Source of the DNA: Bacteroidota bacterium | GTDB lineage: Bacteria > Bacteroidota > Bacteroidia > AKYH767-A > 2013-40CM-41-45 | NCBI GenBank assembly: GCA_043747595.1 | Contig: JAYTOX010000055.1 | Span: 1,254 to 65,253 of the forward strand | DNA length: 64,000 nt | Direction of reading: 5' to 3' | Shown: in pieces, positions 1 through 64,000 of the stretch | Layout of the letters: each line of letters begins with the position of its first letter | How positions within the stretch are numbered: the stretch's first letter is position 1 | Notes under the pieces: model-generated | What the model was told of the DNA's origin: nothing | The model's input: the letters and a program-made list of their open reading frames with translations, nothing else | Databases searched by the model: none | Position numbers and translations under genes: made by a program

Positions 1-519
1 CTTGCTCTTTGCCTTGCATATTTAGTAATAGCAGGAATAGATAAATATAAAATCGACAAAAACACGAAAGAACAATTGAGTGCGCAGAAGCTCGACGTTG
101 CAGAATATTTCACCACTCCTACTCCGCTGAATAATTTTCTCTGGTACATCATAGCAAAAAACGACAGCGGATTTTTTATTAGTTATCAATCCGTATTCGA
201 TAAAAATAAAAACTTAGCTTTTACTTTTCATCCGCAGCACAAAGAATTTTTAAACTCGCTGCCAAGCGATGAGGATTTGGATAAGCTAAAACAATTTTCA
301 AAAAATTATTTTGTGATCGATAAAAAAGATTCAAGTTATTATTTTAATGACATCCGTTTTGGACAGATTTCAGGATGGAATAATCCGGTGTCGAATTTTG
401 TATTTCGTTATAAATTAGGACGAGATGCCGACAACGATTTAGTTATTCAAAGAGGGCGATTTGAGGGGTCGGGTAAAAAAGCGTTAGGAGAATTGTGGGG
501 ACGAATGTGGGGAAATTAA
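1..519 (+). CDS. Hypothetical protein, C-terminal fragment; the reading frame is open to the window start, so the gene begins upstream
   Basis: Frame 1 has no stop codon from position 1 to the TAA at 517-519. The first ATG the ORF track uses is at 76, but the frame is open upstream of it. I do not recognise a family. Confidence 0.5.
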   Translation, partial: LALCLAYLVIAGIDKYKIDKNTKEQLSAQKLDVAEYFTTPTPLNNFLWYIIAKNDSGFFISYQSVFDKNKNLAFTFHPQHKEFLNSLPSDEDLDKLKQFSKNYFVIDKKDSSYYFNDIRFGQISGWNNPVSNFVFRYKLGRDADNDLVIQRGRFEGSGKKALGELWGRMWGN

Positions 520-522
520 AAC

Positions 523-800
523 GTCTGAACTGGGATTTAGCTGATTTGAGGATTTTTATGATTTGAAATTAAAGAAAATGTCTGAACTGGGATTTAGCTG
601 ATTTGAGGATTTTTATGATTTGAAATTAAAAAAATGTCTGAACTGGGATTTAGCTGATTTGAGGATTTTTATGATTTGAAATTAAAAAAAATGTCTGAAC
701 TGGGATTTAGCTGATTTGAGGATTTTTATGATTTGAAATTAAAAAAAATGTCAGCACCGGGATTTAACTGATTTGAGGATTTTCATGATTTTATTTTTTA
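523..800. repeat. Tandem minisatellite of a 56-57 bp unit, four near-identical copies plus one degenerate copy
   Basis: Unit gtctgaactgggatttagctgatttgaggatttttatgatttgaaattaaa(g/a)aaaat starts at 523, 580, 636 and 693. A degenerate copy starts at 750. Copies differ only in the length of the terminal A-run. The array lies between convergent genes. Confidence 0.9.
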
Positions 801-903
801 TAAAATAGAGCCAAACATAGCAGTCAATTAATCAATAATAATTAACCATTATTATTGATGCTCTAGAAATTCTTACTTAATCATTGTACATTAAAATTAT
901 TGC

Positions 904-954
904 TGTGTGCGGCTGAATGATCTTGAGCACGATCCGGCACACAACATTCAGCCG
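904..954. terminator. Inverted-repeat hairpin between convergent genes, a putative bidirectional terminator
   Basis: cggctgaatg at 910-919 pairs with cattcagccg at 945-954. An alternative arm tgtgtgcgg/ccggcacaca is also possible. It sits between the stop at 519 (+) and the stop at 985 (-). There is no strong T-run, hence low confidence. Confidence 0.35.
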
Positions 955-984
955 AGCAGGAATCTTTAGGCTTCTAAAAATAGT

Positions 985-2211
985 TTATTGTGAGCAAAAA
1001 ATAAAAAAACAATAATTCATTGTCATCGCATACAATGTTATCCAAATAGGAATATCAATAAGTAAAAGTCTATCGCCCGACCAAAAAGATATTCCGGAAG
1101 AAAAAATTATATATAAATGAATTACCAACAAAGAAGTAAAAACCAGAAGCTTTTGAGTTTTCCTTTCTCTGATAAGATTAAATATAACTATGGTTAAAAG
1201 CGGTAGAAATAGTAAATGAATGAAGAAGAATACATGATTAAAACCAATCATGAAGCTCAATAAAAATGATGAATTACTATTAGTTTCAGGAAATGATAAA
1301 AATGTTGGAAAACCGTTTAAATTTTCATACACATTATGAGCAAATTGATGAACTACTTTAGTTTTATTTTCAGTTAACAAAGTAACAATTTTACCATTTG
1401 AAAGCGCCATAGATTGATCGACCGATTTTTGCCAACTATCGTTGGCATTTTCTTCGACATTTAGATTATTTATTAGTTCAGCAACGAAGTATTTTTTGAA
1501 TGTAAGAGTGCTGATACGGGAAACTTGAAGGCTTCCATACTTCAATTTCATAACACTTACTTGCAAAACAATTGGTAGAAGAATTAACCCTATCAGTAAA
1601 ACATTTTTAACTTTAAAAAATATTTCTTTACCAAAAAAAACGATTGCGATTATTCCTGTAATAATAAAAGGAATAAAAAACAATGGTTTAATAACCGACA
1701 AAATTGAAAAACCGGCTAAAAACAGAAAGATCGAATTAAGACTTTCATTTTTATTTCTAGCTTTAGAAAAATAATATAACAAGACTGTCAAAATAAAGAT
1801 TACGCTTACTTCAGTCAGTGCATGATACGTAAGCGATAAAAAAGACAAGTTTGCTCCTATTAGAATAAACCCCAGCACAGAAAGAAATTTATTTTGAGTA
1901 AAATTTAAAATACAATAATAAATTAGGTTAACAGAAATTAGCCAGAAACCAAATTGGATAAGCCAAATACCATTTATACCAAAAATACTATTGATTGATT
2001 TTATAACTAGTGGAAAAAGGAATGGTCGCGTTTCTGAGTAACCAACTTCACTCAAATGAAAAAACTCATTACCTACCGACAAATACTCTTTCGCATCGGG
2101 CGACGAAAACATTTTTGTTGCTTCGGGATAGTGCTGGAGTATGAAACTCATCGATAAATAAAAAAGCACCGAAATAGTTACCCGATATATAATGTACTTT
2201 TTCATTTCCAA
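985..2211 (-). CDS. Polytopic integral membrane protein, possibly a GT-C-type (GT39/ArnT-like) glycosyltransferase
   Basis: The 408-aa product has at least ten hydrophobic helices and a D-x-x-E-Y-containing first loop. The family assignment is tentative. Confidence 0.55.
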   Translation of the reverse strand: MEMKKYIIYRVTISVLFYLSMSFILQHYPEATKMFSSPDAKEYLSVGNEFFHLSEVGYSETRPFLFPLVIKSINSIFGINGIWLIQFGFWLISVNLIYYCILNFTQNKFLSVLGFILIGANLSFLSLTYHALTEVSVIFILTVLLYYFSKARNKNESLNSIFLFLAGFSILSVIKPLFFIPFIITGIIAIVFFGKEIFFKVKNVLLIGLILLPIVLQVSVMKLKYGSLQVSRISTLTFKKYFVAELINNLNVEENANDSWQKSVDQSMALSNGKIVTLLTENKTKVVHQFAHNVYENLNGFPTFLSFPETNSNSSFLLSFMIGFNHVFFFIHLLFLPLLTIVIFNLIRERKTQKLLVFTSLLVIHLYIIFSSGISFWSGDRLLLIDIPIWITLYAMTMNYCFFIFCSQ

Positions 2212-2364
2212 TTTTTATGAACGCTACAAATAATTCTCAACCACAAAATGCTTTAATAGAAATTAGAAGAATTAAATTAATTTTCAAAAAAAATATCCAC
2301 CCTCCTATTTAAAAATCAATGCAGAACTGGTCATTGTAAACTATAGATAATTGTATTGTCTCTA

Positions 2365-3144
2365 TTACAAATCCTGCGCTTGTGCAATCAGTTCAGCAAT
2401 ATCGAGAACTTTTACTTCGTCTTCTTTATTAAAATTTTTCACTCCGTCGGTCATCATTGTCATACAAAAAGGACAACCTACAGCAATGATATCTGGTTTT
2501 AATTCGAGAGCTTCTTCGGTACGTTCAATGTTTACATCTTTCGTTCCTTTCTCCGGCTCTTTGAACATTTGAGCGCCACCCGCACCGCAACAAAATCCAT
2601 TGGCACGAGAGCGTTTCATTTCGGTAAAGGCACTATCTAATTTCTGGATAACACTTCGAGGTGCTTCATACACATCATTACCACGACCGAGATAACACGG
2701 ATCGTGAAAAGTAATTTTCTTTCCTGCAAACGAACCACCACTCACTACAAGTTTTCCTTGGTCTATTAAAGATTGTAACAATTCGGAATGATGTACTACA
2801 TCGTAATGTCCACCTAAGTCCGGATATTCATTTTTCAAGGTATTGAAACAATGCGGGCAAGCAGTAACGATTTTTTTAACGCCGTAGCCATCCAATACTT
2901 GAATGTTTGTCATGGCTTGCATCTGAAATAAAAATTCGTTGCCAGCACGTTTAGCAGGATCGCCGGTACAACTTTCTTCAGTACCGAGCACAGCAAATTT
3001 CACGTTACAATGATGTAAAATTTTTGCAACCGCTTTCGTTATTTTTTGTGCACGTTCGTCGAAACTACCGGCGCAACCAACCCAAAATAATATTTCCGGC
3101 ATTTCACCTCTTGCAGCATAATCTGCCATTGTTTCAATCTGCAT
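2365..3144 (-). CDS. (Fe-S)-binding protein with cysteine-rich CCG domains (GlpC/LutA/HdrD C-terminal-like)
   Basis: Two CCG-type cysteine clusters are present (CPHC..., CCGAGG, CPFC). The length and motifs match heterodisulfide-reductase-like subunits. Confidence 0.8.
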   Translation of the reverse strand: MQIETMADYAARGEMPEILFWVGCAGSFDERAQKITKAVAKILHHCNVKFAVLGTEESCTGDPAKRAGNEFLFQMQAMTNIQVLDGYGVKKIVTACPHCFNTLKNEYPDLGGHYDVVHHSELLQSLIDQGKLVVSGGSFAGKKITFHDPCYLGRGNDVYEAPRSVIQKLDSAFTEMKRSRANGFCCGAGGAQMFKEPEKGTKDVNIERTEEALELKPDIIAVGCPFCMTMMTDGVKNFNKEDEVKVLDIAELIAQAQDL

Positions 3145-3165
3145 CTTATTCGTTTTTCGGTAAAA

Positions 3166-4470
3166 TTAATTTTCCTGCGCCCATTTTAATCGGTCTGCTT
3201 GTGCAAACTGCCATGGTGCGCCATTGTTTTCAATTCTGTTAAACATCCCCGCTAATTCAGTAGGCACTTTACTTTCTTCCATTACTAAAAATCTTCGCAT
3301 ATCTATGATGATACTTAGTGGATCTATGTTTACCGGGCAAGCATTTACACAAGCGTTACAACTTGTACAGGCCCACAATTCTTCTTCGGTGATATAGGAG
3401 AAAAGAGATTTTTCATCGGCATACTCTTTTCCATTTTTGTCGATACCCTTTCCTACTTCTTCCAAACGATCGCGCGTATCCATCATAATTTTACGAGGAG
3501 AAAGCAATTTTCCGGTTTGATTTGCCGGACATTCAGACGTACATCTTCCACATTCAGTACATGAATATGCATCCATTAATTGTTTCCAAGTAAGATCTTT
3601 TACGTCTTTAGCTCCAAATTTCTGAGGCATAGAATCGGTAGGTTCAGGAAGAACAGCAGCAGGATCGAGCATCAGTTTTACTTCTCTGCTTACATTCTCC
3701 ATATCAGTAAACTTTCCTTTCTTTTGGAGATTGCTGTAGTAAGTATTTGGAAAAGCTAAAAGAATGTGAAAGTGTTTTGAATACGGCAGGTAATTTAGAA
3801 ACGCAAGAATACCGATGATGTGAAACCACCAACAACTTCTTTCAATCATTTCTAACGAGGAATCGGATAATCCGCCGAACATTCCGCTCATCATTGAACT
3901 TACAGGAAATGCACCGGCCTGAATGTAATGACCAACTCCACGAAGTTGTAACAGATAATCGGTGCTATTCATCGTTAAGAAAGCCGTCATCAACAAAATC
4001 TCTGTTATGAGAATTAAGTTTGCATCTGTACGTGGCCATGATTTTAGTTCAGGCATTGTAAGTCGGCGAACTTTAATAATATTTCTTCGAATTAAAAAAA
4101 CAACACAAGCAAGTAAAACAAGAAGTGCAAGAATTTCAAAGCCTCCGATTAAAATATTGTATAAGCTGCCGATAGAATGAAAAACACGATGCGTCCCAAA
4201 AACACCATCGATAATTATTTCCATTACTTCAATGTTAATAATTACAAAGCCGGCGTAAACAATGATGTGTAGAAATCCGGCAATGGGACGTTTTACCATT
4301 TTCGATTGACCGAGCGCTACTTTTGCCATGGTCATCCATCGGTCCGAACTGCTATCACTGCGATCAATGTTTCTTCCTAACTTAATGTTACGGCTAATCT
4401 TTCTAATGTTTTTAGAGAACAGAAAGATAGCAGCACCAAGAATAATAACAAAAATTAGTTGTGCAAACAT
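3166..4470 (-). CDS. Membrane-anchored 2x[4Fe-4S] ferredoxin-domain protein (NarI/HdrE-like transmembrane N-terminus plus dicluster domain)
   Basis: The N-terminal half has multiple transmembrane helices. The C-terminal half has CxxCxxCxxxCP motifs (CTECGRCTSECP and CTSCNACVNACP). It is adjacent to the CCG protein with a 21-nt gap, so they are probably co-transcribed. Confidence 0.8.
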   Translation of the reverse strand: MFAQLIFVIILGAAIFLFSKNIRKISRNIKLGRNIDRSDSSSDRWMTMAKVALGQSKMVKRPIAGFLHIIVYAGFVIINIEVMEIIIDGVFGTHRVFHSIGSLYNILIGGFEILALLVLLACVVFLIRRNIIKVRRLTMPELKSWPRTDANLILITEILLMTAFLTMNSTDYLLQLRGVGHYIQAGAFPVSSMMSGMFGGLSDSSLEMIERSCWWFHIIGILAFLNYLPYSKHFHILLAFPNTYYSNLQKKGKFTDMENVSREVKLMLDPAAVLPEPTDSMPQKFGAKDVKDLTWKQLMDAYSCTECGRCTSECPANQTGKLLSPRKIMMDTRDRLEEVGKGIDKNGKEYADEKSLFSYITEEELWACTSCNACVNACPVNIDPLSIIIDMRRFLVMEESKVPTELAGMFNRIENNGAPWQFAQADRLKWAQEN

Positions 4471-4494
4471 TGAATTAATTTTAATGATTACAAT

Positions 4495-5445
4495 TTATCG
4501 ACCGAAAGAAATGACAGATACTTTCAGGTATTTCTTTGGATTCGATTTAAAATCTTTGAGAAGTTCATCTAAATTTTTAGAAGAAGAGCTGAGATTGTTA
4601 TACAAGCTATCGTTAGTAGCCAGTTGGCCGAGCGAACCTTCACCTCTATTTATTTTATCCATTAACAAAGCAGTTTGCTCTAAAGTTTTCTGAGTGTTAT
4701 TTAAAGTTGCAGAAAGATTAGAACGAGCGAGCGTATCAGAAATGGATGAAAAGTTATTGATGATCTTCGTAATATTTTCGTTATTCCCTTTTAAGTTAAG
4801 CGTGATCGATTCAAGATTATCAAAAATCACCTTCAAGCGACCTTGCTTAGCAAGAACAGTATCCAAATTTCCGGCTACATTTTCTAGCGATGATAAAGAA
4901 TGGCTAATACTTTCGAAAGAATGGCGGAGGTTGCTTTTTGTATTTTCATTGAATACATCACGAATAATAAATAGAATGCTATCGAGCGATGAAAGTAAAT
5001 TTTCAGCTTTCATTTTTATAGGAGCAACTTGCGCACTTACCTGATCAGATAAACTTGCTTGCATTCCAGAATTTAATGTATCGCCATCCAACATGTCTTC
5101 TTTACTATCGCCAAAAACAAGTCGAATTCCTTTTGAGCCTAAAAGATCCGTACTAAAGATTTCGGCTCTGGAGTTACGAGGAACAATCACTTTATTGGTT
5201 ACATGCATGCTCACAATAACTCGTCCGTCGGGCATCAATTCTAACTTGTGAATCATTCCGACTTTCATGCCGTTCACAACAACCGGATTGCTAGATGTAA
5301 GTCCTTCTACTTGAGAATAAACTGCAAACACACTACGTTGGCGGGTAAAGAAATCATTTCCTTTCAGATAATTAACACCCCAAACTACGAGAGCAATTCC
5401 TATGGTAACTATTAATCCCGTTCTTACTTCTTTTGAAAGTTTCAT
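4495..5445 (-). CDS. MlaD/MCE-family protein (ABC-type lipid transport periplasmic component)
   Basis: It has an N-terminal transmembrane anchor followed by an MCE-domain-like region and a long coiled, low-complexity C-terminus typical of Bacteroidota MlaD homologues. Confidence 0.75.
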   Translation of the reverse strand: MKLSKEVRTGLIVTIGIALVVWGVNYLKGNDFFTRQRSVFAVYSQVEGLTSSNPVVVNGMKVGMIHKLELMPDGRVIVSMHVTNKVIVPRNSRAEIFSTDLLGSKGIRLVFGDSKEDMLDGDTLNSGMQASLSDQVSAQVAPIKMKAENLLSSLDSILFIIRDVFNENTKSNLRHSFESISHSLSSLENVAGNLDTVLAKQGRLKVIFDNLESITLNLKGNNENITKIINNFSSISDTLARSNLSATLNNTQKTLEQTALLMDKINRGEGSLGQLATNDSLYNNLSSSSKNLDELLKDFKSNPKKYLKVSVISFGR

Positions 5446-5521
5446 AAATCGTACTACTATTCTTTTAAATATAAATTAAGCTTTGAAGCAGCTGGCTTCA
5501 AAAGTAGCTATTTTACTTGAA

Positions 5522-6754
5522 TTACTTCCCTTTCGATAGCTCACTTGCTTCTTTAAAACTCACTTTCTTATCATTGTAATAACCCACTACGAAGGCGTCT
5601 TTGAAACCGATTTTTCGTAATTTAGCTTGAAGAGAGATTGCATCTTCAACTTTTCCAAATTGCCCGGAAGTGTATTTGAATACTTTTTTCTCCAATTCTT
5701 CTCTTACATCTTTAATCCCTTCAAACTTCGAACTCTTTAAAGATATTTTTGACGGTGAAGCGTAAAACTGAACGGCCCAGAAAACTTGCCTCGAATCGAC
5801 ATTAGGCTGAGCGTCTTTTTCTTTTGGCGCTACTTTTTTAACCTCCGGCGATGAATCGTTCACAGGTTTATCATCCATCTCAGAAATATCGGGTACGGCA
5901 TTCAATGTTTTATTCGTTTCAACCGACTGTTTATACGATTTGAAAGCTCTGAAAATAGCTGAAGCCGATTCCTCTTGACCTTTTGAACTTGAAAGATATT
6001 TCTCTTCTTCCGGATTAGAGAGAAAGCCAGTTTCTATCAAGATACTTGGCATCGTAGTTTTATAAAGCACCAAAAATCCTGCTTGCTTAATTCCCCTGCT
6101 GTCGAGCCCTTTACTTTTCATTTCTTGCTGAACATAGCCGGCCATCCGTAAACTTTGATCTAAAAATGTATTCTGATACAAAGAGAAAATGATGTTAGCT
6201 TCAGGACTATTCGGATCAAAACCATCGTATTGTTTGGTGTAATCTTTCTCGAGTAATACAACTTCGTTTTCTCGCTTGGCCACCTCTAAATTGGCTTCCG
6301 TCTTGTGCAGTCCCATAACCCATGTTTCCACTCCATTCGTTTCAGTATTACAGACGTCTTTTCGTTTCTTTTTATCGTAATAACAAGCTGAGTTACAATG
6401 AATACAAATAAAAAGATCGGCTTTGGCGTTGTTGGCAATATTGGCTCTTTCAAACAATTCAACAAACTCATCCGTTTTCCGGGTATAAATCACTTTTACA
6501 TCAGGAAATTTGTCATTTATATACTGCCCTAACTTTAAAGCGATGCCTAATGCAATGTCTTTTTCCTTCGACTTTTTCCCTAAACATCCTGAGTCGTGCC
6601 CACCATGACCAGCGTCGATTACCACTCTAGTAATGCCATACGATTTTGGCTTCGGTTGATTGAAAGAGCTGAATAGCAGTATAACTACCAATAAAAATAC
6701 CGGCTGAAAAAGATAAAAAGAGAGACTAAATATTTTGTTTAGTTTTGCCACCAA
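5522..6754 (-). CDS. N-acetylmuramoyl-L-alanine amidase (Amidase_3) with a C-terminal SPOR domain
   Basis: The Amidase_3 signature VVIDAGHGGHDSG is present together with a C-terminal SPOR-like segment. There is an N-terminal signal or transmembrane segment. Confidence 0.85.
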   Translation of the reverse strand: MVAKLNKIFSLSFYLFQPVFLLVVILLFSSFNQPKPKSYGITRVVIDAGHGGHDSGCLGKKSKEKDIALGIALKLGQYINDKFPDVKVIYTRKTDEFVELFERANIANNAKADLFICIHCNSACYYDKKKRKDVCNTETNGVETWVMGLHKTEANLEVAKRENEVVLLEKDYTKQYDGFDPNSPEANIIFSLYQNTFLDQSLRMAGYVQQEMKSKGLDSRGIKQAGFLVLYKTTMPSILIETGFLSNPEEEKYLSSSKGQEESASAIFRAFKSYKQSVETNKTLNAVPDISEMDDKPVNDSSPEVKKVAPKEKDAQPNVDSRQVFWAVQFYASPSKISLKSSKFEGIKDVREELEKKVFKYTSGQFGKVEDAISLQAKLRKIGFKDAFVVGYYNDKKVSFKEASELSKGK

Positions 6755-9368
6755 AATTCACACAACGTTAAAGGATTTGTCTTCGCAAGTATCCAAAATA
6801 TCAAGCGTACTATTATTGCTTTTATTGCTTCTTTTTCAACAATTTATTGTTGGTTCAGAGGCTAAAGAAAGTGTGTATACCCAAGGTTCAATCATAGCCG
6901 ATTCCACAGAAGAAACTACTTCTGTAACTCCCGATTCAATTACCATTAAAGCCGATACATTACTTCAAGATACAAATAATACATCCGATGAGGTGATTAA
7001 ATCGAAAATCAAATACCACGCAAGAGATTCGATTAGAGTAAATATTGAAGATGAGATTGTTTATTTGTATGGAAATGCAACAGTCGATTACGAAGAATTG
7101 CATTTAGCCGCCAACTATATCGTGATTGATATGGATAAAAAAGAATTGTTTGCAGAGGGAACAAAAGACAGTACAGGGCTCGTTACAGGATCGCCCGAAT
7201 TTTCACAAGGCGATCAGAAATTCAAATCCAATTCGATGCGATATAATTTCCAATCGAAAAAAGGACGGATCAATTATGTGATCACACAAGAAGGTGAAGG
7301 ATTTATTCATGGAGAAGTAGTAAAAAAAGATCCCGAAAATAATTTTTATATCCGTAATGGTCAGTACACAACCTGCAATTTAGATACCCCACATTTTGCG
7401 ATTAGTTCCAACAGGCTAAAAGTGATTTCAAAAAACAAGATAGTAACTGGTCCGGCGTATTTAACAATTGAACAAATACCTACACCTATCTTAATTCCTT
7501 TTGGATTTTTTCCAAACAAAGCAGGAAGAAGTTCCGGTGTTATTTTTCCTGCCTTTGGTGAATCGGCACAACGAGGTTTTTATTTTCAGCACTTAGGTTA
7601 CTACTTTGGCTTCAACGATTTTTTCAATCTCGCTCTTACCTCCGATATTTATACAAAAGGAAGTTACACATTAGATGCATCATCAATTTATAAGAAGAAA
7701 TATAAATATTCAGGAACTCTTAAATTTTCTTACGCACATACCATTAATTCTGAAAAAGAACTTCCCGATTATAGTCTGCTAAACGATTACCATATCAATT
7801 GGTCGCATACCAAAGATTCGAAGTCGAGCCCCAATAGTACTTTCGGTGCTTCCGTGAATGCAGGAACGAGCAATTATTATAAAAATACCATCAGTTCCGT
7901 TGGGAATTTTTTGACGAATACATTGAATTCATCAATTGCATATTCATACAATTTTCCAGACAAACCAATCAATTTAAGTGCAGGAATTAATCATACGCAG
8001 AATACGATTACTAGAGACATTAGAATTTCTGCACCCGATTTGAGTTTCAACATTTCTCGAATATCACCATTCAAAAGGAAGATTGCTGTAGGTGCACAAA
8101 AATGGTATGAGAAAATTGGAACAAGTTTAAGTATCAGAACCATCAATTTTGTTGAAACGAAAGACACATTACTTTTTCGAAAAGAAACGTTGAAAGAATT
8201 GAAAAACGGTGCACAAGCAACAGTGCCAATTTCAACATCATTCAATTTATTTAAATATTTCAACTTTACACCGGCAGCATCTTTTACCGATCGTTTTTAT
8301 TTGAAATCTATTCGTTATGAATGGGATCAAGCGAATAAAAAAGTTGATACGATTACAGTGAAGCAACCGCAGCAAGCATACGATTACAATTTTAGCGCGG
8401 GTTTATCGACTCGTATGTTTGGCATGTACCAATTTAAAAAAGGACCAATTACAGCAATACGACATGTAATTATTCCATCGGCAAGTATTACCTACCGACC
8501 TGATTTTGGAGATACACGCTATGGTTACTATAAATATGTACAAACAGATACAGCAGGAACCATCCGCAATTATTCGATTTATCAGAATTCAGTTTATGGT
8601 GGTCCGGCCAATGGTAAGTTTGCAAATATTTCCTATTCACTCGACAACAATCTTGAAATGAAAGTGAAAACCAAATCAGATACAGGAGCTGTTACGAAAA
8701 AAATAAAATTACTAGAAAGTTTGAGGATTGGTGGAGGCTATAACATTATAGCAGACAGTATGAAATTAAGTGTTTTTTCTTTGAGTGGAAGAACTACATT
8801 ATTTGAAAAAGTAACACTTAATTTCACCAGCACACTTGATCCTTATGCATACGGTCATGACAATAAGGATTACAATCGATTCCAATATACGGTAGACAAA
8901 ACATTGGTTCGATTAACTAATTCGACAGCATCCATGATTTTTTCATTAAACAAAAAGCACAACGAAGTCAATAACGGAAAACATTCTCAACAAGAAATAG
9001 ACTACATCAACTCACACCCCGACGAATATGTAGATTTTGAAATACCTTTTAATCTGAACGTTGGTTACTCATACACTTACAATAAAACAGGATCCTTAAA
9101 AACTATCATTACACAATCGGCTAGTTTCAATGGAGATTTGAGCCTAACAAGCAAATGGAAAATTGGATTTTATTCGTGGTATGATTTAACTCTAGGGAAG
9201 TTCACGAATATGAGTTTAAATATTTACCGAGATCTTCATTGCTGGGAGATGCGAATGAATTGGATTCCGTTTGGTGGACAAGAAAGTTACAATTTTCAGA
9301 TCAATGTAAAATCTTCAATACTTCAAGATTTAAAGTTGTTAAAGAAGAAAGATTTTTATGATAGATAA
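6735..9368 (+). CDS. lptD: LptD/OstA-like outer-membrane LPS-assembly protein
   Basis: The 877-aa product has a signal-like N-terminus and an OstA-like N-terminal region, followed by a long aromatic-rich beta-barrel-like C-terminal region. Its 5' end overlaps the divergent amidase start by 20 nt, so the true start is uncertain. Confidence 0.65.
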   Translation: MFSFATKIHTTLKDLSSQVSKISSVLLLLLLLLFQQFIVGSEAKESVYTQGSIIADSTEETTSVTPDSITIKADTLLQDTNNTSDEVIKSKIKYHARDSIRVNIEDEIVYLYGNATVDYEELHLAANYIVIDMDKKELFAEGTKDSTGLVTGSPEFSQGDQKFKSNSMRYNFQSKKGRINYVITQEGEGFIHGEVVKKDPENNFYIRNGQYTTCNLDTPHFAISSNRLKVISKNKIVTGPAYLTIEQIPTPILIPFGFFPNKAGRSSGVIFPAFGESAQRGFYFQHLGYYFGFNDFFNLALTSDIYTKGSYTLDASSIYKKKYKYSGTLKFSYAHTINSEKELPDYSLLNDYHINWSHTKDSKSSPNSTFGASVNAGTSNYYKNTISSVGNFLTNTLNSSIAYSYNFPDKPINLSAGINHTQNTITRDIRISAPDLSFNISRISPFKRKIAVGAQKWYEKIGTSLSIRTINFVETKDTLLFRKETLKELKNGAQATVPISTSFNLFKYFNFTPAASFTDRFYLKSIRYEWDQANKKVDTITVKQPQQAYDYNFSAGLSTRMFGMYQFKKGPITAIRHVIIPSASITYRPDFGDTRYGYYKYVQTDTAGTIRNYSIYQNSVYGGPANGKFANISYSLDNNLEMKVKTKSDTGAVTKKIKLLESLRIGGGYNIIADSMKLSVFSLSGRTTLFEKVTLNFTSTLDPYAYGHDNKDYNRFQYTVDKTLVRLTNSTASMIFSLNKKHNEVNNGKHSQQEIDYINSHPDEYVDFEIPFNLNVGYSYTYNKTGSLKTIITQSASFNGDLSLTSKWKIGFYSWYDLTLGKFTNMSLNIYRDLHCWEMRMNWIPFGGQESYNFQINVKSSILQDLKLLKKKDFYDR

Positions 9369-9372
9369 AATT

Positions 9373-9891
9373 TTAAAACATCAATTTTTTCATTAAGAAA
9401 TCGGTATCAATTGCTTCACCTAATTGAAAAGTTTTTTCACCAAAAACTTCAAACCCATACGATTTATAAAAGTTGAGTGCTTTGTAATTAAATTCGTTCA
9501 CACCTAACCAAAACCATTTATAGTTTTCTCTTTTAGCAATTTCAATTGAAAAATCCATTAAGAACTTACCAACTTTTTTTCCGTGAAAATCGTTGTAAAC
9601 ATAAATACGCTCCATTTCAATTGCAGGTTCATTTTTAAATTCATCGTAAGTACGATCTCTTCTAAGCTTCACAAAACCTACGACCTTATTATCAGAATAT
9701 GCTAACAGAAAAGTATTATTTGCAGACTCTAACTCATTGGCGATTGTTTCATCCTTAAAAGCTTTTGCAAGATAAATCGTCATATCTTCCGGCGTATTAA
9801 CGTCCTTCCAAGTCTCGTAGAATGTTTCTCTACCCACTTTTGCTACTTCAATAGAATCTGCTTTCTCTGCAATCTTAATAGAAATTTCCAT
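9373..9891 (-). CDS. GNAT-family N-acetyltransferase
   Basis: The acetyl-CoA binding motif region (YVYNDFHGKKVGKFLM... through YGFE) and the 172-aa length fit the family. Confidence 0.85.
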   Translation of the reverse strand: MEISIKIAEKADSIEVAKVGRETFYETWKDVNTPEDMTIYLAKAFKDETIANELESANNTFLLAYSDNKVVGFVKLRRDRTYDEFKNEPAIEMERIYVYNDFHGKKVGKFLMDFSIEIAKRENYKWFWLGVNEFNYKALNFYKSYGFEVFGEKTFQLGEAIDTDFLMKKLMF

Positions 9892-10004
9892 GGTACAAAG
9901 ATAAAAAAGTCTTGATATTACATTAAAAATTCATTTAAAACTTACTTCCAAATTCACAAAAAGTCAATTCATTTAAGTAATTTTACAGAGTTAAAACAAA
10001 ACAT

Positions 10005-10757
10005 ATGAAAATTTCGATATACCTACTTTTACTTTCAATTCCTCTTGTAGGTCAATCACAAAGTATAAAATCGACAACACCAACACAGAGAGTCGAACAA
10101 GCTTATCTGAACGACACAACCTTTCAAAAAGATGCCTTGAATTATGAGTTGATAAATGTTATAATACATTCCCCAAAAGGAATTGTGATTGCTCAAGGAT
10201 CTTTAAAAAACAAAAAACGAGAAGGAACATGGCGAGAATATAATAATCAGGGATTGTTTGCAAACATCACTGAATATCATAATGGAATAAAGCATGGTGC
10301 AAGTATTAAATTTGGCATGAATAATTTAGTAGTTACCGACGAAACATATTCAAGAGATTCTTTGAATGGAATAAAACTTACATTTAATTCAGGTGGAAAA
10401 ATAAAGATTACAGAAAATTATGTTAATGGGGTTTTAGATGGAGATCGAAAAGCGTTCTATGAAAACAACAAACTTCAAGAAGAATCAACTTATAGAAATG
10501 GTTTACGAAATGGCATTGCAAAATGGTATTTTCAAACAGGAACACCTTCAATTGAATACAATTATAATATGGGAGAATTGAATGGTCCATCGAAAGAATA
10601 TTCTTCAAATGGATTAATCTCGAAAGAAGGAAATTATATCAATAACGCGGAAGAAGGCGAATGGAAAATTTACGATGATTCACTTTTGGTTAAAAAAATT
10701 ATTTACAAAAATGGTATTGTAATAAAAGAACAAGAATTAAAGAAGGAGAAAAAATAA
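10005..10757 (+). CDS. MORN-repeat-variant protein (YwqK-like family), secreted or lipoprotein
   Basis: It has a signal peptide and repeated G-x-W-x-x-Y/E-x-N-G-x-L units typical of the MORN_2/YwqK family. The TAA stop overlaps the next start (TAAATG). Confidence 0.7.
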   Translation: MKISIYLLLLSIPLVGQSQSIKSTTPTQRVEQAYLNDTTFQKDALNYELINVIIHSPKGIVIAQGSLKNKKREGTWREYNNQGLFANITEYHNGIKHGASIKFGMNNLVVTDETYSRDSLNGIKLTFNSGGKIKITENYVNGVLDGDRKAFYENNKLQEESTYRNGLRNGIAKWYFQTGTPSIEYNYNMGELNGPSKEYSSNGLISKEGNYINNAEEGEWKIYDDSLLVKKIIYKNGIVIKEQELKKEKK

Positions 10758-11246
10758 ATGTATTATCCAAGTAATAAATTAGATGACAATTCTCGTGTTT
10801 GGATTTATCAAGCCAACAGAGAATTTACAATTGACGAACAAGTAGAAATTGCTCATGAACTAACAACGTTCATTACAAATTGGACTGCTCATCAAAAAGA
10901 TTTGAAAGCAAGTTTTGAAATATTGTTGAATAGATTTATTGCTATTATGGTTGACGAAAGTAATATAGGCGCAACCGGATGTAGTATTGATAAATGCTTA
11001 CACTTTATTCAAAAATTAGAACAGAAATACCAAATAACTTTAACCGATCGACTTCTATTGGCATACAAAGATGCTGATGAAATAAAAACTTTGCAAAAAA
11101 ATATATTCGAGCAAGCACTAGAATCCGGAAAATTAAATAGTGATACGATTGTATTTAATAATTTGATCAGTAAAAAATCAGAATTAAAAACTAATTGGCA
11201 AGTACCACTAAAAAATAGTTGGCATAGCGTAATGCTCAAGGTATAA
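10758..11246 (+). CDS. Hypothetical cytoplasmic protein, translationally coupled to the MORN-variant gene
   Basis: The 162-aa ORF starts 1 nt after the upstream stop. I do not recognise a family. Confidence 0.6.
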   Translation: MYYPSNKLDDNSRVWIYQANREFTIDEQVEIAHELTTFITNWTAHQKDLKASFEILLNRFIAIMVDESNIGATGCSIDKCLHFIQKLEQKYQITLTDRLLLAYKDADEIKTLQKNIFEQALESGKLNSDTIVFNNLISKKSELKTNWQVPLKNSWHSVMLKV

Positions 11247-11285
11247 AATAAAGTACTTTATCTTTGTTTAAAATATCGGGAACAA

Positions 11286-12077
11286 CTACTTAGCAAAATC
11301 CTTTTTCAACGATAGCTCTATCGGACAATGATCGCTACCAAGAACTGTTGAATGAATAGAAGCATCAACAACAGAATCTTTCATTTCAGAACTGATCAAG
11401 AAATAATCTATTCTCCATCCTGAATTTCTTTCACGAGCTTTTGTAAAAACATCCCAGTAAGTATACTGACCAGGCAGGTCATTGAAAGTTCTAAAAATAT
11501 CGATGTAACCATATCCCAATATTTTATCGACCCAAGCCCGCTCTTCAGGAAGAAACCCGCTAACTTTTGAATTAGGACCTGGGCGAGCAAGATCAATTTC
11601 TTTATGAGCTGTATTGTAATCGCCAACAACGATTATATTTTTTTTGATTTTTCGTATTTGTTCAGTTCTCTTAAAAAGTTCGTCATAAAACCGAAGTTTG
11701 TAATCAACCCTCTCCGGCCCTCTTCCTCCATTAGGAAAATAAACATTAAAAAGCACAAAATTTTCAAATTCTAATTCAAGTACTCTTCCTTCGCTATCAA
11801 ATTCGGCGTTATTAAATCCGTACTTCACATTAACAGGTTCTAATTTTGTATAGACCGCTACTCCACTATATCCTTTTTTTTCGGCAGAGAAATAGTAAGC
11901 CTTGTACCCATCAATGTTTTTAATTTCATCAACTAGCTGATCCGGCTGTGCCTTAGTTTCTTGCAAGCAAATGATATCAGCACCATCTTTCTCCAACCAT
12001 TCTTTAAAATTTTTTTTCCATACCGCACGCAAGCCGTTAACATTCCAACTAAGTATTCTAAAATTTCCTTTTGCCAT
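11286..12077 (-). CDS. xth: Exodeoxyribonuclease III
   Basis: The N-terminus reads ILSWNVNGLRA...ICLQETK and the C-terminus reads SDHCPI, matching the EEP-family Xth signature. The product is 263 aa. Confidence 0.9.
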   Translation of the reverse strand: MAKGNFRILSWNVNGLRAVWKKNFKEWLEKDGADIICLQETKAQPDQLVDEIKNIDGYKAYYFSAEKKGYSGVAVYTKLEPVNVKYGFNNAEFDSEGRVLELEFENFVLFNVYFPNGGRGPERVDYKLRFYDELFKRTEQIRKIKKNIIVVGDYNTAHKEIDLARPGPNSKVSGFLPEERAWVDKILGYGYIDIFRTFNDLPGQYTYWDVFTKARERNSGWRIDYFLISSEMKDSVVDASIHSTVLGSDHCPIELSLKKDFAK

Positions 12078-12284
12078 TAGAGATTAATTTGAAGCAAGAT
12101 AAAAAAATAAATCAAGCCAATAAAACCTCAAACAATTAATAATAAGTTAACTGTTAAAATGACAATCCTCATTTAATAAGGAACAATTTTCAAACCACAG
12201 ATACGCGGTTGTGATTACATGCCTGAGCACCGATATTTGTATCATCAATTTCATTTAATAATTAAAAACTAAAACCAAATCAAA

Positions 12285-12650
12285 ATGAAAAAACAAATTC
12301 TTTTAGTAGTAGGACTTTTTTTCTCCTTAGTGATGCAATCCTCGGCATTCAAAATTATAATCATAGGAGGGACTCACAACCACAGATTCGATTACACATA
12401 TTTCGATGACGAAAAATGTGTTTGCAAAGGCAGAGGATGGAATGATTGTGCTATTACATTGAATTCTCACGCAGCTGAAAAAGTTATCCCTGGAAACAAA
12501 ATCGTTGATGCTGTATTGGAAATGCTTGACGAAGGAAAAACAGAAGGCGAATTTACATTCGAAGATGTATTACCAGTTTCATTTGAAACAGACAAAGAAG
12601 GCGTAACTACAATTACCACAAAAGAAGACTATGTTACATTCAATAAATAA
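12285..12650 (+). CDS. Small secreted hypothetical protein
   Basis: The 121-aa product has a signal peptide, a CVCKGRGWNDC cysteine cluster and an acidic C-terminus. I do not recognise a family. Confidence 0.5.
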   Translation: MKKQILLVVGLFFSLVMQSSAFKIIIIGGTHNHRFDYTYFDDEKCVCKGRGWNDCAITLNSHAAEKVIPGNKIVDAVLEMLDEGKTEGEFTFEDVLPVSFETDKEGVTTITTKEDYVTFNK

Positions 12651-13851
12651 CAAGTCTATTAACCGAGGATCATTATTGATCCTCGGTTTTACATTTTTCT
12701 CAGCAATGAGATTGATGGCACATGATCTGAATTCAGATAGTGTAGCTACTATTAAGACAGGATTACTGGCATTGAATCCGGAAGTAATTCAAACTCGAAC
12801 AGGAGGAGCATTGAGTTTTACAACTACAAGTCTTTGGAATAAAGAGAAACGAGAGCTAAAAATAATAGTTTACGACCCGGTTTCAAAAAATAAAAAAGAG
12901 CTAAAAGGGATTATTCCTCAGAACATCACAATTCAGGCATTACCGACTTATGCAATAAATACAAACTATATTATTATCCAAGACGATGACGAGATGGATT
13001 TATATTTATTCAGATTATCAAATACTAATTTCGTTTTTAAAAATAAAATAAAGTCTCCAACTCGCAGTAAGTTTTTCAATATTAATTTTCTAGAAGGCAA
13101 TACATTCCTCTTCACAGACATTTACAATCATCATCCGGCCGAAAATAAATACAATGTAAGCTTGAGTATTTATGATGCAGCTAAAAATGAAATTGTAAAA
13201 ACAATTCATCCGGAATTACCATGTATTGCACTTTCGCATATAAAACATCGGTGGGTAGAATATAATTCGGAAAATATTTTTTTAGCCGAACCATGCGGAA
13301 ATACAATTCATGTATACAATCATCAGTTAAAAGAAGAAAAAATAATTCATATTGAAAATTATAGCAAGTGGGTTGATTTGCCAAAATCACAATTACCCTT
13401 TGAAACATCAACCGATAAAATTCATCCCAAACTACTTATCGAAAAATTAAAACCAATAATACATTCATTTAATCATATTGAATTTATTTCAGTAGTCAAT
13501 GACACATTGCTTTTTTTAAGCTGTACGAATAGCGATAGCATAAGCAATAACGAAAGTATTGCTTTTATTTACAATTTAAAGGAAGATAAATTTAAGAATC
13601 ACATAGAATTTACTCGAAAGTCTGAACAATGGATCAATGATCCAATCAGTGAAGAATTGACATCCATCTTCAATTCAAAATTATTAATCGGCAACAAATC
13701 AATCTTCATTTCAAGCGATTCATACAGACCTGATACGAATTTAAGTTACAAAGAAAACCAACAATTAAAAGACAATTATTATGAAACGAATAACCCGGAA
13801 TTTATTATTGAGCTGGTCCCTCTTCATCACATTTTACCCTTTTGTGAATGA
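12631..13851 (+). CDS. Hypothetical secreted protein
   Basis: The 406-aa product has a signal-like N-terminus. It overlaps the upstream gene by 20 nt and the downstream ORF by 71 nt. No family recognised. Confidence 0.5.
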   Translation: MLHSINNKSINRGSLLILGFTFFSAMRLMAHDLNSDSVATIKTGLLALNPEVIQTRTGGALSFTTTSLWNKEKRELKIIVYDPVSKNKKELKGIIPQNITIQALPTYAINTNYIIIQDDDEMDLYLFRLSNTNFVFKNKIKSPTRSKFFNINFLEGNTFLFTDIYNHHPAENKYNVSLSIYDAAKNEIVKTIHPELPCIALSHIKHRWVEYNSENIFLAEPCGNTIHVYNHQLKEEKIIHIENYSKWVDLPKSQLPFETSTDKIHPKLLIEKLKPIIHSFNHIEFISVVNDTLLFLSCTNSDSISNNESIAFIYNLKEDKFKNHIEFTRKSEQWINDPISEELTSIFNSKLLIGNKSIFISSDSYRPDTNLSYKENQQLKDNYYETNNPEFIIELVPLHHILPFCE

Positions 13852-14308
13852 AATAAAAGCTGCAAATTCAAATGGAGAACCATACACTATCGATAATACA
13901 CATTTAAGTTTATACGATCTGAATAACAAGCCACTCCTACTCGATCAAAACCAATCTTATCTAATAGTTATTAAAAATATCAAGAGTTGTTTAAATTGCT
14001 TTTCCACCATTCAAGATTATTTGGTTTCACTAAATGCCGATACAATTAATGAATGGTTAATTATGGAAACCGATTCATCTACATTACAAAGACGGAGAAC
14101 CATATATGAAGCGAAAAACCTTTTTAGCCGCTTCAGTTATTATGGAGTTACCTATGATCAATCATTGTCAAATCTTCAAACTCCCATTTTGATTCTCTTT
14201 CATAAAAATAATTACTATCAATACAACTACGACGAATTATTTGAAGAAGGATTTAATTTTATCAGTTTTTCAGTTCAAAAGAAAATAAAAGAAATTCTTG
14301 GAAAATAA
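13781..14308 (+). CDS. Hypothetical secreted protein with a CxxC motif (possible thioredoxin-fold)
   Basis: The 175-aa product has a hydrophobic N-terminus and an SCLNC motif. The 71-nt overlap with the upstream ORF makes the start uncertain. Confidence 0.45.
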   Translation: MKRITRNLLLSWSLFITFYPFVNEIKAANSNGEPYTIDNTHLSLYDLNNKPLLLDQNQSYLIVIKNIKSCLNCFSTIQDYLVSLNADTINEWLIMETDSSTLQRRRTIYEAKNLFSRFSYYGVTYDQSLSNLQTPILILFHKNNYYQYNYDELFEEGFNFISFSVQKKIKEILGK

Positions 14309-15186
14309 TGAGACTCGAATGGACAATATCTTTATTTTTAATTTTGACGGTGAATCAACTTATAGCTTCACCAGCCGATACCTTGACTACAAAGTATGAT
14401 TCCATTAGAAATCAAAAAGAGATTGATGTCATTTTAAGTGCTAATGTTTCTCAACAGAAAAATATAGAGGAAACAACTATAAACATACTAACCCTGGCTT
14501 CAAAAATAAATTATTACAGTGCATCTATTTTCACAAAATATAGGTCTAAAAAAGAGTTAAGTATCAATTATTCATATTCGCACTATATCGACAGCCTATG
14601 GATAAAAACAAACGATCAACTTTATTATTCTTATAATTGGTCAAAAAAAAACAAAGGGTTTAGCAGATCATTAATATTTAATTTGAAAACACAATTAACA
14701 AACACCGAAATTAGAACTAGAATAGAGACCAGATTGATTGGACAGTTTGGATTCCCTTCAATTTTAAACCTAGGAATCGGAATAAATTTTCAGTTAAAAG
14801 AGGATAATTATCTTCACTTTTCGTTGTTAAATATTCAAGAAACTTTTATTACTTCTAAACTAGATTTAAATCGCAAAGAATTCAAAAGACTAAATCACGA
14901 TTTCGAATTTCAACAGCAGTTGGGAGTATCGGTTGTCTCGTCACTCAAATTTAAGTTAACAAAAAAAGTAATTTACAGGAATAACTCCAAATTATTTATT
15001 CGAGGATTAAAAAACAATGATATGAATTTCGACATTAGAAATCAATTCATTGTCGACATTTACAAAAAAGTTAAGATATGCCTTGACAATCGAGTATTTT
15101 TCAACCCACTTATTCAGACAAATATTCAAATGAGCAATGAAATTTTATTAGGAATTGGGATTAACAGATCACCAAATTTAGATTGA
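14308..15186 (+). CDS. Hypothetical outer-membrane beta-barrel-like protein
   Basis: The 292-aa product has a signal peptide and alternating aromatic/hydrophilic strands, with a C-terminal aromatic-rich end. Its start overlaps the upstream stop (ATAATGA). Confidence 0.5.
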   Translation: MRLEWTISLFLILTVNQLIASPADTLTTKYDSIRNQKEIDVILSANVSQQKNIEETTINILTLASKINYYSASIFTKYRSKKELSINYSYSHYIDSLWIKTNDQLYYSYNWSKKNKGFSRSLIFNLKTQLTNTEIRTRIETRLIGQFGFPSILNLGIGINFQLKEDNYLHFSLLNIQETFITSKLDLNRKEFKRLNHDFEFQQQLGVSVVSSLKFKLTKKVIYRNNSKLFIRGLKNNDMNFDIRNQFIVDIYKKVKICLDNRVFFNPLIQTNIQMSNEILLGIGINRSPNLD

Positions 15187-15194
15187 AGTAAAGT

Positions 15195-16481
15195 TTATAA
15201 GGCACGATGTTCTTTATCAAGATCTAATTCTCGTAATTTTGGGAGCCATAAAAAAGCTCCTGCTACTGAGAAGATGGCTATACCTCCACCTAATACAACA
15301 GATTGAATTAATCCGATAGCTTTTGCAGCGAAGCCCGATTCAAACGCACCAATCTCATTGCTAGAACTAATAAACATTGTGCTAACGGAAGTAACTCTAC
15401 CTCTCATTTCATCAGGAGTAAAATATTGAATGATAGTTGAACGAATAACGACACTTACATTATCGAAACCACCACTAAGAGCAAGGATAATAAATGACAA
15501 ATAGAAATTCTTGCTAAGTGCGAAGAAAATCATACAGAGTGAAAAGCCTGCAACACAAGTCATCAATTTCTTTCCTGCATTTTTTAGCGGCGGATACTTT
15601 GTCATATAAAGCGCCATGGTCACACTCCCAACAAAAGGAGCGGCTCTTAAAATCCCGAATCCCGTTTCGCCAACGTGTAATATTTCACTTGCAAAAACAG
15701 GCAACATCGCCGTAGCACCACCAAAAAGGACAGCGACGAGATCAAGTAACATTGCGCCAAAAATCATTTGATTGCTAAACACAAAACTCAAACCTTGCTT
15801 GATACTGGCTCTCATACTTTCGCCTTTCTCAAACGGCTGTGGAGGTTGTTGAGGAATTCTAATAATCTGAATCGTTCCAATCAACAATAATACGACTACA
15901 ATAACATACACATTCATGGCTCCATAGGCTGCCAGTAACAATCCTCCGGCAGAAGAACCTAAAACAACGGCAATATGCCAAAAGGTAGAATTCCAAGCAG
16001 AAGAATTTGCATAAGCTTCTCTCGGAACGAGCTGTGTCATTAATGGAAATTGTGCCGGACTATAAAAACCTCGCAAGACGCCTACAACAAAAACAATTAT
16101 GTAATACGGATAAACCTGAATTAATGATGCAGAATCTGTTCTCTGGTAATAGGTGAAATAAACAAGTGCCAAGCTTGCTATAAGTTGTATAATCATTACG
16201 ATCATAACAATTCTTCTTCGATCGTTTCTATCAGACACATACCCGCCGTAAAGAGCTAAAGTAACAGCCGGAATAGCTTCGAAAAGTCCAAGAAGACCGA
16301 GCGAAAGATAATCGTGCGTCATCTGATACACTTCCCAACTGATAACCACAAATTGAATTTGCAGAGCAAGAGTTAGCATAAACTTTGAGAAGATAAACCG
16401 ACGGTAATCGATAAATCGAAAAGCTAAAAATGATTCCTTATTTTCAATCAGTCTTCTAATCATTGATGTAAATAACGGCAA
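15195..16481 (-). CDS. MFS transporter
   Basis: The 428-aa product has about 12 transmembrane helices and a D-R-x-x-R-R-like loop motif (SDRNDRRR) between TM2 and TM3. Confidence 0.85.
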   Translation of the reverse strand: MPLFTSMIRRLIENKESFLAFRFIDYRRFIFSKFMLTLALQIQFVVISWEVYQMTHDYLSLGLLGLFEAIPAVTLALYGGYVSDRNDRRRIVMIVMIIQLIASLALVYFTYYQRTDSASLIQVYPYYIIVFVVGVLRGFYSPAQFPLMTQLVPREAYANSSAWNSTFWHIAVVLGSSAGGLLLAAYGAMNVYVIVVVLLLIGTIQIIRIPQQPPQPFEKGESMRASIKQGLSFVFSNQMIFGAMLLDLVAVLFGGATAMLPVFASEILHVGETGFGILRAAPFVGSVTMALYMTKYPPLKNAGKKLMTCVAGFSLCMIFFALSKNFYLSFIILALSGGFDNVSVVIRSTIIQYFTPDEMRGRVTSVSTMFISSSNEIGAFESGFAAKAIGLIQSVVLGGGIAIFSVAGAFLWLPKLRELDLDKEHRAL

Positions 16482-16559
16482 TGAAATTCATCACTTACAA
16501 AGCAGTAATGGCAACTTATAAACAACATTAACTTTACTTTTTATGTTCGAGGTTTCCGA

Positions 16560-18452
16560 CTATGAAATTTGCTCAGATAATTCCAACCAACGGCCAGACT
16601 TAATCTCAATTTCCGCTAATACTTCTTCCATCCGTTTTGCCCACTTCGAAAGTTTAGTATGGTCTGTTTCACCACCACTCAAAGCAGCTGTAAGAATTTC
16701 CTTTTCAACTTCAAGAGTACCTATTTCCTTTTCCAATGTTTCGAATTCAAATTTTTCTTTGAACGAGATTTTCTTCTTAACAGGAATTGCTTTAATCTCT
16801 ACATCCGCTTTAGCTTGAACTTGCTTAGCTTTTTGTTTCGTTTCCGATTTCTCTTTTTCATCGAGCATGATCCGATATTCTGAATAGCGACCATTGAAGT
16901 CTTTAACATTCCCTTCTCCATCAAAAATAAAAAGGTGATCTACTAGCTTATCCATAAAATACCGATCGTGAGAAACGACTAAGAGACAGCCGGTATAATT
17001 CAAGAGAAACTCTTCAAGAATTCCGAGCGTTAAAAGATCGAGATCGTTGGTAGGCTCATCGAGAATTAAAAAGTTAGGATTTTTTATTAAGACAGTCAAT
17101 AAATGCAGTCTGCGTTTTTCTCCACCACTAAGTTTACTCACATACGTATATTGCATTTCCGGCGGAAACTGAAAGAGCTGAAGAAATTGACTGGCATTTA
17201 CTTTTGATCCGTCGCTCATTTGAATTACATCAGCAAAATCTTTTACGACTTCAATTACACGTTTGTCTTCTTTTAATTCCAACCCACTCTGATTGTAATA
17301 TCCGAACACAATTGTTTCCCCAACATTTATTTTTCCTGAATCGGGCAATTCATCGCCAATAAGCATATTTAAAAAGGTCGATTTACCGGCACCATTTTTA
17401 CCAACAATACCAATGCGCTCTCCGGTACGAAAGGTATAATCAAATCCGGTAAGAATTTTTAGATCGTCATACGCTTTGTAAATTTTTTTCAACTCGATAA
17501 CCTTCCCTCCGATTCGATTCATTTTCACATCGAGCTCCATCTTACCTTCTTTTTTCTTTCCTGCCGCTTTATCTTTCAGCTCATAAAAAGAATCGATACG
17601 AGCTTTCGATTTCGTACCACGTGCTTTTGGCATTCTGCGCATCCATTCCAATTCGGTGCGCATAATGTTTCTTGCCTTATCGCGTTCACGAGTTTCATTA
17701 AATTCTCGTTCATCTTTCTTCTCTAAAAAATAAGAATAATTTCCTTCATACGTATAAACGTTACCGTTTTCTAATTCAATAATTTTATCGGTAATGTTTT
17801 CGAGAAAATAACGGTCGTGAGTTACAAGTATAAGTGATAATTGCGAGCGAGTAAGAAACTCTTCCAGCCATTCAACCATTTCTACGTCGAGGTGATTGGT
17901 AGGCTCATCCATTAATAAAATATCTGCCGGATCAATTAACGCTTTCGCTAAAGCAATTCGCTTTTTTTGTCCACCCGATAATTGACGAATCTGCTGATCT
18001 AAATTATGAATATTCAATTTAGATAATACCTGTCGTACACGCACTTCGTAGTCCCACGCATTTGCATCATCGATCAACATCGACAAACGTTCCAATTCTT
18101 TTTGCGTTTCAGGTGAATGATGTAATGCATCGCGTTCAACCATCAGTTCATATTCACGCATTAACTGCACAGAAGGATTTTTAGCATCGAAAATAGTATC
18201 CAACACCGTTCTCTCGGGATCCATATATGGATCTTGTTCGAGAAATTCTACATTCAGATCTTTACGAAAAGTAACTTGGCCGGAATCGGGTGTTTCTTTC
18301 CCTGCAAGTATTTTCATTAAAGTACTTTTGCCGGCACCATTCCGAGCAATCAACGCTACTTTTTCGCCTTTTGAAATTCCGAAACTAATAGAATCAAATA
18401 GAATTTTATCTCCATACGATTTGGACAAGTTTTCTATAGAGAGTAAATTCAT
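16560..18452 (-). CDS. ABC-F family ATPase (Uup-like, two ABC domains plus a C-terminal coiled-coil tail)
   Basis: Two Walker A motifs are present (GKNGAGKST and GRNGAGKST), two LSGG signatures, and no transmembrane domain. The C-terminus is charged and coiled-coil. Confidence 0.9.
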   Translation of the reverse strand: MNLLSIENLSKSYGDKILFDSISFGISKGEKVALIARNGAGKSTLMKILAGKETPDSGQVTFRKDLNVEFLEQDPYMDPERTVLDTIFDAKNPSVQLMREYELMVERDALHHSPETQKELERLSMLIDDANAWDYEVRVRQVLSKLNIHNLDQQIRQLSGGQKKRIALAKALIDPADILLMDEPTNHLDVEMVEWLEEFLTRSQLSLILVTHDRYFLENITDKIIELENGNVYTYEGNYSYFLEKKDEREFNETRERDKARNIMRTELEWMRRMPKARGTKSKARIDSFYELKDKAAGKKKEGKMELDVKMNRIGGKVIELKKIYKAYDDLKILTGFDYTFRTGERIGIVGKNGAGKSTFLNMLIGDELPDSGKINVGETIVFGYYNQSGLELKEDKRVIEVVKDFADVIQMSDGSKVNASQFLQLFQFPPEMQYTYVSKLSGGEKRRLHLLTVLIKNPNFLILDEPTNDLDLLTLGILEEFLLNYTGCLLVVSHDRYFMDKLVDHLFIFDGEGNVKDFNGRYSEYRIMLDEKEKSETKQKAKQVQAKADVEIKAIPVKKKISFKEKFEFETLEKEIGTLEVEKEILTAALSGGETDHTKLSKWAKRMEEVLAEIEIKSGRWLELSEQIS

Positions 18453-18489
18453 TTTATTATTATAAATATTTTAATGAACAAGGACTGAT

Positions 18490-18745
18490 TAATGAAGAAT
18501 TAATAACTAATAATTAAGAATTAAGAATTAAGAATTGAGAATGAATAATTAGTAATGAATAATTGGCAATGGAGAATGAGTAATGAATAGTTGGTTATGG
18601 ATCATTAGTAATTGATAATGAATAATTGGTAATGAATAATTGGTAATGAATAATTGATAATAAATAATTGGTAATGAATAATTGGTAATGAATATTTTGG
18701 AATTAATAATTAGGAATAAATAATTAGGAAATGATTATTTGAAAT
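18490..18745. repeat. Degenerate A/T-rich tandem array of 7-bp (aattaag) and about 14-bp (aatgaataattggt) units in the ABC-F 5' region
   Basis: About 17 imperfect copies can be read directly. The region falls between the start of the ABC-F gene (18452, minus strand) and the stop of the upstream minus-strand gene (18806). Confidence 0.8.
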
Positions 18746-18748
18746 ATG

Positions 18749-18767
18749 ATTGTCTTATTAAGACAAT
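18749..18767. promoter_or_regulatory. Perfect 19-bp palindrome attgtcttaTtaagacaat, a candidate operator
   Basis: It is an exact inverted repeat around a single central base. It lies 40 bp downstream of the stop of gene 18806-19342 and about 300 bp upstream of the ABC-F start. Confidence 0.4.
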
Positions 18768-18805
18768 ATTACTCATTATTCATTTCTCATTATTCATTTA
18801 TAAAA

Positions 18806-19342
18806 TCAGCTTCCTTTCTCGCCTACAAATTGATCGGTAGAATGTTTAAATAAAACATTGAATGTTGTAAGTGAACCATAACAACGAGTAATGTATTGCT
18901 GCATATTAATTTTATCGTCTTCTGTTAATTTATCATGACTGTTTACGCGTTGTTCTAAAACACGAAGTCGATCGCGGAGCATAATTATTTTTCCAAAAAA
19001 CGCTTCGATCGGAATTTCTTTCGATTTTAATGAAGTATCGCCTGGCTTTAAAATCATCACGCCGCCTTTCCATTTTTGTCCGATGTCTACTCGCTCTTGC
19101 AAGTCAGAATATTTTCTGAGTGTATTAACCAAAAGCGATTCTATATCGGCCAAACTTACTAAGTCGTTATCGGCATCGTTGGCATCAATGATTTCAAATT
19201 GATCGTATGTACGTTCAATTTCACGCATGCCATGTTGCATAAACGTAATTACATAGTCTTCAGGCTTAATCTGAACAATAACACCTTCACCCAATTGCGG
19301 ATGACGAACACGAGAACCGATTCCCAATGATATTTTTTGCAT
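18806..19342 (-). CDS. Conserved hypothetical protein
   Basis: A 178-aa ORF with plausible codon usage. No family recognised. Confidence 0.55.
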   Translation of the reverse strand: MQKISLGIGSRVRHPQLGEGVIVQIKPEDYVITFMQHGMREIERTYDQFEIIDANDADNDLVSLADIESLLVNTLRKYSDLQERVDIGQKWKGGVMILKPGDTSLKSKEIPIEAFFGKIIMLRDRLRVLEQRVNSHDKLTEDDKINMQQYITRCYGSLTTFNVLFKHSTDQFVGEKGS

Positions 19343-19663
19343 AAAAATTACCCTTTAATTTAGAATGCGAAGATAAAAAACCTTTTGAAGGGAATCTAAC
19401 TCAATCTGCATCCTATTATCCAAATGCACCAATCCTTCGCTCGAGAAAAATGAATTCGCTACTTCGGGTATAAAACCTTAAAAGCTAGCCAATGCCATTC
19501 CAACAGACATACTTAAAATCGATTTTACTGCTCATATTTCTTCATATTTCTTAATGTCTCTTAAAATATGTCATATCATCGTCACCAATTTTAAGTCGCA
19601 AAATATTACTGATGTTCATGCGTTTTCTCTAGTGAGTTTTTGTGTTCAATTTTCGTGTGGTTT

Positions 19664-19695
19664 GGCCGTCGGTTTGAAAGCCGACGGCCTTTTTT
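19664..19695 (+). terminator. Rho-independent terminator hairpin with no upstream plus-strand CDS (orphan)
   Basis: ggccgtcgg / tttgaaag / ccgacggcc, followed by TTTTTT. It lies inside a 490-bp ORF-free region, 137 bp upstream of the M23 peptidase start. Confidence 0.6.
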
Positions 19696-19831
19696 ATATC
19701 ATTTTTTTGCCTGTATTAATCCAACGCAAAATTGAATTCTACTCAACTATTTTCAATTTTGTACTACTAAATGAACTAACAGCGATATCACTTCAATAGA
19801 ATTTGTTTTCTTTGTCTTAAATATTCAAACT

Positions 19832-21553
19832 ATGAATTTCAACCGTTTGCTCTTAACATCATTACTTGTCTTTTCAGAATTCATTACCTATGGACAGAAT
19901 TATCCGAAAAACTATTTTCACTGGCCATTAGATACACCTGTAACTATTATTGGAACTTTTGGCGAGATAAGAGATAATCATTTTCATTCGGGAATTGATT
20001 TGAGCACACAAGAGATGGAAGGTCGTCCGGTTACTGCTGCTGCAGAAGGATATATTTCGCGGATTAAAGTTGCCGACGATGGATTTGGAAAAGCACTATA
20101 CATTACTCATCCAAACGGCTTTGTAACGGTTTACGGACATCTTCAAAAATTTACTGCACCGGTAAATGAATACATTAGGAAGTTGCAATACGAAAAGCAA
20201 ATTTTTGAAGTAGATATTAATTTAAAGCCGAAAGATTTTGTAGTCAAGCAAGATGAAGTGATTGCTTATAGCGGACAAACCGGAGGTGCACAAGGGCCAC
20301 ATGTACATTTTGAAATTCGCGATGAAAAAACGGAAGAGCCGCTAAACCCGTTGCTGTTTGGACTAAAAGCCTTCGATGGAATTTCGCCGGAAATAAAATA
20401 CATTCGAATATATCCCACTCCAGAAGCAGGCATTGTAAACTTTACTGACTCATCTGTCTTATACGAGATTCAATCGTCGGATGGAATTTTAATGTTGAAT
20501 GCACTAGACAATCCTGTTGTTTACGGCTATATAAGTTTTGGAGTAGGAACAATCGATCACATTGATAATTCAACAGGAGAATTAGGTATTTATTCAGCCG
20601 AATTATCGGTCGATAACAAACCTGTTTACAGTTGGCAGTACGATCGATTTAATTTCAGCGATACAAAACAAGCTAATGCGCATATTGATTACACTAGTTA
20701 TATCCGCGACAGAAATACGATTGAACGATTTTACAAATTGCCCGGCAATCATTTAACTATTTATGGCGATCCACTTCAGTTAGGCACACAATATTTTGTA
20801 GAAGACGGACAGCACGATATTAAAATAGTAGTAAAAGATTTTAGCGGAAATAAATCGCAAATAGAATTTATTGTTCAAGTAAATACAGGGTTAAACAGTA
20901 AACCATACCAATCACATCCACAAGATGCGGTTTTGGTTACCAATGAAAAAGGAATAGCTATTCACAAATCGAATATTGATGTTGCTATTCCGACCGAAGC
21001 TGTTTACGAAGATTTTTATTATAGCGATCAAGAGATGAAAAGTCCGCAATATTTATCGAGCACCTATCGCATTGGCAGTTGGTATGAGCCATTAAATATG
21101 CCAATAAGTGTAGGAATAAAACCGGAAAAAGAAATTGCAGATTCCTTAAAATCGAAAGTGATTGTTGCCGAAGTTCAGCGTTATGGAAAGATGAAAGGCC
21201 GTGGCGGAGTTTGGATTGGGAAAATGGTAAGTGCGCAAGTATCAACATTTGGAGATTATACGTTGGTGTTGGATACGATTGCACCTGAGATTGAAAAACT
21301 ATATGTACCGGCCGATTTAAATTCGTACCGAGGCGGCGTCATTCAATTTAAAGTGACAGATAATTTATCGGCTATTAAATCGTACACCGGCAAAGTAGAT
21401 GGAAAGTGGATGTTGTTTGAATACGACAAGAAGAGCGATGAGTTAAGCTGCGATGTCAGTTCGATGGCGGTGAATAAGGAGCACAAAGTGGAATTGACAG
21501 TAAGTGATGAGCGCAACAATGTGAGAAAGTACGAATATGTGTTTTATTATTGA
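19832..21553 (+). CDS. M23-family metallopeptidase (peptidoglycan endopeptidase) with a large C-terminal extension
   Basis: The N-terminal M23 domain has the HxxxD motif (HFHSGID) and the HxH motif (GPHVHFE). It has a signal peptide and is 573 aa long. Confidence 0.85.
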   Translation: MNFNRLLLTSLLVFSEFITYGQNYPKNYFHWPLDTPVTIIGTFGEIRDNHFHSGIDLSTQEMEGRPVTAAAEGYISRIKVADDGFGKALYITHPNGFVTVYGHLQKFTAPVNEYIRKLQYEKQIFEVDINLKPKDFVVKQDEVIAYSGQTGGAQGPHVHFEIRDEKTEEPLNPLLFGLKAFDGISPEIKYIRIYPTPEAGIVNFTDSSVLYEIQSSDGILMLNALDNPVVYGYISFGVGTIDHIDNSTGELGIYSAELSVDNKPVYSWQYDRFNFSDTKQANAHIDYTSYIRDRNTIERFYKLPGNHLTIYGDPLQLGTQYFVEDGQHDIKIVVKDFSGNKSQIEFIVQVNTGLNSKPYQSHPQDAVLVTNEKGIAIHKSNIDVAIPTEAVYEDFYYSDQEMKSPQYLSSTYRIGSWYEPLNMPISVGIKPEKEIADSLKSKVIVAEVQRYGKMKGRGGVWIGKMVSAQVSTFGDYTLVLDTIAPEIEKLYVPADLNSYRGGVIQFKVTDNLSAIKSYTGKVDGKWMLFEYDKKSDELSCDVSSMAVNKEHKVELTVSDERNNVRKYEYVFYY

Positions 21554-21661
21554 AAAGGAGTAAAACCAAAAAAAGAGGAAATAAAGCAGTAGATTAGGTA
21601 GAGTGAGCGTATAAATAATGTATATCACTGATATCAATGTATTTAAAAAGGCAGTTTTTAT

Positions 21662-21691
21662 TTGCAGAAAAAAGACAACTTTCTATCTTTG
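21662..21691 (+). promoter_or_regulatory. Bacteroidota-type promoter for the tRNA cluster (-33 TTG, -7 TAtcTTTG)
   Basis: TTG is at 21662-21664 and TATCTTTG at 21684-21691. This is about 16 nt upstream of the mature tRNA-Ser 5' end. Confidence 0.5.
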
Positions 21692-21706
21692 CGACCCTTA
21701 CAATAA

Positions 21707-21793
21707 GGTGAGGTGCCTGAGTGGCCGAAAGGAACAGTTTGCTAAACTGTCGTACGGGAAACCGTACCGAGGGTTCGAATCCCTCCCTCACCG
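21707..21793 (+). tRNA. tRNA-Ser (anticodon GCT), class II with a long variable arm
   Basis: The acceptor GGTGAGG pairs with CCTCACC. The anticodon loop is tTGCTaa. It has a long variable arm and a T-loop GGTTCGAATCC. CCA is not encoded. Confidence 0.9.
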
Positions 21794-21852
21794 CACGTAT
21801 CTTTTGGAGGAAACAGATTAGAAATAAGGATTTCTAACAAATAATATTTATT

Positions 21853-21927
21853 CGGGGTGTAGCGTAGTCCGGTTATCGCGTATGGTTTGGGACCATAAGG
21901 TCGCAGGTTCGAATCCTGCCACCCCGA
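21853..21927 (+). tRNA. tRNA-Pro (anticodon TGG)
   Basis: The acceptor CGGGGTG pairs with CACCCCG. The anticodon stem-loop is tatgg-tTTGGGa-ccata. The T-loop is GGTTCGAATCC. Confidence 0.9.
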
Positions 21928-22028
21928 CAATTAGAGTGTAAGAGTAAGTGTTAGAGTAAGTAGTTTAAAGTAGCTTTTTGGCAAGATCACACTAACACAC
22001 TCAAAGTTCACACTCCAACTAACCTTCA

Positions 22029-22102
22029 GATTCCGTAGCTCAATTGGATAGAGCAACTGCCTTCTAAGCAGTAGGTTGTGGGTTCGATCCCCGCCGGGAT
22101 CA
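22029..22102 (+). tRNA. tRNA-Arg (anticodon TCT)
   Basis: The acceptor GATTCCG pairs with CGGGATC. The anticodon stem-loop is actgc-cTTCTAa-gcagt. The T-loop is GGTTCGATCC. Confidence 0.9.
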
Positions 22103-22186
22103 CTTAATTTTCAGACACTTACAAGGTTTTCAAAGTTAACTTTTTAGGGGTGTGCATACAATTTGCATACAGATTATAGTTATTTC

Positions 22187-22855
22187 TTATTCTTCTGAAT
22201 TAAATTTTTTCCAACTATTAATGTCATCAAAATCGAAATTACTTGGTAGCCCTTCCGCCCAAAATTGAAGATTGTTTGGGTGAGCCACTAGCGCTTTATT
22301 TTTCCAAAGCGGGACATTGTAAAGTGCACAAAGTGCTACACTCTGCTCATAACTGCTAGCAAATTGAGTAGATTTTAAATATGAAAGAGGATATGTCATG
22401 AAATTAATTTGAGGGTCAATAAAGAGTTTAGCACTATATTTCTTTTTGTTACTTGTGTAAATATTTATAAAAAGTTCAGGCAACAAATAGTGATCAAAAG
22501 CTGATTCGATTTGTTCAAACTTTACTTCCCTCTTAGCTAATGAAATTGTCAAAACATCACTTTGCATGAGCTTTCTATTAGGCTCAAAAGGGATATCAAT
22601 CAATTCAGTTTGATGTTTGGGAGATACGCCTACTGCTAAAGAATACTTGGATAGAGTCACAGGTGTAATAGAATTATTGCAAATTGAAACTTTAAAATCC
22701 TCGAAATTTTTTTCAATTGAAGCAATTAAAATAACTTCAACTTTACTCTCTCTTCTATATTTATTTACTGCTAAAATTGCTAAGAGAGTTGATAATACTG
22801 ACCCCCATAATGAGAGAATTAGTTGAAATGAAATGAATGAAAGAATTTTAATCAT
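22187..22855 (-). CDS. Hypothetical membrane-anchored protein
   Basis: The 222-aa product has one N-terminal transmembrane helix. No family recognised. Its stop is 84 bp from the tRNA-Arg 3' end. Confidence 0.5.
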   Translation of the reverse strand: MIKILSFISFQLILSLWGSVLSTLLAILAVNKYRRESKVEVILIASIEKNFEDFKVSICNNSITPVTLSKYSLAVGVSPKHQTELIDIPFEPNRKLMQSDVLTISLAKREVKFEQIESAFDHYLLPELFINIYTSNKKKYSAKLFIDPQINFMTYPLSYLKSTQFASSYEQSVALCALYNVPLWKNKALVAHPNNLQFWAEGLPSNFDFDDINSWKKFNSEE

Positions 22856-22976
22856 ATTTCAGCTAAAAAGAATTTTCTTTGGCACCTAAAATACATTAAA
22901 GCGTAACAATATCAAAATAATGTTAACCAAAATACCTGATAAAATTAAAACTTTTCGAGTTAAATTTAAATCAATT

Positions 22977-23440
22977 CTCCGCTTCGACTGAAATTCTTCC
23001 GTTGCTTTAAAAGCAGAATAGATTCAATCTTTTACAAAACCTTTAAATCCCGCCGCGGACATTCGTCCGCAATTAATAGCTAACGCTTTTCTTTTCTCGA
23101 TCGTCGAATTACGACCGTCGATTTTCAAATTACGATTCCGCTTCGACGGACATTCGTCCGTTGTATTAAAAGCTCGAACAATTCAATCTTTTACAAAATT
23201 TGTAAATCCCGCCGCGGACATTCGTCCGCAATTAATAGCTCAACGCATTTCTATTCTCGATCGTCGAATTACAACTCTCGATTTACAATAGTAGAGCGGA
23301 ATGACGTTCGGAATTAATAGTCATTCTTCAAAAAAGTAGCATCCGCCTCTCTGAACATTCCGCTCAGCCCCAGGTTTATTCTCGATCGTCAAATTACGAA
23401 TTACCACCTTCAACTTTCGAATCTCAAATTACGAATTACA
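22977..23440. repeat. Repeat-rich intergenic element: about 160-bp tandem duplication (22977-23135 and 23136-23295) plus a partial third copy, each carrying GC-hairpins and a shared ttctcgatcgtcgaattac tail
   Basis: Direct reading shows gcggacATTCgtccgc hairpins at about 23055-23070, 23147-23160 and 23213-23229. A 10-bp inverted repeat gagcggaatg (23294) / cattccgctc (23356) is also present. The motif aaattacgaattac occurs twice at 23380-23440. Confidence 0.75.
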
Positions 23441-23452
23441 AATTACTACCTT

Positions 23453-24145
23453 CTACGCTTTGAATATTTTTAAAAATGCTTCTTCGTAGTTTCCTCCTAT
23501 CGGAATTTCTTTATCGGCTATATAAATAATTTTATTCCTTACCTGAGAAATTCGTTTCAATGGAATAATAAACGAACGATGCACGCGAACAAAATCGATC
23601 GAAGGTAATTTTTCTGTCATTGCTTTCATCGTCATTCGTGCAACGATAATTTTTTCATTGTCTAAATAAATTTTTAAATAATCATCCAAACTTTCAATCA
23701 AAACTATATCAGCCAGATTTACTTTAATCAAACTATAATCGGCTCTGATGTATAATGATTGAGGAATAGTTCCCGGCAGCTGTCGGCTATACGAATAATA
23801 ATCGGCGGCCTTCTTCGTAGCTTGTTCAAACCTTTCCAACGTAAAGGGCTTCAATAAATAATCAATCGCACTCAAATTAAATCCTTCAACCGCATATTCA
23901 CTATGAGCCGTGGTAAAAATTACCATCGTATCTTGTTCAAGCGATTTATAAAAATCAATTCCACTGATCGTCGGCATATTAATATCCAAAAAAATTAAAT
24001 CGACCGGAAATTTCTTTAAATATTTCAGCGCTTCTTTCGGTGAAGTAAACGTTTTTTCAAGCTCAATGCTTTCTGAATTCAAGCAGAAATTTTCTATCAC
24101 CTTTAATGCAGGTGGCTCATCGTCTATAGCAATTGCTTTTATCAT
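23453..24145 (-). CDS. LytTR-family two-component response regulator
   Basis: The receiver domain has DDEP...D...K residues in the N-terminus and a LytTR DNA-binding C-terminus. It overlaps the upstream kinase gene (ATGA). Confidence 0.85.
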   Translation of the reverse strand: MIKAIAIDDEPPALKVIENFCLNSESIELEKTFTSPKEALKYLKKFPVDLIFLDINMPTISGIDFYKSLEQDTMVIFTTAHSEYAVEGFNLSAIDYLLKPFTLERFEQATKKAADYYSYSRQLPGTIPQSLYIRADYSLIKVNLADIVLIESLDDYLKIYLDNEKIIVARMTMKAMTEKLPSIDFVRVHRSFIIPLKRISQVRNKIIYIADKEIPIGGNYEEAFLKIFKA

Positions 24146-25275
24146 ACGAGTTCTATTCTTAATTGTACTTTATACTCTTTCTCCCCATCGTCCATCGTCA
24201 ATGTATATTTATTCGGATAAATCAACTTCAATCTGTTAATTGTATTTTCAACACCAACTTTACTGCTTTCTTCATCTTGAATAAATAAATCTACTTTTTT
24301 ATTTGAAACTTCCATTACAATACTGTTTTGTTCCACTTGAAACTTAATGTTAATCACAGATTGCTTATCAGGATTAACACCATATTTAAATGCATTTTCT
24401 ATAAAGGAAATAAACAGCAAAGGAGAAATCCGTTTTCCAGCCTTTTCACCTACCACTTGAAAATTAACTTCGGCAGTATCTCCTAATCTGATTTTTTGAA
24501 GATCAACATAATCACGAATGTAATTAATCTCTTTGTCGAGCCCAACAAAATCGCTTGAAGCATCGGTGATCACATACCTCATCATCCCCGAAAGCTTAAC
24601 AACAGCCGTTGGAGTATAATCCGATTTTTCTAGCGCAAGCGAATAAATACTATTTAAGGTATTAAAAAGAAAGTGTGGATTAATTTGGGCTTTTAGATAT
24701 GACAATTCCGAACTTATTTTTTCTTGCTCCGCTAACTGCCATCTATTCTTCATTTTCATTAAAAGTGAAAGTAGAATGATCAACAAAAACATAAATAAAT
24801 TTCCTCTTACATCAAAAAAGAAATGGTGCCCGCCAAGTCGAGTTAACCAACCATTGTTTTCATCATAATCATGGTGCTCTTCTCTCTGCATATTTATTGA
24901 TAAGCTATCACCCGCAGCTCTAAATTGTGCCTCTTCGTGTTTTTCAATCACTTCGTGTCTTTCATGCATATCATGTTTTTTGAATTGATTATTCAAAACA
25001 ATGCGAGGAAGAAAAACTATAAGCAGAGAAAACAAAATGCAAATAAAAATATAGAGTCCAATTTTTTTCTTAAAATAATATTTATCGAGTAAGAAAAAGA
25101 AATTGAGATAGAAAAAAATGATCATCATTCCATAAGAAGTCAGATCCAACAAAGTATGCGGATTATCAGCACGTTCAAGTGAAAGTCTAGAACCTGGGGC
25201 TAACAAAAACGGAATCGTCAGAAAAGCGATCCAACCAATTACATGAATAATAAATCGCAACGATTTTTGCGGCAT
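24142..25275 (-). CDS. Sensor histidine kinase (LytS/His_kinase PF06580 type)
   Basis: N-terminal transmembrane helices are followed by the His_kinase motif region with the phospho-acceptor H in QINPHFLFNTLNSI, then an HATPase-like C-terminus. Confidence 0.8.
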   Translation of the reverse strand: MPQKSLRFIIHVIGWIAFLTIPFLLAPGSRLSLERADNPHTLLDLTSYGMMIIFFYLNFFFLLDKYYFKKKIGLYIFICILFSLLIVFLPRIVLNNQFKKHDMHERHEVIEKHEEAQFRAAGDSLSINMQREEHHDYDENNGWLTRLGGHHFFFDVRGNLFMFLLIILLSLLMKMKNRWQLAEQEKISSELSYLKAQINPHFLFNTLNSIYSLALEKSDYTPTAVVKLSGMMRYVITDASSDFVGLDKEINYIRDYVDLQKIRLGDTAEVNFQVVGEKAGKRISPLLFISFIENAFKYGVNPDKQSVINIKFQVEQNSIVMEVSNKKVDLFIQDEESSKVGVENTINRLKLIYPNKYTLTMDDGEKEYKVQLRIELV

Positions 25276-25433
25276 AGCTCTTTCTTAAGGATGTTACAAA
25301 AAAACACTATTCTCCCATTTGTCAAAATCAAATGCGACAATAACACATTATTCGAAGGTAAAGAATAAACTCTTTGATCTATCAAGCAGTTTATTCTTCA
25401 CTCTCCCGTAATTCCTTTGGCAATTGGATAAAA

Positions 25434-26651
25434 TTAGAAGCTGAAACCTAGTCCTAAGTTAATAAATGAATTACTCGATTTATACGGAGGAAGCTCCGAA
25501 TCGGGAGGTCCGGCTAATTCAGGATTTGGCATCCCTGAATTTTTTATTCTTACATCAAATTTAAAGACAACATTATTTAATGGCAAATAAGTTAAACCAA
25601 TAATTAAATGTTGTTGATCGAGTGTTGGATCTTTAAATGCATTGTCAGGTATATCTGCATTTAAATCCAATTTTTCAAAACGCACAAAGCCGATTAAATG
25701 AGCCGAATTATTTTGTTCTTTCGACCTACAAATTACATAAGCAGCTTCCACAAAACCACCATAAGCCAAGGCCGCAGTATTATTCAAGTATGCACGGTTT
25801 ATAGATGCTGCTTTAGGTATTGAAATCGTACTTGCTAGCGCCTTCAATGAAAAGTTTTTTGTTGTATAGCGAAAATCGGCTTCCAACAACCCTACTGCAC
25901 TTCCAAAAATTCCGGATTCTAGTTGCAACTTGTTTGCTTCTCGTTTCGAAAGTCCGACACTACCTCCATAATAACCACTCACCTGAAATTTTACTTTTTT
26001 ATATGCATACTCAATAGCTCCGGTAACAGCTAAATTATTTCCTGTAGCATCACGACCTTCAAATCTTCCTCCTCTAATACCGGTACCATGTTCAAATTTT
26101 GCCGAGTTCAATCCATTCATTAATGAGAAAGAATAAGAAACAGGAACTTTAGAAAATTCACCAATGTAACTCACGCCTAATTCTCTCCAAGTAGAGGGAA
26201 TCACAATCGTTTCTACAATGCTTCTTTCATTGCCATTGAAATTTTCAGGCAAATGATTTTGATTTAACAATCCAATTTGCGGAATGAACAAACCAAACTT
26301 CCAATAATGTGAAGCGTCCACATTGTATTGAATGTAACATTGCTCTAACGCAACTTCACCACCTTCTTCTCCTCCACTCACTTTAGCATCTTCAACTTCC
26401 AATTCACTGAAGAAAGAAAATTTCTTGTTGAATTTATGACCTGTAAATAATACAAACCGTTCGAAATTCATCTTGGCCTTCTCTTCATTATTGTCGCGCT
26501 GGAAATAAGCATTTCCATAGCCACCAATAGTTGTATGACTTAGAATAGTGTCGACAGACAGTTTAGTCTCAGCAGAAGAAGTAGTTGTTTGTGCTAAAGC
26601 TGATAAATAAATACACGATGCGAGGGCAGTCGATAATAGAAGCTTGTTCAT
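25434..26651 (-). CDS. Outer-membrane porin (phosphate-selective porin O/P-like)
   Basis: The signal peptide MNKLLLSTALA... begins at an internal Met. The ORF-track start at 26693 lacks a signal peptide, so 26651 is the likely start. The product has beta-barrel character and ends in an aromatic residue (F). Confidence 0.6.
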   Translation of the reverse strand: MNKLLLSTALASCIYLSALAQTTTSSAETKLSVDTILSHTTIGGYGNAYFQRDNNEEKAKMNFERFVLFTGHKFNKKFSFFSELEVEDAKVSGGEEGGEVALEQCYIQYNVDASHYWKFGLFIPQIGLLNQNHLPENFNGNERSIVETIVIPSTWRELGVSYIGEFSKVPVSYSFSLMNGLNSAKFEHGTGIRGGRFEGRDATGNNLAVTGAIEYAYKKVKFQVSGYYGGSVGLSKREANKLQLESGIFGSAVGLLEADFRYTTKNFSLKALASTISIPKAASINRAYLNNTAALAYGGFVEAAYVICRSKEQNNSAHLIGFVRFEKLDLNADIPDNAFKDPTLDQQHLIIGLTYLPLNNVVFKFDVRIKNSGMPNPELAGPPDSELPPYKSSNSFINLGLGFSF

Positions 26652-27000
26652 TTTTTTGGAATTGAATCGTATTAATTTTTGGCAAAAGTGCATGTTATTT
26701 AGATTAATTCCAAATAAGGACTAATTTGATAAAAACCGTCTTATGTTTCTAATAATCATTGTTTTATAAATACAAACCTTGAAATTGAGCATGAAAATAT
26801 TAATGATTTTTATCACTTTTCTCAAAATTAGCTGCATTTCGGCCTCTTGAATCGCTCAGATAATGTCTGGGCTTGTGAATGGTTCATCACTTTAAAACTA
26901 ATACGATTTAAAAAATCACCTACGATTTCTTCCCTTTCCAATAACTTCTCTCATGGTGTAATGAATTTTCATTTAATTTGTATGCCCAACAAAAAACAAA

Positions 27001-28845
27001 TTGAAACAGATCATTTTTATTTGCATCGTTCTACTTATGAATGCTTGTCATGATCCACAACATAGAAATTCCTCTGTTACATCATCAACATTTTTAAAAC
27101 TTCCGGATGCAACTCAAACCGAAAGTAATTGGTCTACTGAAAATACTTTAATTGTTCACGCTATTTCAGAACCCGACAACCTGCATCCTACCAATGGAAA
27201 TTCAGCTCCACGTAGCGAACTCTTGCTACTTACACAACGATCTCTATTATATTCCGATTACGAAAACGCTTCGATGGTACCCGGACTCTCAAGACAGCTT
27301 CCGCTGGAATCGGCCGATGGACTTCAGTATGAATATATATTGAAACATGGCCCAATTTGGGACGATGGAAATACATTGACGAGAGAAGATGTACTTTTTA
27401 CAGCAAAGGTTTTTTCTTGCCCGTTAGTTAATGATCCAATGGTAAAAACATATTGGAATAATTTGAAGGACATTGTTTTCGATGCTTCAGATACAATGAA
27501 ATTCACGTGTATCATGAACAATAAAAATATTCAAAATAAATTTTGGTTTGGCTCCTTTCCTATTCTTGAAAAGAAATTTCATGATCCATTAAATGTACTT
27601 TCAAAATATAAACTTAGCGATTTCAGTGATACTACAATTAACTTGAAAAAGTATCCGGAATTAGTAAAATGGGCAAATGATTTTAACGACGATTCGAATG
27701 GAAGAGAGTTAGCTAAACTGAATGGACTAGGAATGTATAAAGTGACGAAGTGGGAAAATGGACAGTATTTAACGTTAGAAAAAAAGAAAAATCACTGGAC
27801 CGATAAGTCGACCGATTACCATGAACGATCTTTTCCGGAAAAAATAATTTTAAAAATAAACAAAGACGACCAAACGCAACAGTTAGAATTTAAAAATCAG
27901 AATTATGATTTAACAACAAACATTTCTGTGAATTCATTTTTAGCACTAACTCAAGATAAAGAAATTGCAAAAAATTATGACAGTAACATGTCGCCAACAT
28001 TTAATTACACTTATATCGGATTAAACGAACGGCCTGAAAATAGTGAAACACATTCTTTTTTTCTCGACTTAAAAACAAGACAAGCAATTACTAAATTAAT
28101 TGATGTCTCAAAATTTACACGATTGGTTTATAACAATTATGCTCCCCAATGTAAAAGAATGGTAAGTAATGTTTCGCCGTTCAAAAAAGAATTCAACGAA
28201 GCGCTAAAGCCGGTAGAAGTAAATATTGAAAGTGCTAAAAAACTATTAATGGAAAGTGGCTGGAGCGATAAAGATAGAAATGGCGTATTGGAAAAAAATG
28301 TGAATGGGAAAATTGTAGAATTCAGAGTACAGCTAAACTACTTAAACACTTCACCCGATTGGCGAGATATGGCCTTTTTAGTAACCGAAGAATTAAAAAA
28401 AGTAGCGATTGTAGTTGACCCAGTTCCAATGGAATTGAAATTATTTTTGGAGAAAGCCAGAAATCATGATTTTGATATGATGATGGGAAGTTGGGCAGCA
28501 ACAGCCTTACCAGAAGATTTTACTCAGCTTTGGCATACAAAATCGTGGACAAGTCACGGATCTAACTATTGTGGATTCGGGAATGCGGAATCAGACAAAT
28601 TAATAGAAGCAATTAAAAGTGAAATAGATTTGACAAAACGGATGGAGCTTTCAAAACAGTTGCAAAAAATCATTTACGACGATCAACCATTTATTTTCTT
28701 GTACTCATCGTTAAAACGATCGATCGTACATAAGCGATTCGGCAATCGATATTTGTTTGCCGATCGACCCGGAATATTACTTAATCCACTTCGACTATTG
28801 TCAATAAACCCTGTTATAACTCTTTCCAATGGAGTAAGTCCTTAA
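27001..28845 (+). CDS. ABC transporter substrate-binding protein (family 5, oligopeptide/dipeptide type), lipoprotein
   Basis: The lipobox-like N-terminus LLMNAC is followed by a 614-aa SBP_bac_5-like product. Confidence 0.75.
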   Translation: MKQIIFICIVLLMNACHDPQHRNSSVTSSTFLKLPDATQTESNWSTENTLIVHAISEPDNLHPTNGNSAPRSELLLLTQRSLLYSDYENASMVPGLSRQLPLESADGLQYEYILKHGPIWDDGNTLTREDVLFTAKVFSCPLVNDPMVKTYWNNLKDIVFDASDTMKFTCIMNNKNIQNKFWFGSFPILEKKFHDPLNVLSKYKLSDFSDTTINLKKYPELVKWANDFNDDSNGRELAKLNGLGMYKVTKWENGQYLTLEKKKNHWTDKSTDYHERSFPEKIILKINKDDQTQQLEFKNQNYDLTTNISVNSFLALTQDKEIAKNYDSNMSPTFNYTYIGLNERPENSETHSFFLDLKTRQAITKLIDVSKFTRLVYNNYAPQCKRMVSNVSPFKKEFNEALKPVEVNIESAKKLLMESGWSDKDRNGVLEKNVNGKIVEFRVQLNYLNTSPDWRDMAFLVTEELKKVAIVVDPVPMELKLFLEKARNHDFDMMMGSWAATALPEDFTQLWHTKSWTSHGSNYCGFGNAESDKLIEAIKSEIDLTKRMELSKQLQKIIYDDQPFIFLYSSLKRSIVHKRFGNRYLFADRPGILLNPLRLLSINPVITLSNGVSP

Positions 28846-28908
28846 GTTAGGAAAGAGTATTTTAGAGTCGTTGAATAGAATCAAGAACTATTCGATTACC
28901 AAACAGAG

Positions 28909-29994
28909 ATGCTTGTTTATCTTTCAAAACGTTTACTTGCTTTTATACCGTCACTCATAGCGTTGGCTGTTATCTCCTTTCTGCTACTAAAGACGGCTCC
29001 GGGAGATCCTGTTGAAATGATGCTCACGAATCAAGCAGATCAACGGGAAACAGAAACAGCAGTTGACAAAAAAACGATGGATGAATTGAAGCATCGTTTA
29101 GGATTGGACCTTCCGGTTTTTTACATTTCCATTGTTAATCAAAATAAATTAGTTCCGACAATCAAATTTCACGGTGAAAATCAATTTCAGCGATGGTTAT
29201 TTGGCGCAGATGAAAAATCGGGGCTTGTTCATGGAGATTTTGGAAACAGTTTTCAATCGAATGAATCTGTCATATCGATCATTAAGAAAAAAATCGGATG
29301 GTCGCTATTACTTTCCATTTTATCAATATTAATATCATTTTTAATAGTAGTTCCAATAGGATTAAAACTTGGTAAGCAAGAAGGAAAATTAGTAGAAAAA
29401 CGAACGACATTTTTATTCAACATTTTATATTCTTTACCATCATTTTGGGTAGCCATCCTTTTACTTTTCTTTTTATCAAATCCCGACATGCTCAATTTGT
29501 TTCCTGTATCTGGAGTTTCACCAACAGGCGGATTCAATCAGAGTATTGGAATACTTGAGCGAATTTTCAAAACAATTCCGTATTTAATATTGCCACTTAT
29601 CACATTTACATATAGTTCGTTTGCATTTATTTCCGGAAGTGTAAAAATCAGCATTCAATCAATACTGAAACAAGATTTCATTCGTACAGCAAGAGCAAAG
29701 GGACTAACAGAAAAAAATATAGTTGAGAAGCATGCATTGCCAAATGCATTTCCATTACTAATTACAATTTTTAGCCACGTTTTTCCTTTTATCATAGGCG
29801 GATCAGTTATAATAGAATCGATTTTTAATATTCCCGGAATGGGAAATACAATCTTCCAGGCAATTGGTATGAAAGATTACCCTGTTGTAATTGCGGTCTT
29901 TTTCTTTACAGGGTTAATAACAATGATTGGTTTTTTAATAAGCGACATTTTGTATGCAGTAGTTGACCCACGTATTAAATTTACTGCGAAATGA
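28909..29994 (+). CDS. ABC transporter permease (OppB/DppB-like)
   Basis: Six transmembrane helices and a binding-protein-dependent permease signature region. The stop overlaps the next start (ATGA). Confidence 0.8.
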   Translation: MLVYLSKRLLAFIPSLIALAVISFLLLKTAPGDPVEMMLTNQADQRETETAVDKKTMDELKHRLGLDLPVFYISIVNQNKLVPTIKFHGENQFQRWLFGADEKSGLVHGDFGNSFQSNESVISIIKKKIGWSLLLSILSILISFLIVVPIGLKLGKQEGKLVEKRTTFLFNILYSLPSFWVAILLLFFLSNPDMLNLFPVSGVSPTGGFNQSIGILERIFKTIPYLILPLITFTYSSFAFISGSVKISIQSILKQDFIRTARAKGLTEKNIVEKHALPNAFPLLITIFSHVFPFIIGGSVIIESIFNIPGMGNTIFQAIGMKDYPVVIAVFFFTGLITMIGFLISDILYAVVDPRIKFTAK

Positions 29995-31256
29995 TTTTAT
30001 TGAAAGCGATCTTACAATGGATAAAGGCTATTCCAACAATAATACAGATTTATTTAGTGATAGCTTTGTTAGCGCCGATATTGGCAAACGAAAAACCAAT
30101 TCTGATTAAGTACAATGATCAGTATTTCTTTCCTGCTCTTTCAACCAATAATTATTTTATTGTTCAGAATTCTAAAGGCGAAAAAAATAGTGAACTAGTA
30201 GATTTTATTCATTGGAATAAATTGAATCCACAATTTGTAATCTACGCCCCAATCAGATGGTCGCCGGGCAAATCAGATTTATTAAATGCTAATTTCATTT
30301 CACCCTTAGCCCATCAGTATTTCGAGAATATAGATGGAACTATCCAAGAACTTCCTACGATGAGAAGACATTTCCTAGGCACTACGCGAACCGGAGAAGA
30401 TGTTTTATCAGGATTGATTTATGGAACAAGAATAGCTTTGACAATTGGGATTTCATTCGTATTAATCGCCGGGATTATCGGATTAATAATAGGTGGACTT
30501 GCAGGATTTTTTGGAGACTTCAAGTTGAAAATGTCTTACTTCTCGATTATTTCAGTTGCAATTTTATTTTTTCCTGCTGTTTATTTGAGCAAGCAAATTG
30601 TAAATTACGATTATGAGCAACCTATATTAAAAATATTTTTATCGATTTTAAGTTTTATTGCCCTTATGTTAACACCAATTATTATTGAATTAAAAATAAA
30701 AAAAATAAAACTCAAAAAGATTTTTATTCCGATCGATTTTGTCTTGATGCGATTTGTCGAATTATTTCTTTCACTTCCTCGATTAATCTTGATTGTAACG
30801 ATAGCCGCCATGACAAAACCTTCTTTATGGATGCTAGTACTGATTATAGGACTTACCTCATGGACAGACATAGCAAGAATTACAAGAGCAGAAGTGATGA
30901 AACTCAGAGAAGTTGAATTCATTCAAGTTGGAAGATCGATTGGACTCAGTTTCAACCGCTTAATGATCTACCATTTTCTCCCCAACATTTTCTCATCGTT
31001 ACAGGCATTATTTGTCTATGGATTTGCATCGGCTATACTAACCGAAACCGGACTCTCTTTTTTGGGAATCGGATTACCGGCAGGAATCACAAGTTGGGGA
31101 ACCTTGATGTTTGCAGCGAGAGAGAATTTTACTGCTTGGTGGCTCGTTATCTTTCCGGGATTGTCTATTGCGCTCTTGTTAGTAGGTTTGAATTCGTACG
31201 CTGGTAAATTAGGACAGCGAAAGAATAAATCTAACCAAAGCCTTAACATTTTTTAA
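29991..31256 (+). CDS. ABC transporter permease (OppC/DppC-like) with an N-terminal extension
   Basis: The permease core is in the C-terminal half. An N-terminal domain of about 150 aa precedes it, as in OppC-type permeases. Confidence 0.8.
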   Translation: MILLKAILQWIKAIPTIIQIYLVIALLAPILANEKPILIKYNDQYFFPALSTNNYFIVQNSKGEKNSELVDFIHWNKLNPQFVIYAPIRWSPGKSDLLNANFISPLAHQYFENIDGTIQELPTMRRHFLGTTRTGEDVLSGLIYGTRIALTIGISFVLIAGIIGLIIGGLAGFFGDFKLKMSYFSIISVAILFFPAVYLSKQIVNYDYEQPILKIFLSILSFIALMLTPIIIELKIKKIKLKKIFIPIDFVLMRFVELFLSLPRLILIVTIAAMTKPSLWMLVLIIGLTSWTDIARITRAEVMKLREVEFIQVGRSIGLSFNRLMIYHFLPNIFSSLQALFVYGFASAILTETGLSFLGIGLPAGITSWGTLMFAARENFTAWWLVIFPGLSIALLLVGLNSYAGKLGQRKNKSNQSLNIF

Positions 31257-31433
31257 CCTGTCTGTTCATAGTTGTTTCATTGATTTTTTGATAAAATTGC
31301 ATTGGCAAAAAACGGTTAGAGATTGACGACAAATTCTAAAATAACAGGTTTAGAGAAGGAACGAATTTTAAGTGAGCGCATTCAAATAATTAGAAAAAGA
31401 AAAAAGTAACAATAAATATTTATTAAACGAAAT

Positions 31434-32417
31434 ATGGATATTAAAGAAATTAACGAAAGAATTCATCGCGAATCGGCATTTGTTGATTTATTGATGATGG
31501 AATTGAGCAAAGTTATCGTTGGTCAGAAGTATATGACAGAACGATTATTGATTGGAATGTTAGCCAATGGACACATACTTTTAGAAGGAGTTCCCGGATT
31601 GGCGAAAACATTAGCTATCAAATCTATTTCAACGGCAGTTCATGCGAAGTTCAGTAGAATCCAATTTACACCAGATCTACTTCCTGCCGATTTAGTCGGA
31701 ACAATGATCTACAATCAAAAGCAAGAAAATTTTACTGTGAGGAAAGGGCCTGTCTTTGCTAATTTTATATTAGCCGATGAAATAAATCGTGCTCCTGCTA
31801 AAGTACAAAGTGCACTTCTTGAAGCGATGCAAGAAAGACAAGTAACAATAGGAGATACAACTTTCCCGCTAGAAGAACCTTTCTTAGTACTAGCAACACA
31901 GAATCCGATTGAACAAGAAGGTACTTATCCTTTGCCGGAAGCACAGGTAGATCGCTTCATGTTAAAAGTAGTTATTGGTTATCCAACGAAAGAAGATGAA
32001 AAATTAATTGTGCGTCAGAATATTTCCAACGATTTTCCTAAAATAAATCCTGTAGTAAGTACAGATGAAATTCTCAGAGCTCGTAAAGTAGTTCGAGAAG
32101 TTTATATGGATGAGAAGATAGAAAAATATATAATTGATATTGTTTTTGCTTCACGTACACCTAAAGAATATAATCTTGATAAAATTTCTAACTTGATTAG
32201 TTACGGAGGTTCGCCACGAGCAAGTATAAATTTAGCATTGGCATCAAAAGCTTATGCATTTATTAAACGAAGAGGTTATGTAATTCCGGAAGATGTAAGA
32301 GCTGTGTGTCATGATGTGATGCGTCATAGAATTGGAGTTACTTACGAAGCAGAAGCTGAAAATGTAACAAGCGAAATGATTATCAATGAAATTTTGAACG
32401 CAGTAGAAGTTCCATAG
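31434..32417 (+). CDS. moxR: MoxR-family AAA+ ATPase (first gene of the Bat operon)
   Basis: Walker A is GVPGLAKT and Walker B is ILADEINRA. The 327-aa length fits MoxR. Confidence 0.9.
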   Translation: MDIKEINERIHRESAFVDLLMMELSKVIVGQKYMTERLLIGMLANGHILLEGVPGLAKTLAIKSISTAVHAKFSRIQFTPDLLPADLVGTMIYNQKQENFTVRKGPVFANFILADEINRAPAKVQSALLEAMQERQVTIGDTTFPLEEPFLVLATQNPIEQEGTYPLPEAQVDRFMLKVVIGYPTKEDEKLIVRQNISNDFPKINPVVSTDEILRARKVVREVYMDEKIEKYIIDIVFASRTPKEYNLDKISNLISYGGSPRASINLALASKAYAFIKRRGYVIPEDVRAVCHDVMRHRIGVTYEAEAENVTSEMIINEILNAVEVP

Positions 32418-32429
32418 AAAGTAAGATCG

Positions 32430-33308
32430 ATGGAAACAACCGAATTATTAAAGAAAGTTAGGAAGATCGAGATCAAAACCCGTGGGTTATCTTCTCATAT
32501 CTTTTCAGGTGAATATCATAGTGCTTTTAAAGGTCGCGGAATGGCCTTTAGCGAAGTTCGTGAATATACACCCGGCGATGATATCAGAACAATCGATTGG
32601 AATGTAACTGCTCGTTTTGGACATCCGTTCGTGAAAGTCTTTGAAGAAGAAAGAGAACTGAATGTAATTTTACTGGTTGACGTAAGCGGTTCAGAGTCTT
32701 TTGGAACAAGCGGACAGTTCAAAAAAGATATGATTACAGAGTTGTGTGCAGTAATTTCATTTTCTGCTATACAGAATAATGATAAGATAGGAGTTATTTT
32801 TTTCAGCGACATTATCGAGAAATATATTCCACCTAAAAAAGGTAAATCACATATTCTACGAATTATTCGCGAGCTAATAGAATTCAAACCAAAAAATCAA
32901 AAAACCAATATCGGAGAAGCATTACGTTACATGACAAATATGATTAAGAAGAGATCAATTTGTTTTGTGATATCCGATTTCAAAGATCAAAATTTCGAAG
33001 ACGCGTTGAAGCTCTCCAATAAACGCCACGATGTAGTTGCATTACAAATTTACGATCAAAGAGAAATTGAATTGCCGGATATTGGATTAGCTGAATTCAA
33101 AGATTCAGAAACAGGAAAGGTGTTAATAGTAGACACATCGAATAGCGAAGTCAGAAAAACGTTTAAGAAAAATTGGGAAATGAATGAAAAAAAACTTCAA
33201 GATATTTTTGCCAAAAGTGGAGTTGATAAAGCGAAAATCAGAAATGATCAATCGTATGTTCAGCCATTAATGTTATTATTTAAGAAACGAGGAAAATTAG
33301 GGAAGTAA
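32430..33308 (+). CDS. DUF58 domain protein (vWA-like, MoxR partner)
   Basis: It sits immediately downstream of moxR at the canonical Bat operon position and contains a DVSGS MIDAS-like motif. Confidence 0.75.
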   Translation: METTELLKKVRKIEIKTRGLSSHIFSGEYHSAFKGRGMAFSEVREYTPGDDIRTIDWNVTARFGHPFVKVFEEERELNVILLVDVSGSESFGTSGQFKKDMITELCAVISFSAIQNNDKIGVIFFSDIIEKYIPPKKGKSHILRIIRELIEFKPKNQKTNIGEALRYMTNMIKKRSICFVISDFKDQNFEDALKLSNKRHDVVALQIYDQREIELPDIGLAEFKDSETGKVLIVDTSNSEVRKTFKKNWEMNEKKLQDIFAKSGVDKAKIRNDQSYVQPLMLLFKKRGKLGK

Positions 33309-33342
33309 TTAGTATAATAAAACCGGTAGCGTAATACAATTT

Positions 33343-34320
33343 ATGTCAAGCATAAAATCAATTATTCAGTTTTCAATATTCATTTGTTCTTTCATTTGGA
33401 CGGCATCCATTTTTGCTGCAGCTGAAAGTGGAAATGTATTAGCAAAAGTTGACACCAATCAAATCCGAATTGGTGAACAAATAAAATTGGAATTCAATGC
33501 ACCTATTTTACCAAATCAAGAATTATATTTTCCTACACTACCCGACACCTTCAATCATTTTGAGGTAGTAAAAAGAAACAAACTCGACACGATTCCCAAC
33601 AGTTCCCCGCTAACATTGAGACAAACACTTTTTTTAACCTCGTTCGATTCCGGCTACTATGTTATTCCTCCCATTCCCTTCTTAAGAAGAAATATCAAAA
33701 CCAAGCAAACAGATACGATTCTAACACAAGCAATACTTATCGGAGTAAAAACAATAGCCGTAGATACAACGAAAGCTATTAAAGATATAAAACCGGTAAT
33801 GACGGCTCCATACCCTTGGAGAGAATACTTGCCCTACATTTTAGGAGCTATCATTATTATCGGTGGAATAATATATCTTGCCTTGCGACTAGCAAGAAGG
33901 AGAAAAAGGCCGGAGACATTAATAAGTAAACCAAAAATTCCGGCACATATACTTGCACTTGAAAATTTAAAAAGAATAGAATCAGAAAAAATTTGGCAGA
34001 ATGGTTTTATGAAAAAATACCATAGCGAAGTATCAGATACACTCAGAACCTACATTGAAGAAAGGTTTTCAATCCCTGCGATGGAACAACCGTCAGACGA
34101 AACATTGAGAAAATTTGGATCATCAATGTTGAATCCACAACAAAAAGAACGATTAAAATATGTGTTGCACACAGCCGATCTAGTAAAATTTGCAAAATCA
34201 GAACCTGTGTCTTACGAGAATGAGCAATCGATGCAGTACGCACTTGAATTTGTTAGGTCAACTTCCATTGAGAATTCGATTGAAGATAACAATGCAATCG
34301 TGAAGGAGGAAAAATCATGA
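33343..34320 (+). CDS. Bat-operon membrane protein (DUF4381-like)
   Basis: It has a signal peptide and one internal transmembrane helix and occupies the position before batA in Bacteroides-type operons. The family name is from memory. Confidence 0.55.
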   Translation: MSSIKSIIQFSIFICSFIWTASIFAAAESGNVLAKVDTNQIRIGEQIKLEFNAPILPNQELYFPTLPDTFNHFEVVKRNKLDTIPNSSPLTLRQTLFLTSFDSGYYVIPPIPFLRRNIKTKQTDTILTQAILIGVKTIAVDTTKAIKDIKPVMTAPYPWREYLPYILGAIIIIGGIIYLALRLARRRKRPETLISKPKIPAHILALENLKRIESEKIWQNGFMKKYHSEVSDTLRTYIEERFSIPAMEQPSDETLRKFGSSMLNPQQKERLKYVLHTADLVKFAKSEPVSYENEQSMQYALEFVRSTSIENSIEDNNAIVKEEKS

Positions 34321-35312
34321 TGGACGGAATTAAATTTGCAAATCCTTATTTTCTGTTGCTCTTATTATTAGTGCCGGTTTTTGTGGTCTTTCATTTTTTC
34401 TATTTGAACAAAAAAAGAACGCAGATTACATTTTCAGACTTCAATAGTTTCAATGGAATAAAGCCGACATTCAAACAACAATTTCATTTTTTGCCTTTTG
34501 TTTTGAAAATGTTGGCTTTCGCTTTAGCAGTAGTTGCATTAGCAAGGCCACAATCCAGTTTAAGTGGGCAAAATGTAAAAACCGAAGGGATAGACATTAT
34601 GATGGCCTTAGATATTTCCTCCAGTATGTTGGCAGAAGATTTAAAGCCAAACAGAATAGAAGCGGCTAAAAAAGTAGCAGAAGAATTTATTGATTCACGC
34701 CCGAATGATCGAATAGGTTTAGTTGTATTTGGAGGCGAAAGTTTTACACAGTGTCCTCTCACTACCGATCATTCCGTTTTAAAAAATTTATTTACAGGTA
34801 TCGAATCTGGAATGTTAGCCGATGGTACAGCGATTGGTGAAGGACTAGCTACAGCGGTAAATCGTATACGTAACAGTAAAGCAAAGAGTAAAGTAATTAT
34901 TTTACTTACCGATGGCGTTAATAATATCGGCTCAATATCTCCGGGCACAGCGGGAGAAATAGCAAAGACATTCGGTATTCGAGTTTATACAGTTGGAGTT
35001 GGGACTAGAGGCATGGCTCCTTATCCAGTCAATACTCCATTTGGAATTCAGTATCAGAACATGGAAGTACAAATAGACGAAGAAATATTAAAACAAATTG
35101 CTACGGAAACAGATGGAAAATATTTCAGAGCAACAAATACATCGAAACTAAAAACTATTTATGATGAAATTGATAAGTTAGAAAACACAAAACTTGACGT
35201 TACGGAATTCCATAATTATACAGAAGAGTTTTATCCTTGGGCATTAGCAGCATTAGGATTCTTTTTGATTGACATCATACTACGTTACACACTCTTTAAA
35301 AAATTGCCATAA
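34317..35312 (+). CDS. batA: vWA-domain aerotolerance protein BatA
   Basis: Two N-terminal transmembrane helices, a vWA MIDAS (DISSSM...T...LTDG) and a C-terminal transmembrane helix. It overlaps the upstream stop (ATGA). Confidence 0.8.
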   Translation: MMDGIKFANPYFLLLLLLVPVFVVFHFFYLNKKRTQITFSDFNSFNGIKPTFKQQFHFLPFVLKMLAFALAVVALARPQSSLSGQNVKTEGIDIMMALDISSSMLAEDLKPNRIEAAKKVAEEFIDSRPNDRIGLVVFGGESFTQCPLTTDHSVLKNLFTGIESGMLADGTAIGEGLATAVNRIRNSKAKSKVIILLTDGVNNIGSISPGTAGEIAKTFGIRVYTVGVGTRGMAPYPVNTPFGIQYQNMEVQIDEEILKQIATETDGKYFRATNTSKLKTIYDEIDKLENTKLDVTEFHNYTEEFYPWALAALGFFLIDIILRYTLFKKLP

Positions 35313-35313
35313 T

Positions 35314-36348
35314 ATGTTTCGACTAGCACATCCGGAATACTTATATACATTGGCAGTTTTACCTGTCATACTACTCTTTTACATTTATTCAATCCGGTGG
35401 AAAAAGAAAGCCATAAAATCGTTTGGTGATCCACTTTTAGTAAATAAATTAACACCAAACATTTCTAAATCAAAACCGATTGCACGATTAATTTTAAACT
35501 TAACAGGAATAGCACTTATTATTATAGCATGTGCGAATCCACAGATTGGAATGAAGCTTGAAGAAGTAAAACGAGAAGGCGTTGATATCATTATTGCATT
35601 AGATGTTTCTAATTCGATGAAAGCACAGGATATTAAACCGAACCGATTAGAAAGAGCCAAACAAGCAATTAGCCAGTTGATCGATAAGTTACAAAACGAC
35701 CGAATCGGAATGATTGTATTTGCGGGGCAAGCTTACGTTCAATTGCCCATTACATCCGATTATGCGGCAGCTAAATTATTTCTTTCAACGATCGATACAG
35801 ATATTATTCCAACACAAGGAACATGCATTGGCTGCGCAATAGATCTATCACAGCAATCATTTGTAGGAAACGATAATAAACATAAAGCGTTAGTCATAAT
35901 TACCGACGGAGAAGACCATGAAGAAGATGCAATTGAAGCAGCTAAAAATGCACATGCCAACGGAGTGATTATTCATACAATTGGAATGGGAACGCCAGAA
36001 GGAGCGCCAATACCTATTTCAAGAAATGGGAGCCAAGATTTCTTGAAAGATAATTCAGGAAATACCGTAATCACGAAGTTAGAAACGTTGACACTCGAAA
36101 GAATTGCAGAAGAAGGAAAAGGAATTTTTGTTCAAGCATCAAACAGCGATGATGGATTACAGAAAATTCTGTCACAAATTACGAAGATGGATAAGAAAAG
36201 TTTTGGCACAAAGCAATTTACAGACTATGAAGATCGGTTTCAATATTTTTTAGTGGCAGGTCTCCTTCTCTTGCTTATAGAATTTACAATCACCAATAAA
36301 AGATCAGTTATTTTTCAGAAAATGGATCTGTTTAACGAAAAAAAATAA
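35314..36348 (+). CDS. batB: vWA-domain aerotolerance protein BatB
   Basis: The start is placed at an internal ATG two nt after the batA stop. The ORF-track start at 35269 would overlap batA by 44 nt. A vWA MIDAS (DVSNSM...ITDG) is present. Confidence 0.75.
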   Translation: MFRLAHPEYLYTLAVLPVILLFYIYSIRWKKKAIKSFGDPLLVNKLTPNISKSKPIARLILNLTGIALIIIACANPQIGMKLEEVKREGVDIIIALDVSNSMKAQDIKPNRLERAKQAISQLIDKLQNDRIGMIVFAGQAYVQLPITSDYAAAKLFLSTIDTDIIPTQGTCIGCAIDLSQQSFVGNDNKHKALVIITDGEDHEEDAIEAAKNAHANGVIIHTIGMGTPEGAPIPISRNGSQDFLKDNSGNTVITKLETLTLERIAEEGKGIFVQASNSDDGLQKILSQITKMDKKSFGTKQFTDYEDRFQYFLVAGLLLLLIEFTITNKRSVIFQKMDLFNEKK

Positions 36349-37092
36349 GTGATGAAAAAAAATTGTTTGACATACAATAAACTAATTTTCAATATCTCCT
36401 TTTTGAGTATGTTGATACTTTGCCATTTTGCCATTGGACAAAAATCGTCCTACAAAATGATTACTGAAGGCAATGCGCAATACGATCAAAAGAAATATAG
36501 TGATGCAGAAGTAAATTACAGAAAATCGATCACGACCGGTAAAAATGTGAAAGAAGGAAATTACAATTTAGGAAATAGTTATTACAAGCAAGAAAAATTT
36601 GAAGAGGCGGCAAAGCAGTATGAAAGTACAGGCGCCTTAAAAGATTTAAACGATGAAGATAAATCTGCTGTCTATCATAACTTAGGGAATGCTTTGTTAA
36701 AAGAGAAAAAGTATCCTGAAAGTATTGATGCATTTAAAAATGCCCTGAAAGCAAATCCAAAAGACAATGATACGCGATACAATTTGGCGTATGCACAATC
36801 AATGCTACAGAAACAGCAGGATCAAAAAAATAAAGATAATAAAGATAAAAAGGACGATAAGAATAAAGAGCAACAGAAGAAAGAAGAGCAACAGAAAAAA
36901 GACGAGCAACAAAAGCAAGAAGAGAACAAGGAAGGTCAAAATAATGAGGAGAAAAATCAAGGAAAGAAAGATAAGATTTCAAAAGATGATGCTGAAAAGA
37001 TTTTACAAGCATTGAATAATGATGAAAAGAAAACGCAGAAGAAATTAAACTTGAAGCAGCCTACTAAAGTGAGTATTGAGAAGCAATGGTAA
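36349..37092 (+). CDS. batC: TPR-repeat protein BatC with a K/E/Q-rich low-complexity tail
   Basis: TPR-like repeats are in the N-terminal half. The low-complexity tail is encoded by purine-rich repetitive DNA at 36800-36990. Confidence 0.7.
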   Translation: MMKKNCLTYNKLIFNISFLSMLILCHFAIGQKSSYKMITEGNAQYDQKKYSDAEVNYRKSITTGKNVKEGNYNLGNSYYKQEKFEEAAKQYESTGALKDLNDEDKSAVYHNLGNALLKEKKYPESIDAFKNALKANPKDNDTRYNLAYAQSMLQKQQDQKNKDNKDKKDDKNKEQQKKEEQQKKDEQQKQEENKEGQNNEEKNQGKKDKISKDDAEKILQALNNDEKKTQKKLNLKQPTKVSIEKQW

Positions 37093-37105
37093 TGATGAGA
37101 AAAAG

Positions 37106-39001
37106 ATGAGAATGGACATTAAAAATTATAAGATAGCTAAAATGTGGGAAAAGGCGAGAGCAATATTTTTAATCTGCTTTATTTTTCTGATTCCACATTT
37201 AGCCATTGGCCAAAACGAAAAATTTACAGCGAGCACATCGGCATCAAGTGTTGGAACGGGAGAACAATTTCAGGTTACATTCTCATTGAATGCATCCGGC
37301 CGTTCGTTTAAGGCTCCTACTTTTTCAGATTTTACTGTACTGATGGGGCCAAGCCAAAGCAATCAAATGCAAATTATCAACGGCGCAGTTTCACAAACCT
37401 TGTCGTTTACATATGTACTTCAGGCAACCAAAGAAGGTAGTTTTAAAATCGGACCGGCCGAAATCATGGTTGGAGTAAATAAAATTGAAAGCAACATACT
37501 CACGATTGTTGTTACAAAAGGACAACCACAAACTCAAAATAAAACACAAGGAAATCAATCAGGGCAAGGGAGTGAAAGGATTATGGAAGGTGCCGGAAAA
37601 AATATTTTTGTAAGAGCAACTGTCGATAAGAATACTGTCTATCAAGGTGAAGGAATAGTAATTAGTTATAAGCTATATACCAAAGTGCCAGTGTTAGATT
37701 TTGTCATCCCTAAACTTCCATCTTACTCTGGATTTTGGAATCAGGAAATCGACAAGAAAGGGCAACAAGAACAAAATACAGTTCTGGACGGAGTAAACTA
37801 TAAGGTTGTTGATTTTAAGCAAATGGTTTTATTTCCTCAGCGCTCCGGTATACTCACCATAGATCCTATGGAATGTCAAGCAATAGCACGAGTAACAGTA
37901 AAGCGACAACAGCAAGGACAGAGCAACGATCCGTTTAGTCAATTTTTCAACGATCCTTTTTTTAACAACAATCCTTTTTTCAATAATAATGTTCAGGATA
38001 TAAAAATTGCTTTAAAAAGTGAGGCATTGAAAATTAATGTTAAAGAGCTTCCTCCGAATGCCCCGAAAGAATTTAATGGAGCTGTCGGAAAATTGAATTG
38101 CGAAATTAGTTTAGATAAGACAACAACTAAAGCAAATGAAGCTGTAAATATTAAAGTAAAGCTTAGTGGAAAAGGCAATATTAAATTGTTGGAGTCGCCT
38201 GGATTTACATTTCCACCCGATTTCGAAACGTATGATCCGAAAGAAAACACGACGCTCAATGCTAGTGCAGCAGGAGTTACCGGGACAAAAACATTTGAGT
38301 ATTTAATCATCCCACGTAATCCCGGTGATTTTAAAATAACTGTAAATCCATTTGTCTATTTCGATTTAGATAGAAAGCAATACACCAAAATTGATTTGAA
38401 CGACTTAAATTTGAAAGTAACGAAAGGAGATGGAAATTCTATTTCGGTTTCTTCCGATGTTCAACGTTCAGATGTAAAACAATTGGGAAAAGACATCCAC
38501 TTTATTAAAACAAACGATATAGAATTTGAGAACTCCTACAAGCCACTTTTCGGATCAATCAAATTTTATAGTCTTGCTCTTTTCCCGGCATTAGCTTTTT
38601 TCCTTTTATTATTTGTGCGGAAGAAGAATCAAAAAGATTTAGGAAACAGTGATGTGATTAAAAGTCAGCGTGCCAATAAAGCTGCAATGAAACGATTGAG
38701 TGCTGCAAAGAAATATCTTTCAACGAATGAGAAAGACAAGTTTTTAGATGAAATGTTTAGAGCGCTTTGGGGATTTATTGCCGACAAGTTGGTGATACCA
38801 GTTGCAGATTTATCGAAAGAAAAAGTAGTTGAGCTACTCAGAGAGAAAAACATTTCAAATGAATTGATAAACGAATTTACAGAAACCATCGACAGTTGTG
38901 AGTTTGCTCGTTTTGCAGGAGGTATTGCAGATAGCAACGATATTATTTATCAGAAAGGGATAACGATTATTTCAAAATTAGAAAGTGTAATTCGATCATA
39001 A
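37106..39001 (+). CDS. batD: BatD-like protein
   Basis: A large signal-peptide protein with a C-terminal transmembrane helix at the batD position. The start is placed at the ATG (MRMDIK...) downstream of the batC stop. The ORF-track start at 37076 overlaps batC. Confidence 0.7.
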   Translation: MRMDIKNYKIAKMWEKARAIFLICFIFLIPHLAIGQNEKFTASTSASSVGTGEQFQVTFSLNASGRSFKAPTFSDFTVLMGPSQSNQMQIINGAVSQTLSFTYVLQATKEGSFKIGPAEIMVGVNKIESNILTIVVTKGQPQTQNKTQGNQSGQGSERIMEGAGKNIFVRATVDKNTVYQGEGIVISYKLYTKVPVLDFVIPKLPSYSGFWNQEIDKKGQQEQNTVLDGVNYKVVDFKQMVLFPQRSGILTIDPMECQAIARVTVKRQQQGQSNDPFSQFFNDPFFNNNPFFNNNVQDIKIALKSEALKINVKELPPNAPKEFNGAVGKLNCEISLDKTTTKANEAVNIKVKLSGKGNIKLLESPGFTFPPDFETYDPKENTTLNASAAGVTGTKTFEYLIIPRNPGDFKITVNPFVYFDLDRKQYTKIDLNDLNLKVTKGDGNSISVSSDVQRSDVKQLGKDIHFIKTNDIEFENSYKPLFGSIKFYSLALFPALAFFLLLFVRKKNQKDLGNSDVIKSQRANKAAMKRLSAAKKYLSTNEKDKFLDEMFRALWGFIADKLVIPVADLSKEKVVELLREKNISNELINEFTETIDSCEFARFAGGIADSNDIIYQKGITIISKLESVIRS

Positions 39002-39019
39002 CACTTTTAATAATTAGCC

Positions 39020-39781
39020 ATGAAAAAAATACTTCCACTTATATTATTTTTGTTTTTAAGCTCATTCACTTTTGCTCAAAAACTAGATGCAAATATAAGT
39101 TATAAAAAAGCGAATCAATTTTATGCCAAACAAGATTATGAGAATGCCATAACTCTGTATAAAGCATTGATTGCCGATAAAAAAATATCGGCAGAAATAT
39201 ACTACAATCTTGGAAATTCATATTTCAAAACGGGAAAAGTTTCATTAGCAATAATTGCTTATGAAAGAGCCAAAAAGATTGCTCCCGACGACGAAGACAT
39301 TGATTTCAATTTAAAGATTGCATCATTAAAAACCATCGATCGAATAGATGTAGTACCTGATGTATTCTATAAAAGATGGTACCGAAGTGCGTCGTTGTTA
39401 TTTTCAGCAAATGGCTGGTCAACACTATTTATTATCTCCATTTGGTTATTTTTTATTTCAGCAGCAATCTATATTCTGGGTAAATCGATCGCCATTAAGA
39501 AACTTGGCTTTTTCGTTATGATTACATTTCTTTTCATTACTTCATTTGGTTATTTGATGGCTTCTTCCTCCTATTCCATTGCCCATGGAGAAGAACATGG
39601 AATCGTAATGGCACCATCGGTATATGTAAAAAGTTCGCCCGATGAAAAAGGCAACGATTTATTTATTCTTCACGAGGGAACAAAAGTAGAAGTAATGGAA
39701 ACCTTTGAAAATTGGAATAAGATTAAAATTGCCAATGGAAATATCGGTTGGTTGAAGAAGAATGAAATTGAAAAAATTTAA
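39020..39781 (+). CDS. batE: BatE-like TPR plus SH3b domain protein
   Basis: Signal peptide, TPR repeats, internal transmembrane helices and a C-terminal SH3_3-like segment. Confidence 0.7.
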   Translation: MKKILPLILFLFLSSFTFAQKLDANISYKKANQFYAKQDYENAITLYKALIADKKISAEIYYNLGNSYFKTGKVSLAIIAYERAKKIAPDDEDIDFNLKIASLKTIDRIDVVPDVFYKRWYRSASLLFSANGWSTLFIISIWLFFISAAIYILGKSIAIKKLGFFVMITFLFITSFGYLMASSSYSIAHGEEHGIVMAPSVYVKSSPDEKGNDLFILHEGTKVEVMETFENWNKIKIANGNIGWLKKNEIEKI

Positions 39782-40297
39782 TTGAAGCAGATGCAAAAAA
39801 TCGGTTTGCTTTCAGACACACACGGCTATGTTGATCCGCGCATTTATCATCACTTCAAAGACTGCGATCAAATTTGGCATGCAGGCGACTTTGGTGACGA
39901 AAGTGTTTCGGCAGAGTTAAGCAAGTTTAAATCATTCAAAGGAGTTTACGGTAATATAGATGGAACAAATATTCGTTTGTTGCATCCTCAAGATCTTTTT
40001 TTTGAATGTGAAGGGATGAAAATATTTATCACACACATTGGAGGTTATCCGGGCAATTATTACCCGGAAGCGGCGCAGAAAATAGCAACATTAAAACCCG
40101 ATCTTTTCATTTGCGGACATTCACATATTTTAAAAGTGATGCCCGATAAGAAGAATGATCTCTTGCATATGAATCCGGGAGCAGCCGGAAAGCACGGCTT
40201 TCACAAGATCAGAACCATACTTCGTTTTACTATTGAAGAAGGAAAAGTAAAAGATTTAGACGCAATCGAGTTAGGATTACGCGGAACAATTGAATAA
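39782..40297 (+). CDS. Metallophosphoesterase (YfcE/MJ0936 family)
   Basis: The motifs DTHG, GD and GHSH are characteristic of the calcineurin-like phosphoesterase superfamily. The product is 171 aa. Confidence 0.85.
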   Translation: MKQMQKIGLLSDTHGYVDPRIYHHFKDCDQIWHAGDFGDESVSAELSKFKSFKGVYGNIDGTNIRLLHPQDLFFECEGMKIFITHIGGYPGNYYPEAAQKIATLKPDLFICGHSHILKVMPDKKNDLLHMNPGAAGKHGFHKIRTILRFTIEEGKVKDLDAIELGLRGTIE

Positions 40298-40317
40298 AGA
40301 GATTTTTATTGAATTGT

Positions 40318-40833
40318 TTATCGCAAGCGATCGGCAGAACGAACTAGCTCCTCATCTCTTTTAATAAATCGGACAGCCAAGAAAAGGAAGACGATTCCGA
40401 TGATTGGAAAATAACTTCCATAGAGATAATGAACTTTTGCATTAGTAGTTGACGAAACTGCATCGGCAGAAAAGAAAACTAATCCAAGAAAAATACAATT
40501 TAACAAAAGCGCAAGGTTCGAAACTCTGATTTGGAGGTTTCTCTTTTTAAATAGAAATACACCGAGTAATGCCAGAACACCAACTGCACCGTTAATCAAG
40601 GCCAGAATAGCGCTGCTGAAAATAGTAAACCGTTTGTTCTGAACTTGTCCGTCGATGGCAATTGATGCATCAGTACCGATAGGGTCTGAAGCGGGTGCAG
40701 AAACCGCAGTTGAGGTTTGTTCTTGAGCCAATTCGTAAATTGGAAGGTACATGAGGGCTACACACAACAGTAGGGTAGCTAGTAAAAAAAGTGTTTGAAC
40801 TCTTTGTAGCATATTCTTGGATTGAGAGGGCAA
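40318..40833 (-). CDS. Membrane protein (DUF4293-like), upstream of rho as commonly seen in Bacteroidota
   Basis: Four transmembrane helices. The synteny with rho is recalled from Bacteroides genomes and has not been searched. Confidence 0.5.
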   Translation of the reverse strand: MPSQSKNMLQRVQTLFLLATLLLCVALMYLPIYELAQEQTSTAVSAPASDPIGTDASIAIDGQVQNKRFTIFSSAILALINGAVGVLALLGVFLFKKRNLQIRVSNLALLLNCIFLGLVFFSADAVSSTTNAKVHYLYGSYFPIIGIVFLFLAVRFIKRDEELVRSADRLR

Positions 40834-41130
40834 ATTAAAGAAATAACCTGAAAAGAAGTGATAAATAAACGAACGAAAAAGAGAAAAGTACTGTTGAAAA
40901 TATTTTGTGCTTTATTTGTATGTTATCGTATTATTCCATATTATTGTCGTGAAATTCAAAACCGAGCTAGGTTTTTTATTTATCCAACCCGGAATTTCCC
41001 CTTTGATTTATCGAGTAATGTCCTTTAAAAAGGCAAATCTTAAATTTTATTGCAATAGCTGCATCTATATTCCCCAACAAACAAACAACATCTATTTATT
41101 AAAAGTAGACCAACAACCACATAGTTTTTC

Positions 41131-42906
41131 ATGTTCGATATCGTTGAATTAAATTCTAAACTCGTTAGTGAGTTAAAAGAAATTGCCCGCTTAATGAATA
41201 TTTCAAAGTCAGATGACTTCAAAAAGCAAGAATTAATTTATAAAATTTTAGACCAACAGGCACTCCACCCCGATTCTACAAAATCGATTCGTGATGCAAT
41301 TGTTCCAAAAGCAACAATCAAAACTGCTAAAGTTGAAATGAAAGAAGAAGAAAGTATTCCTGAAAAACCTAGTAATGCTGATGCATCGTCCTCAAGACAA
41401 AGTAATGCTGATGCATCGTCATCAAGGCAAAGTATTGCTGATGCATCGTCAGCAAGGCAAAAGAGAAAAAGAGTTTCTCCACTAGAGGAGTCTGAATCAA
41501 AAAAAGAACCGATCGTTCTGGAGCCTAGTGTAAAAACACCTCCTATTCGGCAGACACCACAGGTTTCTGCACCAGTTGCAGAGAACAATGTAAGTTCAGA
41601 ACCGGCACAGCGTCCGGTACATGTGAGTAAACCATTTGTTAAAAATGAATTTGAAAGACCAGTTGCTCCGCAAAATGCGTACAACAACTTACCTTCAAAT
41701 CCTTCACCCAATTCTTCTAATTCTTCTAATCCTTCATTTCGCCAACCACAACCTCGAAGAGATAATGTGGCCGTGGAAGCTCCTATTGATCCTGACACAT
41801 TGATTGCTGTGGATGGTGTATTAGAAATTATGCCCGACGGATTTGGCTTTTTACGTTCAAGCGATTTTAATTATTTAACTTCTCCTGATGATGTATATGT
41901 AAATCAACAGCAGATAAAAGCTTTCGGATTAAAAACCGGCGATACTGTTCATGGGTATGTTCGTCCTCCACGTGAAGGCGAAAAATATTTTCCTTTTGTA
42001 AAAGTTGAATATATCAATGGACTTGATCCGGCAATTGTACGCGATAGAATTCATTTTGATTATCTCACACCGTTATTCCCTTATCAAAAATTAAATTTGA
42101 GTGGCGACAAATCGAATTATTCTACTCGAATAATGGATATGTTCACACCAATAGGAAAAGGACAGCGTGGATTGATAGTTGCCCAACCAAAAACGGGTAA
42201 GACTATGTTATTAAAAGATGTTGCGAATGCAATTGCAGCAAATCATCCGGAAGTTTACATGATTATTTTATTGATCGATGAGCGTCCGGAAGAGGTAACA
42301 GACATGGCTAGAAGTGTAAATGCAGAAGTTGTTGCTTCAACATTTGATGAGCCTGCAGAACGACATGTAAAAATTGCCAATATCGTTTTAGAAAAAGCTA
42401 AGCGATTAGTAGAGTGTGGTCATGATGTAGTTATTCTTTTAGATTCGATTACTCGTTTGGCACGTGCTTACAATACTGTAGCCCCTGCAAGTGGTAAAGT
42501 ATTATCGGGTGGTGTGGAAGCAAATGCTTTGCACAAACCAAAAAGATTTTTCGGTTCCGCTCGTAAGATCGAGAATGGAGGAAGTCTCACGATTATAGCA
42601 ACCGCGCTTATCGATACAGGATCAAGAATGGATGAGGTTATCTTTGAAGAATTCAAAGGAACAGGAAATATGGAACTTCAGTTAGATCGTAAGATTTCCA
42701 ACAAACGCCTCTTCCCAGCCATCGATTTAGTAGCATCTAGTACACGTAGAGAAGATATGTTGCTCGATAAAGAAATGATGCAGCGAATGTGGATCTTAAG
42801 AAACCACTTAGCTGACATGAATCCGTTAGAAGCGATGGAGTTTATACTCGACAGAATGAGAGGAACTAAATCGAACGAGGAGTTTTTAGTTTCGATGAAC
42901 GGTTAA
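41131..42906 (+). CDS. rho: Transcription termination factor Rho with a large N-terminal insertion domain
   Basis: The Rho_N helix bundle is at the N-terminus and the CSD-like RNA-binding region has the GFGFLR motif. Walker A is GKT. The RecA-like C-terminus is present. A disordered insert of about 170 aa includes three copies of [10 protein letters not shown]. Confidence 0.9.
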
Positions 42907-42932
42907 ATCTAACCAAACTATTGCAATCAAAT

Positions 42933-43592
42933 TTATTGCATCGAGCCGGAAAGGATTATTTCTTTTCCGGCTTTTTCATTCTTTGCAGTTTGTAACATTG
43001 CTGCAGCAACTTTGGAAACATGAATACCTCTGTAATTTTTTAAAGGCCCAATAAAAAGAAATGAAATGGCTTTAAATAAAATAATAGCAAACTTCTCTCC
43101 TGCCCTTTTCTCTTTTCTATTTCCTAAAAGTAATGACGGTCGAAAAAACGAAATTGCAGGAATCGATAATTTAGAAATGTCTTTTTCGACATCGCCTTTC
43201 ACTTGATTATAAAAAATAGAAGATGATGAGTCTGCTCCCATTGCAGTGATCATGAGAAAATGTTTCACCTGATTTTTTTCAGCCCACTTCGCAAGTGTAA
43301 GTGGGAATAAATAGTCAACTTTTTTAAATGCTTCTTTAGAACCGGCCACTTTAATAGTCGTTCCCAAACAACAAAATGCAACATCAACATCCGTGATGTT
43401 CGCTAATTCATTAGCGAGATTATTAAAATCAACAATTACTTCTTTAAGCTTAGAATTAGAATTCGTGGTTGCTTTTCTAACGACAGAATATATCATAGAA
43501 AAATTAGAATCATCCAATAATAATTTCAACAATTCAGAACCTACCAAACCTGACGAACCTACTATTAATGCTATTTTTCTTTCCCGGTTCAT
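42933..43592 (-). CDS. NAD(P)H-binding protein (atypical SDR/epimerase-like, YraR-type)
   Basis: An N-terminal Rossmann glycine motif GSSGLVG. The product is 219 aa. Confidence 0.75.
   Translation of the reverse strand: MNRERKIALIVGSSGLVGSELLKLLLDDSNFSMIYSVVRKATTNSNSKLKEVIVDFNNLANELANITDVDVAFCCLGTTIKVAGSKEAFKKVDYLFPLTLAKWAEKNQVKHFLMITAMGADSSSSIFYNQVKGDVEKDISKLSIPAISFFRPSLLLGNRKEKRAGEKFAIILFKAISFLFIGPLKNYRGIHVSKVAAAMLQTAKNEKAGKEIILSGSMQ
42945..42976 (+). terminator. Intrinsic terminator for rho, embedded in the 3' coding end of the convergent gene
   Basis: gccggaaa...tttccggc followed by TTTTT, beginning 39 nt after the rho stop. The same DNA encodes the last 12 codons of gene 42933-43592 on the minus strand. 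Confidence 0.5.
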
Positions 43593-43660
43593 GATTTATA
43601 CAATAAAAAGATTCGAAACAAAAATTAAAATAAGATTTGCTTTAGAACTAATCAAATTCA

Positions 43661-46144
43661 TTACGATGCATTCTTTTTAGAATCATCGTACTTTAGGTCG
43701 ATTGGTTTTTTAACTTTTTCTTTTGTAAGTGCCAGTTGAACAACTTCTATCATTTCAGAAACATAATGGAAACGCAACTGTTTTACATATACTTTTTTAA
43801 TTTCTTCAATGTCTTTGAAATTATCTTTCGAAAGAATAATGTCTTTGATCCCTGCTCTTTTCGCTGCTAGAATTTTTTCTTTGATTCCTCCTACCGGCAA
43901 TACTTTTCCACGGAGAGTTATCTCGCCAGTCATAGCTAAATGTGGCTTCACTTTCCTTTGAGTAAATGCTGAAGCGAGTGAAGTTAGCATGGTGATGCCG
44001 GCCGAAGGACCATCTTTGGGCGTTGCCCCTTCAGGAACGTGAATGTGAATATCCCATTGATCGAAAATTCGGTAATCGATTTTTAAATCTTCGCTATGTG
44101 CTTTCAAGTATGCCAACGCAATAATTGCCGATTCTTTCATTACCTCGCCAAGATTTCCGGTAATGGTCAATTTCCCCTTCCCTCTGCTTAGCGATGTTTC
44201 AACAAAAAGTATATCACCTCCTACCGATGTCCATGCTAAACCTGTAACGACACCTGCAACCTCATTCCCTTGATATTTATCGGCACTAAAAATTGAAGCG
44301 CCTAAAATTCTTGTGATATCTTTTTCTACAATATTAACATTGTACTTTTCTTCCATCGCCACCGATTTCGCAATACCTCTAATAAGTGAAGCTAATTTTT
44401 TTTCTAATCCACGTACTCCAGATTCTCGAGTATACTTATCAATTAAATATTCAATTAATGCCGATGAAATTTTCAAATGCGATTTTTTAAGTCCATGAGC
44501 CTCGAGCTGTTTAGGAATTAAATGCTTGATAGCAATTTCAACTTTCTCTTCAATTGTATAACCATTGATCTCAATAATCTCCATTCTATCGAGTAATGCA
44601 GGCTGAATTTTACTGAGCGAATTTGCAGTAGCTATAAAGAGCACATTCGAAAGATCGTAATCGATCTCTACATAATTATCATAGAACGTATTGTTTTGCT
44701 CCGGATCTAATACTTCGAGCAATGCTGATGAAGGGTCGCCGTGAAAATCATTACCGAGCTTATCAATTTCATCGAGAACAAAGATTGGGTTACTCGATTT
44801 AGCTTTTTTCAAATTCTGAATAATACGTCCCGGCATTGCACCGATATACGTTTTACGATGCCCTCTAATTTCTGCTTCGTCTCTTAATCCGCCCAACGAC
44901 ATTCGAACATATTTACGACCTAATGCTTTGGCGATTGATTTTCCAAGAGATGTTTTTCCAACTCCCGGAGGACCGTATAAACACATAATCGGAGATTTCA
45001 TATCACGCTTTAATTTCAATACGGCGAGATATTCAAGAATACGAGCTTTTACTTTTTCAAGACCATAATGATCTTTATCCAAAACTTTTTGCGCATGCTT
45101 AAGATCGAAATTGTCGTTCGTTAATTCATTCCACGGAAGATCAAGGAGCAATTCGAGATAATTTAAAATAACAGAATATTCAGCAGCAGCAGGATTCATT
45201 CGCGACAAACGGTCGGCTTCCTTTTGAAAAGTATCTGCTACTTCTTTACTCCACTTTTTAGTCTTTGCACGTTCTTTCAATTCAGCAACTTCTCTATCAG
45301 GAGTATTTCCACCAAGTTCTTCTTGAATAGTTCTGAGTTGCTGATTGAGAAAATATTCACGTTGTTGTTTGTCGATATCAACACGAACTTTACTTTGAAT
45401 CTGATTTTTCAGTTCCAACATTTGCAACTCTTTCGTTAAGTATTCGAGTACACGAGTTGAGCGTTCTTTATGATCGGCAATTTCCAGTAGCTCTTGTTTT
45501 TTTGCTACATCGAGATTCATATTTGAGCAAATAAAATTGATCAGAAAAGAATGACTTTCGATATTACGAATTGCAAAACCTGCATCGCTAGGAATATTAG
45601 GCGAGTGTTGAATAATTTGCAGAGCGAGATCTTTTAGAGAACCAACCAAGGCCATAAATTCTTTATCGGCTGTATTGGCAACTTGTTCAGGAAAAGGAAC
45701 AACCTTACAACGTATGTAAGGTTCAGTTTGTACGCACTCATCCAGTTTAAATCTTTTCTTCCCTTGTATTATGATGGTAGTATTACCATCCGGCATTCTC
45801 AACATTTTTATTACTTGCGCAACAGTACCAACTTGATTAAGATCAGCGAAAGTTGGATCTTCAACCGTTGTATCTTTTTGAGCAACTACGCCAATTATTT
45901 TATCGCCTTTGTAAGCGTCTTTAATTAAGTTGATCGATTTATCGCGCCCTACAGTGATAGGAATAACTACACCGGGAAATAAAACCGTATTTCGTAAAGG
46001 GAGAATTGATAGAACATCAGGGATACTTTGCTGATTCATTTGATCCTCGTCTTCTTGAGAAAGCAAGGGAATAAATTCAGTATCGTCGTCGATAATATTT
46101 GAAAGATCGAGCGCGTTTATTTTGGATGGATTTTCTGAAAACAT
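43661..46144 (-). CDS. lon: ATP-dependent protease La (Lon)
   Basis: A LON N-domain, AAA+ Walker A (GPPGVGKTS) and the S16 protease catalytic region ([10 protein letters not shown]). The product is 827 aa. Confidence 0.95.
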
Positions 46145-46388
46145 ATTGTGTTGGCGAAGGTAATGAACGACAATCTGACAGAAAAATTATTTCTCAATCA
46201 ATTTCGTTCGTGCATGGGGGAAGGTCGAAATTCGTGCCATAAGCAGATTTATGCCAAAATAACCATCCAAAAAAGGCAAATTAAACACACAAAATATACT
46301 CACCTGTTTATCATATCCTTAGAATCCAATATAGGTCACTTCCTTCTTGGCGAATCCCCTAGAATCACTTAGGTTTGCACCACTTATT

Positions 46389-47588
46389 ATGGAACAATCT
46401 GCCTTATCTCACCGCGTACTTTCATTAGCTGAAAGCCAAACAATTGGAATGTCAAAACGCAGTCGTGAATTATCAGCTCAGGGAGTTGATGTGATCAATT
46501 TGTCGTTAGGCGAACCCGATTTTGTAACGCCTGCTCATATTTGTGCCGCTGCCAAAAAAGCAATTGACGATGGATATACATTTTATCCTCCGATTGCCGG
46601 GTATGCAGAATTACGAAAAGCTATTTCCGATAAATTTAAACGAGAGAACAATCTTGAATATAAACCGGATCAGGTAGTAGTATCGACAGGTGCAAAACAG
46701 AGCATTGCTAATGTTGTGTTGAGTTTGGTAGATCCGGGCGATGAAGTAATAATTCCGATGCCTTTTTGGGTGAGTTATATTGAAATCGTAAAACTGGCAG
46801 AAGGAAAAACAATAAGCATAACAACCGACCTAAAGTCAGATTTTAAAATAACTCCAGAACAATTACAAGCAGCGATAACAGCAAAAACGAAGATGTTTAT
46901 TTTTTCTTCGCCATGTAATCCGACCGGTACTGTTTATACAAAAGAAGAACTACTAGGACTTGCAAAAGTGTTAGCAAAGCATCCAAGAATAATTATTTTA
47001 TCGGATGAAATTTATGAGCACATTAATTTTTTGGACGAGCATCAAAGCATTGCACAATTTGATTTCATTAAACCACAAGTTGTGATCGTTAATGGTGTTT
47101 CAAAAGGTTATGCAATGACAGGATGGCGAATAGGTTACATAGGAGCGCCAAAATATATTGCTGAAGCATGCGACAAGATGCAAGGACAATTTACATCTGC
47201 AGCAAGTTCAATAGCACAGAAAGCAGCCGAAGCTGCATTGAATGAAAGCAATAAACCTACACTCGACATGCAGGCTGCGTTTAGACGCAGAAGAGATCTA
47301 GTTTTAGATTTGATGAAAGATATTCCGGGTTGGAAAATTAATGAACCGAAAGGCGCATTTTATGTTTTCCCTGATATAAGTTTTTATTTTGGAAAATCAG
47401 ATGGTTCTACACTAGTAAAAAACAGTACAGACCTATGTATGTATTTACTACATGAAGGACATGTAAGTTTGGTTACCGGCGATGCATTCGGCGAACCAAA
47501 TTGTCTGCGTTTTTCATATGCAACTTCCGATGATAAACTTATCGAAGCCATTAAACGAATTAAGAATACACTTAGTAAATTAAAATAA
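46389..47588 (+). CDS. Pyridoxal-phosphate-dependent aminotransferase class I (aspartate aminotransferase-like)
   Basis: The PLP lysine region SKGYAMTGWRIGY is present. The start is taken at the internal ATG (MEQSALS...), since the ORF-track start at 46347 adds an unlikely leader. Confidence 0.85.
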   Translation: MEQSALSHRVLSLAESQTIGMSKRSRELSAQGVDVINLSLGEPDFVTPAHICAAAKKAIDDGYTFYPPIAGYAELRKAISDKFKRENNLEYKPDQVVVSTGAKQSIANVVLSLVDPGDEVIIPMPFWVSYIEIVKLAEGKTISITTDLKSDFKITPEQLQAAITAKTKMFIFSSPCNPTGTVYTKEELLGLAKVLAKHPRIIILSDEIYEHINFLDEHQSIAQFDFIKPQVVIVNGVSKGYAMTGWRIGYIGAPKYIAEACDKMQGQFTSAASSIAQKAAEAALNESNKPTLDMQAAFRRRRDLVLDLMKDIPGWKINEPKGAFYVFPDISFYFGKSDGSTLVKNSTDLCMYLLHEGHVSLVTGDAFGEPNCLRFSYATSDDKLIEAIKRIKNTLSKLK

Positions 47589-47600
47589 AATTTTACTTGC

Positions 47601-48599
47601 GTGAAAACAAAAACGCTCAACGAACTCTTTGCAGCCTTTGATAAGTTAAACGTACTTATTATTGGAGATGTGATGCTCGATAATTATTTGTGGGGGAAAG
47701 TCGATCGCATATCGCCTGAGGCTCCTGTACCGATAGTAAGTATACAAAAGAAAGAAAGTCGTTTAGGCGGCGCTGCCAATGTTGCAATAAATGTAAAAGC
47801 ATTAGGAGCGAATCCGATTTTATGTTCAGTAATTGGAAATGATTTAAACGGGCGACTGTTTATTGAGTTATTACAGAATATCAATTTAAGTTCAGATGGG
47901 ATTTTTCAGAGTACAGAACGCGCAACAACAGTTAAAACGCGAGTGATTGGAAACAATCATCAGATGTTACGTGTTGATGAAGAACAAGACGAAGAGATTA
48001 ATGTAACAGATCGCAAGCAATTATTAAACAGAATCGCCAATATTATTTCTAAGAAAAAAATTGATGTAATAATTTTTGAAGATTATGATAAAGGAGTTCT
48101 TGGAAAATCGTTAATTGAATCGGTAGTAAAACTTGCACGACAGAAAGGCATACCTACTGCTGTAGATCCAAAGAAGAAAAATTTCAACCATTATAAAAAT
48201 GTGACACTTTTCAAACCCAATTTAAAAGAACTTAGAGAAGGAATGAAAATAGATTTAGACAAAGACCATTTAGATAGTATCAGTAAAGCTGCAAACAAAT
48301 TAAACAAAGATCATAAGATTGATATTTCGTTAATAACACTTTCAGAAAAAGGAGTTTATATTCTTGACGAAAAGAATGAAAAAATTATTCCTGCGCATGT
48401 GCGTACGATTGCCGATGTTTCAGGAGCAGGTGATACAGTGATAAGCGTAGCAGCCCTTTGTTTAGCATTAGAAACCAGCTCAACACTCTTGGCATCGCTT
48501 TCTAATTTAGCAGGCGGATTAGTTTGCGAAAAAGTAGGAGTAGCACCAATAGAAAAGCAACAATTGCTTCATGAAGCAAAGCGATTAAAAATAGATTAA
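47601..48599 (+). CDS. PfkB-family sugar kinase, RfaE/HldE domain-I-like (D-glycero-beta-D-manno-heptose-7-phosphate kinase)
   Basis: The N-terminus VLIIGDVMLDNYLWGKVDRISPEAPVP is typical of RfaE domain I. The GAGD motif is near the C-terminus. Confidence 0.75.
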   Translation: MKTKTLNELFAAFDKLNVLIIGDVMLDNYLWGKVDRISPEAPVPIVSIQKKESRLGGAANVAINVKALGANPILCSVIGNDLNGRLFIELLQNINLSSDGIFQSTERATTVKTRVIGNNHQMLRVDEEQDEEINVTDRKQLLNRIANIISKKKIDVIIFEDYDKGVLGKSLIESVVKLARQKGIPTAVDPKKKNFNHYKNVTLFKPNLKELREGMKIDLDKDHLDSISKAANKLNKDHKIDISLITLSEKGVYILDEKNEKIIPAHVRTIADVSGAGDTVISVAALCLALETSSTLLASLSNLAGGLVCEKVGVAPIEKQQLLHEAKRLKID

Positions 48600-48602
48600 G
48601 GC

Positions 48603-49328
48603 TTGGAAAATATAACTCCGTACAAAGATTCATCACAAGAAAAAAAGAAGCAGATTGCAACAATGTTTAATAACATTGCATGGCGCTACGATTTTTTAAA
48701 TCATTTTTTGTCATTTGGAACAGATCGTTTTTGGAGATCGAAAGCGATTAATCTTTTAAAAAAAGAACAACCAAAACTTATCTTAGACATAGCAACAGGC
48801 ACAGCAGATTTGGCGCTTGCAGCAATGAAATTGAATCCCGAAAAAATATTTGGTGTCGATATTTCTATCGATATGCTAGCAATAGGCCGAGAGAAGATTA
48901 AAAAGAAGAATTTATCGGATAAAATTGAGTTATTGGAAGGAGATTCGGAAGCACTGATTTTCGAAGACAATAAATTTGATGCAGTAACCGTTGCATTTGG
49001 GGTACGGAATTTTCAGAATTTAGAAAAAGGATTGAGCGAGATTTATCGGGTAACAAAACCAGGAGGAACAGCATTGATATTGGAATTTTCGCAACCTCAA
49101 AACAAATTGATCAAATCGTTATACACATTTTATTCTAGCAAAATAACACCTAAAATTGGAAAAGCCATTTCAAAAGATGATGCAGCGTATGCCTATTTGC
49201 ATGAGTCTGTATCGGCCTTTCCTTATGGAAAAAAATTTACCGACCTTCTCATAAAAGCCGGCTTTACGGAAACTAAAATCACTCCCCTCACGTTTGGAGT
49301 AGCAACCATCTATTTAGCAAAAAAGTAA
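48603..49328 (+). CDS. ubiE: Demethylmenaquinone / ubiquinone C-methyltransferase
   Basis: The SAM-binding motif I is LDIATGTADL. The MenG/UbiE-typical N-terminus (MFNNIAWRYDFLN) is present. Confidence 0.9.
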   Translation: MENITPYKDSSQEKKKQIATMFNNIAWRYDFLNHFLSFGTDRFWRSKAINLLKKEQPKLILDIATGTADLALAAMKLNPEKIFGVDISIDMLAIGREKIKKKNLSDKIELLEGDSEALIFEDNKFDAVTVAFGVRNFQNLEKGLSEIYRVTKPGGTALILEFSQPQNKLIKSLYTFYSSKITPKIGKAISKDDAAYAYLHESVSAFPYGKKFTDLLIKAGFTETKITPLTFGVATIYLAKK

Positions 49329-49333
49329 TTTAC

Positions 49334-50047
49334 ATGAAAGTATCATATCGTTTTCTTTTAGCACTCATAATTATCTGCTTGCCTACAATTACAAAGGCAC
49401 AGTTAGATAATCAGCCTGTTAATTTGCCGAAATATGATTTTCAGAGAATACATTTTGGATTCGCATTAGGAATTAACTCAGCCGATTTTGTAATACGCAA
49501 GACCGGAAATTTTAATACGCTCGACACTATTTACAAAATTGAATCATCTCCTGCCGCCGGATTAAATTTGTCTATTTTAGCTAACCTACGTATAGGACAA
49601 TATTTCGACCTTCGATTTATTCCAACATTATCATTTGCATCAAGGAATCTTACATACAGTTTACTTTACAAAGACAGTGCATCGCTTGAAAAAACTAAAA
49701 TAGTAGAATCAACTTTTTTAGAATTTCCAATTGAACTTAAATTTAAATCGAAGCGAGTAAATAATTATCGTGCTTATGTTTTAGCCGGTTTTAAATATGA
49801 CATCGACATGGTTTCGCAAGCCAAAGTAAGAGCATTAGATAAAGATATTGTAAAACTTCATAACAACGATTACGGCTATGAAGTTGGACTTGGTTTTGAT
49901 TTTTACATGACGTATTTTAAGTTCTCGCCCGAAATAAAAATGTTCACTGGAATGAGAAATCTTTTAGTCCCAGAGAGTTCAATTTATGCAAGTCCGATAG
50001 ACGCTTTATATTCTAAAACATTTACAGTAAGCTTAACATTTGAATAA
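49334..50047 (+). CDS. Outer-membrane beta-barrel protein (PorT-like family)
   Basis: A signal peptide and a roughly 8-strand barrel-like pattern ending in F. The position next to ubiE matches the porT arrangement as I recall it in Bacteroidota. The family call is tentative. Confidence 0.5.
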   Translation: MKVSYRFLLALIIICLPTITKAQLDNQPVNLPKYDFQRIHFGFALGINSADFVIRKTGNFNTLDTIYKIESSPAAGLNLSILANLRIGQYFDLRFIPTLSFASRNLTYSLLYKDSASLEKTKIVESTFLEFPIELKFKSKRVNNYRAYVLAGFKYDIDMVSQAKVRALDKDIVKLHNNDYGYEVGLGFDFYMTYFKFSPEIKMFTGMRNLLVPESSIYASPIDALYSKTFTVSLTFE

Positions 50048-50056
50048 AAATAACTA

Positions 50057-51637
50057 ATGATAAAGCAACTAGAGCTGATCCTTCTCCCGGAAGAGGCAGC
50101 AGATCAAAGCAAACAGTTGCAGCAGGCCTCACAATTGTGCAATGTAGTACGTGAGAGAATAAAAAAAATAACCCTGCTGAAAAGATCCATCGATGCACGT
50201 GGACGCACTGTAAAAATCCGATTATTGGTAGACGTTTATATTGATGAAATACCTTCGGTCATTAAGCTGGAAAGTATTTTTAATTTCAGTAAAGATGTTT
50301 CTAAAGGTAAAGTAGTAATGATAATTGGCTTTGGACCTGCAGGAATGTTTGCTGCGTTGAAACTAATAGAAGCAGGACTTAAGCCGGTAGTGATTGAACG
50401 AGGGAAGGATGTTAAATTACGTAGGCGTGACCTAGCAAAAATTACCCGAGAAGGCGAAGTTGATCCAGATTCAAATTATTGCTTTGGTGAAGGCGGCGCC
50501 GGAACTTATAGCGATGGAAAATTATATACACGATCAAATAAACGTGGAGACATCAATCGCATCTTAACTATTTTTGTAGAGCATGGCGCTGAACCGGATA
50601 TTCGAATTGATGCTCATCCTCATATCGGAACAAATAAATTACCACAAATTGTTGAAGCCATAAGAGCAACAATTCTTAATGCAGGAGGAGAAATTCATTT
50701 CGAAACACGACTGGAAGATATTATTTCCGAAGATAATATTCTGAAAAAAATTTTAATCAAAGACATAAAAAGTGAATTGATCAGTGAGCTCATATGTGAA
50801 AAGTTGATTTTAGCGACCGGGCATTCTGCACGCGACATTTATGAATTGTTGGATAAACGCAAAATAAAAATAGAAGCAAAACCATTTGCGCTTGGCGTTC
50901 GTGTAGAACATCCACAAGAAATTATTGATCAGGTACAATATAATTGTAACACTCGCGGAAATTTTCTCCCACCGGCCTCCTACTCGCTTACACACCAATT
51001 TGACGGACGTGGTGTTTACTCATTTTGTATGTGCCCCGGTGGAATTATTGCGCCGGCAGCAACAGCACCGGGAGAAATAGTTGTGAATGGTTGGTCGCCA
51101 TCGAAAAGGAATAATCCGTATGCCAATTCAGGAATGGTGGTGAGCATTGAAGAAAAAGATTATTCAATTTATTCAGAAGCCGGTGAACTTGCATCGCTTC
51201 GGTACCAGCAAGCCATAGAACAGAAAGCATTTAATGCAGGGCAAGGGAAATTAAAAGCACCGGCACAACGGCTAATCGACTTTGTGAATGGAAAAACATC
51301 ATCGTCGTTACCGGAATGTTCGTACTTCCCCGGAACAACATCGGTCGATCTTAAAAATGTATTACCTGATGTTGTCACAAAAGCGTTGGCAAGTGCATTC
51401 AAAGAATTTGGGAAAAAGATGAAACCCTATTTTACAAATGAAGCAATATTACTTGCAACTGAAAGTAGAACATCATCGCCTGTGAGAATACCGAGAGACC
51501 TCATCACACTGGAACACCCGCAACTAAAAGGTTTATACCCTTGTGGAGAAGGTGCAGGCTATGCAGGTGGAATTGTATCTGCCGCTATGGACGGTGAACG
51601 GTGTGCTGATGCGGTGATTGGAGCTTATCGCTTTTAA
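50057..51637 (+). CDS. NAD(FAD)-dependent dehydrogenase (COG2509-like)
   Basis: A dinucleotide-binding GxGxxG motif (GFGPAG) at the N-terminus of the FAD domain. The product is 526 aa. Confidence 0.75.
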   Translation: MIKQLELILLPEEAADQSKQLQQASQLCNVVRERIKKITLLKRSIDARGRTVKIRLLVDVYIDEIPSVIKLESIFNFSKDVSKGKVVMIIGFGPAGMFAALKLIEAGLKPVVIERGKDVKLRRRDLAKITREGEVDPDSNYCFGEGGAGTYSDGKLYTRSNKRGDINRILTIFVEHGAEPDIRIDAHPHIGTNKLPQIVEAIRATILNAGGEIHFETRLEDIISEDNILKKILIKDIKSELISELICEKLILATGHSARDIYELLDKRKIKIEAKPFALGVRVEHPQEIIDQVQYNCNTRGNFLPPASYSLTHQFDGRGVYSFCMCPGGIIAPAATAPGEIVVNGWSPSKRNNPYANSGMVVSIEEKDYSIYSEAGELASLRYQQAIEQKAFNAGQGKLKAPAQRLIDFVNGKTSSSLPECSYFPGTTSVDLKNVLPDVVTKALASAFKEFGKKMKPYFTNEAILLATESRTSSPVRIPRDLITLEHPQLKGLYPCGEGAGYAGGIVSAAMDGERCADAVIGAYRF

Positions 51638-51830
51638 ATTGAGGCGACGGATTATGAATCTGTCTGAGCGTGCGACGGATTATAAATCTGTCGGAGAGTG
51701 CAAAGGATTACAAATCCGTCGGAGCATCATTCGGAGCGTGTGTAGCTTTAAATTGAAGCGACGGATTATAAATCTGTCGGAGCATCATTCGGAGCGTTTG
51801 TCGAAGCTGCTCTAAATTGAGCGCAAACAA
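51633..51830. repeat. REP-like cluster of four hairpin repeats (consensus gcgacggattaTAAatctgtcggagc) with tails ...ttaaattga
   Basis: Copies are at about 51645, 51673, 51700 and 51768. Each is an imperfect palindrome (gacggatt / aatctgtc). The third is a perfect ggattacaaatcc. The array lies between convergent genes and overlaps the last 15 codons of the TrmH gene. Confidence 0.75.
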
Positions 51831-52560
51831 TTCCTGCGGCTATTGAAACATTCAATGAATCTGGTTGTCCATTTTTATTGAGTGCAAAAGAAGGAATGTG
51901 AATTGCATGGGTAATAAACCCTTCAATCTCTTTCGAAATTCCATTCGATTCATTTCCTAGAATAATAAACCCATCGTTACTATTTTTCATTTGAAATAAA
52001 TTTTCACCTGAAAGAAGTGTTCCATAAACTGGAAGAGATTGCGCTGCAAGATTCTCTTTGAAGACGGAAGTGAGATCAGTGTAAACTACATTTACTCGAA
52101 AGAGTGAACCCATTGATGCCATAACGACTTTCGGATTAAAACAATCGACTGAGTCGTTAGAACAAATTACTTCGTCGATACCAAACCAATCGGCTATTCG
52201 TAAAAGAGCACCAAAATTTCCAGGGTCTTTAATATTATCGAGCACCAACTTTAACCCACCAGAAAAATCTATGGCTTTATTTTCATTGGGCATTTCAGCA
52301 ATTGCTAGAACAGAATTAGGCGATGTAAGTGTTGATATCCTTCCGAGCTCTGCTGTGGTGACATCAATCACTTCAATGTCGGACGAAATTTTTTGTTCAT
52401 TCAAATATTCAGGAACACCGATAACTGAAATTACTTTCCAACCAGAAATTAATAGATCATTTACAACCTTCTCCCCTTCTGCAATGAACAAGCCTTCTTC
52501 TTTTCGAAACTTTTTTTGATGCAATGCAACGATCGACTTAATTTTATTTTTAGAAATCAT
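51766..52560 (-). CDS. TrmH/SpoU-family RNA 2'-O-methyltransferase
   Basis: SpoU MTase motifs are present (GNESNGIS, and the VSIAAGIV trefoil-knot region). The C-terminal 15 aa are encoded by the REP-like repeat. Confidence 0.8.
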   Translation of the reverse strand: MISKNKIKSIVALHQKKFRKEEGLFIAEGEKVVNDLLISGWKVISVIGVPEYLNEQKISSDIEVIDVTTAELGRISTLTSPNSVLAIAEMPNENKAIDFSGGLKLVLDNIKDPGNFGALLRIADWFGIDEVICSNDSVDCFNPKVVMASMGSLFRVNVVYTDLTSVFKENLAAQSLPVYGTLLSGENLFQMKNSNDGFIILGNESNGISKEIEGFITHAIHIPSFALNKNGQPDSLNVSIAAGIVCAQFRAASTNAPNDAPTDL

Positions 52561-52561
52561 T

Positions 52562-53815
52562 TTATGTTTTACTTAATGTGAATACAGTAATTTCCGGCAA
52601 GATACCAACTCTACCCGGATAACCTAAAAATCCCAATCCGCGATTCACATATAACTTCTGCTCTTTTTCATTATACAGATCGGCCCATTGCTTATAAAAA
52701 TACTGCACAGGACTCCATTTAAATCCCGGAATTTCGATTCCAAATTGCATACCGTGAGTGTGCCCAGAAAGTGTGAGATCTACAAATTGATAGTCCTTGG
52801 TAATTTCGGCATCCCAATGCGAAGGATCGTGCGAAAGCAAAATATTTACATCTTGCTGAACATAACCTTCCGTTGCTTTTTTCATATCACCATAACGAGA
52901 AAAATTTTTCTTGCCGGAATAATTTTCAACACCAATTAGACCAATCTTACTTCCATCTTTTTCTATATAGGTATGTTCGTTCAACATCAAATTCCATCCA
53001 ACTTCTTTATGAAATGATTTTAGTTTGTTCAAATTATCAATTTTGCTTTCAACAGTTGGAAACTGATAGTAATCGCCATAATCGTGATTACCCAAAATTG
53101 AATAAACACCAAGTGGTGCTTTCATTTTTGAAAAAATATCTCTGAATGGTAATGCTTCGGTATGAAGATCATTTACCAAATCGCCAGTGAAGAAAATCAA
53201 ATCGGGCTTTTGTTCAAGAATCATTTCAACAGCAGTTGCAAGATGCTCAACAGTATTAAAACTTCCGGTATGAATATCTGAGATCTGAATTACTTTTAAT
53301 CCTTCGAATGGCTCAGGTAAATTTGAAAAAGTAAGTTTCGATTTATAAATTTGAAAATTGTACGTGCCGCGAATCATTCCATACAGCAGCGAAAAAAACG
53401 GAAGAGCGGCAATAACAAATCCTGACTTCACGAGAAAATTGAGTCTTGAAACACGAAAAGTTTCATTCACAGTTTCATTGGAAGAAAATAGAGAGGCAAT
53501 CCAAAGAAATAGTAATCTACCTAAACGAATTACATCATCAATCAATAGAAAAATTGTAATGATAACCTTCGCACTATAAATTATAAATATAAAAGCAAAT
53601 GAATAAACGCGCAAACTTTTAGGCCATGTATGCCAATCAATCCATTGTCCGACGAGAATTGTTCCAATCGACAAAATGGTGATACCCCAATAAATCAATG
53701 TTATCGTTCGCTGAAAATTTGGCGACCGTTGTTGAATGAGCACTTTTACACCTTGAAAAACATACACATCGATAAGAAATAATACGATGGCAACAATTAT
53801 GATTCTAATAGACAT
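52562..53815 (-). CDS. Membrane-anchored metallophosphoesterase (YkuE-like)
   Basis: An N-terminal multi-transmembrane region followed by a calcineurin-like domain (DIHTG, GDLV, GNHD, GHTH). Confidence 0.75.
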   Translation of the reverse strand: MSIRIIIVAIVLFLIDVYVFQGVKVLIQQRSPNFQRTITLIYWGITILSIGTILVGQWIDWHTWPKSLRVYSFAFIFIIYSAKVIITIFLLIDDVIRLGRLLFLWIASLFSSNETVNETFRVSRLNFLVKSGFVIAALPFFSLLYGMIRGTYNFQIYKSKLTFSNLPEPFEGLKVIQISDIHTGSFNTVEHLATAVEMILEQKPDLIFFTGDLVNDLHTEALPFRDIFSKMKAPLGVYSILGNHDYGDYYQFPTVESKIDNLNKLKSFHKEVGWNLMLNEHTYIEKDGSKIGLIGVENYSGKKNFSRYGDMKKATEGYVQQDVNILLSHDPSHWDAEITKDYQFVDLTLSGHTHGMQFGIEIPGFKWSPVQYFYKQWADLYNEKEQKLYVNRGLGFLGYPGRVGILPEITVFTLSKT

Positions 53816-53902
53816 AAGGAATGGGATAATAATCTTGGAGAGAAGACGAACGAAACTAAAATAAATTGCACATTGAAAAACAAAATTGAATGATTTGTAG
53901 AA

Positions 53903-54601
53903 TTAAGGGTTAAGGCGAACCATCTTCCATTTACCGGTTTTATTTTTCGAATAAAGAAAACGATCGTGCAATCGATTTTCGCGTCCTTGCCAAAACTCTA
54001 TTTCAATTGCATTAACAAGATAACCACCCCAATGTTTAGGACGAGGGATTTTTTTTCCTGAAAAATTTTGTTCGAGCAATTTATAACGATTCTCCAGTTC
54101 TTCTCTTCCTGCAAGAACTTCAGATTGATGAGAAGCATGTGCACCAATCTGACTTTCTCGAGGACGAGAAGCAAAATAAAGATCAGATTTTTTTTCGGCG
54201 AGCTTAGCTACTGTACCACGTATTCTAACTTGCCTTTGAAGTTCAGGCCAAAAAAAAGTGAGACAAACATTTTTATTCGATTGTATTTCTTTGCCTTTAG
54301 CACTGTGATAATTGGTGAAGAAACTAAATCCGTTTTTATCTACACTTCTCAACAAAACGATTCTACCATCAACAACACCATTTTTATACGCCGTAGAAAG
54401 CGTCATAGCATTCGGTTCATTTACGGCAGCAGTGAGCGCTTGATCTATCCATTTTGAGAACTGAATTATTGGGTTAGCAGAAAGTTTTTTTTCATCGATT
54501 GCATCTTTAGTAAAATCGACTCTTAGATTGAAAATAGTAGCGTTATTTTTTTTCATAATTGAAGTACAAACATCGCTAAAAATTTGGTGAAAAATTGGCA
54601 T
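53903..54601 (-). CDS. pdxH: Pyridoxamine 5'-phosphate oxidase
   Basis: The PNPOx C-terminal signature IEFWQGRENRLHDRFLY. The true start is likely an internal Met (MKKNNA...). Confidence 0.85.
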   Translation of the reverse strand: MPIFHQIFSDVCTSIMKKNNATIFNLRVDFTKDAIDEKKLSANPIIQFSKWIDQALTAAVNEPNAMTLSTAYKNGVVDGRIVLLRSVDKNGFSFFTNYHSAKGKEIQSNKNVCLTFFWPELQRQVRIRGTVAKLAEKKSDLYFASRPRESQIGAHASHQSEVLAGREELENRYKLLEQNFSGKKIPRPKHWGGYLVNAIEIEFWQGRENRLHDRFLYSKNKTGKWKMVRLNP

Positions 54602-54840
54602 GATTATACGAAAAGCTAAGAGTACAGGTTCAAAAGTTTATCAATCATAACTATGAGCTCTAAAAAACCTTACATAATTAATTGAAAGAAAAACGGCCAA
54701 TAAAGAAGGAGGAATGTAAGTTTTGCGAGCAATAATCAAAAACAACTGCTCTCAAATGTTGTAAAATTGTTCATTGCTTATCAACAAATGATCGGCGGAA
54801 TAACTTAATAATGAACACGCTATAAGGCCACATCTACAAA

Positions 54841-55410
54841 ATGAGAAAAAAGAACACATATCTTGATCCTGAAGTTGGCAGAATCCTAATTTCCGAGCCA
54901 TTCTTATTGGACTCATATTTTAAAAGGACAGTGATCCTTTTAGGAGAGCACAGCGAAGAGGGCACCGTTGGCTTTATTTTGAATAAACCGACAGATTTGC
55001 ATTTAAACGATGCATTAGAAGATTTCCCTCCATTTGAGGCCCCACTTTACTTTGGCGGACCAGTTCAGACCGATACGATTCATTTTTTACATACACTCGG
55101 CAATAAGCTGGAAGGTTGTAAGGAAATACTTCCCGGCATTTTTTGGGGTGGTGATTTAGAAGCGCTAAAGCTTTTAATAGATACCCATCAGGTGAATAAA
55201 AACGATATTCGATTTTTTGCAGGCTATAGCGGCTGGGAACCACAACAGTTAACAGAAGAATTACGAGGACATACATGGATGATCTCCAATTGCAAGAGAG
55301 ACTTCGCTTTCTCTGATCATCCGGAGGGGCTATGGGGAGAAGTGCTGAATTCAATGGGAAGTCAGTATGCAATTCTTGCCAATTTCCCTGAAGATCCAAG
55401 TTTGAATTAA
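54841..55410 (+). CDS. YqgE/AlgH-family protein (UPF0301)
   Basis: The N-terminus reads ILISEPFLLDSYFKRTVILL, which is typical of the family. The product is 189 aa. Confidence 0.85.
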   Translation: MRKKNTYLDPEVGRILISEPFLLDSYFKRTVILLGEHSEEGTVGFILNKPTDLHLNDALEDFPPFEAPLYFGGPVQTDTIHFLHTLGNKLEGCKEILPGIFWGGDLEALKLLIDTHQVNKNDIRFFAGYSGWEPQQLTEELRGHTWMISNCKRDFAFSDHPEGLWGEVLNSMGSQYAILANFPEDPSLN

Positions 55411-55437
55411 GATAATGGTTAGTTTGTTTAATACAGA

Positions 55438-55461
55438 GCCTTCCTTCGGGGAGGCTTTTTT
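55438..55461 (+). terminator. Intrinsic terminator after the YqgE-family gene
   Basis: gccttcc-ttcg-gggaggc followed by TTTTTT. Confidence 0.65.
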
Positions 55462-55541
55462 ATTTTAATAATTGCTTAAGTAGTTTAACTTTGTAGAGTG
55501 AACACCGCACAAACTCCCAAGTTCTCTTAACCACTATTCTA

Positions 55542-58500
55542 ATGAAAAAAAAATTACTGAATTCTCTATTATTATTATTGATCCTAAGTACCAGTTCTTC
55601 AAACGGAGGCGATCTTTTCAAACTAATTTCTTCCTTTAAAGAAAAAGGTCTTTTTAGAAATGAAGCGAAATCACTCTTTGACGTTTCTCAATTTAAAAAT
55701 ACTGAACTCGATCGTTCACTTTCCTCCTATCGTTTGTTGGAATTGAACAAATCAGTAGTACAACAAATTTTAAACGAACAGCCTAACTATTTATTAATAA
55801 ACTTACCGAATCCTGACGGCAGTGGTATTATTACGCTCGAACTAATCAAGAAAGAGATTTATACCGGAGGTTTTAAATTAATTACGAGTCGCGCTTCTAC
55901 CGAAAAAGAAATTTCATTCTGCAACTATCAAGGAATCGTTTCAGGGAACAGTGAGTCGATGGCAGCGATTTCATTTTCTGCAAACGAAGTGATGGGACTC
56001 ATTGCTACAGAAAAAGGTAATTACAATCTCGGAAAACTTTCAAAAGACAATTCAGGAAATTATATTTTTTACAATGATGTTAATTTGAAAAGTACAATTC
56101 CTTTTCAATGCGGAGCAACATCTAGTTACCGTAGAACAAAACCCGGAATCCGTATCAACAATCCAAATACAAGTGCATCTACAAAATGTGTAAATTTTTA
56201 TTGGGAAACCGATCAAGATATTTTTACCGACAAAGGAACTGTTGGTGCAGTTACAACTTATATAAACGGAATTTTTAATCAAGTGTCTGCTGAATATGCC
56301 AATGATGGAATCACTGCGAAATTAAATACACTTTACGTTTGGAATTCTATTGATCCTTATGTTGGTCCGGCCTCCAACGATTATCTCGATCAATTTGGAA
56401 CCAACAGAACTTCATTCACAGGCGACCTTGCTACACTCTTAGGCTACAATGGAGGTGGTGGTGTTGCTTGGTTAGATGTACTGTGCGATCCAACACTGAG
56501 TTATCACATGGCATATACAGGAATCAATGCAAATTATAATAACATACCCACTTATAGTTGGACTGTTGAAGTAGTTTCACATGAGCAAGGACACAATCTC
56601 GGATCATCACATACACACGATTGTGTTTGGAATGGAAATGCAACGGCCATCGACGGCTGCGGACCGAATGCAGGTTATGCATCCGATCCTTTAGGATGTG
56701 CACAAGGACCCATTCCTGCCAAAGGAACAATTATGAGTTATTGTCATCTTTCTCCAAATACAGGAATAAGTTTAGCACTCGGATTTGGATCACAACCTAA
56801 AACACTTATTCAAAATCGGATTGCAGCTTCAACATGTTTAACAATTTGCAGTGCAACAAATGATGATCCGTGTACAGCCACAACACTTACAGTTGGAACA
56901 AGCTGTTCACCGGTTTCAGGCGACAATACCGCAGCAACAAATTCAACAGTTCCAGCTGTGTCATGCGATGGAAACGGTGATGGCGATGTTTGGTTCTCTG
57001 CAGTGGTACCAGCGTCTGGAGTAATCGAAATAAATACGATGGCAGGAACGCTAACAGATATGGGCATGGCAATATATAGCGGAACGTGTTCTTCACTTAC
57101 ATTGATTAACTGTTATGCCGGTGGAAATGCAACAACACCCACAATGCCTCGAGCAATTGTAAGCAACCAAAGTGCAGGAACAACTATATGGATTCGAATG
57201 TGGGATGTGAATAATGACGAAGTAGGAACATTTCAAATATGTGCAGTGAATCCTTGTTCAGCAAGTGTTTCCATCACAGGAGCAAGTTCTGCTTGTAGTA
57301 CAAATGTTACACAACTTTGTGCAAGTCCAAGTTTCACAAGTTATTCTTGGTCGAATGGTGCAACAACACAATGCATTACTCCCGGTGCATCAGGAACATT
57401 TACTGTAACCGTTACCGATGCAAATGGATGTACAGCAAGCGCATCAAAATCTTTCACAATAAACAATTCACCTACGGTAACATTGACCGGCGTAACTGCT
57501 GCTTGTTTAAATACAAATCCTTCACTCTGTACAGGCACAACATACACACAATATGCATGGTCGAATGGAGGTACTACACAATGTATTAATCCGCCATCAT
57601 CAGGTACATACTCGGTTACAGTAACCAATGCAAGCGGATGTACAGGAACTGCATCAAGAGCCGTTACAATTTATCCAAACTTTACGCCGGCAGTTACAGG
57701 CGCCGATTCATCTTGCACTATATTACCTGGAACATTATGTTCAAGTACAGGAAATAGTTATAGTTGGTCGAGTGGACAAACAACACAATGTATTAATCCG
57801 AGTACATCAGGAAATTATGTTGTTACAGTTACGAATGCTAATGGATGTACCGCCACCGCTTCAAAATCTACAATCGTTTACACGAATCCTACAGCAGCAA
57901 TAACAGGCCCTACAAGTGCTTGTAACGGATCAACAGTTCAGTTGTGTACAAACAGTGGAAGTTATTCTTATGCATGGTCAAATGCAGCAACAGCAATGTG
58001 TATCAATTTAACTGCTACAGGAAATTACACTGCTACAATTACAGATACACATGGTTGTACATCTTCTGCTTCACAAACAGTAACGTTTGGAAATTCACTA
58101 TCAGTAAATATAACAGGACCATCGCAGGCTTGTCCCAATACAGGTGCACAATTATGTGCGGATGCCGGTTTTGCAAATTATTTATGGTCGAGCGGACAAA
58201 CAACAGCATGCATTACACCAACATTGAATGGAACATATACTGTTAGAGCAAGTGATAACAGTGGCTGTTCGGCAACCAGTTCTGCGACAATAAATTTTTA
58301 CTCAGTTACACCGGTTACAGTGAGTGGACCAACTAGTGGGTGTGCGAATTCATTTCCACAATTATGTGCATCATCAGGGTATGCATCTTATTTATGGTCA
58401 TCGACACAAACATCACAATGCATTACACCACCTTCTCCGGGAGGAAGTTTTTCTGTGATTGCGACAGATGCGAATGGTTGCACAAGTAGTGCTTCACAAA

Positions 58501-60470
58501 GTTTAACAGTATTGAACAATCCATCACTAAGTATTTCAGGTCCGGGAATAGTTTGTCCGGGAACTCCTGCTATGTTATGTGCTTCTACAAATGGTAACGC
58601 TATCTCTTGGTCAACTGCAGAAAGTACAGCATGTATTAGCGTTCCTGATTCAGGATCATACACAGCTACTGCATCAGCAACCAATGGTTGTACATCCACT
58701 TTAAATTACCACTTGAATTATTATTCTGTACCTACACCAGTAATTAGTGGACCGGCAACAGCATGTTTCGGTACAACAGCTCAACTTTGCGCACCGGTTG
58801 GTTACACCATTTATTCATGGTCGAGCGGACAAACAACACGATGCATCAATGTTACAGCTGCAGGAAATTATATTGTTACATTAACCGATGTAAATGGATG
58901 TACTTCAACAGCGAATCAATCAATCACTTTCGGCGCAAATTTAAATTTATCGATTACAGGTCCAACCGGAATTTGTTTTGGCCAGAGTATTCAATTATGC
59001 GCTACCACTGTTGGTACAACACAATGGTCTAATGGTTCCATTTCACAATGTATTACAATTACTAGTGGAGGAAATTATAACGTAACAGTAACCGATCTTA
59101 ACGGTTGTTCGGCATCATCATCACGATCAATAACAAGTTACCCCGCATTTTCTGCAACTGTTACAGGACCATCGACCGCATGTTATGGAACAAATGTTCA
59201 GTACTGCTCGCCGGCAGGAACCGGATATCAATATAGTTGGTCGACAGGTGCAACAACACGATGTATAAATACAAGCACATCCGGAATTTACACCGTTACT
59301 ATTACCAATACAAATGGATGTACAGCGAGTAGTTCGCAAGGACTCACAATTTTTTCGCAGTTGAATTCGACTATCACCGGACCAACATCACTTTGTGTAG
59401 GAGCAGTTGGGCAACTATGTGCACCAACAGGAAGTTCATTGTATCAATGGTCGACCGGAAGTACTGCACGATGTATTAGTGTAAATTCGTCGGGAAATTA
59501 TACCGTAACAATTACAGGAGCCAATGGATGTACAGCGAGTAATACGGCAGTAGTAACTTTTTCAAATTCTATCACTACTACAATTACCGGAAGTCATACT
59601 CCATGTGCGGGAAGTGTTTTACAGTTATGTGTACCTACAGGCTATGCCGACTATGCATGGAATACAGGAGCAACAACAGAATGTATTTCCGTAACAGCCA
59701 ATGGAATTTATTCAGTAACGATTCACGATGCAGTTGGTTGCGTAGGTAACGATACACAGCTTGTGAGCTACTCGCCTATTCCACCCGTTACAATTACAGG
59801 GCCTAGCAATATTTGTACAGGAGCTTCAGAAACTTTGTGTGCTACGCAAGGATATCCAAGTTATGCTTGGAATGGAGGAAGTACACAATCATGTATAACA
59901 GTTAGTGGTGCAGGAAATTATTCAGTGATAGTGACCGATGCAAATGGTTGTACAAATTCTGCGACCAAAGGGGTGAGTGAAACAAATATTAATCCTTCCA
60001 TTTCGAACACAGCAAGCGGACTAGTAGCAACACCAACAGGAAGTCAATATACTTATTCGTGGTATTATAACGGTGCAACATTTACAGGATGTACAGGAGA
60101 TACATGTACACCGGTTCATACAGGAGATTATACAGTCGTGATTAACGATCAGAATTGGGGTTGTACTGATTCAGCAACCATTTATTATTTTTCGGTGGGA
60201 ATTGCAGCAGAGCAAGTAGTAGATCAAATAAAATTATTTCCGAATCCAATTTCTTCGAATTGGTTAAATGTTGCATTTGATTTTTCGGGTACAGAAAAAA
60301 TCAGTTTACAGATAACAAATGCGTTGGGCCAAGAGTTGGTTCAGAGTAATTTTGTAAAAGTGGGGACTATGACCAAGCAAATAAATTGTTCAGAATTGGC
60401 CGCGGGTATATATTTGGTGAATATTAAAGGGGAGAAATGGCAGAAGAGTTGGAAAATAGTGAAGCAATAA
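55542..60470 (+). CDS. T9SS-secreted giant protein: an N-terminal metzincin (reprolysin-like HExxHxxGxxH) zinc metalloprotease domain, about 13-14 tandem 70-aa four-Cys SprB-like repeats, and a Por-secretion C-terminal sorting domain
   Basis: Signal peptide. HEQGHNLGSSH with a downstream Met-turn (IMSY). The repeats carry Y-x-W-S-x-G-x-T-T-x-C-I ... G-x-Y-T-V-T-V-T-D-x-N-G-C-T, which matches the SprB-repeat pattern as I remember it. The C-terminal about 80 aa (KLFPNP...IYLVNIKG...) matches T9SS CTD features. Confidence 0.85.
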   Translation: MKKKLLNSLLLLLILSTSSSNGGDLFKLISSFKEKGLFRNEAKSLFDVSQFKNTELDRSLSSYRLLELNKSVVQQILNEQPNYLLINLPNPDGSGIITLELIKKEIYTGGFKLITSRASTEKEISFCNYQGIVSGNSESMAAISFSANEVMGLIATEKGNYNLGKLSKDNSGNYIFYNDVNLKSTIPFQCGATSSYRRTKPGIRINNPNTSASTKCVNFYWETDQDIFTDKGTVGAVTTYINGIFNQVSAEYANDGITAKLNTLYVWNSIDPYVGPASNDYLDQFGTNRTSFTGDLATLLGYNGGGGVAWLDVLCDPTLSYHMAYTGINANYNNIPTYSWTVEVVSHEQGHNLGSSHTHDCVWNGNATAIDGCGPNAGYASDPLGCAQGPIPAKGTIMSYCHLSPNTGISLALGFGSQPKTLIQNRIAASTCLTICSATNDDPCTATTLTVGTSCSPVSGDNTAATNSTVPAVSCDGNGDGDVWFSAVVPASGVIEINTMAGTLTDMGMAIYSGTCSSLTLINCYAGGNATTPTMPRAIVSNQSAGTTIWIRMWDVNNDEVGTFQICAVNPCSASVSITGASSACSTNVTQLCASPSFTSYSWSNGATTQCITPGASGTFTVTVTDANGCTASASKSFTINNSPTVTLTGVTAACLNTNPSLCTGTTYTQYAWSNGGTTQCINPPSSGTYSVTVTNASGCTGTASRAVTIYPNFTPAVTGADSSCTILPGTLCSSTGNSYSWSSGQTTQCINPSTSGNYVVTVTNANGCTATASKSTIVYTNPTAAITGPTSACNGSTVQLCTNSGSYSYAWSNAATAMCINLTATGNYTATITDTHGCTSSASQTVTFGNSLSVNITGPSQACPNTGAQLCADAGFANYLWSSGQTTACITPTLNGTYTVRASDNSGCSATSSATINFYSVTPVTVSGPTSGCANSFPQLCASSGYASYLWSSTQTSQCITPPSPGGSFSVIATDANGCTSSASQSLTVLNNPSLSISGPGIVCPGTPAMLCASTNGNAISWSTAESTACISVPDSGSYTATASATNGCTSTLNYHLNYYSVPTPVISGPATACFGTTAQLCAPVGYTIYSWSSGQTTRCINVTAAGNYIVTLTDVNGCTSTANQSITFGANLNLSITGPTGICFGQSIQLCATTVGTTQWSNGSISQCITITSGGNYNVTVTDLNGCSASSSRSITSYPAFSATVTGPSTACYGTNVQYCSPAGTGYQYSWSTGATTRCINTSTSGIYTVTITNTNGCTASSSQGLTIFSQLNSTITGPTSLCVGAVGQLCAPTGSSLYQWSTGSTARCISVNSSGNYTVTITGANGCTASNTAVVTFSNSITTTITGSHTPCAGSVLQLCVPTGYADYAWNTGATTECISVTANGIYSVTIHDAVGCVGNDTQLVSYSPIPPVTITGPSNICTGASETLCATQGYPSYAWNGGSTQSCITVSGAGNYSVIVTDANGCTNSATKGVSETNINPSISNTASGLVATPTGSQYTYSWYYNGATFTGCTGDTCTPVHTGDYTVVINDQNWGCTDSATIYYFSVGIAAEQVVDQIKLFPNPISSNWLNVAFDFSGTEKISLQITNALGQELVQSNFVKVGTMTKQINCSELAAGIYLVNIKGEKWQKSWKIVKQ
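57240..60000 (+). repeat. Intragenic tandem array of about 210-bp units (encoding the 70-aa repeats)
   Basis: The period shows at the protein level. Copies have diverged to roughly half identity, so this is an old array rather than a recent expansion. It generates many spurious ORFs on both strands. Confidence 0.85.
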
Positions 60471-60551
60471 AATACCAAGAAAAAATAAATTCGATTTTAG
60501 GGAAATATAAAGCGAATAAAAAAAGAGAGGTAGGAAACGGAATATAATCCG

Positions 60552-60559
60552 TAAATTTG
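60552..60559 (+). promoter_or_regulatory. Candidate -7 promoter element TAAATTTG for ssrA
   Basis: It matches the Bacteroidota TAnnTTTG consensus and ends 16 nt upstream of the tmRNA 5' end. No clear -33 TTG was seen. Confidence 0.4.
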
Positions 60560-60574
60560 CAGAACCAAAATAAC

Positions 60575-60938
60575 GGGGCTGCCTGGATTTGACAGTAAGT
60601 GAAATTGGTAAGTAAGCACGTCGAGGGTCGGGAATCAGCCTCGTAAAACACGGTTCTCAACTGCCTAACTGGCAACAATTCTTACGCGTTAGCTGCTTAA
60701 TCAGAAGATTAATCAATTGACTACTTCCTGAAGACCTGTTCACCCGTTTTCTCCTTTGAAGTATCGTATGGTGAATGCTCTCCGATGATGTCTCCTGCAT
60801 CGGGTCTAAGATTCAAGGAACTAAGTTGCATAATAGCGTGTGTTTAGCAGTTATGTCGCCGACAATTAATGAACACTAAGCGTGTAGAAAGTTTATTGAT
60901 TGCTTGTCTGGACGAGGGTTCAACTCCCTCCAGCTCCA
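60575..60938 (+). ncRNA. ssrA: tmRNA (SsrA), about 364 nt
   Basis: The 5' GGGGCTG pairs with the 3' CAGCTCC plus discriminator A. The tRNA-like T-arm is GAGGGTTCAACTCCCTC. An internal tag reading frame ggc aac aat tct tac gcg tta gct gct taa encodes GNNSYALAA* (60671-60700). Confidence 0.85.
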
Positions 60939-60947
60939 CAAAAAAAA

Positions 60948-60979
60948 GTGTAGAAAAATAGTTTTTTCTACACTTTTTT
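60948..60979 (+). terminator. Intrinsic terminator after ssrA
   Basis: gtgtagaaaaa-tag-tttttctacac followed by TTTTTT. Confidence 0.7.
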
Positions 60980-61135
60980 GTTTTTACTTGAAACCAGAAT
61001 TGCTTTTTAGGTTGGTTTTGATAAGTTGCAAAAACCTATAAAATCAAAAAGTAAATCAAGCTCCCTTTCCGCTTTTATCGGAGGTGGAAAATAAAACACA
61101 CTTATAGGATTATTTATAGGATATTTACGAACTTA

Positions 61136-64000
61136 TGGATACAAAAGATTATATAAACATATTCGAACAGTCTTCGGAATTGTTGGTTGTCATCGATACC
61201 AACTTTGCTATAGTGGCTGTATCTGATGCGTTTTTAAAAGCTACAACAACTGTAAGAGAAAATATTGTGGGGCGCAATGCCTTTGATGTGTTCCCAGATA
61301 ATCCTGATGATAAAACCGCAAATGGAGAAAGTATTGTACGGGCTTCTTTTAACCGGGTAATTAAAAATAAAACCAAGGATGTATTGCCTGTTGTAAAATA
61401 CGGTATTCCAAAACCGGAATCGGAGGGTGGCGGGTATGAACTGAAGTATTGGCAAGCAACTAGCTCGCCTATACTGGATGAGAATAATAATGTGAAATAT
61501 ATTATTCACCGGACTGAGGATGTTACAGAAAATAAAACCTTGATTACACAGCATGAGTTTGATAAAAAAGCGTTGAAACTAATTGCAGACAGCGAAAAGC
61601 GATACAACATGATGCTCATGAAATCGCCATTCGCTTTTGCTGTATTAAAAGGAAAAAACATGGTGATAACCCTTGCTAACGATTCCGTAAAAGAATTGTG
61701 GGGGAAAGGGAATGACTTGGAGGGAAAGCCTCTACTTGAAGTTTTGCCTGAGATTAAAGATACCGCATTTCCAGGTTTGCTTGATAAGGTGTACACCACA
61801 GGTACTCCCTTTTATGGAGATGAGCTGCTTGCTCCGATTTTGCGCAATGGTAAACTGGAAGATGTGTATTTCAATTTTGTTTATCAACCCTATCTTGAAG
61901 CAGACGAAACTATTTCGGGGGTTACTATAATTGCCATTGAAGTAACGAACGAAGTGATTGCAAAGAAAAAGATTAAAGCAAACGATGAATGGCTTCAAAA
62001 TATTTTATTGCAAGCACCTGCCGCCATTGCTGTTTTTGATGGACCGCAGCATAGGTTTGTTATGGCAAATCAGGCGTATCAAAAACAGAACAATCGCAAA
62101 GAAAAAGATTTTTTAGGTAAAAGTTTTCGTGAAGTATTTCCTGAATTGAAAAGCACCGGCTCTTTTGAGTTATTTGATAGTGTTTATGCAACCGGTGAAA
62201 CATTTACCGCAATCGAATATGGAGCAATGATTGACTCGGATAATAATGGTATCCCCAAACAGCATTATTTTAATTTTTCTTTGGAGGCGTTAAAAAACGA
62301 ATCTAAAGAAATATATGGCGTAATGGTTATGGCCTTCGATATTACAGAGCAGGTTGAAGCAAAAAAAATACTTGCAGAAAGCGAACAACGTTTTAGCAAT
62401 CTTATTTATACATCTCCATCAGCCATCGGCATTTTATTAGGAGAAGATTTGGTAATCACTATCGCTAATGAACCCATTATTGAAATTTGGGGAAAAGGAA
62501 AAGAGATAATGGGGAAGAAATGTTTTGAAGCGTTACCCGAACTGGCAGAACAAGGATATAAAGAAGTTTTTAACCAAGTGTATAAAACGGGAATACCTTT
62601 TAATGCAATTGAAACGCCTGTAAACATTTTGCAAAATGGAGTAACAACCCTCAAGTATTATAATTTTATTCTCTATCCGCAAAAAGATATAAATGGCGAA
62701 ATAAATGGCATTGGCATTATAGCTACAGAAGTTACATCACAGGCAAAATATAATTTACAAATAAAAGCAAGTGAGGAGCGTTTCAGGCTTTTGGCAATGC
62801 AAGCACCAGTCGCTATATGTGTAGTTCGCGGTAAAAAATATGTGGTCGAGATTGTCAATGCGGGAATGCTCGAAATTTGGGGCAGAACAGAGGCTCAGGT
62901 ATTAAACAAGCCTATATTTGAAGTACTCACAGAGCTTGATAATCAAGACTTTGAAGCACTGGTAGATGAGGTGTATTCAACAGGAGAAAGATTTGTAACA
63001 AATGAGCTTCCCCTAGCCATTCATCGAAACGGAAGATTGGAAGATTTATTTGTAAAATTCGTCTATGAGCCGTTGTGTGAAGCCGATGGAACTGTCTCTG
63101 GCGTGATGGTATTAGCACATGAAATTACGGAACAGGTTAATGCTCGCAAAAAAATTGAAAAAAATGAACATCGGTTTGAGGGAGCTATTTCTGCTGTTCA
63201 AGGGATTTTATGGACTAACAGTGCAATTGGCGAAATGATAGGCGAACAGTTAGCTTGGGCTTCACTTACCGGCCAAAGTTACGATGAGTATCAAGGCTTT
63301 GGATGGGCAAATGCCATTCATCCTGATGACGCTCAACCTACTATTGACGCTTGGAACGAAGCCGTTAGCGAGAGCAAGAACTTTATTTTTGAGCACCGCG
63401 TCCTATTGAAAAACGGTAACTGGGGAAATTTTTCTATTCGGGCAATTCCTTCTTTAAATTCCGAAGGGTTGATTCAGGAATGGATTGGTGTTCACACCGA
63501 TATTACCGAGCAGCGCCAGACAGAAAATGCACTAAAAAATGCAATCCACGAACAGAAAGAAGCAAAAAGTAAAGCAGAAGCCGCTGCACAAATAGCTGAG
63601 GAAGCAGTAAAAGCAAAACAGAAATTTTTGTCAAACATGAGTCATGAAATCCGAACACCTATGAATTCAATTATTGGGTTTACAAATGTGGTATTAAAAA
63701 CAGATTTAAATAAAAAACAAAAAGAATACATAAACGCAATTAAAGCATCGGGTGATGCTTTACTCGTTTTAATAAATGATATACTTGATCTTGCTAAAGT
63801 AGATGCAGGAAAAATGACCTTTGAGCAAATACCATTTAGTTTAATTGCCTCCATTTCCAGTATGATTCAGGTGTTTGAAAACAAATTACAGGAAAAAAAT
63901 TTAAAATTAGTTTCAGAGTATGACGTTTCTATTCCTGAAGTTTTAGAAGGCGACCCGATGCGTTTGCGTCAAATAATTTTAAACCTGATAAGTAATGCAG
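61136..64000 (+). CDS. Multi-PAS sensor histidine kinase, 3'-truncated by the window end
   Basis: The reading frame is open from the ATG at 61136 (an in-frame TAA is at 61052) to the window end. There are at least five PAS-like modules, each with the pattern (I/V)xxxxDIT(E/Q)Q. The HisKA H-box SHEIRTPMNSIIGF is at about 63640. The gene is absent from the ORF track because there is no stop codon in the window. Confidence 0.8.

Follow-up and report, generated by a model that had tools for sequence, protein, structure and literature searches.

An operon for four predicted exported proteins without a described counterpart in uncultured Bacteroidota

The stretch of Bacteroidota DNA analysed here (64,000 nt, below called the window) carries four adjacent genes on the plus strand between an xth-type gene (Exo_endo_phos domain, 11286-12077, minus strand) and an MFS gene (MFS_1/MFS_3 domains, 15195-16481, minus strand), both flanks being assigned by Pfam domain scan. 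A preliminary description of this DNA had proposed that the four genes form one functional unit of exported proteins from undescribed families, possibly an envelope redox or small-protein maturation system. This raises the questions of whether the genes are real, whether they belong together, and what their products might do. We conclude that they are a real operon for proteins predicted to be exported, without a described counterpart and found only in uncultured Bacteroidota.

The cassette and its conservation

The list of open reading frames confirmed four co-directional genes, as had been described, which we call g1 (12285-12650, 121 aa), g2 (12631-13851, 406 aa), g3 (13781-14308, 175 aa) and g4 (14308-15186, 292 aa). 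The start of g2 overlaps the end of g1 by 20 nt, and g2 and g3 overlap by 71 nt, both as previously given, but the third junction is not a 4-nt overlap: the start of g4 shares a single nucleotide with the stop of g3 (TAATG, 14308), while most relatives have the 4-nt ATGA form. Direct reading of the sequences supports the signal-like N-termini noted earlier, as a basic n-region leads into a hydrophobic segment at the start of all four products; all four are predicted to be exported. The frames are intact in more than 15 related loci, with dN/dS of 0.08-0.18 relative to the closest relative. Hence, g1-g4 are real genes, and all four are under purifying selection.

None of the four products has a match in Pfam, NCBIfam, PADLOC, PHROGs or among PDB sequences, and scans of the orthologue sets against the first four of these collections yielded sub-threshold noise only (DUF3275 for g1; Pox_P35 and BrxC for g3). 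The claim that these are undescribed families thus stands. Literature searches for the gene combination, for NVEALA/propeller loci and for the function of DUF3078 returned no description of such a module.

The cassette and both flanks are syntenic in six GTDB species and approximately ten further metagenome loci, and all relatives found carry the cassette in the same xth/MFS slot, down to 32% identity of g2. In GC3 (0.27-0.29), it does not differ from the window mean (0.286). On the conserved synteny and the GC3, we rejected a foreign origin and a recent insertion, so the earlier picture of an accessory module inserted among housekeeping genes is not supported. At the same time, the cassette proteins far outpace the flanks in divergence (29-45% vs. 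75-86% identity), and their dN/dS is three to seven times that of the MFS and ABC-F genes, all values being well below 1. In one locus (L009), a possible recombination patch covers exactly g1 and the 5' half of g2.

To see which genes travel together, we considered six distant or independent contexts with available DNA (L016, L017, L018/19, L020, L022 and L026). In all six, g2 and g3 lie side by side; five have g1-like genes, in one to three tandem copies, L018/L019 carrying g2-g3 with no g1 nearby; and two have g4 or a DUF3078-like gene. A seventh context, without DNA, has the same layout as judged by gene sizes only. The joint occurrence of g1, g2 and g3 in distant, unlike neighbourhoods, even in permuted order, supports the suggestion of one functional unit, while g4 may not be integral to it, as it is absent from most distant modules. 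The resulting grammar is strong (one or more small genes, a stem-loop, a propeller, a thioredoxin-fold protein and an optional DUF3078-like gene), which makes the module a target for functional genomics of Bacteroidota.

Four predicted exported proteins

The first product, g1, is a predicted secreted protein with a Sec-type signal peptide of approximately 21 codons (…MQSSA|FKIII, A-x-A signal) and a mature part of approximately 100 aa. Both cysteine-containing strings of the preliminary description, CVCKGRGWNDC in g1 and SCLNC in g3, are present. However, the cysteine "cluster" of g1 reduces to a pair: in an alignment of 17 homologues (13-81% identity), C47 and C55 are invariant, whereas C45 is not conserved. 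Apart from the start methionine, the only invariant residues are C47, G51, C55 and G88, the first three forming a C-x3-G-x3-C loop (12423-12449). Searches of Pfam, PHROGs and, with deeper profiles as well, PDB gave no match for g1. The g1-like gene of L022 was assigned by the motif and by a collinear but statistically weak hhalign alignment.

We take g2, compared here with NHL/TolB-like proteins, to be a predicted beta-propeller following an N-terminal hydrophobic segment. The AlphaFold2 model is of only moderate confidence (pTM 0.61): it is confident and all-beta at residues 50-240, the C-terminal half being below pLDDT 50. Foldseek retrieved essentially only propeller-containing structures (E about 1e-7), but with TM of 0.3-0.4; they included NHL propellers and methylamine dehydrogenase heavy chains (ranks 4, 9, 12 and others, TM 0.29-0.30). 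No Pfam family was found in any of the 62 distant g2 relatives scanned, and named propeller and repeat families (NHL, TolB_like, DUF5128, YVTN and others) were found neither in g2 nor in these relatives. A profile search against PDB sequences gave nothing significant, the match to AztD being very weak (E 2.5). The g2 family comprises 101 clusters at 50% identity among 1.84 billion representatives; thus, while all four proteins belong to families without a curated model, this family alone accounts for about 100 unnamed clusters.

Within the clade, g2 has three invariant cysteines (C198, C222 and C298), which are absent from distant g2 proteins, and several conserved histidine motifs (YNHHP, HPxxPCIALSH and HPK). 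We considered YNHHP as a catalytic motif and downgraded it, since it is replaced by YDTSD in L017; as the motif is not universal, an enzymatic role of g2 is disfavoured.

The third product, g3, has a thioredoxin fold of the TlpA/ResA-like type according to its model, and a role in thiol-disulfide exchange is predicted. The AlphaFold2 model is of high quality (pLDDT about 90 over residues 35-175, pTM 0.72), and the best 50 PDB matches in Foldseek all belong to the thioredoxin superfamily, mainly TlpA, ResA, DsbE, Etrx, SdbA and DipZ-C, with target-normalised TM of 0.39-0.59. The two methods therefore agree with the earlier guess that the CxxC protein is thioredoxin-like. The CxxC (C70/C73, 13988-13999) is at the N-terminus of helix 71-83 of the model, and the invariant T134-P135 (P135 at 14183-14185) directly precedes strand 136-141. 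All 21 clade sequences have C70 and C73, and CxxC and (T/S)P are retained in every g3, including the distant ones. In sequence, no such similarity is detectable: no thioredoxin-like Pfam family was found at E≤0.1 for any of ten g3 members (a single BrxC match had E 0.17), NCBIfam and a PDB sequence search with a 21-sequence profile returned nothing, and hhalign against Escherichia coli TrxA aligned only TPILILF to IPTLLLF, the cis-Pro segment (probability 6%). The family forms 23 clusters without a Pfam label, and a metagenome scan with the g3 profile found four loci. We regard g3 as a distinct, very divergent branch of extracytoplasmic thioredoxin-fold proteins.

The out-of-frame overlap of g2 and g3 (13781-13851), for which a frameshift or a mis-set start had been considered, covers, in g2, the codons of the variable C-terminal tail and, in g3, those of the signal-like N-terminal segment. 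Both frames are intact in all loci, the overlap is conserved at 47-98 nt in all clade loci and is 92 nt in L017, and the upstream ATG and the basic/hydrophobic N-terminus of g3 are conserved throughout the clade; in more distant modules, g2 and g3 are separate genes with overlaps of 4-43 nt. We therefore rejected the frameshift. The start of g3 is instead mis-set by the gene callers, which truncate or miss this gene because of the long overlap, with a practical consequence for annotation.

The last product, g4, is probably a DUF3078-like outer-membrane barrel, judging from its sequence. It has a signal-like N-terminus, approximately 12 amphipathic beta segments and no transmembrane helix in the mature part, which makes the beta-barrel proposed earlier plausible, but the similarity to DUF3078 (PF11276) stays below threshold. 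Three of ten g4 orthologues matched this family at sub-threshold scores (17.3 bits for g4 of L017; cut-off 25), and g4 of the window did not match it at all; a profile search of g4 against PDB sequences gave nothing significant. In L022, the module is accompanied by a DUF3078-like protein of 277 aa (24.7 bits), whose hhalign alignment with g4 is collinear and statistically weak.

A stem-loop inside the g2 coding sequence

Upstream of g1, an alignment of nine regions revealed a conserved block (12205-12248, plus strand) composed of GCGGTTGTGA, a 20-nt spacer, and GATATTTG within ATTTGTATCATCAA; the TTG of GCGGTTGTGA is at 12209-12211 and GATATTTG at 12232-12239. Here, GCGGTTGT and ATTTGT..CATCAA are kept while the surroundings diverge. 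We take this block to be a putative promoter of the Bacteroidota -33 TTG / -7 TAnnTTTG type. Between g1 and g2 there is no separate promoter-like conserved block or spacing.

A terminator scan identified a stem-loop at 12661-12698 (plus strand), with a 12-bp stem (12661-12688), the loop TTAT and the T-rich tail TTACATTTTT. It starts 11 nt past the g1 stop, inside codons 11-23 of g2 (NRGSLLILGF), which encode the signal peptide. Its minimum free energy is -20.2 kcal/mol (z = -7.75), and none of 200 shuffled sequences folded as well. In every locus with DNA in which g1 lies upstream of g2, the last g1 copy is followed by a stem-loop, with z-scores from -4.8 to -12.1. The position is the same in all loci and the sequences are unrelated; in the alignment, 88% of cells are paired, compared to 30-52% in slid controls, and a compensatory C-G to A-U change is seen. 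The element is a clear example of RNA structure conserved within codons for a signal peptide.

In the window, the element is terminator-like by its sequence, with six G-C pairs in the stem followed by TTACATTTTT, and in L012-L015 it takes the canonical terminator form of an A-tract, a stem and U6. Since the stem-loops of L016 and L020 have no clear U-tract, termination is not the sole reading. The position after the last g1 copy, together with the tandem amplification of g1 in distant modules, suggests that the stem-loop likely keeps g1 in excess over g2-g4.

Possible roles and known systems

An envelope redox or small-protein maturation system is still the best reading of the cassette. We tentatively favour, at somewhat less than even confidence, a dedicated envelope system in which g1 is the abundant client and g2 and g3, with g4 in some modules, are low-level periplasmic machinery for thiol redox and handling. 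Transcription would start at the conserved promoter upstream of g1, and the stem-loop would raise g1 mRNA over that of g2-g4, through termination of part of the transcripts or as a 3' structure that protects the mRNA, making g1 the abundant product. The other three genes would provide low-level accessory factors translated via overlapping or abutting reading frames. Periplasmic g3 would then act on the C-x3-G-x3-C loop of g1, which holds the one cysteine pair conserved throughout the system, to form, isomerise or reduce its disulfide, whereas the propeller of g2 may be a binding platform and g4, where present, may be an outer-membrane anchoring or exit point. We infer these roles of g2 and g4, the choice of g1 as the substrate, the direction of the reaction and the export of all four products, whereas the analysis shows the gene order, the predicted folds of g2 and g3, the co-occurrence, the stem-loop and the purifying selection. 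We regard g1 as a likely client because three of its four invariant mature residues form the loop, and because the three clade-conserved cysteines of g2 are absent from distant g2 proteins.

Several observations count against this model. Termination within g2 would be costly, as it yields truncated g2 messages; L018/L019 lack a nearby g1; and the U-tract is unclear in L016 and L020. A more specific version, in which a split thioredoxin/propeller pair, NHLRC2-like in function, matures abundant g1 that is then displayed or released via a DUF3078 barrel, seems quite unlikely; if true, it would provide a natural client for such a pair and a first function for DUF3078.

The absence of g1 from L018/L019 and the constancy of the g2-g3 pair, along with the clade-invariant cysteines of g2, fit another arrangement, in which g3 is a dedicated oxidoreductase for g2, and g1 is a passenger or a small subunit. 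Its precedent is the reported service of DsbL/DsbI to AssT (Grimshaw et al. 2008, cited in PMC6067686). Distant g2 proteins, however, lose these cysteines and yet keep an adjacent CxxC-containing g3, the structural neighbours of g3 are of the TlpA/ResA rather than the DsbA type, and the cassette has no DsbB/DsbI-like membrane partner, so we regard this arrangement as unlikely. The sizes of the products (propeller of about 400 aa, small protein of about 100 aa, thioredoxin-like protein of about 175 aa) and the methylamine dehydrogenase heavy chains among the g2 matches bring to mind the mau cluster, which encodes a heavy propeller subunit, a small light subunit and a MauD-like thioredoxin protein; the light subunit is disulfide-rich and carries a Trp pair for TTQ, and such systems also have MauG, a di-haem enzyme. 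By analogy, g1 and g2 could form a stable periplasmic hetero-oligomer matured by g3. This has a slim chance at best, as the propeller matches are generic, no Trp of g1 is invariant and only two of its cysteines are conserved, no MauG-like or other haem protein is encoded in or beside the cassette, and the tandem g1 arrays and the stem-loop favour an excess of g1 over a 1:1 stoichiometry.

The tandem paralogues of g1, the fast divergence and elevated dN/dS of the cassette, and the exact extent of the possible L009 recombination patch could also mean that g1 is an effector or surface protein that evolves fast and is secreted (for instance, a toxin similar to bacteriocins, an adhesin or fibre subunit, or an antigen exposed to phages), leaving through the g4 barrel, with g2 and g3 as folding or export helpers. 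The order of a small gene, a hairpin and accessory genes, typical of bacteriocin and pilin operons, is in line with this. Still, throughout the clade the cassette keeps to a single chromosomal slot instead of being strain-variable, no immunity-like membrane protein, ABC/C39 exporter or GG leader is found, g4 is missing from most distant modules, and every dN/dS is well below 1; both the effector role and the exit through g4 have only a small probability. Even less probable is metal handling modelled on TlpA-ScoI and on the propeller zinc chaperone AztD, with g3 keeping a metallochaperone g1 reduced, and the His-rich propeller g2 binding or passing the metal. It agrees with the structural neighbours of g3, which include TlpA in complex with ScoI and CoxB, Sco proteins and FetE, and with the histidine motifs of g2, but the AztD match lacks significance, L017 has lost YNHHP, g1 carries, apart from its cysteine pair, neither CxxxC nor a His-rich metal motif, and metal transporters are not consistently linked to the module outside the clade. 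Finally, the four genes, none with a known function, could be unrelated neighbours, the hairpin, so similar to a canonical terminator in L012-L015, simply ending a monocistronic g1. Given that g1, g2 and g3 recur together in unrelated and permuted neighbourhoods, that the frames overlap at every junction, and that nothing promoter-like separates g1 from g2, we consider this extremely improbable.

The favoured client system shares elements with several known ones. In bacteriocin, lantibiotic and pilin loci, a structural gene is followed by a hairpin and accessory genes, and the first product is expected to be in excess. Here, too, a small, sometimes tandem first gene precedes a stable stem-loop and larger accessory genes. 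By contrast, the leader of g1 is a Sec-type signal peptide and not of the GG kind, the stem-loop lies within codons of the gene that follows, and the cassette encodes no leader peptidase, ABC/C39 exporter, usher or cytoplasmic modifying enzymes.

Similar to TlpA, ResA, DsbE (CcmG) and Etrx, g3 combines the predicted fold and an N-terminal beta-hairpin extension with a CxxC opening helix 1, a conserved (T/S)P before strand 3 and an N-terminal export or anchor segment. Unlike them, it matches neither Pfam Redoxin, AhpC-TSA or Thioredoxin_8 nor any PDB sequence, has S-C-x-N-C in place of W-C-x-x-C, and is not linked to maturation genes for cytochrome c or oxidases.

In uropathogenic E. coli, assT-dsbL-dsbI provides, in the account cited in PMC6067686, a periplasmic beta-propeller enzyme, an arylsulfate sulfotransferase, with disulfide machinery of its own. 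As there, a propeller gene adjoins its own thioredoxin-fold partner gene. However, the module has no DsbB/DsbI-type membrane re-oxidase, g3 resembles TlpA and not DsbA, conservation of the g2 cysteines does not extend to the wider family, and g1 and g4 have no counterpart in that account. DUF3078 proteins occur in outer-membrane vesicles of Porphyromonas gingivalis (PMC12937337). Alignments of the g4 orthologues and of the L022 protein cover nearly all 92 positions of the DUF3078 model, although with scores of 17-24.7 bits against the cut-off of 25, and DUF3078 itself has no known function.

A parallel in composition is NHLRC2, in which a thioredoxin-like domain with CC(I/V)NC is fused to a six-bladed NHL beta-propeller and the thioredoxin active site works against the propeller face (PMC6107167). 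Likewise, g3, a TlpA-like thioredoxin module, is paired with the g2 propeller. The clade motif SCLNC is close to SCINC of the C-terminal domain of Mycobacterium tuberculosis DipZ and to CCINC of NHLRC2 (PMC6107167), a link that we downgraded because distant g3 proteins have SCSPC, SCEDC, NCLKC and other motifs, the Asn of CxNC being clade-specific. In the module, the propeller and the thioredoxin are encoded by separate genes in the reversed order and have no sequence similarity to NHLRC2. Moreover, NHLRC2 is cytosolic and no conserved operon context was reported for its bacterial homologues (PMC6107167), whereas all parts of the module are predicted to be exported and a candidate client gene is linked to them. 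If the client relation is true, the module would be a tractable bacterial model for the cooperation of a thioredoxin domain with a beta-propeller.

The cassette and its chromosomal slot

Four forward-strand genes, g1 (12285-12650, 121 aa), g2 (12631-13851, 406 aa), g3 (13781-14308, 175 aa), and g4 (14308-15186, 292 aa), are flanked by two reverse-strand genes, an Exo_endo_phos (xth-type) gene and an MFS_1/MFS_3 transporter gene. The ORF positions agree with the preliminary description, as do the overlaps of 20 nt at g1/g2 and 71 nt at g2/g3; the third, at g3/g4, had been given as 4 nt and is 1 nt (TAATG) in the window, 4-nt ATGA being the usual form in relatives. All four products are probably exported, as their N-termini, read from the sequence, are basic at first and then hydrophobic; in g1, the predicted signal-peptide cleavage is after SSA21. 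None had been recognised with confidence at first reading, and this held: no meaningful match was found in Pfam, NCBIfam, PADLOC, or PHROGs, and PDB sequences searched with a profile of each of the four families yielded nothing significant.

Exact or close copies of the cassette were found only in metagenome assemblies and MAGs labelled "Bacteroidota bacterium". Every related locus recovered (six GTDB species representatives and some ten metagenome contigs, the most divergent g2 being 32% identical) has the same order: MORN-repeat gene, 162-aa gene, reverse-strand xth, g1 to g4, and reverse-strand MFS and ABC-F genes. Compared with these relatives, the flanking proteins are 75-86% identical and the cassette proteins 29-45%. 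The dN/dS values against the closest relative are 0.18, 0.17, 0.08, and 0.11 for g1 to g4, compared with 0.05 for xth, 0.025 for MFS, and 0.03 for ABC-F. Therefore, g1-g4 are real, selected coding sequences under a constraint several-fold weaker than that of their neighbours. In overall GC content, the cassette lies slightly below the window (0.29-0.35 vs. 0.356), while its GC3, 0.27-0.29, is at the window mean of 0.286. The latter and the shared slot mean that the cassette is a resident, lineage-specific, fast-evolving part of this chromosome region, and not a recent insertion, as its initial reading as an inserted accessory module would imply.

The MORN-repeat protein (250 aa, with a signal-like N-terminus) and the abutting 162-aa protein, which has no Pfam family (window 10005-11246), are syntenic with the cassette clade-wide and show intermediate divergence (46-86% identity). 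At the other end, the stops of g4 and the convergent MFS gene are 8 nt apart (15186-15195), and the terminator scan found no terminator-like structure between these genes; therefore, their transcripts should collide or overlap. Further downstream, a very AT-rich intergenic region of 353 nt (18453-18805, GC ∼0.25) with positive GC skew separates the ABC-F gene from a 178-aa gene without a Pfam family. The tmRNA gene (60575-60941, 140 bits) and the three clustered tRNA genes (21707-22102) are ordinary. One related locus, L009 (sample ERZ28573555), matches the L010 type at 96-100% identity over 10.8 kb, save one ∼1.2-kb patch (L009:1250-2500, approximately window 12000-13250) that spans the g1 promoter, g1, and the 5' half of g2 and has 99.3% identity with the window type. 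Either homologous recombination has exchanged precisely the g1 end of the operon, or the metagenome assembly is chimeric.

Folds and conserved residues of the four products

The AlphaFold2 model of g3, built from a 21-sequence alignment, has pLDDT of ∼90 over residues 35-175 and pTM of 0.72, with the elements in the order beta-hairpin, strand, CxxC, helix, strand, helix, strand, Pro135, strand, strand, helix. The best 50 Foldseek matches in PDB all belong to the thioredoxin superfamily (E 1e-4 to 1e-3, target-normalised TM 0.39-0.59) and are mostly extracytoplasmic, including TlpA, ResA, DsbE/F, Etrx, SdbA, FetE, StoA, and the C-terminal domain of DipZ. Residues C70, C73, and P135 are invariant, and every distant g3 keeps a CxxC and a (T/S)P. 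Taken together, this makes g3 a very divergent thioredoxin-fold CxxC protein, as had been suspected from its motif, with its family membership recognisable from the predicted structure and not from the sequence.

The model of g2 is of moderate quality (pTM 0.61), residues 50-240 being confident and all-beta. Foldseek retrieved essentially only structures containing beta-propellers, with E of ∼1e-7 but low TM (0.3-0.4); the matches include tetrathionate hydrolase, NHL domains, the B. fragilis exported protein BF0058, methylamine dehydrogenase heavy chain, and Kelch. An exhaustive profile search (E<=1e-3) delimited a g2 family of 101 clusters at 50% identity, each of ∼400 aa, and a Pfam family was found in none of the 62 distant relatives scanned. 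The most striking g2 motif, YNHHP, is lost in the distant module L017, and this loss speaks against its being an essential catalytic site. Three cysteines are conserved within the clade and absent from the distant g2 proteins, whose g3 still has CxxC.

The g1 protein has no relatives outside these modules. In a set of 17 homologues (13-81% identity), the mature protein has four invariant residues, C47, G51, C55, and G88, which form a C-x3-G-x3-C loop and a distal Gly. For g4, which has ∼12 amphipathic beta segments and lacks a TM helix, a beta-barrel is plausible; sub-threshold matches to DUF3078 were obtained for three of ten orthologues.

The g2/g3 overlap and a stem-loop within g2

For the overlap of g2 and g3, a frameshift, a mis-set start, and a programmed overlap had been considered. 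Both frames are intact in all loci, ruling out a frameshift or a fused gene, and all clade loci have a probable g3 start, an ATG that precedes the g2 stop by 47-98 nt and opens a basic and hydrophobic N-terminus; in the window this is ATG 13781, with TTG 13808 and GTG 13844 as alternatives. Thus, the overlap is a conserved feature of the clade; it is 92 nt in L017 and just 4-43 nt in more distant modules. Because the overlap is long and out of frame, gene callers mishandle g3: in the public annotation of this genome, g3 begins at TTG 13808 (166 aa, P0124), three Logan contigs (L004-L006; region 2519-3022 in L004) have no call, and in a JGI contig (L007, 1988-2491) g3 is shortened to 114 aa.

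Upstream of g1, a conserved promoter-like block, GCGGTTGT-N20-GAtATTTGTATCATCAA (12205-12248, forward strand), fits the Bacteroidota -33/-7 promoter type. The terminator scan identified a forward-strand stem-loop with a 12-bp stem and a T-rich tail (12661-12698), 11 nt past the g1 stop and within g2 codons 11-23. Its folding energy is -20.2 kcal/mol, compared with -4.9 +/- 2.0 for shuffles (z = -7.75). A stem-loop is present at the same place in every related locus, and in L012-L015 it has another sequence, with a textbook A-tract, stem, and U6. In the aligned clade stem-loops, 88% of cells pair, vs. 30-52% with partners slid, and one pair covaries from C-G to A-U in four sequences. The encoded peptide varies by lineage (NRGSLLILGF, KNRGAFKALCF, IGRRMILFFCLL, KITKHKIVYALLF); therefore, the conserved object is the RNA structure, not the peptide. 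Distant modules have stem-loops of unrelated sequence after the last g1 copy: a 25-bp stem inside g2 in L016 (z -12.1), a 12-bp stem with a U-run in L017 (z -5.9), and a 17-bp intergenic stem in L020 (z -7.1). A perfect A7-stem-U7 hairpin resembling a bidirectional terminator also follows the first g1 copy of L016 (4732-4772), where the g1 copies may be transcribed as separate units.

Distant modules, a possible mechanism, and known systems

Modules with distant g2 relatives in other neighbourhoods, most of them supported by profile E-values of 1e-5 to 1e-26, are arranged as g1, g1, g2, g3 in L016, which adjoins lnt; g1, g1, g1, g2, g3 in L020 and L026; and g1, g1, g2, g3, g4 in L017. L018/19 has g2 and g3 only. 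L022 is permuted, with a DUF3078-like 277-aa gene (24.7 bits, cut-off 25), g2, g3, and a 122-aa secreted protein with the g1-type Cys loop, assigned to g1 by this motif and a weak collinear alignment. A seventh context, judged by gene sizes alone, has the same layout. In the six contexts with DNA, g2 and g3 are always adjacent, g1 is almost always present and often in several copies, and the DUF3078-like gene is optional. This is the decisive support for the functional unit originally proposed, and we are much more confident that g1-g4 form one exported, thioredoxin-containing unit than we are of any specific mechanism.

Some distant modules have regulatory neighbours: a Response_reg+GerE regulator gene (L020:2780-3463), a membrane sensor that reads like a PP2C/SpoIIE-type phosphatase (L018:2-1429), and a receiver-domain-like ORF (L026:7570-9375). 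These hint at signal-controlled expression.

As to the mechanism, the whole operon would be transcribed from one promoter, and the stem-loop would lower g2-g4 mRNA relative to g1 mRNA, by partial termination or, where the U-run is absent, as a protective 3' structure, so that g1 would be made in abundance, with g2, g3, and g4 in accessory roles. In the periplasm, g3 would act as a thiol-disulfide oxidoreductase, most likely on the g1 Cys loop, as the sole cysteine pair conserved throughout the system. The probable role of g2 would be that of a binding platform, and g4 may serve at the outer membrane to anchor the product or pass it on. The analysis shows the gene order, the predicted folds, the co-occurrence, the RNA structure, and the selection, whereas we infer the export, the client relationship, the direction of the redox step, and the roles of g2 and g4. 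This specific model, with abundant g1 and g3 acting on it, is tentative, and we give it slightly less than even weight. The idea of envelope maturation in the preliminary description appears right in kind.

A literature search for this gene combination found no paper describing it. TlpA/ResA-type oxidoreductases are the closest structural family to g3, but sequence-based membership fails. In NHLRC2, a TlpA-like Trx domain (CCINC) is fused to an NHL propeller, with the active site facing the propeller's cup; the DipZ motif is SCINC (PMC6107167). The g3 motif, SCLNC, is similar, but its Asn is clade-specific, and, unlike in NHLRC2, g2 and g3 are separate genes in the reversed order with no detectable sequence homology; therefore, the likeness is a functional analogy only. 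As for the g4-like proteins, P. gingivalis carries DUF3078 members in its outer-membrane vesicles (PMC12937337). The methylamine-dehydrogenase-like heavy/light/MauD layout matches in sizes, but g1 lacks its Cys/Trp content, and MauG is absent. The assT-dsbL-dsbI operon (cited in PMC6067686) sets a precedent for pairing a propeller with a dedicated Trx-fold protein, but the cassette lacks a DsbB-like partner, and g3 does not resemble DsbA. The module, assembled from four unannotated families and carrying an unusual RNA structure conserved within a coding region, is an undescribed variant of the theme of a dedicated periplasmic thioredoxin-fold partner plus client.

Follow-up and report, generated by a model that had tools for sequence, protein, structure and literature searches.

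The rho locus and its product

The window is the whole stretch of DNA that was analysed, 64,000 nucleotides from an uncultured Bacteroidota bacterium. It holds a rho gene with a putative promoter and a long leader on the 5' side and an intrinsic terminator downstream (Table 1). The 591-aa ORF product scores 672.3 bits against the NCBIfam rho equivalog NF006886 (cut-off 315) and 633 bits against the rho equivalog TIGR00767 (cut-off 509.45). Pfam recognizes Rho_N at residues 6-44, Rho_RNA_bind at 228-300 and ATP-synt_ab at 333-537. Residues 3-45 align with residues 5-47 of E. coli Rho, and residues 227-589 align with E. coli residues 51/54-416/419 at 498 bits, an alignment that takes in KRLFPAID. 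Both halves of the family architecture are present: the helix bundle and the CSD/OB RNA-binding domain with DGFGFLR, and, by the E. coli alignment, the Walker A, Walker B, Q-loop and R-loop regions of the ATPase. The ORF at 41131-42906 is a genuine rho, an essential housekeeping gene. The hexameric, ATP-dependent termination activity expected of the family is predicted here from sequence.

Between the helix bundle and the RNA-binding domain lies a large insert, as the sequence-only reading had proposed and as the Pfam, equivalog and E. coli comparisons confirm. Because the flanks align to E. coli Rho up to residue 45 and again from residue 227, the insert covers residues ~46-226, or ~180 aa; the earlier estimate of ~170 aa was too small. 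An antisense ORF of 186 aa (41238-41798, minus strand) spans the non-conserved insert only, and was rejected as a typical by-product of low-complexity coding.

Table 1. Features of the rho locus in window coordinates
Feature	Position	Strand	Evidence or remark
-33-like TTTG of putative rho promoter	40915-40918	+	TTG/TTTG ~20 nt 5' of the box in 11/11 clade members; promoter role inferred
-7-like promoter box TATTATTG	40939-40946	+	5/6 specified positions of the Bacteroidota TAnnTTTG consensus
Putative 5'UTR, ~180 nt; candidate Rho-dependent attenuator (rut-like)	40949-41140	+	continuous C>G bubble, 192 nt
5'-proximal hairpin AAAACC-GAGCTA-GGTTTT, then U-run	40958-40977	+	same offset in 8/11 clade members
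Conserved leader block ATTTATCCAACCCGGAATTTCCCC	40978-41001	+	at -154 to -172, upstream of rho only, in the clade
C/A-rich, G-poor tracts TTCCCCAACAAACAAACAACATC ... CCAACAACCACATAG	41070-41124	+	composition; unpaired in the MFE structure
rho coding sequence, 591 aa	41131-42906	+	ORF, Pfam, NCBIfam, E. coli Rho alignment
Rho_N helix bundle, residues 6-44	41146-41262	+	Pfam PF07498; AlphaFold2 helices, pLDDT 80-83
N-terminal insertion domain, residues ~46-226, predicted disordered	41266-41808	+	without counterpart in E. coli Rho
3 x 30-bp in-frame tandem repeat, residues 81-110	41371-41460	+	TRF
Basic motif RQKRKRVSP, residues 109-117	41455-41481	+	R112 and R114 invariant in 65 relatives
Conserved island, residues 127-143	41509-41559	+	L130-P138 invariant among 19 relatives; clade-specific
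N/S/P-rich micro-repeat, period 9	41692-41736	+	TRF
Exact 2 x 9-nt duplication AATTCTTCT	41710-41727	+	within the period-9 micro-repeat
Basic motif FRQPQPRRD, residues 203-211, end of insert	41737-41763	+	F203 and Q205 invariant in 19 relatives
Rho RNA-binding (CSD/OB) domain	41812-42030	+	Pfam PF07497, 108.9 bits; DGFGFLR aligned with E. coli Rho
RecA-type ATPase domain	42127-42741	+	Pfam and E. coli Rho alignment
Walker A PKTGKT	42187-42204	+	inside the RecA-type ATPase domain
Intrinsic terminator of rho	42943-42980	+	13-bp stem, then T-run

A predicted disordered insert with short conserved motifs

The insert is predicted to be disordered. AlphaFold2, run with 65 sequences in the alignment, predicted no secondary structure for residues 59-213, where the pLDDT is 35-44; in the domains on either side it is 75-88. 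A shallower run (19 sequences) was poor overall, with a mean pLDDT of 46.8, and agrees for the insert. The Uversky hydropathy of 0.396 falls under the 0.417 boundary, and the share of order-promoting residues is 18.6% in the insert and 35.7% in the core. Structure prediction and charge-hydropathy thus agree with the Bacteroidota-type disorder that had been read from the sequence, and the insert sits at the known site. The composition had been described as rich in S, N, P, Q and A; S (15.8%), P (13.1%) and A (9.8%) bear this out, while N (7.1%) and Q (4.9%) are unremarkable. A prion-like reading is weak. Q and N together reach at most 17 per 80 aa and 11 per 40 aa, so that a Q/N-rich prion-forming domain of the Clostridium botulinum type, which takes ~30 or more per 80 aa, is not found in the insert.

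Inserts occur in all 119 of the Bacteroidota Rho proteins sampled, with lengths of 81-335 aa. The window protein is a 'type 2' Rho whose ~180-aa insert is broken up by short conserved charged motifs. RQKRKRVSP resembles the QPRKRSRIS of gut Bacteroidales Rho, and a relaxed form of this basic motif is present in 45/119 Bacteroidota inserts vs 5/119 shuffled inserts. At the end of the insert, FRQPQPRRD (its R209 is nearly invariant in 65 relatives) may be the analogue of the 'PLD motif' of Bacteroides thetaiotaomicron Rho (BtRho). The region of the period-9 micro-repeat is 3 aa longer in the window than in the sister species, which is missing the 9-nt duplication. Compared with the sister species, the insert has 24 non-synonymous and 58 synonymous codon changes and the core has 3 and 127. 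The 24:58 ratio is far below neutral expectation, and by this measure purifying selection acts on the insert taken as a whole.

A lineage-specific expansion of a 30-bp unit

TRF calls the tandem repeat at 41371-41461 with period 30, 3.0 copies, 93% matches and a score of 154. Units 1 and 2 encode the same 10 residues and differ at two nucleotides, exactly the number that had been counted; both differences are synonymous. Units 2 and 3 also differ at two nucleotides, both non-synonymous. The repeat is therefore real but not the perfect 3x10-aa array that had been described, because the third unit departs from the others at 2 of 10 residues. It sits directly upstream of the conserved basic motif RxKRKRV.

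The recent expansion suggested by the sequence-only reading is supported. All 18 aligned relatives and the sister species have a single homologous unit. In the sister species, whose Rho core is 99% identical to that of the window, one unit is found throughout at least 10 contigs and 3 protein variants. Since every relative found has a single unit, the 1-to-3 expansion is specific to the window lineage. At four-fold sites the window and the sister species differ by 45%, against 2/30 nt between repeat copies, and the expansion is therefore younger than the species split. From these comparisons the repeat is read as a lineage-specific, in-frame expansion from one unit to three.

The three-unit allele is carried by one contig only, and the protein collection has no allele of two or four copies; the tunable length proposed in the sequence-only reading is conjectural for this organism. 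A search with the full protein returned no relative closer than P0001, and a search with the insert returned one fragment, single-copy, and no further repeat allele. A contig look-up with the exact window protein gave no match, and a metagenome scan for other repeat alleles gave only distant relatives among the matches listed. Two unrelated 48-aa proteins that share a cluster with the window protein were rejected as a clustering artefact. With the exact protein on a single metagenome-derived contig, the three copies might be an assembly artefact, which we consider very improbable: the 90-bp array is shorter than a typical read, the frame is preserved, the flanks align cleanly to the sister species, and the units are not collapsed or duplicated reads because they differ at defined positions.

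We propose that slippage or unequal recombination added two 30-bp units once the lineage had separated from the nearest known species. The duplicated unit would be the Ser-rich segment abutting RxKRKRV, including the first Arg of that motif. The expansion would lengthen the spacer between the K/E-rich head of the insert and the RNA-binding basic motif, and would add two D/R pairs. By analogy with B. thetaiotaomicron Rho, the extra units could shift the threshold of RNA-dependent condensation, an effect that is likely to be small. The long array of perfect repeats that characterizes a contingency locus is not found, as there are three units of 93% identity. Being imperfect, the units are poor substrates for slippage.

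The repeat could also have arisen by slippage where the disordered region is under weak constraint, and be selectively neutral, with no tuning and a copy number that is effectively fixed. We put the chance of this at a little short of even. Among relatives, no part of the insert is less conserved than the segment that flanks the repeat, the net charge of the unit is neutral (one D, one R), each copy is already 2/30 nt apart from the next, and a single allele is known. Some form of repeat is present in 29% of Bacteroidota inserts with no common sequence, as low-complexity drift predicts. However, purifying selection acts on the insert as a whole, and the array adjoins and partly duplicates the invariant basic motif. 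Short motifs and motif spacing, moreover, control the condensation of BtRho (PMC13269538).

Copy number change of this kind is not confined to the window. In-frame tandem repeats are found in 34/119 Bacteroidota Rho inserts (about 29%). L084 and L085, which have identical cores, differ by a 10-aa indel within an ENRNx array of the insert, and the copy number of Rho-insert repeats does change between close relatives elsewhere. The window repeat is one instance of a recurrent mode of insert length change.

The putative promoter and leader of rho

The putative rho promoter was identified by conservation across the clade and not by a strict promoter pattern. TAnnnTTG is invariant in 11/11 clade members at -184 to -202 from the ATG, with the window box at -192. 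The strict pattern TTTG-N17-23-TAnnTTTG has no match near rho (4 matches in the window vs 5.8 expected), and a scan for sigma-70 promoters did no better than chance. In a set of 115 loci, promoter-like boxes are concentrated at -250 to -50, with a peak at -200 to -100 and zero at -50 to 0. The transcription start would lie around 40950-40955. The conserved box, at -192, therefore points to a long untranslated leader, a 5'UTR of ~180 nt, in agreement with the extent of the 192-nt C>G bubble. A rut-like site calls for a C>G bubble of ~80 nt or more in unstructured RNA; the bubble here, at 40949-41140, is continuous over 192 nt. The MFE fold of the leader is not unusually stable relative to shuffles (z = -0.9), and its C-tracts are unpaired.

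The leader is 94.8% identical to that of the sister species, while four-fold sites are 55% identical. The very high identity between the window and L001, which covers the leader and the initial 200 nt of rho, may be partly a mosaic or recombination block. Other such blocks are present in the locus. Synonymous change in the first 44 codons of rho is significantly low against the sister species (p = 5e-5); RNA-level constraint on these codons was rejected, as it is not seen in nine more distant relatives, and the low change is probably part of the mosaic high-identity block. A leader peptide was also considered, in the form of a 44-codon uORF that starts at the ATG at 41018 and overlaps the rho start. 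It was rejected because this ATG is ACG in the sister species.

Conservation of the leader is strongest in the 5' 80 nt and not in the C-tract that the sequence-only reading had flagged. Over these first 80 nt, identity is 72-81% to relatives that match the window at 40-56% of four-fold sites, and the peak may point to a specific element that is not a rut site defined by composition. The block ATTTATCCAACCCGGAATTTCCCC lies only upstream of rho in the clade, apart from 2 chance matches in 2 Mb. The hairpin next to it shows one compensatory change in the clade, from A-U to U-A. RNAalifold on the 5' leader was weak and ambiguous, with an alternative fold preferred over this hairpin, and an Rfam scan of 40700-43100 at E <= 1 gave nothing credible in the leader.

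It is conceivable that rho is controlled mainly by an element at this 5' end, made up of the hairpin, its U-run and the ATCC...GGAATTTCCCC block, and that the C>G tract is secondary. We regard this as improbable. The element might be an intrinsic attenuator or a pause site, or might bind a protein or sRNA. Nowhere else in the leader is conservation as high (100% identity with the sister species, 72-81% with the more distant group), the hairpin and U-run of the element keep a fixed offset in 8/11 clade members with the one compensatory change, and its block occurs upstream of rho only. Terminator-like hairpins are found in 35/117 rho upstream regions vs 17 antisense and 9 shuffled. The hairpin is weak, however, with 6 bp of which 2 are G-C, and the RNAalifold result (-3.5 kcal/mol) has an unfavourable covariation term and prefers a different pairing. 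Neither greater stability of the whole leader than of shuffles nor an Rfam match speaks for the element. Only one family-level clade has it, against a C>G skew that runs through the phylum, and its conservation may partly reflect the promoter and the initially transcribed region.

Leader composition and possible autoregulation of rho

The leader strings quoted in the sequence-only reading are present, at 41070-41092 and 41110-41124. The 41040-41130 stretch had been called strikingly C-rich and G-poor. G-poor is apt, at 6/91 or 6.6% vs a window mean of 17.7%, in the lowest 1.3% of 90-nt windows; C, at 20/91 or 22% vs a window mean of 17.8%, is not strikingly high. The C-G excess of the leader, +14, is joint top among the 49 genes of the window. 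Four other noncoding upstream regions in the window reach +10 to +14, and so the leader is no outlier within the window alone.

Upstream of 115 Bacteroidota rho loci the C-G excess is +7.9 vs +1.15 for 279 control genes, and rho exceeds the neighbouring control genes in 93/113 paired loci (Wilcoxon p = 2e-15). The skew upstream of rho extends from -125 to 0; that of the controls is found at -25 to 0 only. It is strongest beside the rho start codon, in the last 50 nt, where controls are also G-depleted. The window leader has a C-G of +14 over 90 nt and +20 over 200 nt, and the E. coli rho leader has +11 over 90 nt and +19 over 255 nt. A 6x(YC N9-13) array is absent from the window leader, in which the longest chain is 4. 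Such arrays are generally few in low-GC FCB genomes (PMC11347177). The rut-like character attributed to the leader is consistent with the 192-nt C>G bubble, the E. coli-like skew and the rho-specific skew across the phylum; the missing array counts against it.

Autoregulation of rho through attenuation in its leader is described from E. coli, Salmonella, Caulobacter crescentus and B. subtilis (PMC11599450). The literature searched holds no report of it for Bacteroidota. For the window we infer that it is plausible. In this model rho would be transcribed from a conserved Bacteroidota-type promoter ~190 nt upstream, and the long, conserved, G-poor, C>G-skewed untranslated leader would serve as the region of Rho loading and attenuation. 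Surplus Rho would terminate its own transcript, as it does in E. coli, Salmonella, Caulobacter and B. subtilis.

Bacteroidota initiate translation without a Shine-Dalgarno sequence. The G-poor, C/A-rich leader could accordingly be a feature of translation initiation and not a Rho loading site: ribosomes would start more readily on this abundant, essential mRNA if its 5'UTR lacked structure and was depleted in G. In favour of this, the skew peaks within 50 nt of the ATG, the final 25 nt upstream of control genes are C>G as well, no pairing is predicted for the C-tracts, and 6xYC periodicity is absent. We nevertheless think this explanation unlikely. The rho skew reaches -125, where controls have none, a leader of ~180 nt far exceeds the needs of translation, and the skew equals that of the proven attenuator leader of E. 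coli. A role in translation and a role in Rho loading are also not mutually exclusive.

Interpretation

Taken together, we favour, with some confidence, the reading of a type 2 Rho with an in-frame triplication in its insert and a Rho-attenuated C>G leader. The repeat expansion and the G-poor leader both fit known patterns, and the general understanding of Rho is unchanged by the findings in the window rho. A broader combination is doubtful: that leader autoregulation is ancestral throughout the phylum, that a new 5' cis-element arose in the clade, and that repeat gain and loss is the main means of retuning condensation. If it were true, the cis-element would be the hairpin, U-run and ATCC/GGAT block at the 5' end of the leader, and repeat gain and loss beside the RNA-binding basic motif would set the condensation threshold of Rho.

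Rho is an essential protein, and gut fitness in Bacteroides is affected by how its disordered insert behaves. The window and its sister species offer a natural before-and-after pair, with Rho cores that are 99% identical and a main difference of two extra 10-aa units by the basic motif. This pair of 1-unit and 3-unit proteins can be used to probe spacer length against RNA-dependent condensation. The survey of the phylum adds two modest points. One is that in-frame tandem repeats are present in about 29% of the Rho inserts of Bacteroidota; the other is that rho leaders of ~100-200 nt carry a C>G skew that is missing from neighbouring genes. The rho-specific skew therefore makes Rho autoregulation in Bacteroidota a concrete, testable prediction.

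Relationship to known Rho leaders, repeats and insertions

The window leader shares with the autoregulated rho leaders of E. coli and others a long untranslated region ahead of rho, and with that of E. coli a C>G skew of equal magnitude. It differs in its low-GC genome, its Bacteroidota-type promoter and its lack of a 6xYC array. The E. coli leader encodes rhoL, whereas the window leader has no conserved leader peptide and has a clade-specific 5' hairpin with U-run, unlike the E. coli-type leaders. The autoregulated leaders have an experimental basis, and the Bacteroidota leader is known here from its sequence.

Repeats in the disordered regions of Rho have already been described (PMC10284900). 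In Lachnospiraceae they include 14 x YQSRGD in Clostridium symbiosum and 5 x RNYQD in Blautia obeum (Schumbera et al. 2023, PMC10284900), and they were read as a route to diversification of the disordered region (PMC10284900). The window repeat is likewise an independent in-frame tandem duplication of a short unit inside the Rho insertion. Its unit is longer (10 aa) and Ser/Ala/Asp-rich where the Lachnospiraceae units are Y/Q/R-rich, its copies are fewer (3), and it belongs to a different phylum. In the window, unlike in Lachnospiraceae, the ancestral single-copy state is directly visible in relatives.

The disordered region of BtRho is a close parallel (Krypotou et al. 2023; EMBO J 2026, PMC13269538). 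Its subdomains are KE-rich, BCD and PLD, with five conserved charged motifs, and the positively charged motifs drive RNA-dependent condensation (PMC13269538). Both proteins have a predicted-disordered insert between the helix bundle and the CSD-like domain, and a similar order of parts can be read in both: first a K/E-rich head, then short motifs of positive charge, an acidic patch and a conserved island, and last a tail rich in N with a basic motif at its close. The window insert is shorter (~180 aa vs about 274-309 aa), as is its K/E-rich part (~35 aa vs 176 aa), and its N-rich tail of ~22 aa is too Q/N-poor for a prion-like domain (17 Q+N/80 aa). The island LEPSVKTPP is confined to its clade and has no sequence relationship to the conserved domain of Bacteroides. 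The basic motif of the window was likened to the QPRKRSRIS sequences of gut Bacteroidales and not to the published BtRho motif logos. No tandem repeat is described for BtRho, 'repeat' and 'tandem' occurring 0 times in that paper (PMC13269538). Phase separation and ppGpp binding belong to BtRho; the likeness of the window Rho is one of sequence and predicted disorder.

About 69% of FCB-group Rho proteins have an insertion at the type 2 site (Moreira et al. 2024, PMC11347177), and these inserts show compositional bias, predicted disorder and an arginine-rich motif (PMC11347177). The window Rho has the layout of the 'type 2' atypical Rho (Moreira et al. 2024; D'Heygere et al. 2013), namely N-terminal domain, insertion, RNA-binding domain and ATPase. 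It shows no categorical difference from this type and is a further sequence variant of it from an uncultured lineage.

Identity and architecture of the window Rho

The gene at 41131-42906 is rho, and it encodes a Bacteroidota Rho with a disordered region (IDR) in which a lineage-specific 1-to-3 repeat expansion lies beside a conserved basic motif. The protein matches both NCBIfam rho equivalogs far over their cut-offs (672 and 633 bits). In alignment to solved structures, E. coli Rho 5-47 corresponds to window residues 3-45 and E. coli Rho 54-419 to residues 227-589, including DGFGFLR, the Walker A PKTGKT and the Q- and R-loop regions. Because E. coli Rho aligns only to these two segments, residues 46-226 (approximately 180 aa) are an insertion. 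Its location, after the helix bundle and before the CSD-like domain, is the classical one.

The gene order BatD, TPR protein, YfcE-like phosphoesterase, DUF4293, rho, epimerase and Lon is the same in the nearest relatives. The DUF4293 gene is divergent from rho, while epimerase and Lon lie downstream and are convergent; the rho terminator sits within the final codons of the epimerase-like gene. The 90% cluster that contains the window Rho (P0123) is represented by an unrelated 48-aa protein (entries P0123, P0124, P0125). This is a database clustering artefact, and as a result the homology search did not give back the query itself. In one otherwise close relative (P0020) the C-terminal ~90 residues depart sharply from all others, which suggests a chimeric assembly.

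Features of the rho locus and further tandem repeats in the window
Feature	Position	Strand	Remarks
rho ORF	41131-42906	+	591 aa
Rho_N	residues 6-44		Pfam
Rho_RNA_bind	residues 228-300		Pfam
ATPase domain	residues 333-537		Pfam
R-x-KRKRV-x-P island	residues 109-117		R112 and R114 invariant in 65 relatives
LEPSVK-x-PP island	residues 130-138
E-R-P island	residues 175-177
F-x-Q...R island	residues 203-209
rho tandem repeat	41371-41461		TRF: period 30, 3.0 copies, 93% matches, score 154
TAnnnTTG box (putative)	40939-40946		invariant in alignment with ten relatives
Local C>G bubble	40949-41140		192 nt
Hairpin and U-run	40958-40977		AAAACC-GAGCTA-GGTTTT, then U-run
Intrinsic terminator	42943-42973		3' of rho
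Epimerase-like gene	42933-43592	-	convergent with rho
Further tandem repeat	518-791		57-nt unit x4.8, 95% identity
Further tandem repeat	18490-18742		AT-rich 14-nt unit x13
Further tandem repeat	36866-36928		18-nt unit x3.6, within ORF called at 36351-37092
Further tandem repeat	51644-51725		28-nt unit x2.9 (GCGACGGATTATAAATCTGTCGGAGCGT), between convergent genes

The disordered insertion described by the sequence-only reading is borne out by structure prediction. In an AlphaFold2 model from a 65-sequence alignment, residues 59-213 have pLDDT 35-44 and zero secondary structure, compared with 80-83 in the helix bundle, 75-88 in the OB domain and 73-82 in much of the ATPase. The same contrast is seen in an earlier, overall poorer model from 19 sequences. 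S accounts for 15.8% of the insert, P for 13.1%, A for 9.8%, N for 7.1% and Q for 4.9%. The share of order-promoting residues is 18.6%, versus 35.7% in the core, and the insert's Uversky hydropathy (0.396) falls below the boundary (0.417). The prion-like composition that had been put up for checking was not found: Q+N reaches at most 17 per 80 aa, so the insert is not a Q/N prion-like domain. Of the codon changes relative to the sister species, 24 are non-synonymous and 58 synonymous in the insert, versus 3 and 127 in the core. Changes far under neutral expectation indicate that the insert is not junk, though constraint is looser than in the core.

Expansion of the 30-bp repeat

The three-unit repeat is real. 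It had been called perfect, which is overstated, as copies 2 and 3 have two differences that are both non-synonymous; the two between copies 1 and 2 are both synonymous. The nearest relative of the window Rho is the sister-species protein P0001, which occurs with two variants (all 568 aa; loci L001-L006) on 10 or more contigs. Core identity is 99.2%, and a single repeat unit, GNDADSSSSRP, stands ahead of KRKRV. The R[PQ] that opens this conserved basic motif forms part of the repeat unit. Since P0001 and every other aligned relative have a single unit (xxDxSSxR[PL] in the latter), the window lineage has gained two units. The expansion is also younger than the species split, because neighbouring copies differ at 2/30 nt and 45% of four-fold degenerate sites differ between the window and L001. 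The copies thus post-date the split yet are not pristine, and the proposal of recent expansion is upheld.

No 2- or 4-unit alleles were found in any of the searches, and the exact window protein is on one contig; an insert length tunable through copy number is unproven here. Each unit contains the 8-bp palindrome GATGCATC, 30 bp apart (41380-41450), and the corresponding sequence in the sister species' single unit is GATTCATC. The palindrome is probably due to chance (~9% for a unit of such length). A period-9 tract (41692-41736) contains an exact 2x9-nt duplication at 41710-41727, AATTCTTCT, which codes for SSN-SSN. There the N/S/P-rich tail of the insert is 3 aa longer than in L001, and the duplication is read as a second slippage footprint in rho.

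An in-frame tandem repeat within the insert (period >=9, copies >=2) is present in 34 of 119 non-redundant Bacteroidota rho loci from genomes and metagenomes, and the window repeat ranks fourth by TRF score. L084 and L085, from MAGs labelled Lishizhenia tianjinensis, have identical Rho cores but differ by 10 aa within an ENRNx pentapeptide array (residues ~170-221), an indel that is direct evidence of differing repeat copy number in the Rho insert of very close relatives. Two loci, L057 (labelled Synechococcus sp. UW140 MAG) and L065 (labelled Bifidobacteriaceae MAG), encode Bacteroidota-type Rho with long inserts. These are probably mis-binned contigs; cyanobacteria are not known to have Rho. 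Tandem repeats in Rho IDRs were noted previously by Schumbera et al. (PMC10284900), and FCB-group Rho typically carries insertions that vary and are biased in composition (PMC11347177). The window repeat, although clearly lineage-specific, is an instance of a known phenomenon.

The rho leader

The leader had been described as strikingly C-rich and G-poor. Over 41040-41130 G is indeed low (6/91, 6.6%, versus a window mean of 17.7%; lowest 1.3% of 90-nt windows), but C is only mildly raised (20/91, 22%, versus 17.8%). Apart from this and the word perfect, the earlier observations were largely right. The C-G excess of +14 is joint first among 49 window genes, and four other fully noncoding upstream regions of the window reach +10 to +14. 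Other genes of this genome have such C>G leaders too: the skew is as large upstream of an aminotransferase gene (46298-46388; 25 C and 11 G in 90 nt) and upstream of the divergent DUF4293 gene (40813-40902, minus strand; C 19, G 7 on the sense strand). A 6x(YC N9-13) chain is absent from the leader (longest chain, 4), and its MFE fold is of unremarkable stability (z = -0.9) with the C-tracts unpaired.

Together with a TTG ~20 nt 5' of it, the TAnnnTTG box resembles a Bacteroidota -33/-7 promoter. Its position would place the TSS at ~40950-40955 and give a 5'UTR of ~180 nt; the bubble occupies the same stretch. Between box and ATG, 10/192 nt are different in L001 (94.8% identity; 55% at four-fold sites, Fisher p = 1e-18; 76% upstream of the box), with the caveat that the identity profile is mosaic and other blocks reach 95-98%. 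Relatives with ~80% protein identity share 72-81% identity over the leader's first 80 nt (four-fold sites 40-56%). The scarcity of synonymous changes in the first 44 rho codons relative to L001 was not found in more distant relatives. Across 37141-46860, blocks at 93-98% (37141-37680, 39781-40140, 40921-41340, 46021-46260) alternate with 62-75%, and the epimerase-like gene is notably divergent; the pattern suggests recombination or very uneven constraint.

Just 3' of the putative TSS, in the window's clade only and at a fixed offset of -154 to -183 from the ATG, are the hairpin and U-run, present in 8/11 clade members with one compensatory change, and the block ATTTATCCAACCCGGAATTTCCCC. The block occurs upstream of rho only and in the window's clade only. 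ATCC(G)/(C)GGAT segments recur in this element (40958-41001), so two alternative pairings are possible. The element has no Rfam match, and consensus folding of the 5' leader is weak and ambiguous. A role for this conserved 5' element may be an alternative account of the leader.

The skew was compared between 115 Bacteroidota rho loci and 279 neighbouring genes whose upstream regions are noncoding. Mean C-G over 90 nt is +7.9 for rho versus +1.15 (Mann-Whitney p = 1e-19), and rho exceeds its neighbours in 93/113 loci (Wilcoxon p = 2e-15), p-values that overstate certainty because controls are crude ORF calls and loci are phylogenetically non-independent. By position, the skew upstream of rho reaches back from the ATG as far as -125 (+0.04 to +0.118 per nt), versus the last 25 nt only in control genes (+0.057 per nt). 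Promoter-like boxes 5' of rho are concentrated between -250 and -50, with zero at -50 to 0. A translation-related explanation may also apply to the leader.

Comparison with known systems

In B. thetaiotaomicron Rho, positively charged short motifs drive RNA-dependent condensation and are required for ppGpp binding, and the insert also includes a middle domain that is conserved and a tail, rich in N/Q, with a basic motif (PMC13269538, EMBO J 2026). The parts come in the same order in the window insert, at smaller scale. Exact RxKRKRV and EPSVK motifs are confined to the window's clade. A relaxed form of the basic motif, [KR][KRP][KRPS]x?R[IVM], is present in 45/119 Bacteroidota inserts versus 5/119 shuffled inserts, and in gut Bacteroidales it is QPRKRSRISVKKEG at residue 67. 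By inference, individual window motifs may be homologous to those of B. thetaiotaomicron Rho.

The earlier interpretation is partly supported: the IDR-bearing Rho stands, as does the expansion, which is lineage-specific. As to its autoregulation proposal, the leader is a long, conserved, C>G-skewed putative 5'UTR whose properties fit Rho autoregulation. The literature searched held no report of rho autoregulation in Bacteroidota. For E. coli, Salmonella, Caulobacter and B. subtilis, autogenous attenuation at the rho leader is established (PMC11599450). The E. coli leader, which is autoregulated and serves here as a positive control, has C-G of +11 in 90 nt and +19 in 255 nt, compared with +14 in 90 nt and +20 in 200 nt for the window leader.

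Follow-up and report, generated by a model that had tools for sequence, protein, structure and literature searches.

A predicted ADAM-type zymogen protease on a long, putatively disulfide-braced rod of Ig-like repeats in an uncultured Bacteroidota bacterium

We analysed a 64,000-nucleotide stretch of DNA from a Bacteroidota bacterium (the window), in which one gene encodes a large secreted protein with a protease at one end and a type IX secretion system (T9SS) C-terminal sorting domain (CTD) at the other. The best explanation, which we consider probable, is that the product is a Sec/T9SS-exported ADAM-type zymogen protease with a long disulfide-braced rod between the protease and the C-terminal secretion and anchoring signal. 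As a secreted protein of Bacteroidota it is of an ordinary kind, and it is a typical member of a large annotated family; its sole unusual feature, as the comparative evidence says, is that the cysteines of the rod would bond each domain to its neighbour. The order of the modules is signal peptide, ADAM-type prodomain, catalytic domain, galactose-binding-domain-like module (GBD), 13 repeats with a degenerate 14th, and type A T9SS CTD. This confirms the observations of an initial, sequence-only reading, which had described a 1642-aa open reading frame with a metzincin, a middle domain, repeats and a CTD; its interpretation is upheld in part. The features are as follows.

55435..55458, forward strand: hairpin and T-run terminator of the upstream AlgH-like gene (10-bp stem, 5 GC pairs, T tail)
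55486-55493: TAACTTTG, upstream of the protease gene, which we take to be a Bacteroidetes-type -7 promoter motif
55542..60470, forward strand: coding sequence of the protease-stalk protein, ATG start, 1642 aa and stop codon, complete
55542..55607, forward strand: Sec signal peptide, aa 1-22, MKKKLLNSLLLLLILSTSSSNG, recognised by inspection, with no lipobox Cys
55608..56177, forward strand: ADAM-type prodomain (aa 23-~195) and flexible linker (aa ~196-212)
56109-56111, forward strand: codon of the invariant Cys190 in 'PFQCG', candidate cysteine switch
56178..56849, forward strand: reprolysin/adamalysin-like zinc metalloprotease catalytic domain, aa 213-436, with eight conserved Cys
56580-56612, forward strand: zinc motif HEQGHNLGSSH, aa 347-357
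56733-56735, forward strand: codon of M398 in the Met-turn GTIMSY (aa 395-400), followed by C401
56850..57266, forward strand: GBD_T9SS_assoc (galactose-binding-domain-like) module, aa 437-575, PF23759
57267..59999, forward strand: 13 tandem Ig/PKD-like repeats, aa 576-1486, 69-71 aa each, with cysteines C1-C4
60000..60221, forward strand: degenerate 14th Ig-like unit, aa 1487-1560, without C1 and C2, C-terminal half only
60222..60467, forward strand: type A T9SS C-terminal sorting domain, aa 1561-1642, PF18962 and TIGR04183

Given the terminator of the AlgH-like gene upstream, the protease gene is a transcription unit in its own right. The annotated neighbours at 46.3-64 kb of the window are housekeeping genes, and neither gliding nor PorP-like genes were found among the annotated neighbours. 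The orthologue L001 is collinear with the open reading frame and 89% identical to it, with no gaps. The signal peptide, as inspected, comprises MKKK, a hydrophobic run and a polar SSSNG stretch, the N-termini of the orthologues being equivalent; in the AF2 model this region forms an N-terminal helix (aa 2-15).

The head is predicted to be an active zinc endopeptidase of the ADAM/adamalysin (reprolysin-like, M12B-like) type, made as a zymogen. In the Pfam scan, the catalytic domain matched Reprolysin_5 (55.3 bits, cut-off 27), Reprolysin_3 (37.3 bits, cut-off 22.4) and Reprolysin_2 (33.2 bits, cut-off 27), and H347, E348, H351, H357, M398 and C190 are 100% conserved in 113 homologues, so that the metzincin with HExxH...H and a Met-turn claimed from the sequence is borne out. 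The longer motif HExxHxxGxxH stands for its His and Glu residues, which are invariant, but not for its Gly, as G354 is conserved at 94% in the same set and is replaced by Ala in several orthologues (P0002, P0004, P0006 and P0007). An Asp that immediately follows the third zinc His (HExxHxxGxxHD) typifies the adamalysin family; here this position is occupied by Thr, and the Asp is found three residues on, within the sequence H357-T358-H359-D360, where T358 and H359 are invariant in the 113 homologues. In its catalytic fold the head is nearer to ADAMs and to the metalloproteinases of snake venom than to the remaining families of metzincins. The AF2 model of the zymogen has pLDDT 84 and pTM 0.88, with pLDDT 50-70 around C190. 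The prodomain (aa 23-195) has no Pfam match, Pep_M12B_propep included. Cys190 probably caps the zinc as a cysteine switch, which would keep the zymogen latent.

The middle domain, earlier put at about 130 aa and left without a family, is indeed present at aa 437-575 and is now identified as GBD_T9SS_assoc, with a PF23759 match of 33.6 bits (cut-off 27, E 5.4e-8, profile positions 1-106 of 116). This 139-aa region has seven cysteines, namely six of the domain and C572 of the linker (codon 57255-57257); the tandem GBDs of P0014 have six Cys apiece. The linker cysteine, in a 'DPC/NPC' context, is kept in all orthologues, 13 aa ahead of the first C1.

The predicted number of 13-14 four-Cys repeats is also correct, there being 13 full ones and one degenerate. 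Each full repeat has four invariant Cys with spacings of 8, 17-19 and 19-20. Identity between the repeats of this protein is 26-56% (mean 42%), and Tandem Repeats Finder detected no nucleotide periodicity in the array. Since the repeat profile scores 1074 bits on this open reading frame and has no other match in the window, chance is excluded. The 14th unit, for which there is no Pfam match, keeps the C4-equivalent C1541 (codon 60162-60164), 116 aa past C1 of repeat 13, and also bears a local CxxxxC pair, C1517 and C1522; in P0004-P0007 the Cys at +115 is the sole one of the 14th-type unit.

The repeats are Ig/PKD-like, and their nearest kin are the abundant two-Cys Ig_7-like repeats, not SprB as defined by the family's own model. 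The earlier assignment to SprB is thus not upheld: PF13573 (cut-off 28 bits) gave no match at E<=1 for the whole protein and none at E<=10 for five single repeats, and two SprB units of P0009, scanned as a control, scored 63.3 bits. This model spans the first half of the SprB unit, which is the half that the repeats do not share; the signature C.G...G.I......GG..PY.Y.W is absent, and the repeats read ITGP...C.G....LC......Y.W instead. The similarity between SprB-type units and the repeat profile (hhalign 98.7%, E 2.6e-16, 49% identity) covers only 43 columns (24-66), and both HMM and hhalign alignments begin at column 21-24. For the two-Cys Ig_7-like units the similarity extends over 68 of 70 columns (hhalign 99.3%, E 2.6e-20), and the repeat HMM matches the two-Cys units of P0048 and P0012 at columns 2-69 with 40-57 bits. 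The AF2 model of the repeats (pLDDT 93) is an Ig/PKD-like beta-sandwich, an outcome that the sequence-only reading itself had named as speaking against SprB, and the best structural match is the rod of GhpA. Profile comparison with PDB sequences gave marginal hits only, to titin Ig, a phage Ig-like protein, GhpA and collagenase PKD (E 1e-3 to 2e-2).

At E<=1e-3 the two-Cys family is very large, with 95,883 cluster representatives, and a single protein may have as many as 89 copies. Among its top 150 proteins, about 3.5% of the units of full length have the four-Cys form, and six-Cys units (P0144-type) also exist. The four-Cys form adds C2 and C3, reading QLC...QCI where the two-Cys units have TL.A...QSI. 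The Ig_7 model itself (PF19081, cut-off 27.3 bits) is not reached by the single repeats (10.6-12.5 bits), nor by the two-Cys relatives of P0048 (18-25 bits). Membership in PKD_6 (PF19408) was rejected at 14.1-16.3 bits against a cut-off of 25 and hhalign 25%, and the repeat HMM did not match the PKD_6 arrays of P0016, P0022 and P0055. BiPBP_C was rejected as well: its 34.7 bits are a sum, with no single stretch passing, and the motif G.Y.V.V.D..G falls on profile columns 66-87.

For the pairing of the cysteines there are two alternatives. If both C1-C4 and C2-C3 are conventional disulfides within one domain, the array would be a flexible string of self-stabilised beads, and losses of C1 and C4 should be coupled within a unit. 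Vice versa, if C1 of one repeat is bonded to C4 of the next, the coupling should cross the boundary between neighbours. The former was our first assumption, intradomain disulfides being the default in Ig-like domains; it agrees with the presence of both C1 and C4 in 5099 of 5300 units and in most terminal repeats of the arrays. We abandoned it on covariation, edge effects and the mapping of a known bond of GhpA, and now regard it as distinctly unlikely.

Cysteines were called with a tolerance of +/-2 residues, and the covariation anchors also capture SprB-type units. Across 5,300 units the loss of C1 in unit i is coupled to the loss of C4 in unit i+1 (odds ratio 389, p = 4e-56), these counts not being phylogenetically independent and P0256 and P0195 giving 21 of the 33 cross-boundary double losses. 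Within one unit, the losses of C1 and C4 are independent (odds 1.8, p = 0.25; 3 double vs 198 single losses), and isolated loss events couple forward only (i/i+1, n = 12; reverse, n = 0). The edges of the arrays show the same tendency: C1 is absent from 28/292 last repeats vs 38/4463 internal ones, and C4 from 17/292 first repeats vs 42/4463 internal ones. The SprB-type C1 ('C.G') and C4 ('GC') are equivalent to those of the repeats considered here and show the same neighbour coupling; their arrays alternate (C1+,C4-) and (C1-,C4+) units, e.g. in P0015, where intradomain pairing would leave a free thiol in every unit.

The cysteine counts of this protein also remain unexplained by intradomain bonds, as they are odd in both the GBD region (7) and unit 14 (3) and become even only given the bonds 572-630 and 1425-1541. 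Finally, the Cys2988-Cys3140 disulfide of GhpA was seen by cryo-EM (bioRxiv 10.1101/2024.01.29.577165). Its two cysteines fall on profile column 10 in one unit and on column 55 in the unit that follows, in the manner of C1(i)-C4(i+1), with the position of Cys3140 extrapolated by 7 columns in a low-scoring stretch of the alignment.

These observations indicate that C1 of repeat i is paired with C4 of repeat i+1, presumably by a disulfide, and that C2-C3 would be an extra intradomain bond. C2 and C3 occur together in 219 units, C2 alone in 5 and C3 alone in 2, and the pair is also met in lone four-Cys units within two-Cys arrays. The proposed inter-domain bonds of this protein are 585-700, 655-769, ... 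1355-1470, with a spacing of 114-116 aa, and the proposed terminal ones are C572-C630 (linker to repeat 1) and C1425-C1541 (repeat 13 to unit 14), the gap of the latter, 116 aa, matching the spacing in the array. The earlier suggestion of a disulfide-stabilised variant of the repeat is thus supported by Cys conservation and covariation.

The CTD was recognised as such from the beginning, and both models agree: Por_Secre_tail PF18962 scores 41.9 bits (cut-off 27, aa 1565-1639) and TIGR04183 47.8 bits (cut-off 23, aa 1565-1642). The CHU_C/type B model PF13585 gave no match in the Pfam scan. A local CTD profile scores 77.9 bits on this protein; together with the repeat profile, it found no other T9SS CTD or repeat genes among the open reading frames of the window. 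As the 64-kb window contains no T9SS machinery genes and the organism is an uncultured Bacteroidota, export and anchoring are deduced from the CTD alone. In many Bacteroidota, type A cargo is released, not anchored; many type A proteins outside Porphyromonas are released. Anchoring of type A cargo via anionic LPS is described (PMC9143113).

The protease module defines a family of more than 1,000 homologues (n = 1199), many of which join the M12 module to PF13573, PKD_6, fn3 or Ig_7 arrays and a T9SS CTD, as do those of Neolewinella persica and Lewinella cohaerens. Hence the statement that SprB-type repeats are not normally fused to proteases does not hold, fusions of M12 with PF13573 and other arrays being common in this set. 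A protease-less form (P0008 / L005) consists of a signal peptide, GBD, 11 repeats and CTD, and therefore the GBD and the stalk can work where no protease is present. Elsewhere, four-Cys arrays with the same CTD are headed at the N-terminus by other domains (Ice_binding PF11999, SdrD_B).

A survey of repeat number in homologues, which the sequence-only reading had proposed, shows variation from 9 to 13 among orthologues, with the distal and proximal units never lost. Repeat i matches repeat i of the orthologue at 54-86% identity vs 42% between repeats within the protein. Compared with the 89%-identical orthologue, dN/dS is 0.066 overall and 0.03-0.13 in every module, the most conserved part being the protease module (95% aa identity, dN/dS 0.08). 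Judged from these alignments, the array is old, its repeats being positionally orthologous, and is under purifying selection (dN/dS 0.07), as had been supposed from the divergence of the repeats.

The protein could work as follows. In the periplasm it would be folded and oxidised, and the T9SS would export it via the CTD, which would be cleaved off, leaving the new C-terminus attached to the surface or released. The rod, if extended, would be about 45-55 nm long and, since the protein would be attached by its C-terminus, would carry the protease and the binding module at its far end. It would be covalently braced from C572 before repeat 1 to C1541 in unit 14, with an internal C2-C3 bond in each repeat that the common two-Cys relatives do not have. 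Removal of the prodomain by cleavage in the linker (aa ~196-212) would yield the active enzyme, which might degrade extracellular protein for nutrition or surface remodelling. A surface protease on a long stalk was one of the possibilities offered earlier, and it is the one that we favour too; the anchoring to the surface and the length and rigidity of the rod are all predicted.

Among the other readings, release of a soluble protease, whose array and GBD bind or swell the substrate as do the PKD domains of clostridial collagenases, deserves some weight, although we consider it unlikely. The release of much type A cargo agrees with it, as does cytophagalysin, a secreted gelatinase with eight Ig-like domains (PMC11674741). 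However, 13-14 chained domains of near-identical length far exceed the known binding arrays, unrelated heads ride the same stalk, the best structural match is a rod, and the repeat number varies without loss of the end units, as expected of a spacer.

SprB carries a type B CTD, and the type A CTD of this protein argues against a gliding-type adhesin of the SprB family that has acquired a protease, with adhesion or motility as the main function and proteolysis as a secondary one. Such an adhesin would account for the motif Y.WS.G.TT..I....G.Y.VTVTD.NGC common to SprB-type units and for the existence of the protease-less form, and SprB and GhpA are likewise T9SS cargo built of Ig-like repeats. 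Still, with PF13573 silent here, the likeness confined to 43 C-terminal columns, gliding and PorP-like genes absent beside the gene and the protease being the most conserved and family-defining module, we find this reading highly improbable. That the M12 module is a catalytically dead pseudo-protease serving as a binding head only is hardly credible: the Thr after the third His is atypical and activity is known for no member of the clade, but no variation is seen in the zinc ligands, the catalytic Glu or the Met-turn, the catalytic-domain dN/dS is low, and a latency prodomain, pointless for an inactive head, is kept. The idea was rejected on conservation and dN/dS. Thus, an exported zymogen protease on a braced rod remains the preferred reading.

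Taking all these data jointly, we lean, if only slightly, towards a broader view, in which the near-universal Cys pair of the Ig-like family of some 96,000 representatives in Bacteroidota, SprB-type units included, would form C1(i)-C4(i+1) bonds chaining all domains, and not intradomain bonds. The four-Cys subfamily would add the internal C2-C3 bond and serve as an interchangeable stalk that holds varied heads (an ADAM-type zymogen here, ice-binding-like ones elsewhere) tens of nm off the cell; as a corollary, the ADAM prodomain and catalytic fold would be widespread and native in Bacteroidota.

T9SS cargo is the main means by which Bacteroidota act on their surroundings, and Ig-like arrays, frequent in this cargo, are left largely unannotated by Pfam. 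If the cysteines chain neighbours, such arrays are rigid spacers of defined length and not flexible linkers, which would explain why orthologues vary in repeat number and reach with each repeat conserved; SprB-like filaments, adhesins and enzyme stalks would then be covalently braced rods, and their modelling would change. A full ADAM-like zymogen, prodomain fold included, is common in environmental Bacteroidota. Such a native fold would bear on the proposed mammalian ADAM origin of fragilysin, and would help the search for secreted proteases in metagenome-assembled genomes of wastewater and freshwater.

With profragilysin-3 (BFT; PDB 7pnd) the head shares 11% identity. BFT, encoded on a pathogenicity island, has neither a stalk nor a T9SS CTD; it is a small toxin with a 20-kDa mature metallopeptidase and has been called unique, its relationship to the ADAMs being only very distant (PMC9514063). 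The fold is similar to that of the ADAM17 zymogen (PDB 9o54, 8snl) and of adamalysin/reprolysin M12B proteases, although identity is only 18-21%, and this bacterial protein differs from them in the lack of disintegrin and Cys-rich domains, the Thr after the third His and the presence of a T9SS CTD. The SprB unit (about 75 aa vs 70 aa here) is homologous in its C-terminal two-thirds (Y.WS.G.T...I....G.Y.VTVTD.NGC), and the C2-C3 pair is extra in the present repeats.

GhpA, the Aureispira grappling hook (PDB 9flp), shows marginal sequence similarity to the repeats (E 0.01), with a period of about 80-97 aa vs 69-71 aa here. It is a 5898-aa heptameric hooked appendage with no enzyme, anchored by PorP/PorE-like partners encoded nearby, none of which is found beside the present gene; the rigidity of its stem is ascribed to disulfides between Ig-like domains (bioRxiv 10.1101/2024.01.29.577165). 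Cytophagalysin CPL1 and other T9SS metzincins (karilysin, mirolysin) are of the same design as the protein described here, with a signal peptide, a latency prosegment, a metzincin, a run of Ig-like domains and a C-terminal secretion domain, and CPL1 is a zymogen-activated gelatinase whose activity needs the catalytic Glu (PMC11674741).

The protein under study adds a new and uncharacterised member to the T9SS multidomain M12-like peptidases, a class that is large and well populated. Among its 1199 homologues (E<1e-5), most share the prodomain, the M12 module and the T9SS C-terminal domain, and differ in the part in between, which is formed by PKD_6 domains in Ferruginibacter and Chitinophagaceae, and by fn3, PPC or Ig_7 domains elsewhere. 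As true SprB arrays are situated between the protease and the tail in M12 homologues of Neolewinella persica, Lewinella cohaerens and others, the combination of a protease with a SprB-like array is routine; the premise of the sequence-only reading, that SprB repeats are normally not fused to proteases, does not hold, and a repeat-protease fusion is not unusual. SprB repeats are found in other enzymes too, e.g. fucoidanase Fhf1 (PMC7698502). The interest lies in general points beyond this one gene: evidence that conserved cysteines of the repeat family may bond neighbouring domains, a four-Cys stalk subtype absent from Pfam models, and a complete ADAM-type zymogen fold that is common in environmental Bacteroidota.

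The protease gene is monocistronic, and has the following surroundings:

55435-55458, strong terminator upstream of the protease gene
55486-55493, candidate -7 promoter motif TAACTTTG, a consensus match 49 nt upstream of the ATG
55542..60470, plus strand, protease ORF, ATG start, 1642 aa
60575-60939, plus strand, tmRNA (ssrA) with tag peptide GNNSYALAA*, 105 nt past the protease stop codon
60942-60979, terminator with a 17-bp stem after the tmRNA
61120-64000 and past the window edge, plus strand, large sensor histidine kinase of >960 aa with HisKA and six or more PAS-type domains

The promoter motif fits TAnnTTTG, the Bacteroidetes -7 consensus. A sigma-70-type scan upstream of the ATG yielded no promoter-like site, the single site in the interval being on the minus strand. 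The tmRNA also adjoins the protease gene in the orthologous locus L001, and is nearby, on the opposite strand, in the related loci L003 and L005. The neighbour genes are housekeeping ones, and no other T9SS cargo genes were found in the window.

The ORF was exactly as it had been described from the sequence, including its zinc motif (HEQGHNLGSSH, aa 347-357), Met-turn (GTIMSY, aa 395-400) and four-Cys repeats. Prodomain and catalytic domain alike are of the ADAM/adamalysin type; the prodomain has zero matches to Pfam models. Across 113 homologues, there is no variation in the three zinc-binding His (H347, H351, H357), in the catalytic E348, in the Met-turn M398 and in C190, which is located within a 'PF.CG' motif at the prodomain end. 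By analogy with ADAMs and MMPs, C190 is a candidate cysteine switch. Canonical adamalysins have Asp after the third His, whereas here it is an invariant Thr (HTHD). The middle domain, previously noticed as Cys- and Gly-rich, is a significant match to GBD_T9SS_assoc (PF23759; aa 437-575, 33.6 bits with a cut-off of 27), and the C-terminus, for which a T9SS sorting domain had been proposed, is one of type A, matching PF18962 (41.9 bits) and TIGR04183 (47.8 bits). BiPBP_C (PF06832) also reaches a summed 34.7 bits on the ORF, exceeding the 26.8-bit cut-off, yet no single stretch passes; this match is due to the repeated G.Y.V.V.D..G motif, is also listed among the precomputed Pfam matches for the orthologues, and could mislead automatic annotation.

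The stalk consists of two parts:

aa 576-1486, plus strand, 13 full repeats of 69-71 aa each, with four invariant Cys (C1-C4) spaced 8 / 17-19 / 19-20
aa 1487-1560, plus strand, degenerate 14th unit directly after repeat 13

On the protease ORF, a profile made from all 13 repeats reaches 1074 bits; it has no other match in the window. Pairwise identity among the repeats is 26-56% (mean 42%), and Tandem Repeats Finder detected no nucleotide periodicity of the array. The repeats had been called SprB-like; however, PF13573 matched neither the whole protein (E<=1) nor single repeats (E<=10), while genuine SprB units of the homologue P0009, used as a control, score 63 bits, the 37-position model falling on the first half of the unit. 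Single repeats resemble PKD_6 (14-16 bits) and Ig_7 (10-12 bits) over the full length, but only with scores below threshold. The 13-repeat profile aligns with SprB-type units (P0009, P0011, P0015) mostly in columns ~21-65, with two-Cys repeats (P0048, P0012) in columns 2-69 (40-57 bits), and with PKD_6 arrays not at all. Similarly, hhalign yields 99.3% over 68 columns for two-Cys units, 98.7% over only 43 columns (24-66) for SprB-type units and 25% for PKD_6 units. Since PF13573 has no match and the similarity to SprB-type units is confined to columns 24-66, the repeats are not SprB in the strict sense.

In the first match set of 201 full-length units, all 107 units of the orthologue group have the pattern C-C-C-C, and every other unit is C--C or C---. 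Four-Cys units also build long arrays in unrelated T9SS cargo (top 150 family members). Such arrays, with 6-26 copies and unrelated heads, are seen in P0270, P0132, P0236, P0197, P0144 and P0226; by Pfam scan the head is Ice_binding (PF11999) in P0270 and P0132, to which the N-terminus of P0236 is similar, and P0197 has an SdrD_B module close to the C-terminus. Pfam annotates nothing over 1,300-2,000 aa of these arrays, hence the subtype has no Pfam model. P0144 (1743 aa) carries a six-Cys version, in which one additional Cys precedes ITG ('SC-LITGN') and another follows C4 ('GC.S.C'); this hints at one more bond per junction.

C2 and C3 occur together in 219 units, C2 alone in five and C3 alone in two, and lone four-Cys units are found inside two-Cys arrays; thus, C2-C3 is probably an intradomain pair, which, by the strand order of a structural model, would connect the point where strand B ends with that where strand E begins.

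For C1 and C4, the pair could be formed within a unit, or between C1 of one unit (i) and C4 of the next (i+1). Five observations at the sequence level point to the latter. Over 5,300 units, SprB-type units included, loss of C1 is independent of loss of C4 within a unit (C1/C4 states: ++ 5099, +- 65, -+ 133, -- 3; odds 1.8, p 0.25), and C1(i) and C4(i+1) are lost jointly (-- 33, +- 13, -+ 31; odds 389, p 4e-56). Isolated double losses, coming from five proteins, number 12 in the forward direction vs 0 in the reverse one. C1 is missing in 28/292 terminal units vs 38/4463 internal ones, and C4 in 17/292 initial units vs 42/4463 internal ones. The SprB-type arrays of P0015 (Neolewinella persica, aa ~700-1460), P0256 and P0195 strictly alternate (C1+,C4-) and (C1-,C4+), that is, the Cys pair is absent at every second junction; if the bond were intradomain, every unit there would have a free thiol. 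In the protein studied here, seven Cys are found in the GBD region; the additional one, C572, is in the linker ahead of repeat 1, and all orthologues keep it as 'DPC'. Of the three Cys of unit 14, C1541 sits 116 aa past the last C1, matching the 114-116 aa that separate C1(i) from C4(i+1) inside the array, and its equivalent is the sole Cys of unit 14 in the orthologues P0004-P0007.

Experimental support for C1(i)-C4(i+1) bonding comes from GhpA, the Aureispira grappling-hook protein with an Ig-like stem, in which cryo-EM showed a disulfide Cys2988-Cys3140 (bioRxiv 10.1101/2024.01.29.577165). In a profile alignment with GhpA, column 9 corresponds to residue 2987, placing C1 (column 10) at residue 2988; one unit further on, residue 3147 falls on column 62, and C4 (column 55) would be 3140 by extrapolation. 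Based on comparative inference, we propose 14 interdomain bonds (572-630, 585-700, ... 1425-1541) and 13 internal C2-C3 bonds.

True orthologues are confined to uncultured Bacteroidota MAGs (P0001-P0007, loci L001-L004) and have 13, 13, 13, 13, 11, 11 or 9 repeats, the shorter ones being without N-proximal repeats. Each repeat is closest to the same-position repeat of the orthologues (54-86% identity; mean 42% to neighbours), hence the array is old and is not homogenised by concerted evolution. Relative to the L001 orthologue (89% identical), dN/dS is 0.128 for the signal peptide and prodomain, 0.082 for the catalytic domain, 0.032 for GBD, 0.066 for the repeats, 0.073 for unit 14 and 0.102 for the C-terminal domain. 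The positional orthology and the low dN/dS in all modules (0.032-0.128) agree with the earlier suggestion of an old array under selection. The sequence-only reading was thus sound as an observation, and its interpretation stands for the protease, the T9SS tail and the old array, though not for SprB identity and an unusual fusion. In the protease-less P0008 (locus L005, 10001-13452), GBD_T9SS_assoc comes right after the signal peptide and is followed by 11 four-Cys repeats, then by unit 14 and the C-terminal domain, so GBD and the stalk are used without an enzyme head as well.

The analysis shows what the modules are, their folds, the conserved residues, the selection and the Cys covariation. 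The most likely mechanism as a whole, in which we infer latency, bonding chemistry, anchoring, rigidity and substrate, would start with Sec export, followed by folding and oxidation in the periplasm; folded substrates are, according to work cited in bioRxiv 10.1101/2024.01.29.577165, transported by T9SS. The latter would recognise the C-terminal domain, and export would be followed by processing and then by release or anchoring through anionic LPS, the attachment described for type A cargo in PMC9143113. With the C-terminal end proximal to the cell, the braced Ig rod, of an estimated ~45-55 nm at an assumed ~3.5-4 nm per domain, would keep GBD and the ADAM-like head distal, and the enzyme would be activated by a cut in the flexible linker after C190. 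A published analogue is cytophagalysin, in which eight Ig-like domains follow a signal peptide, a prosegment and a metzincin domain; its design equals that of the protein described here, but its catalytic domain is of the pappalysin type (PMC11674741).
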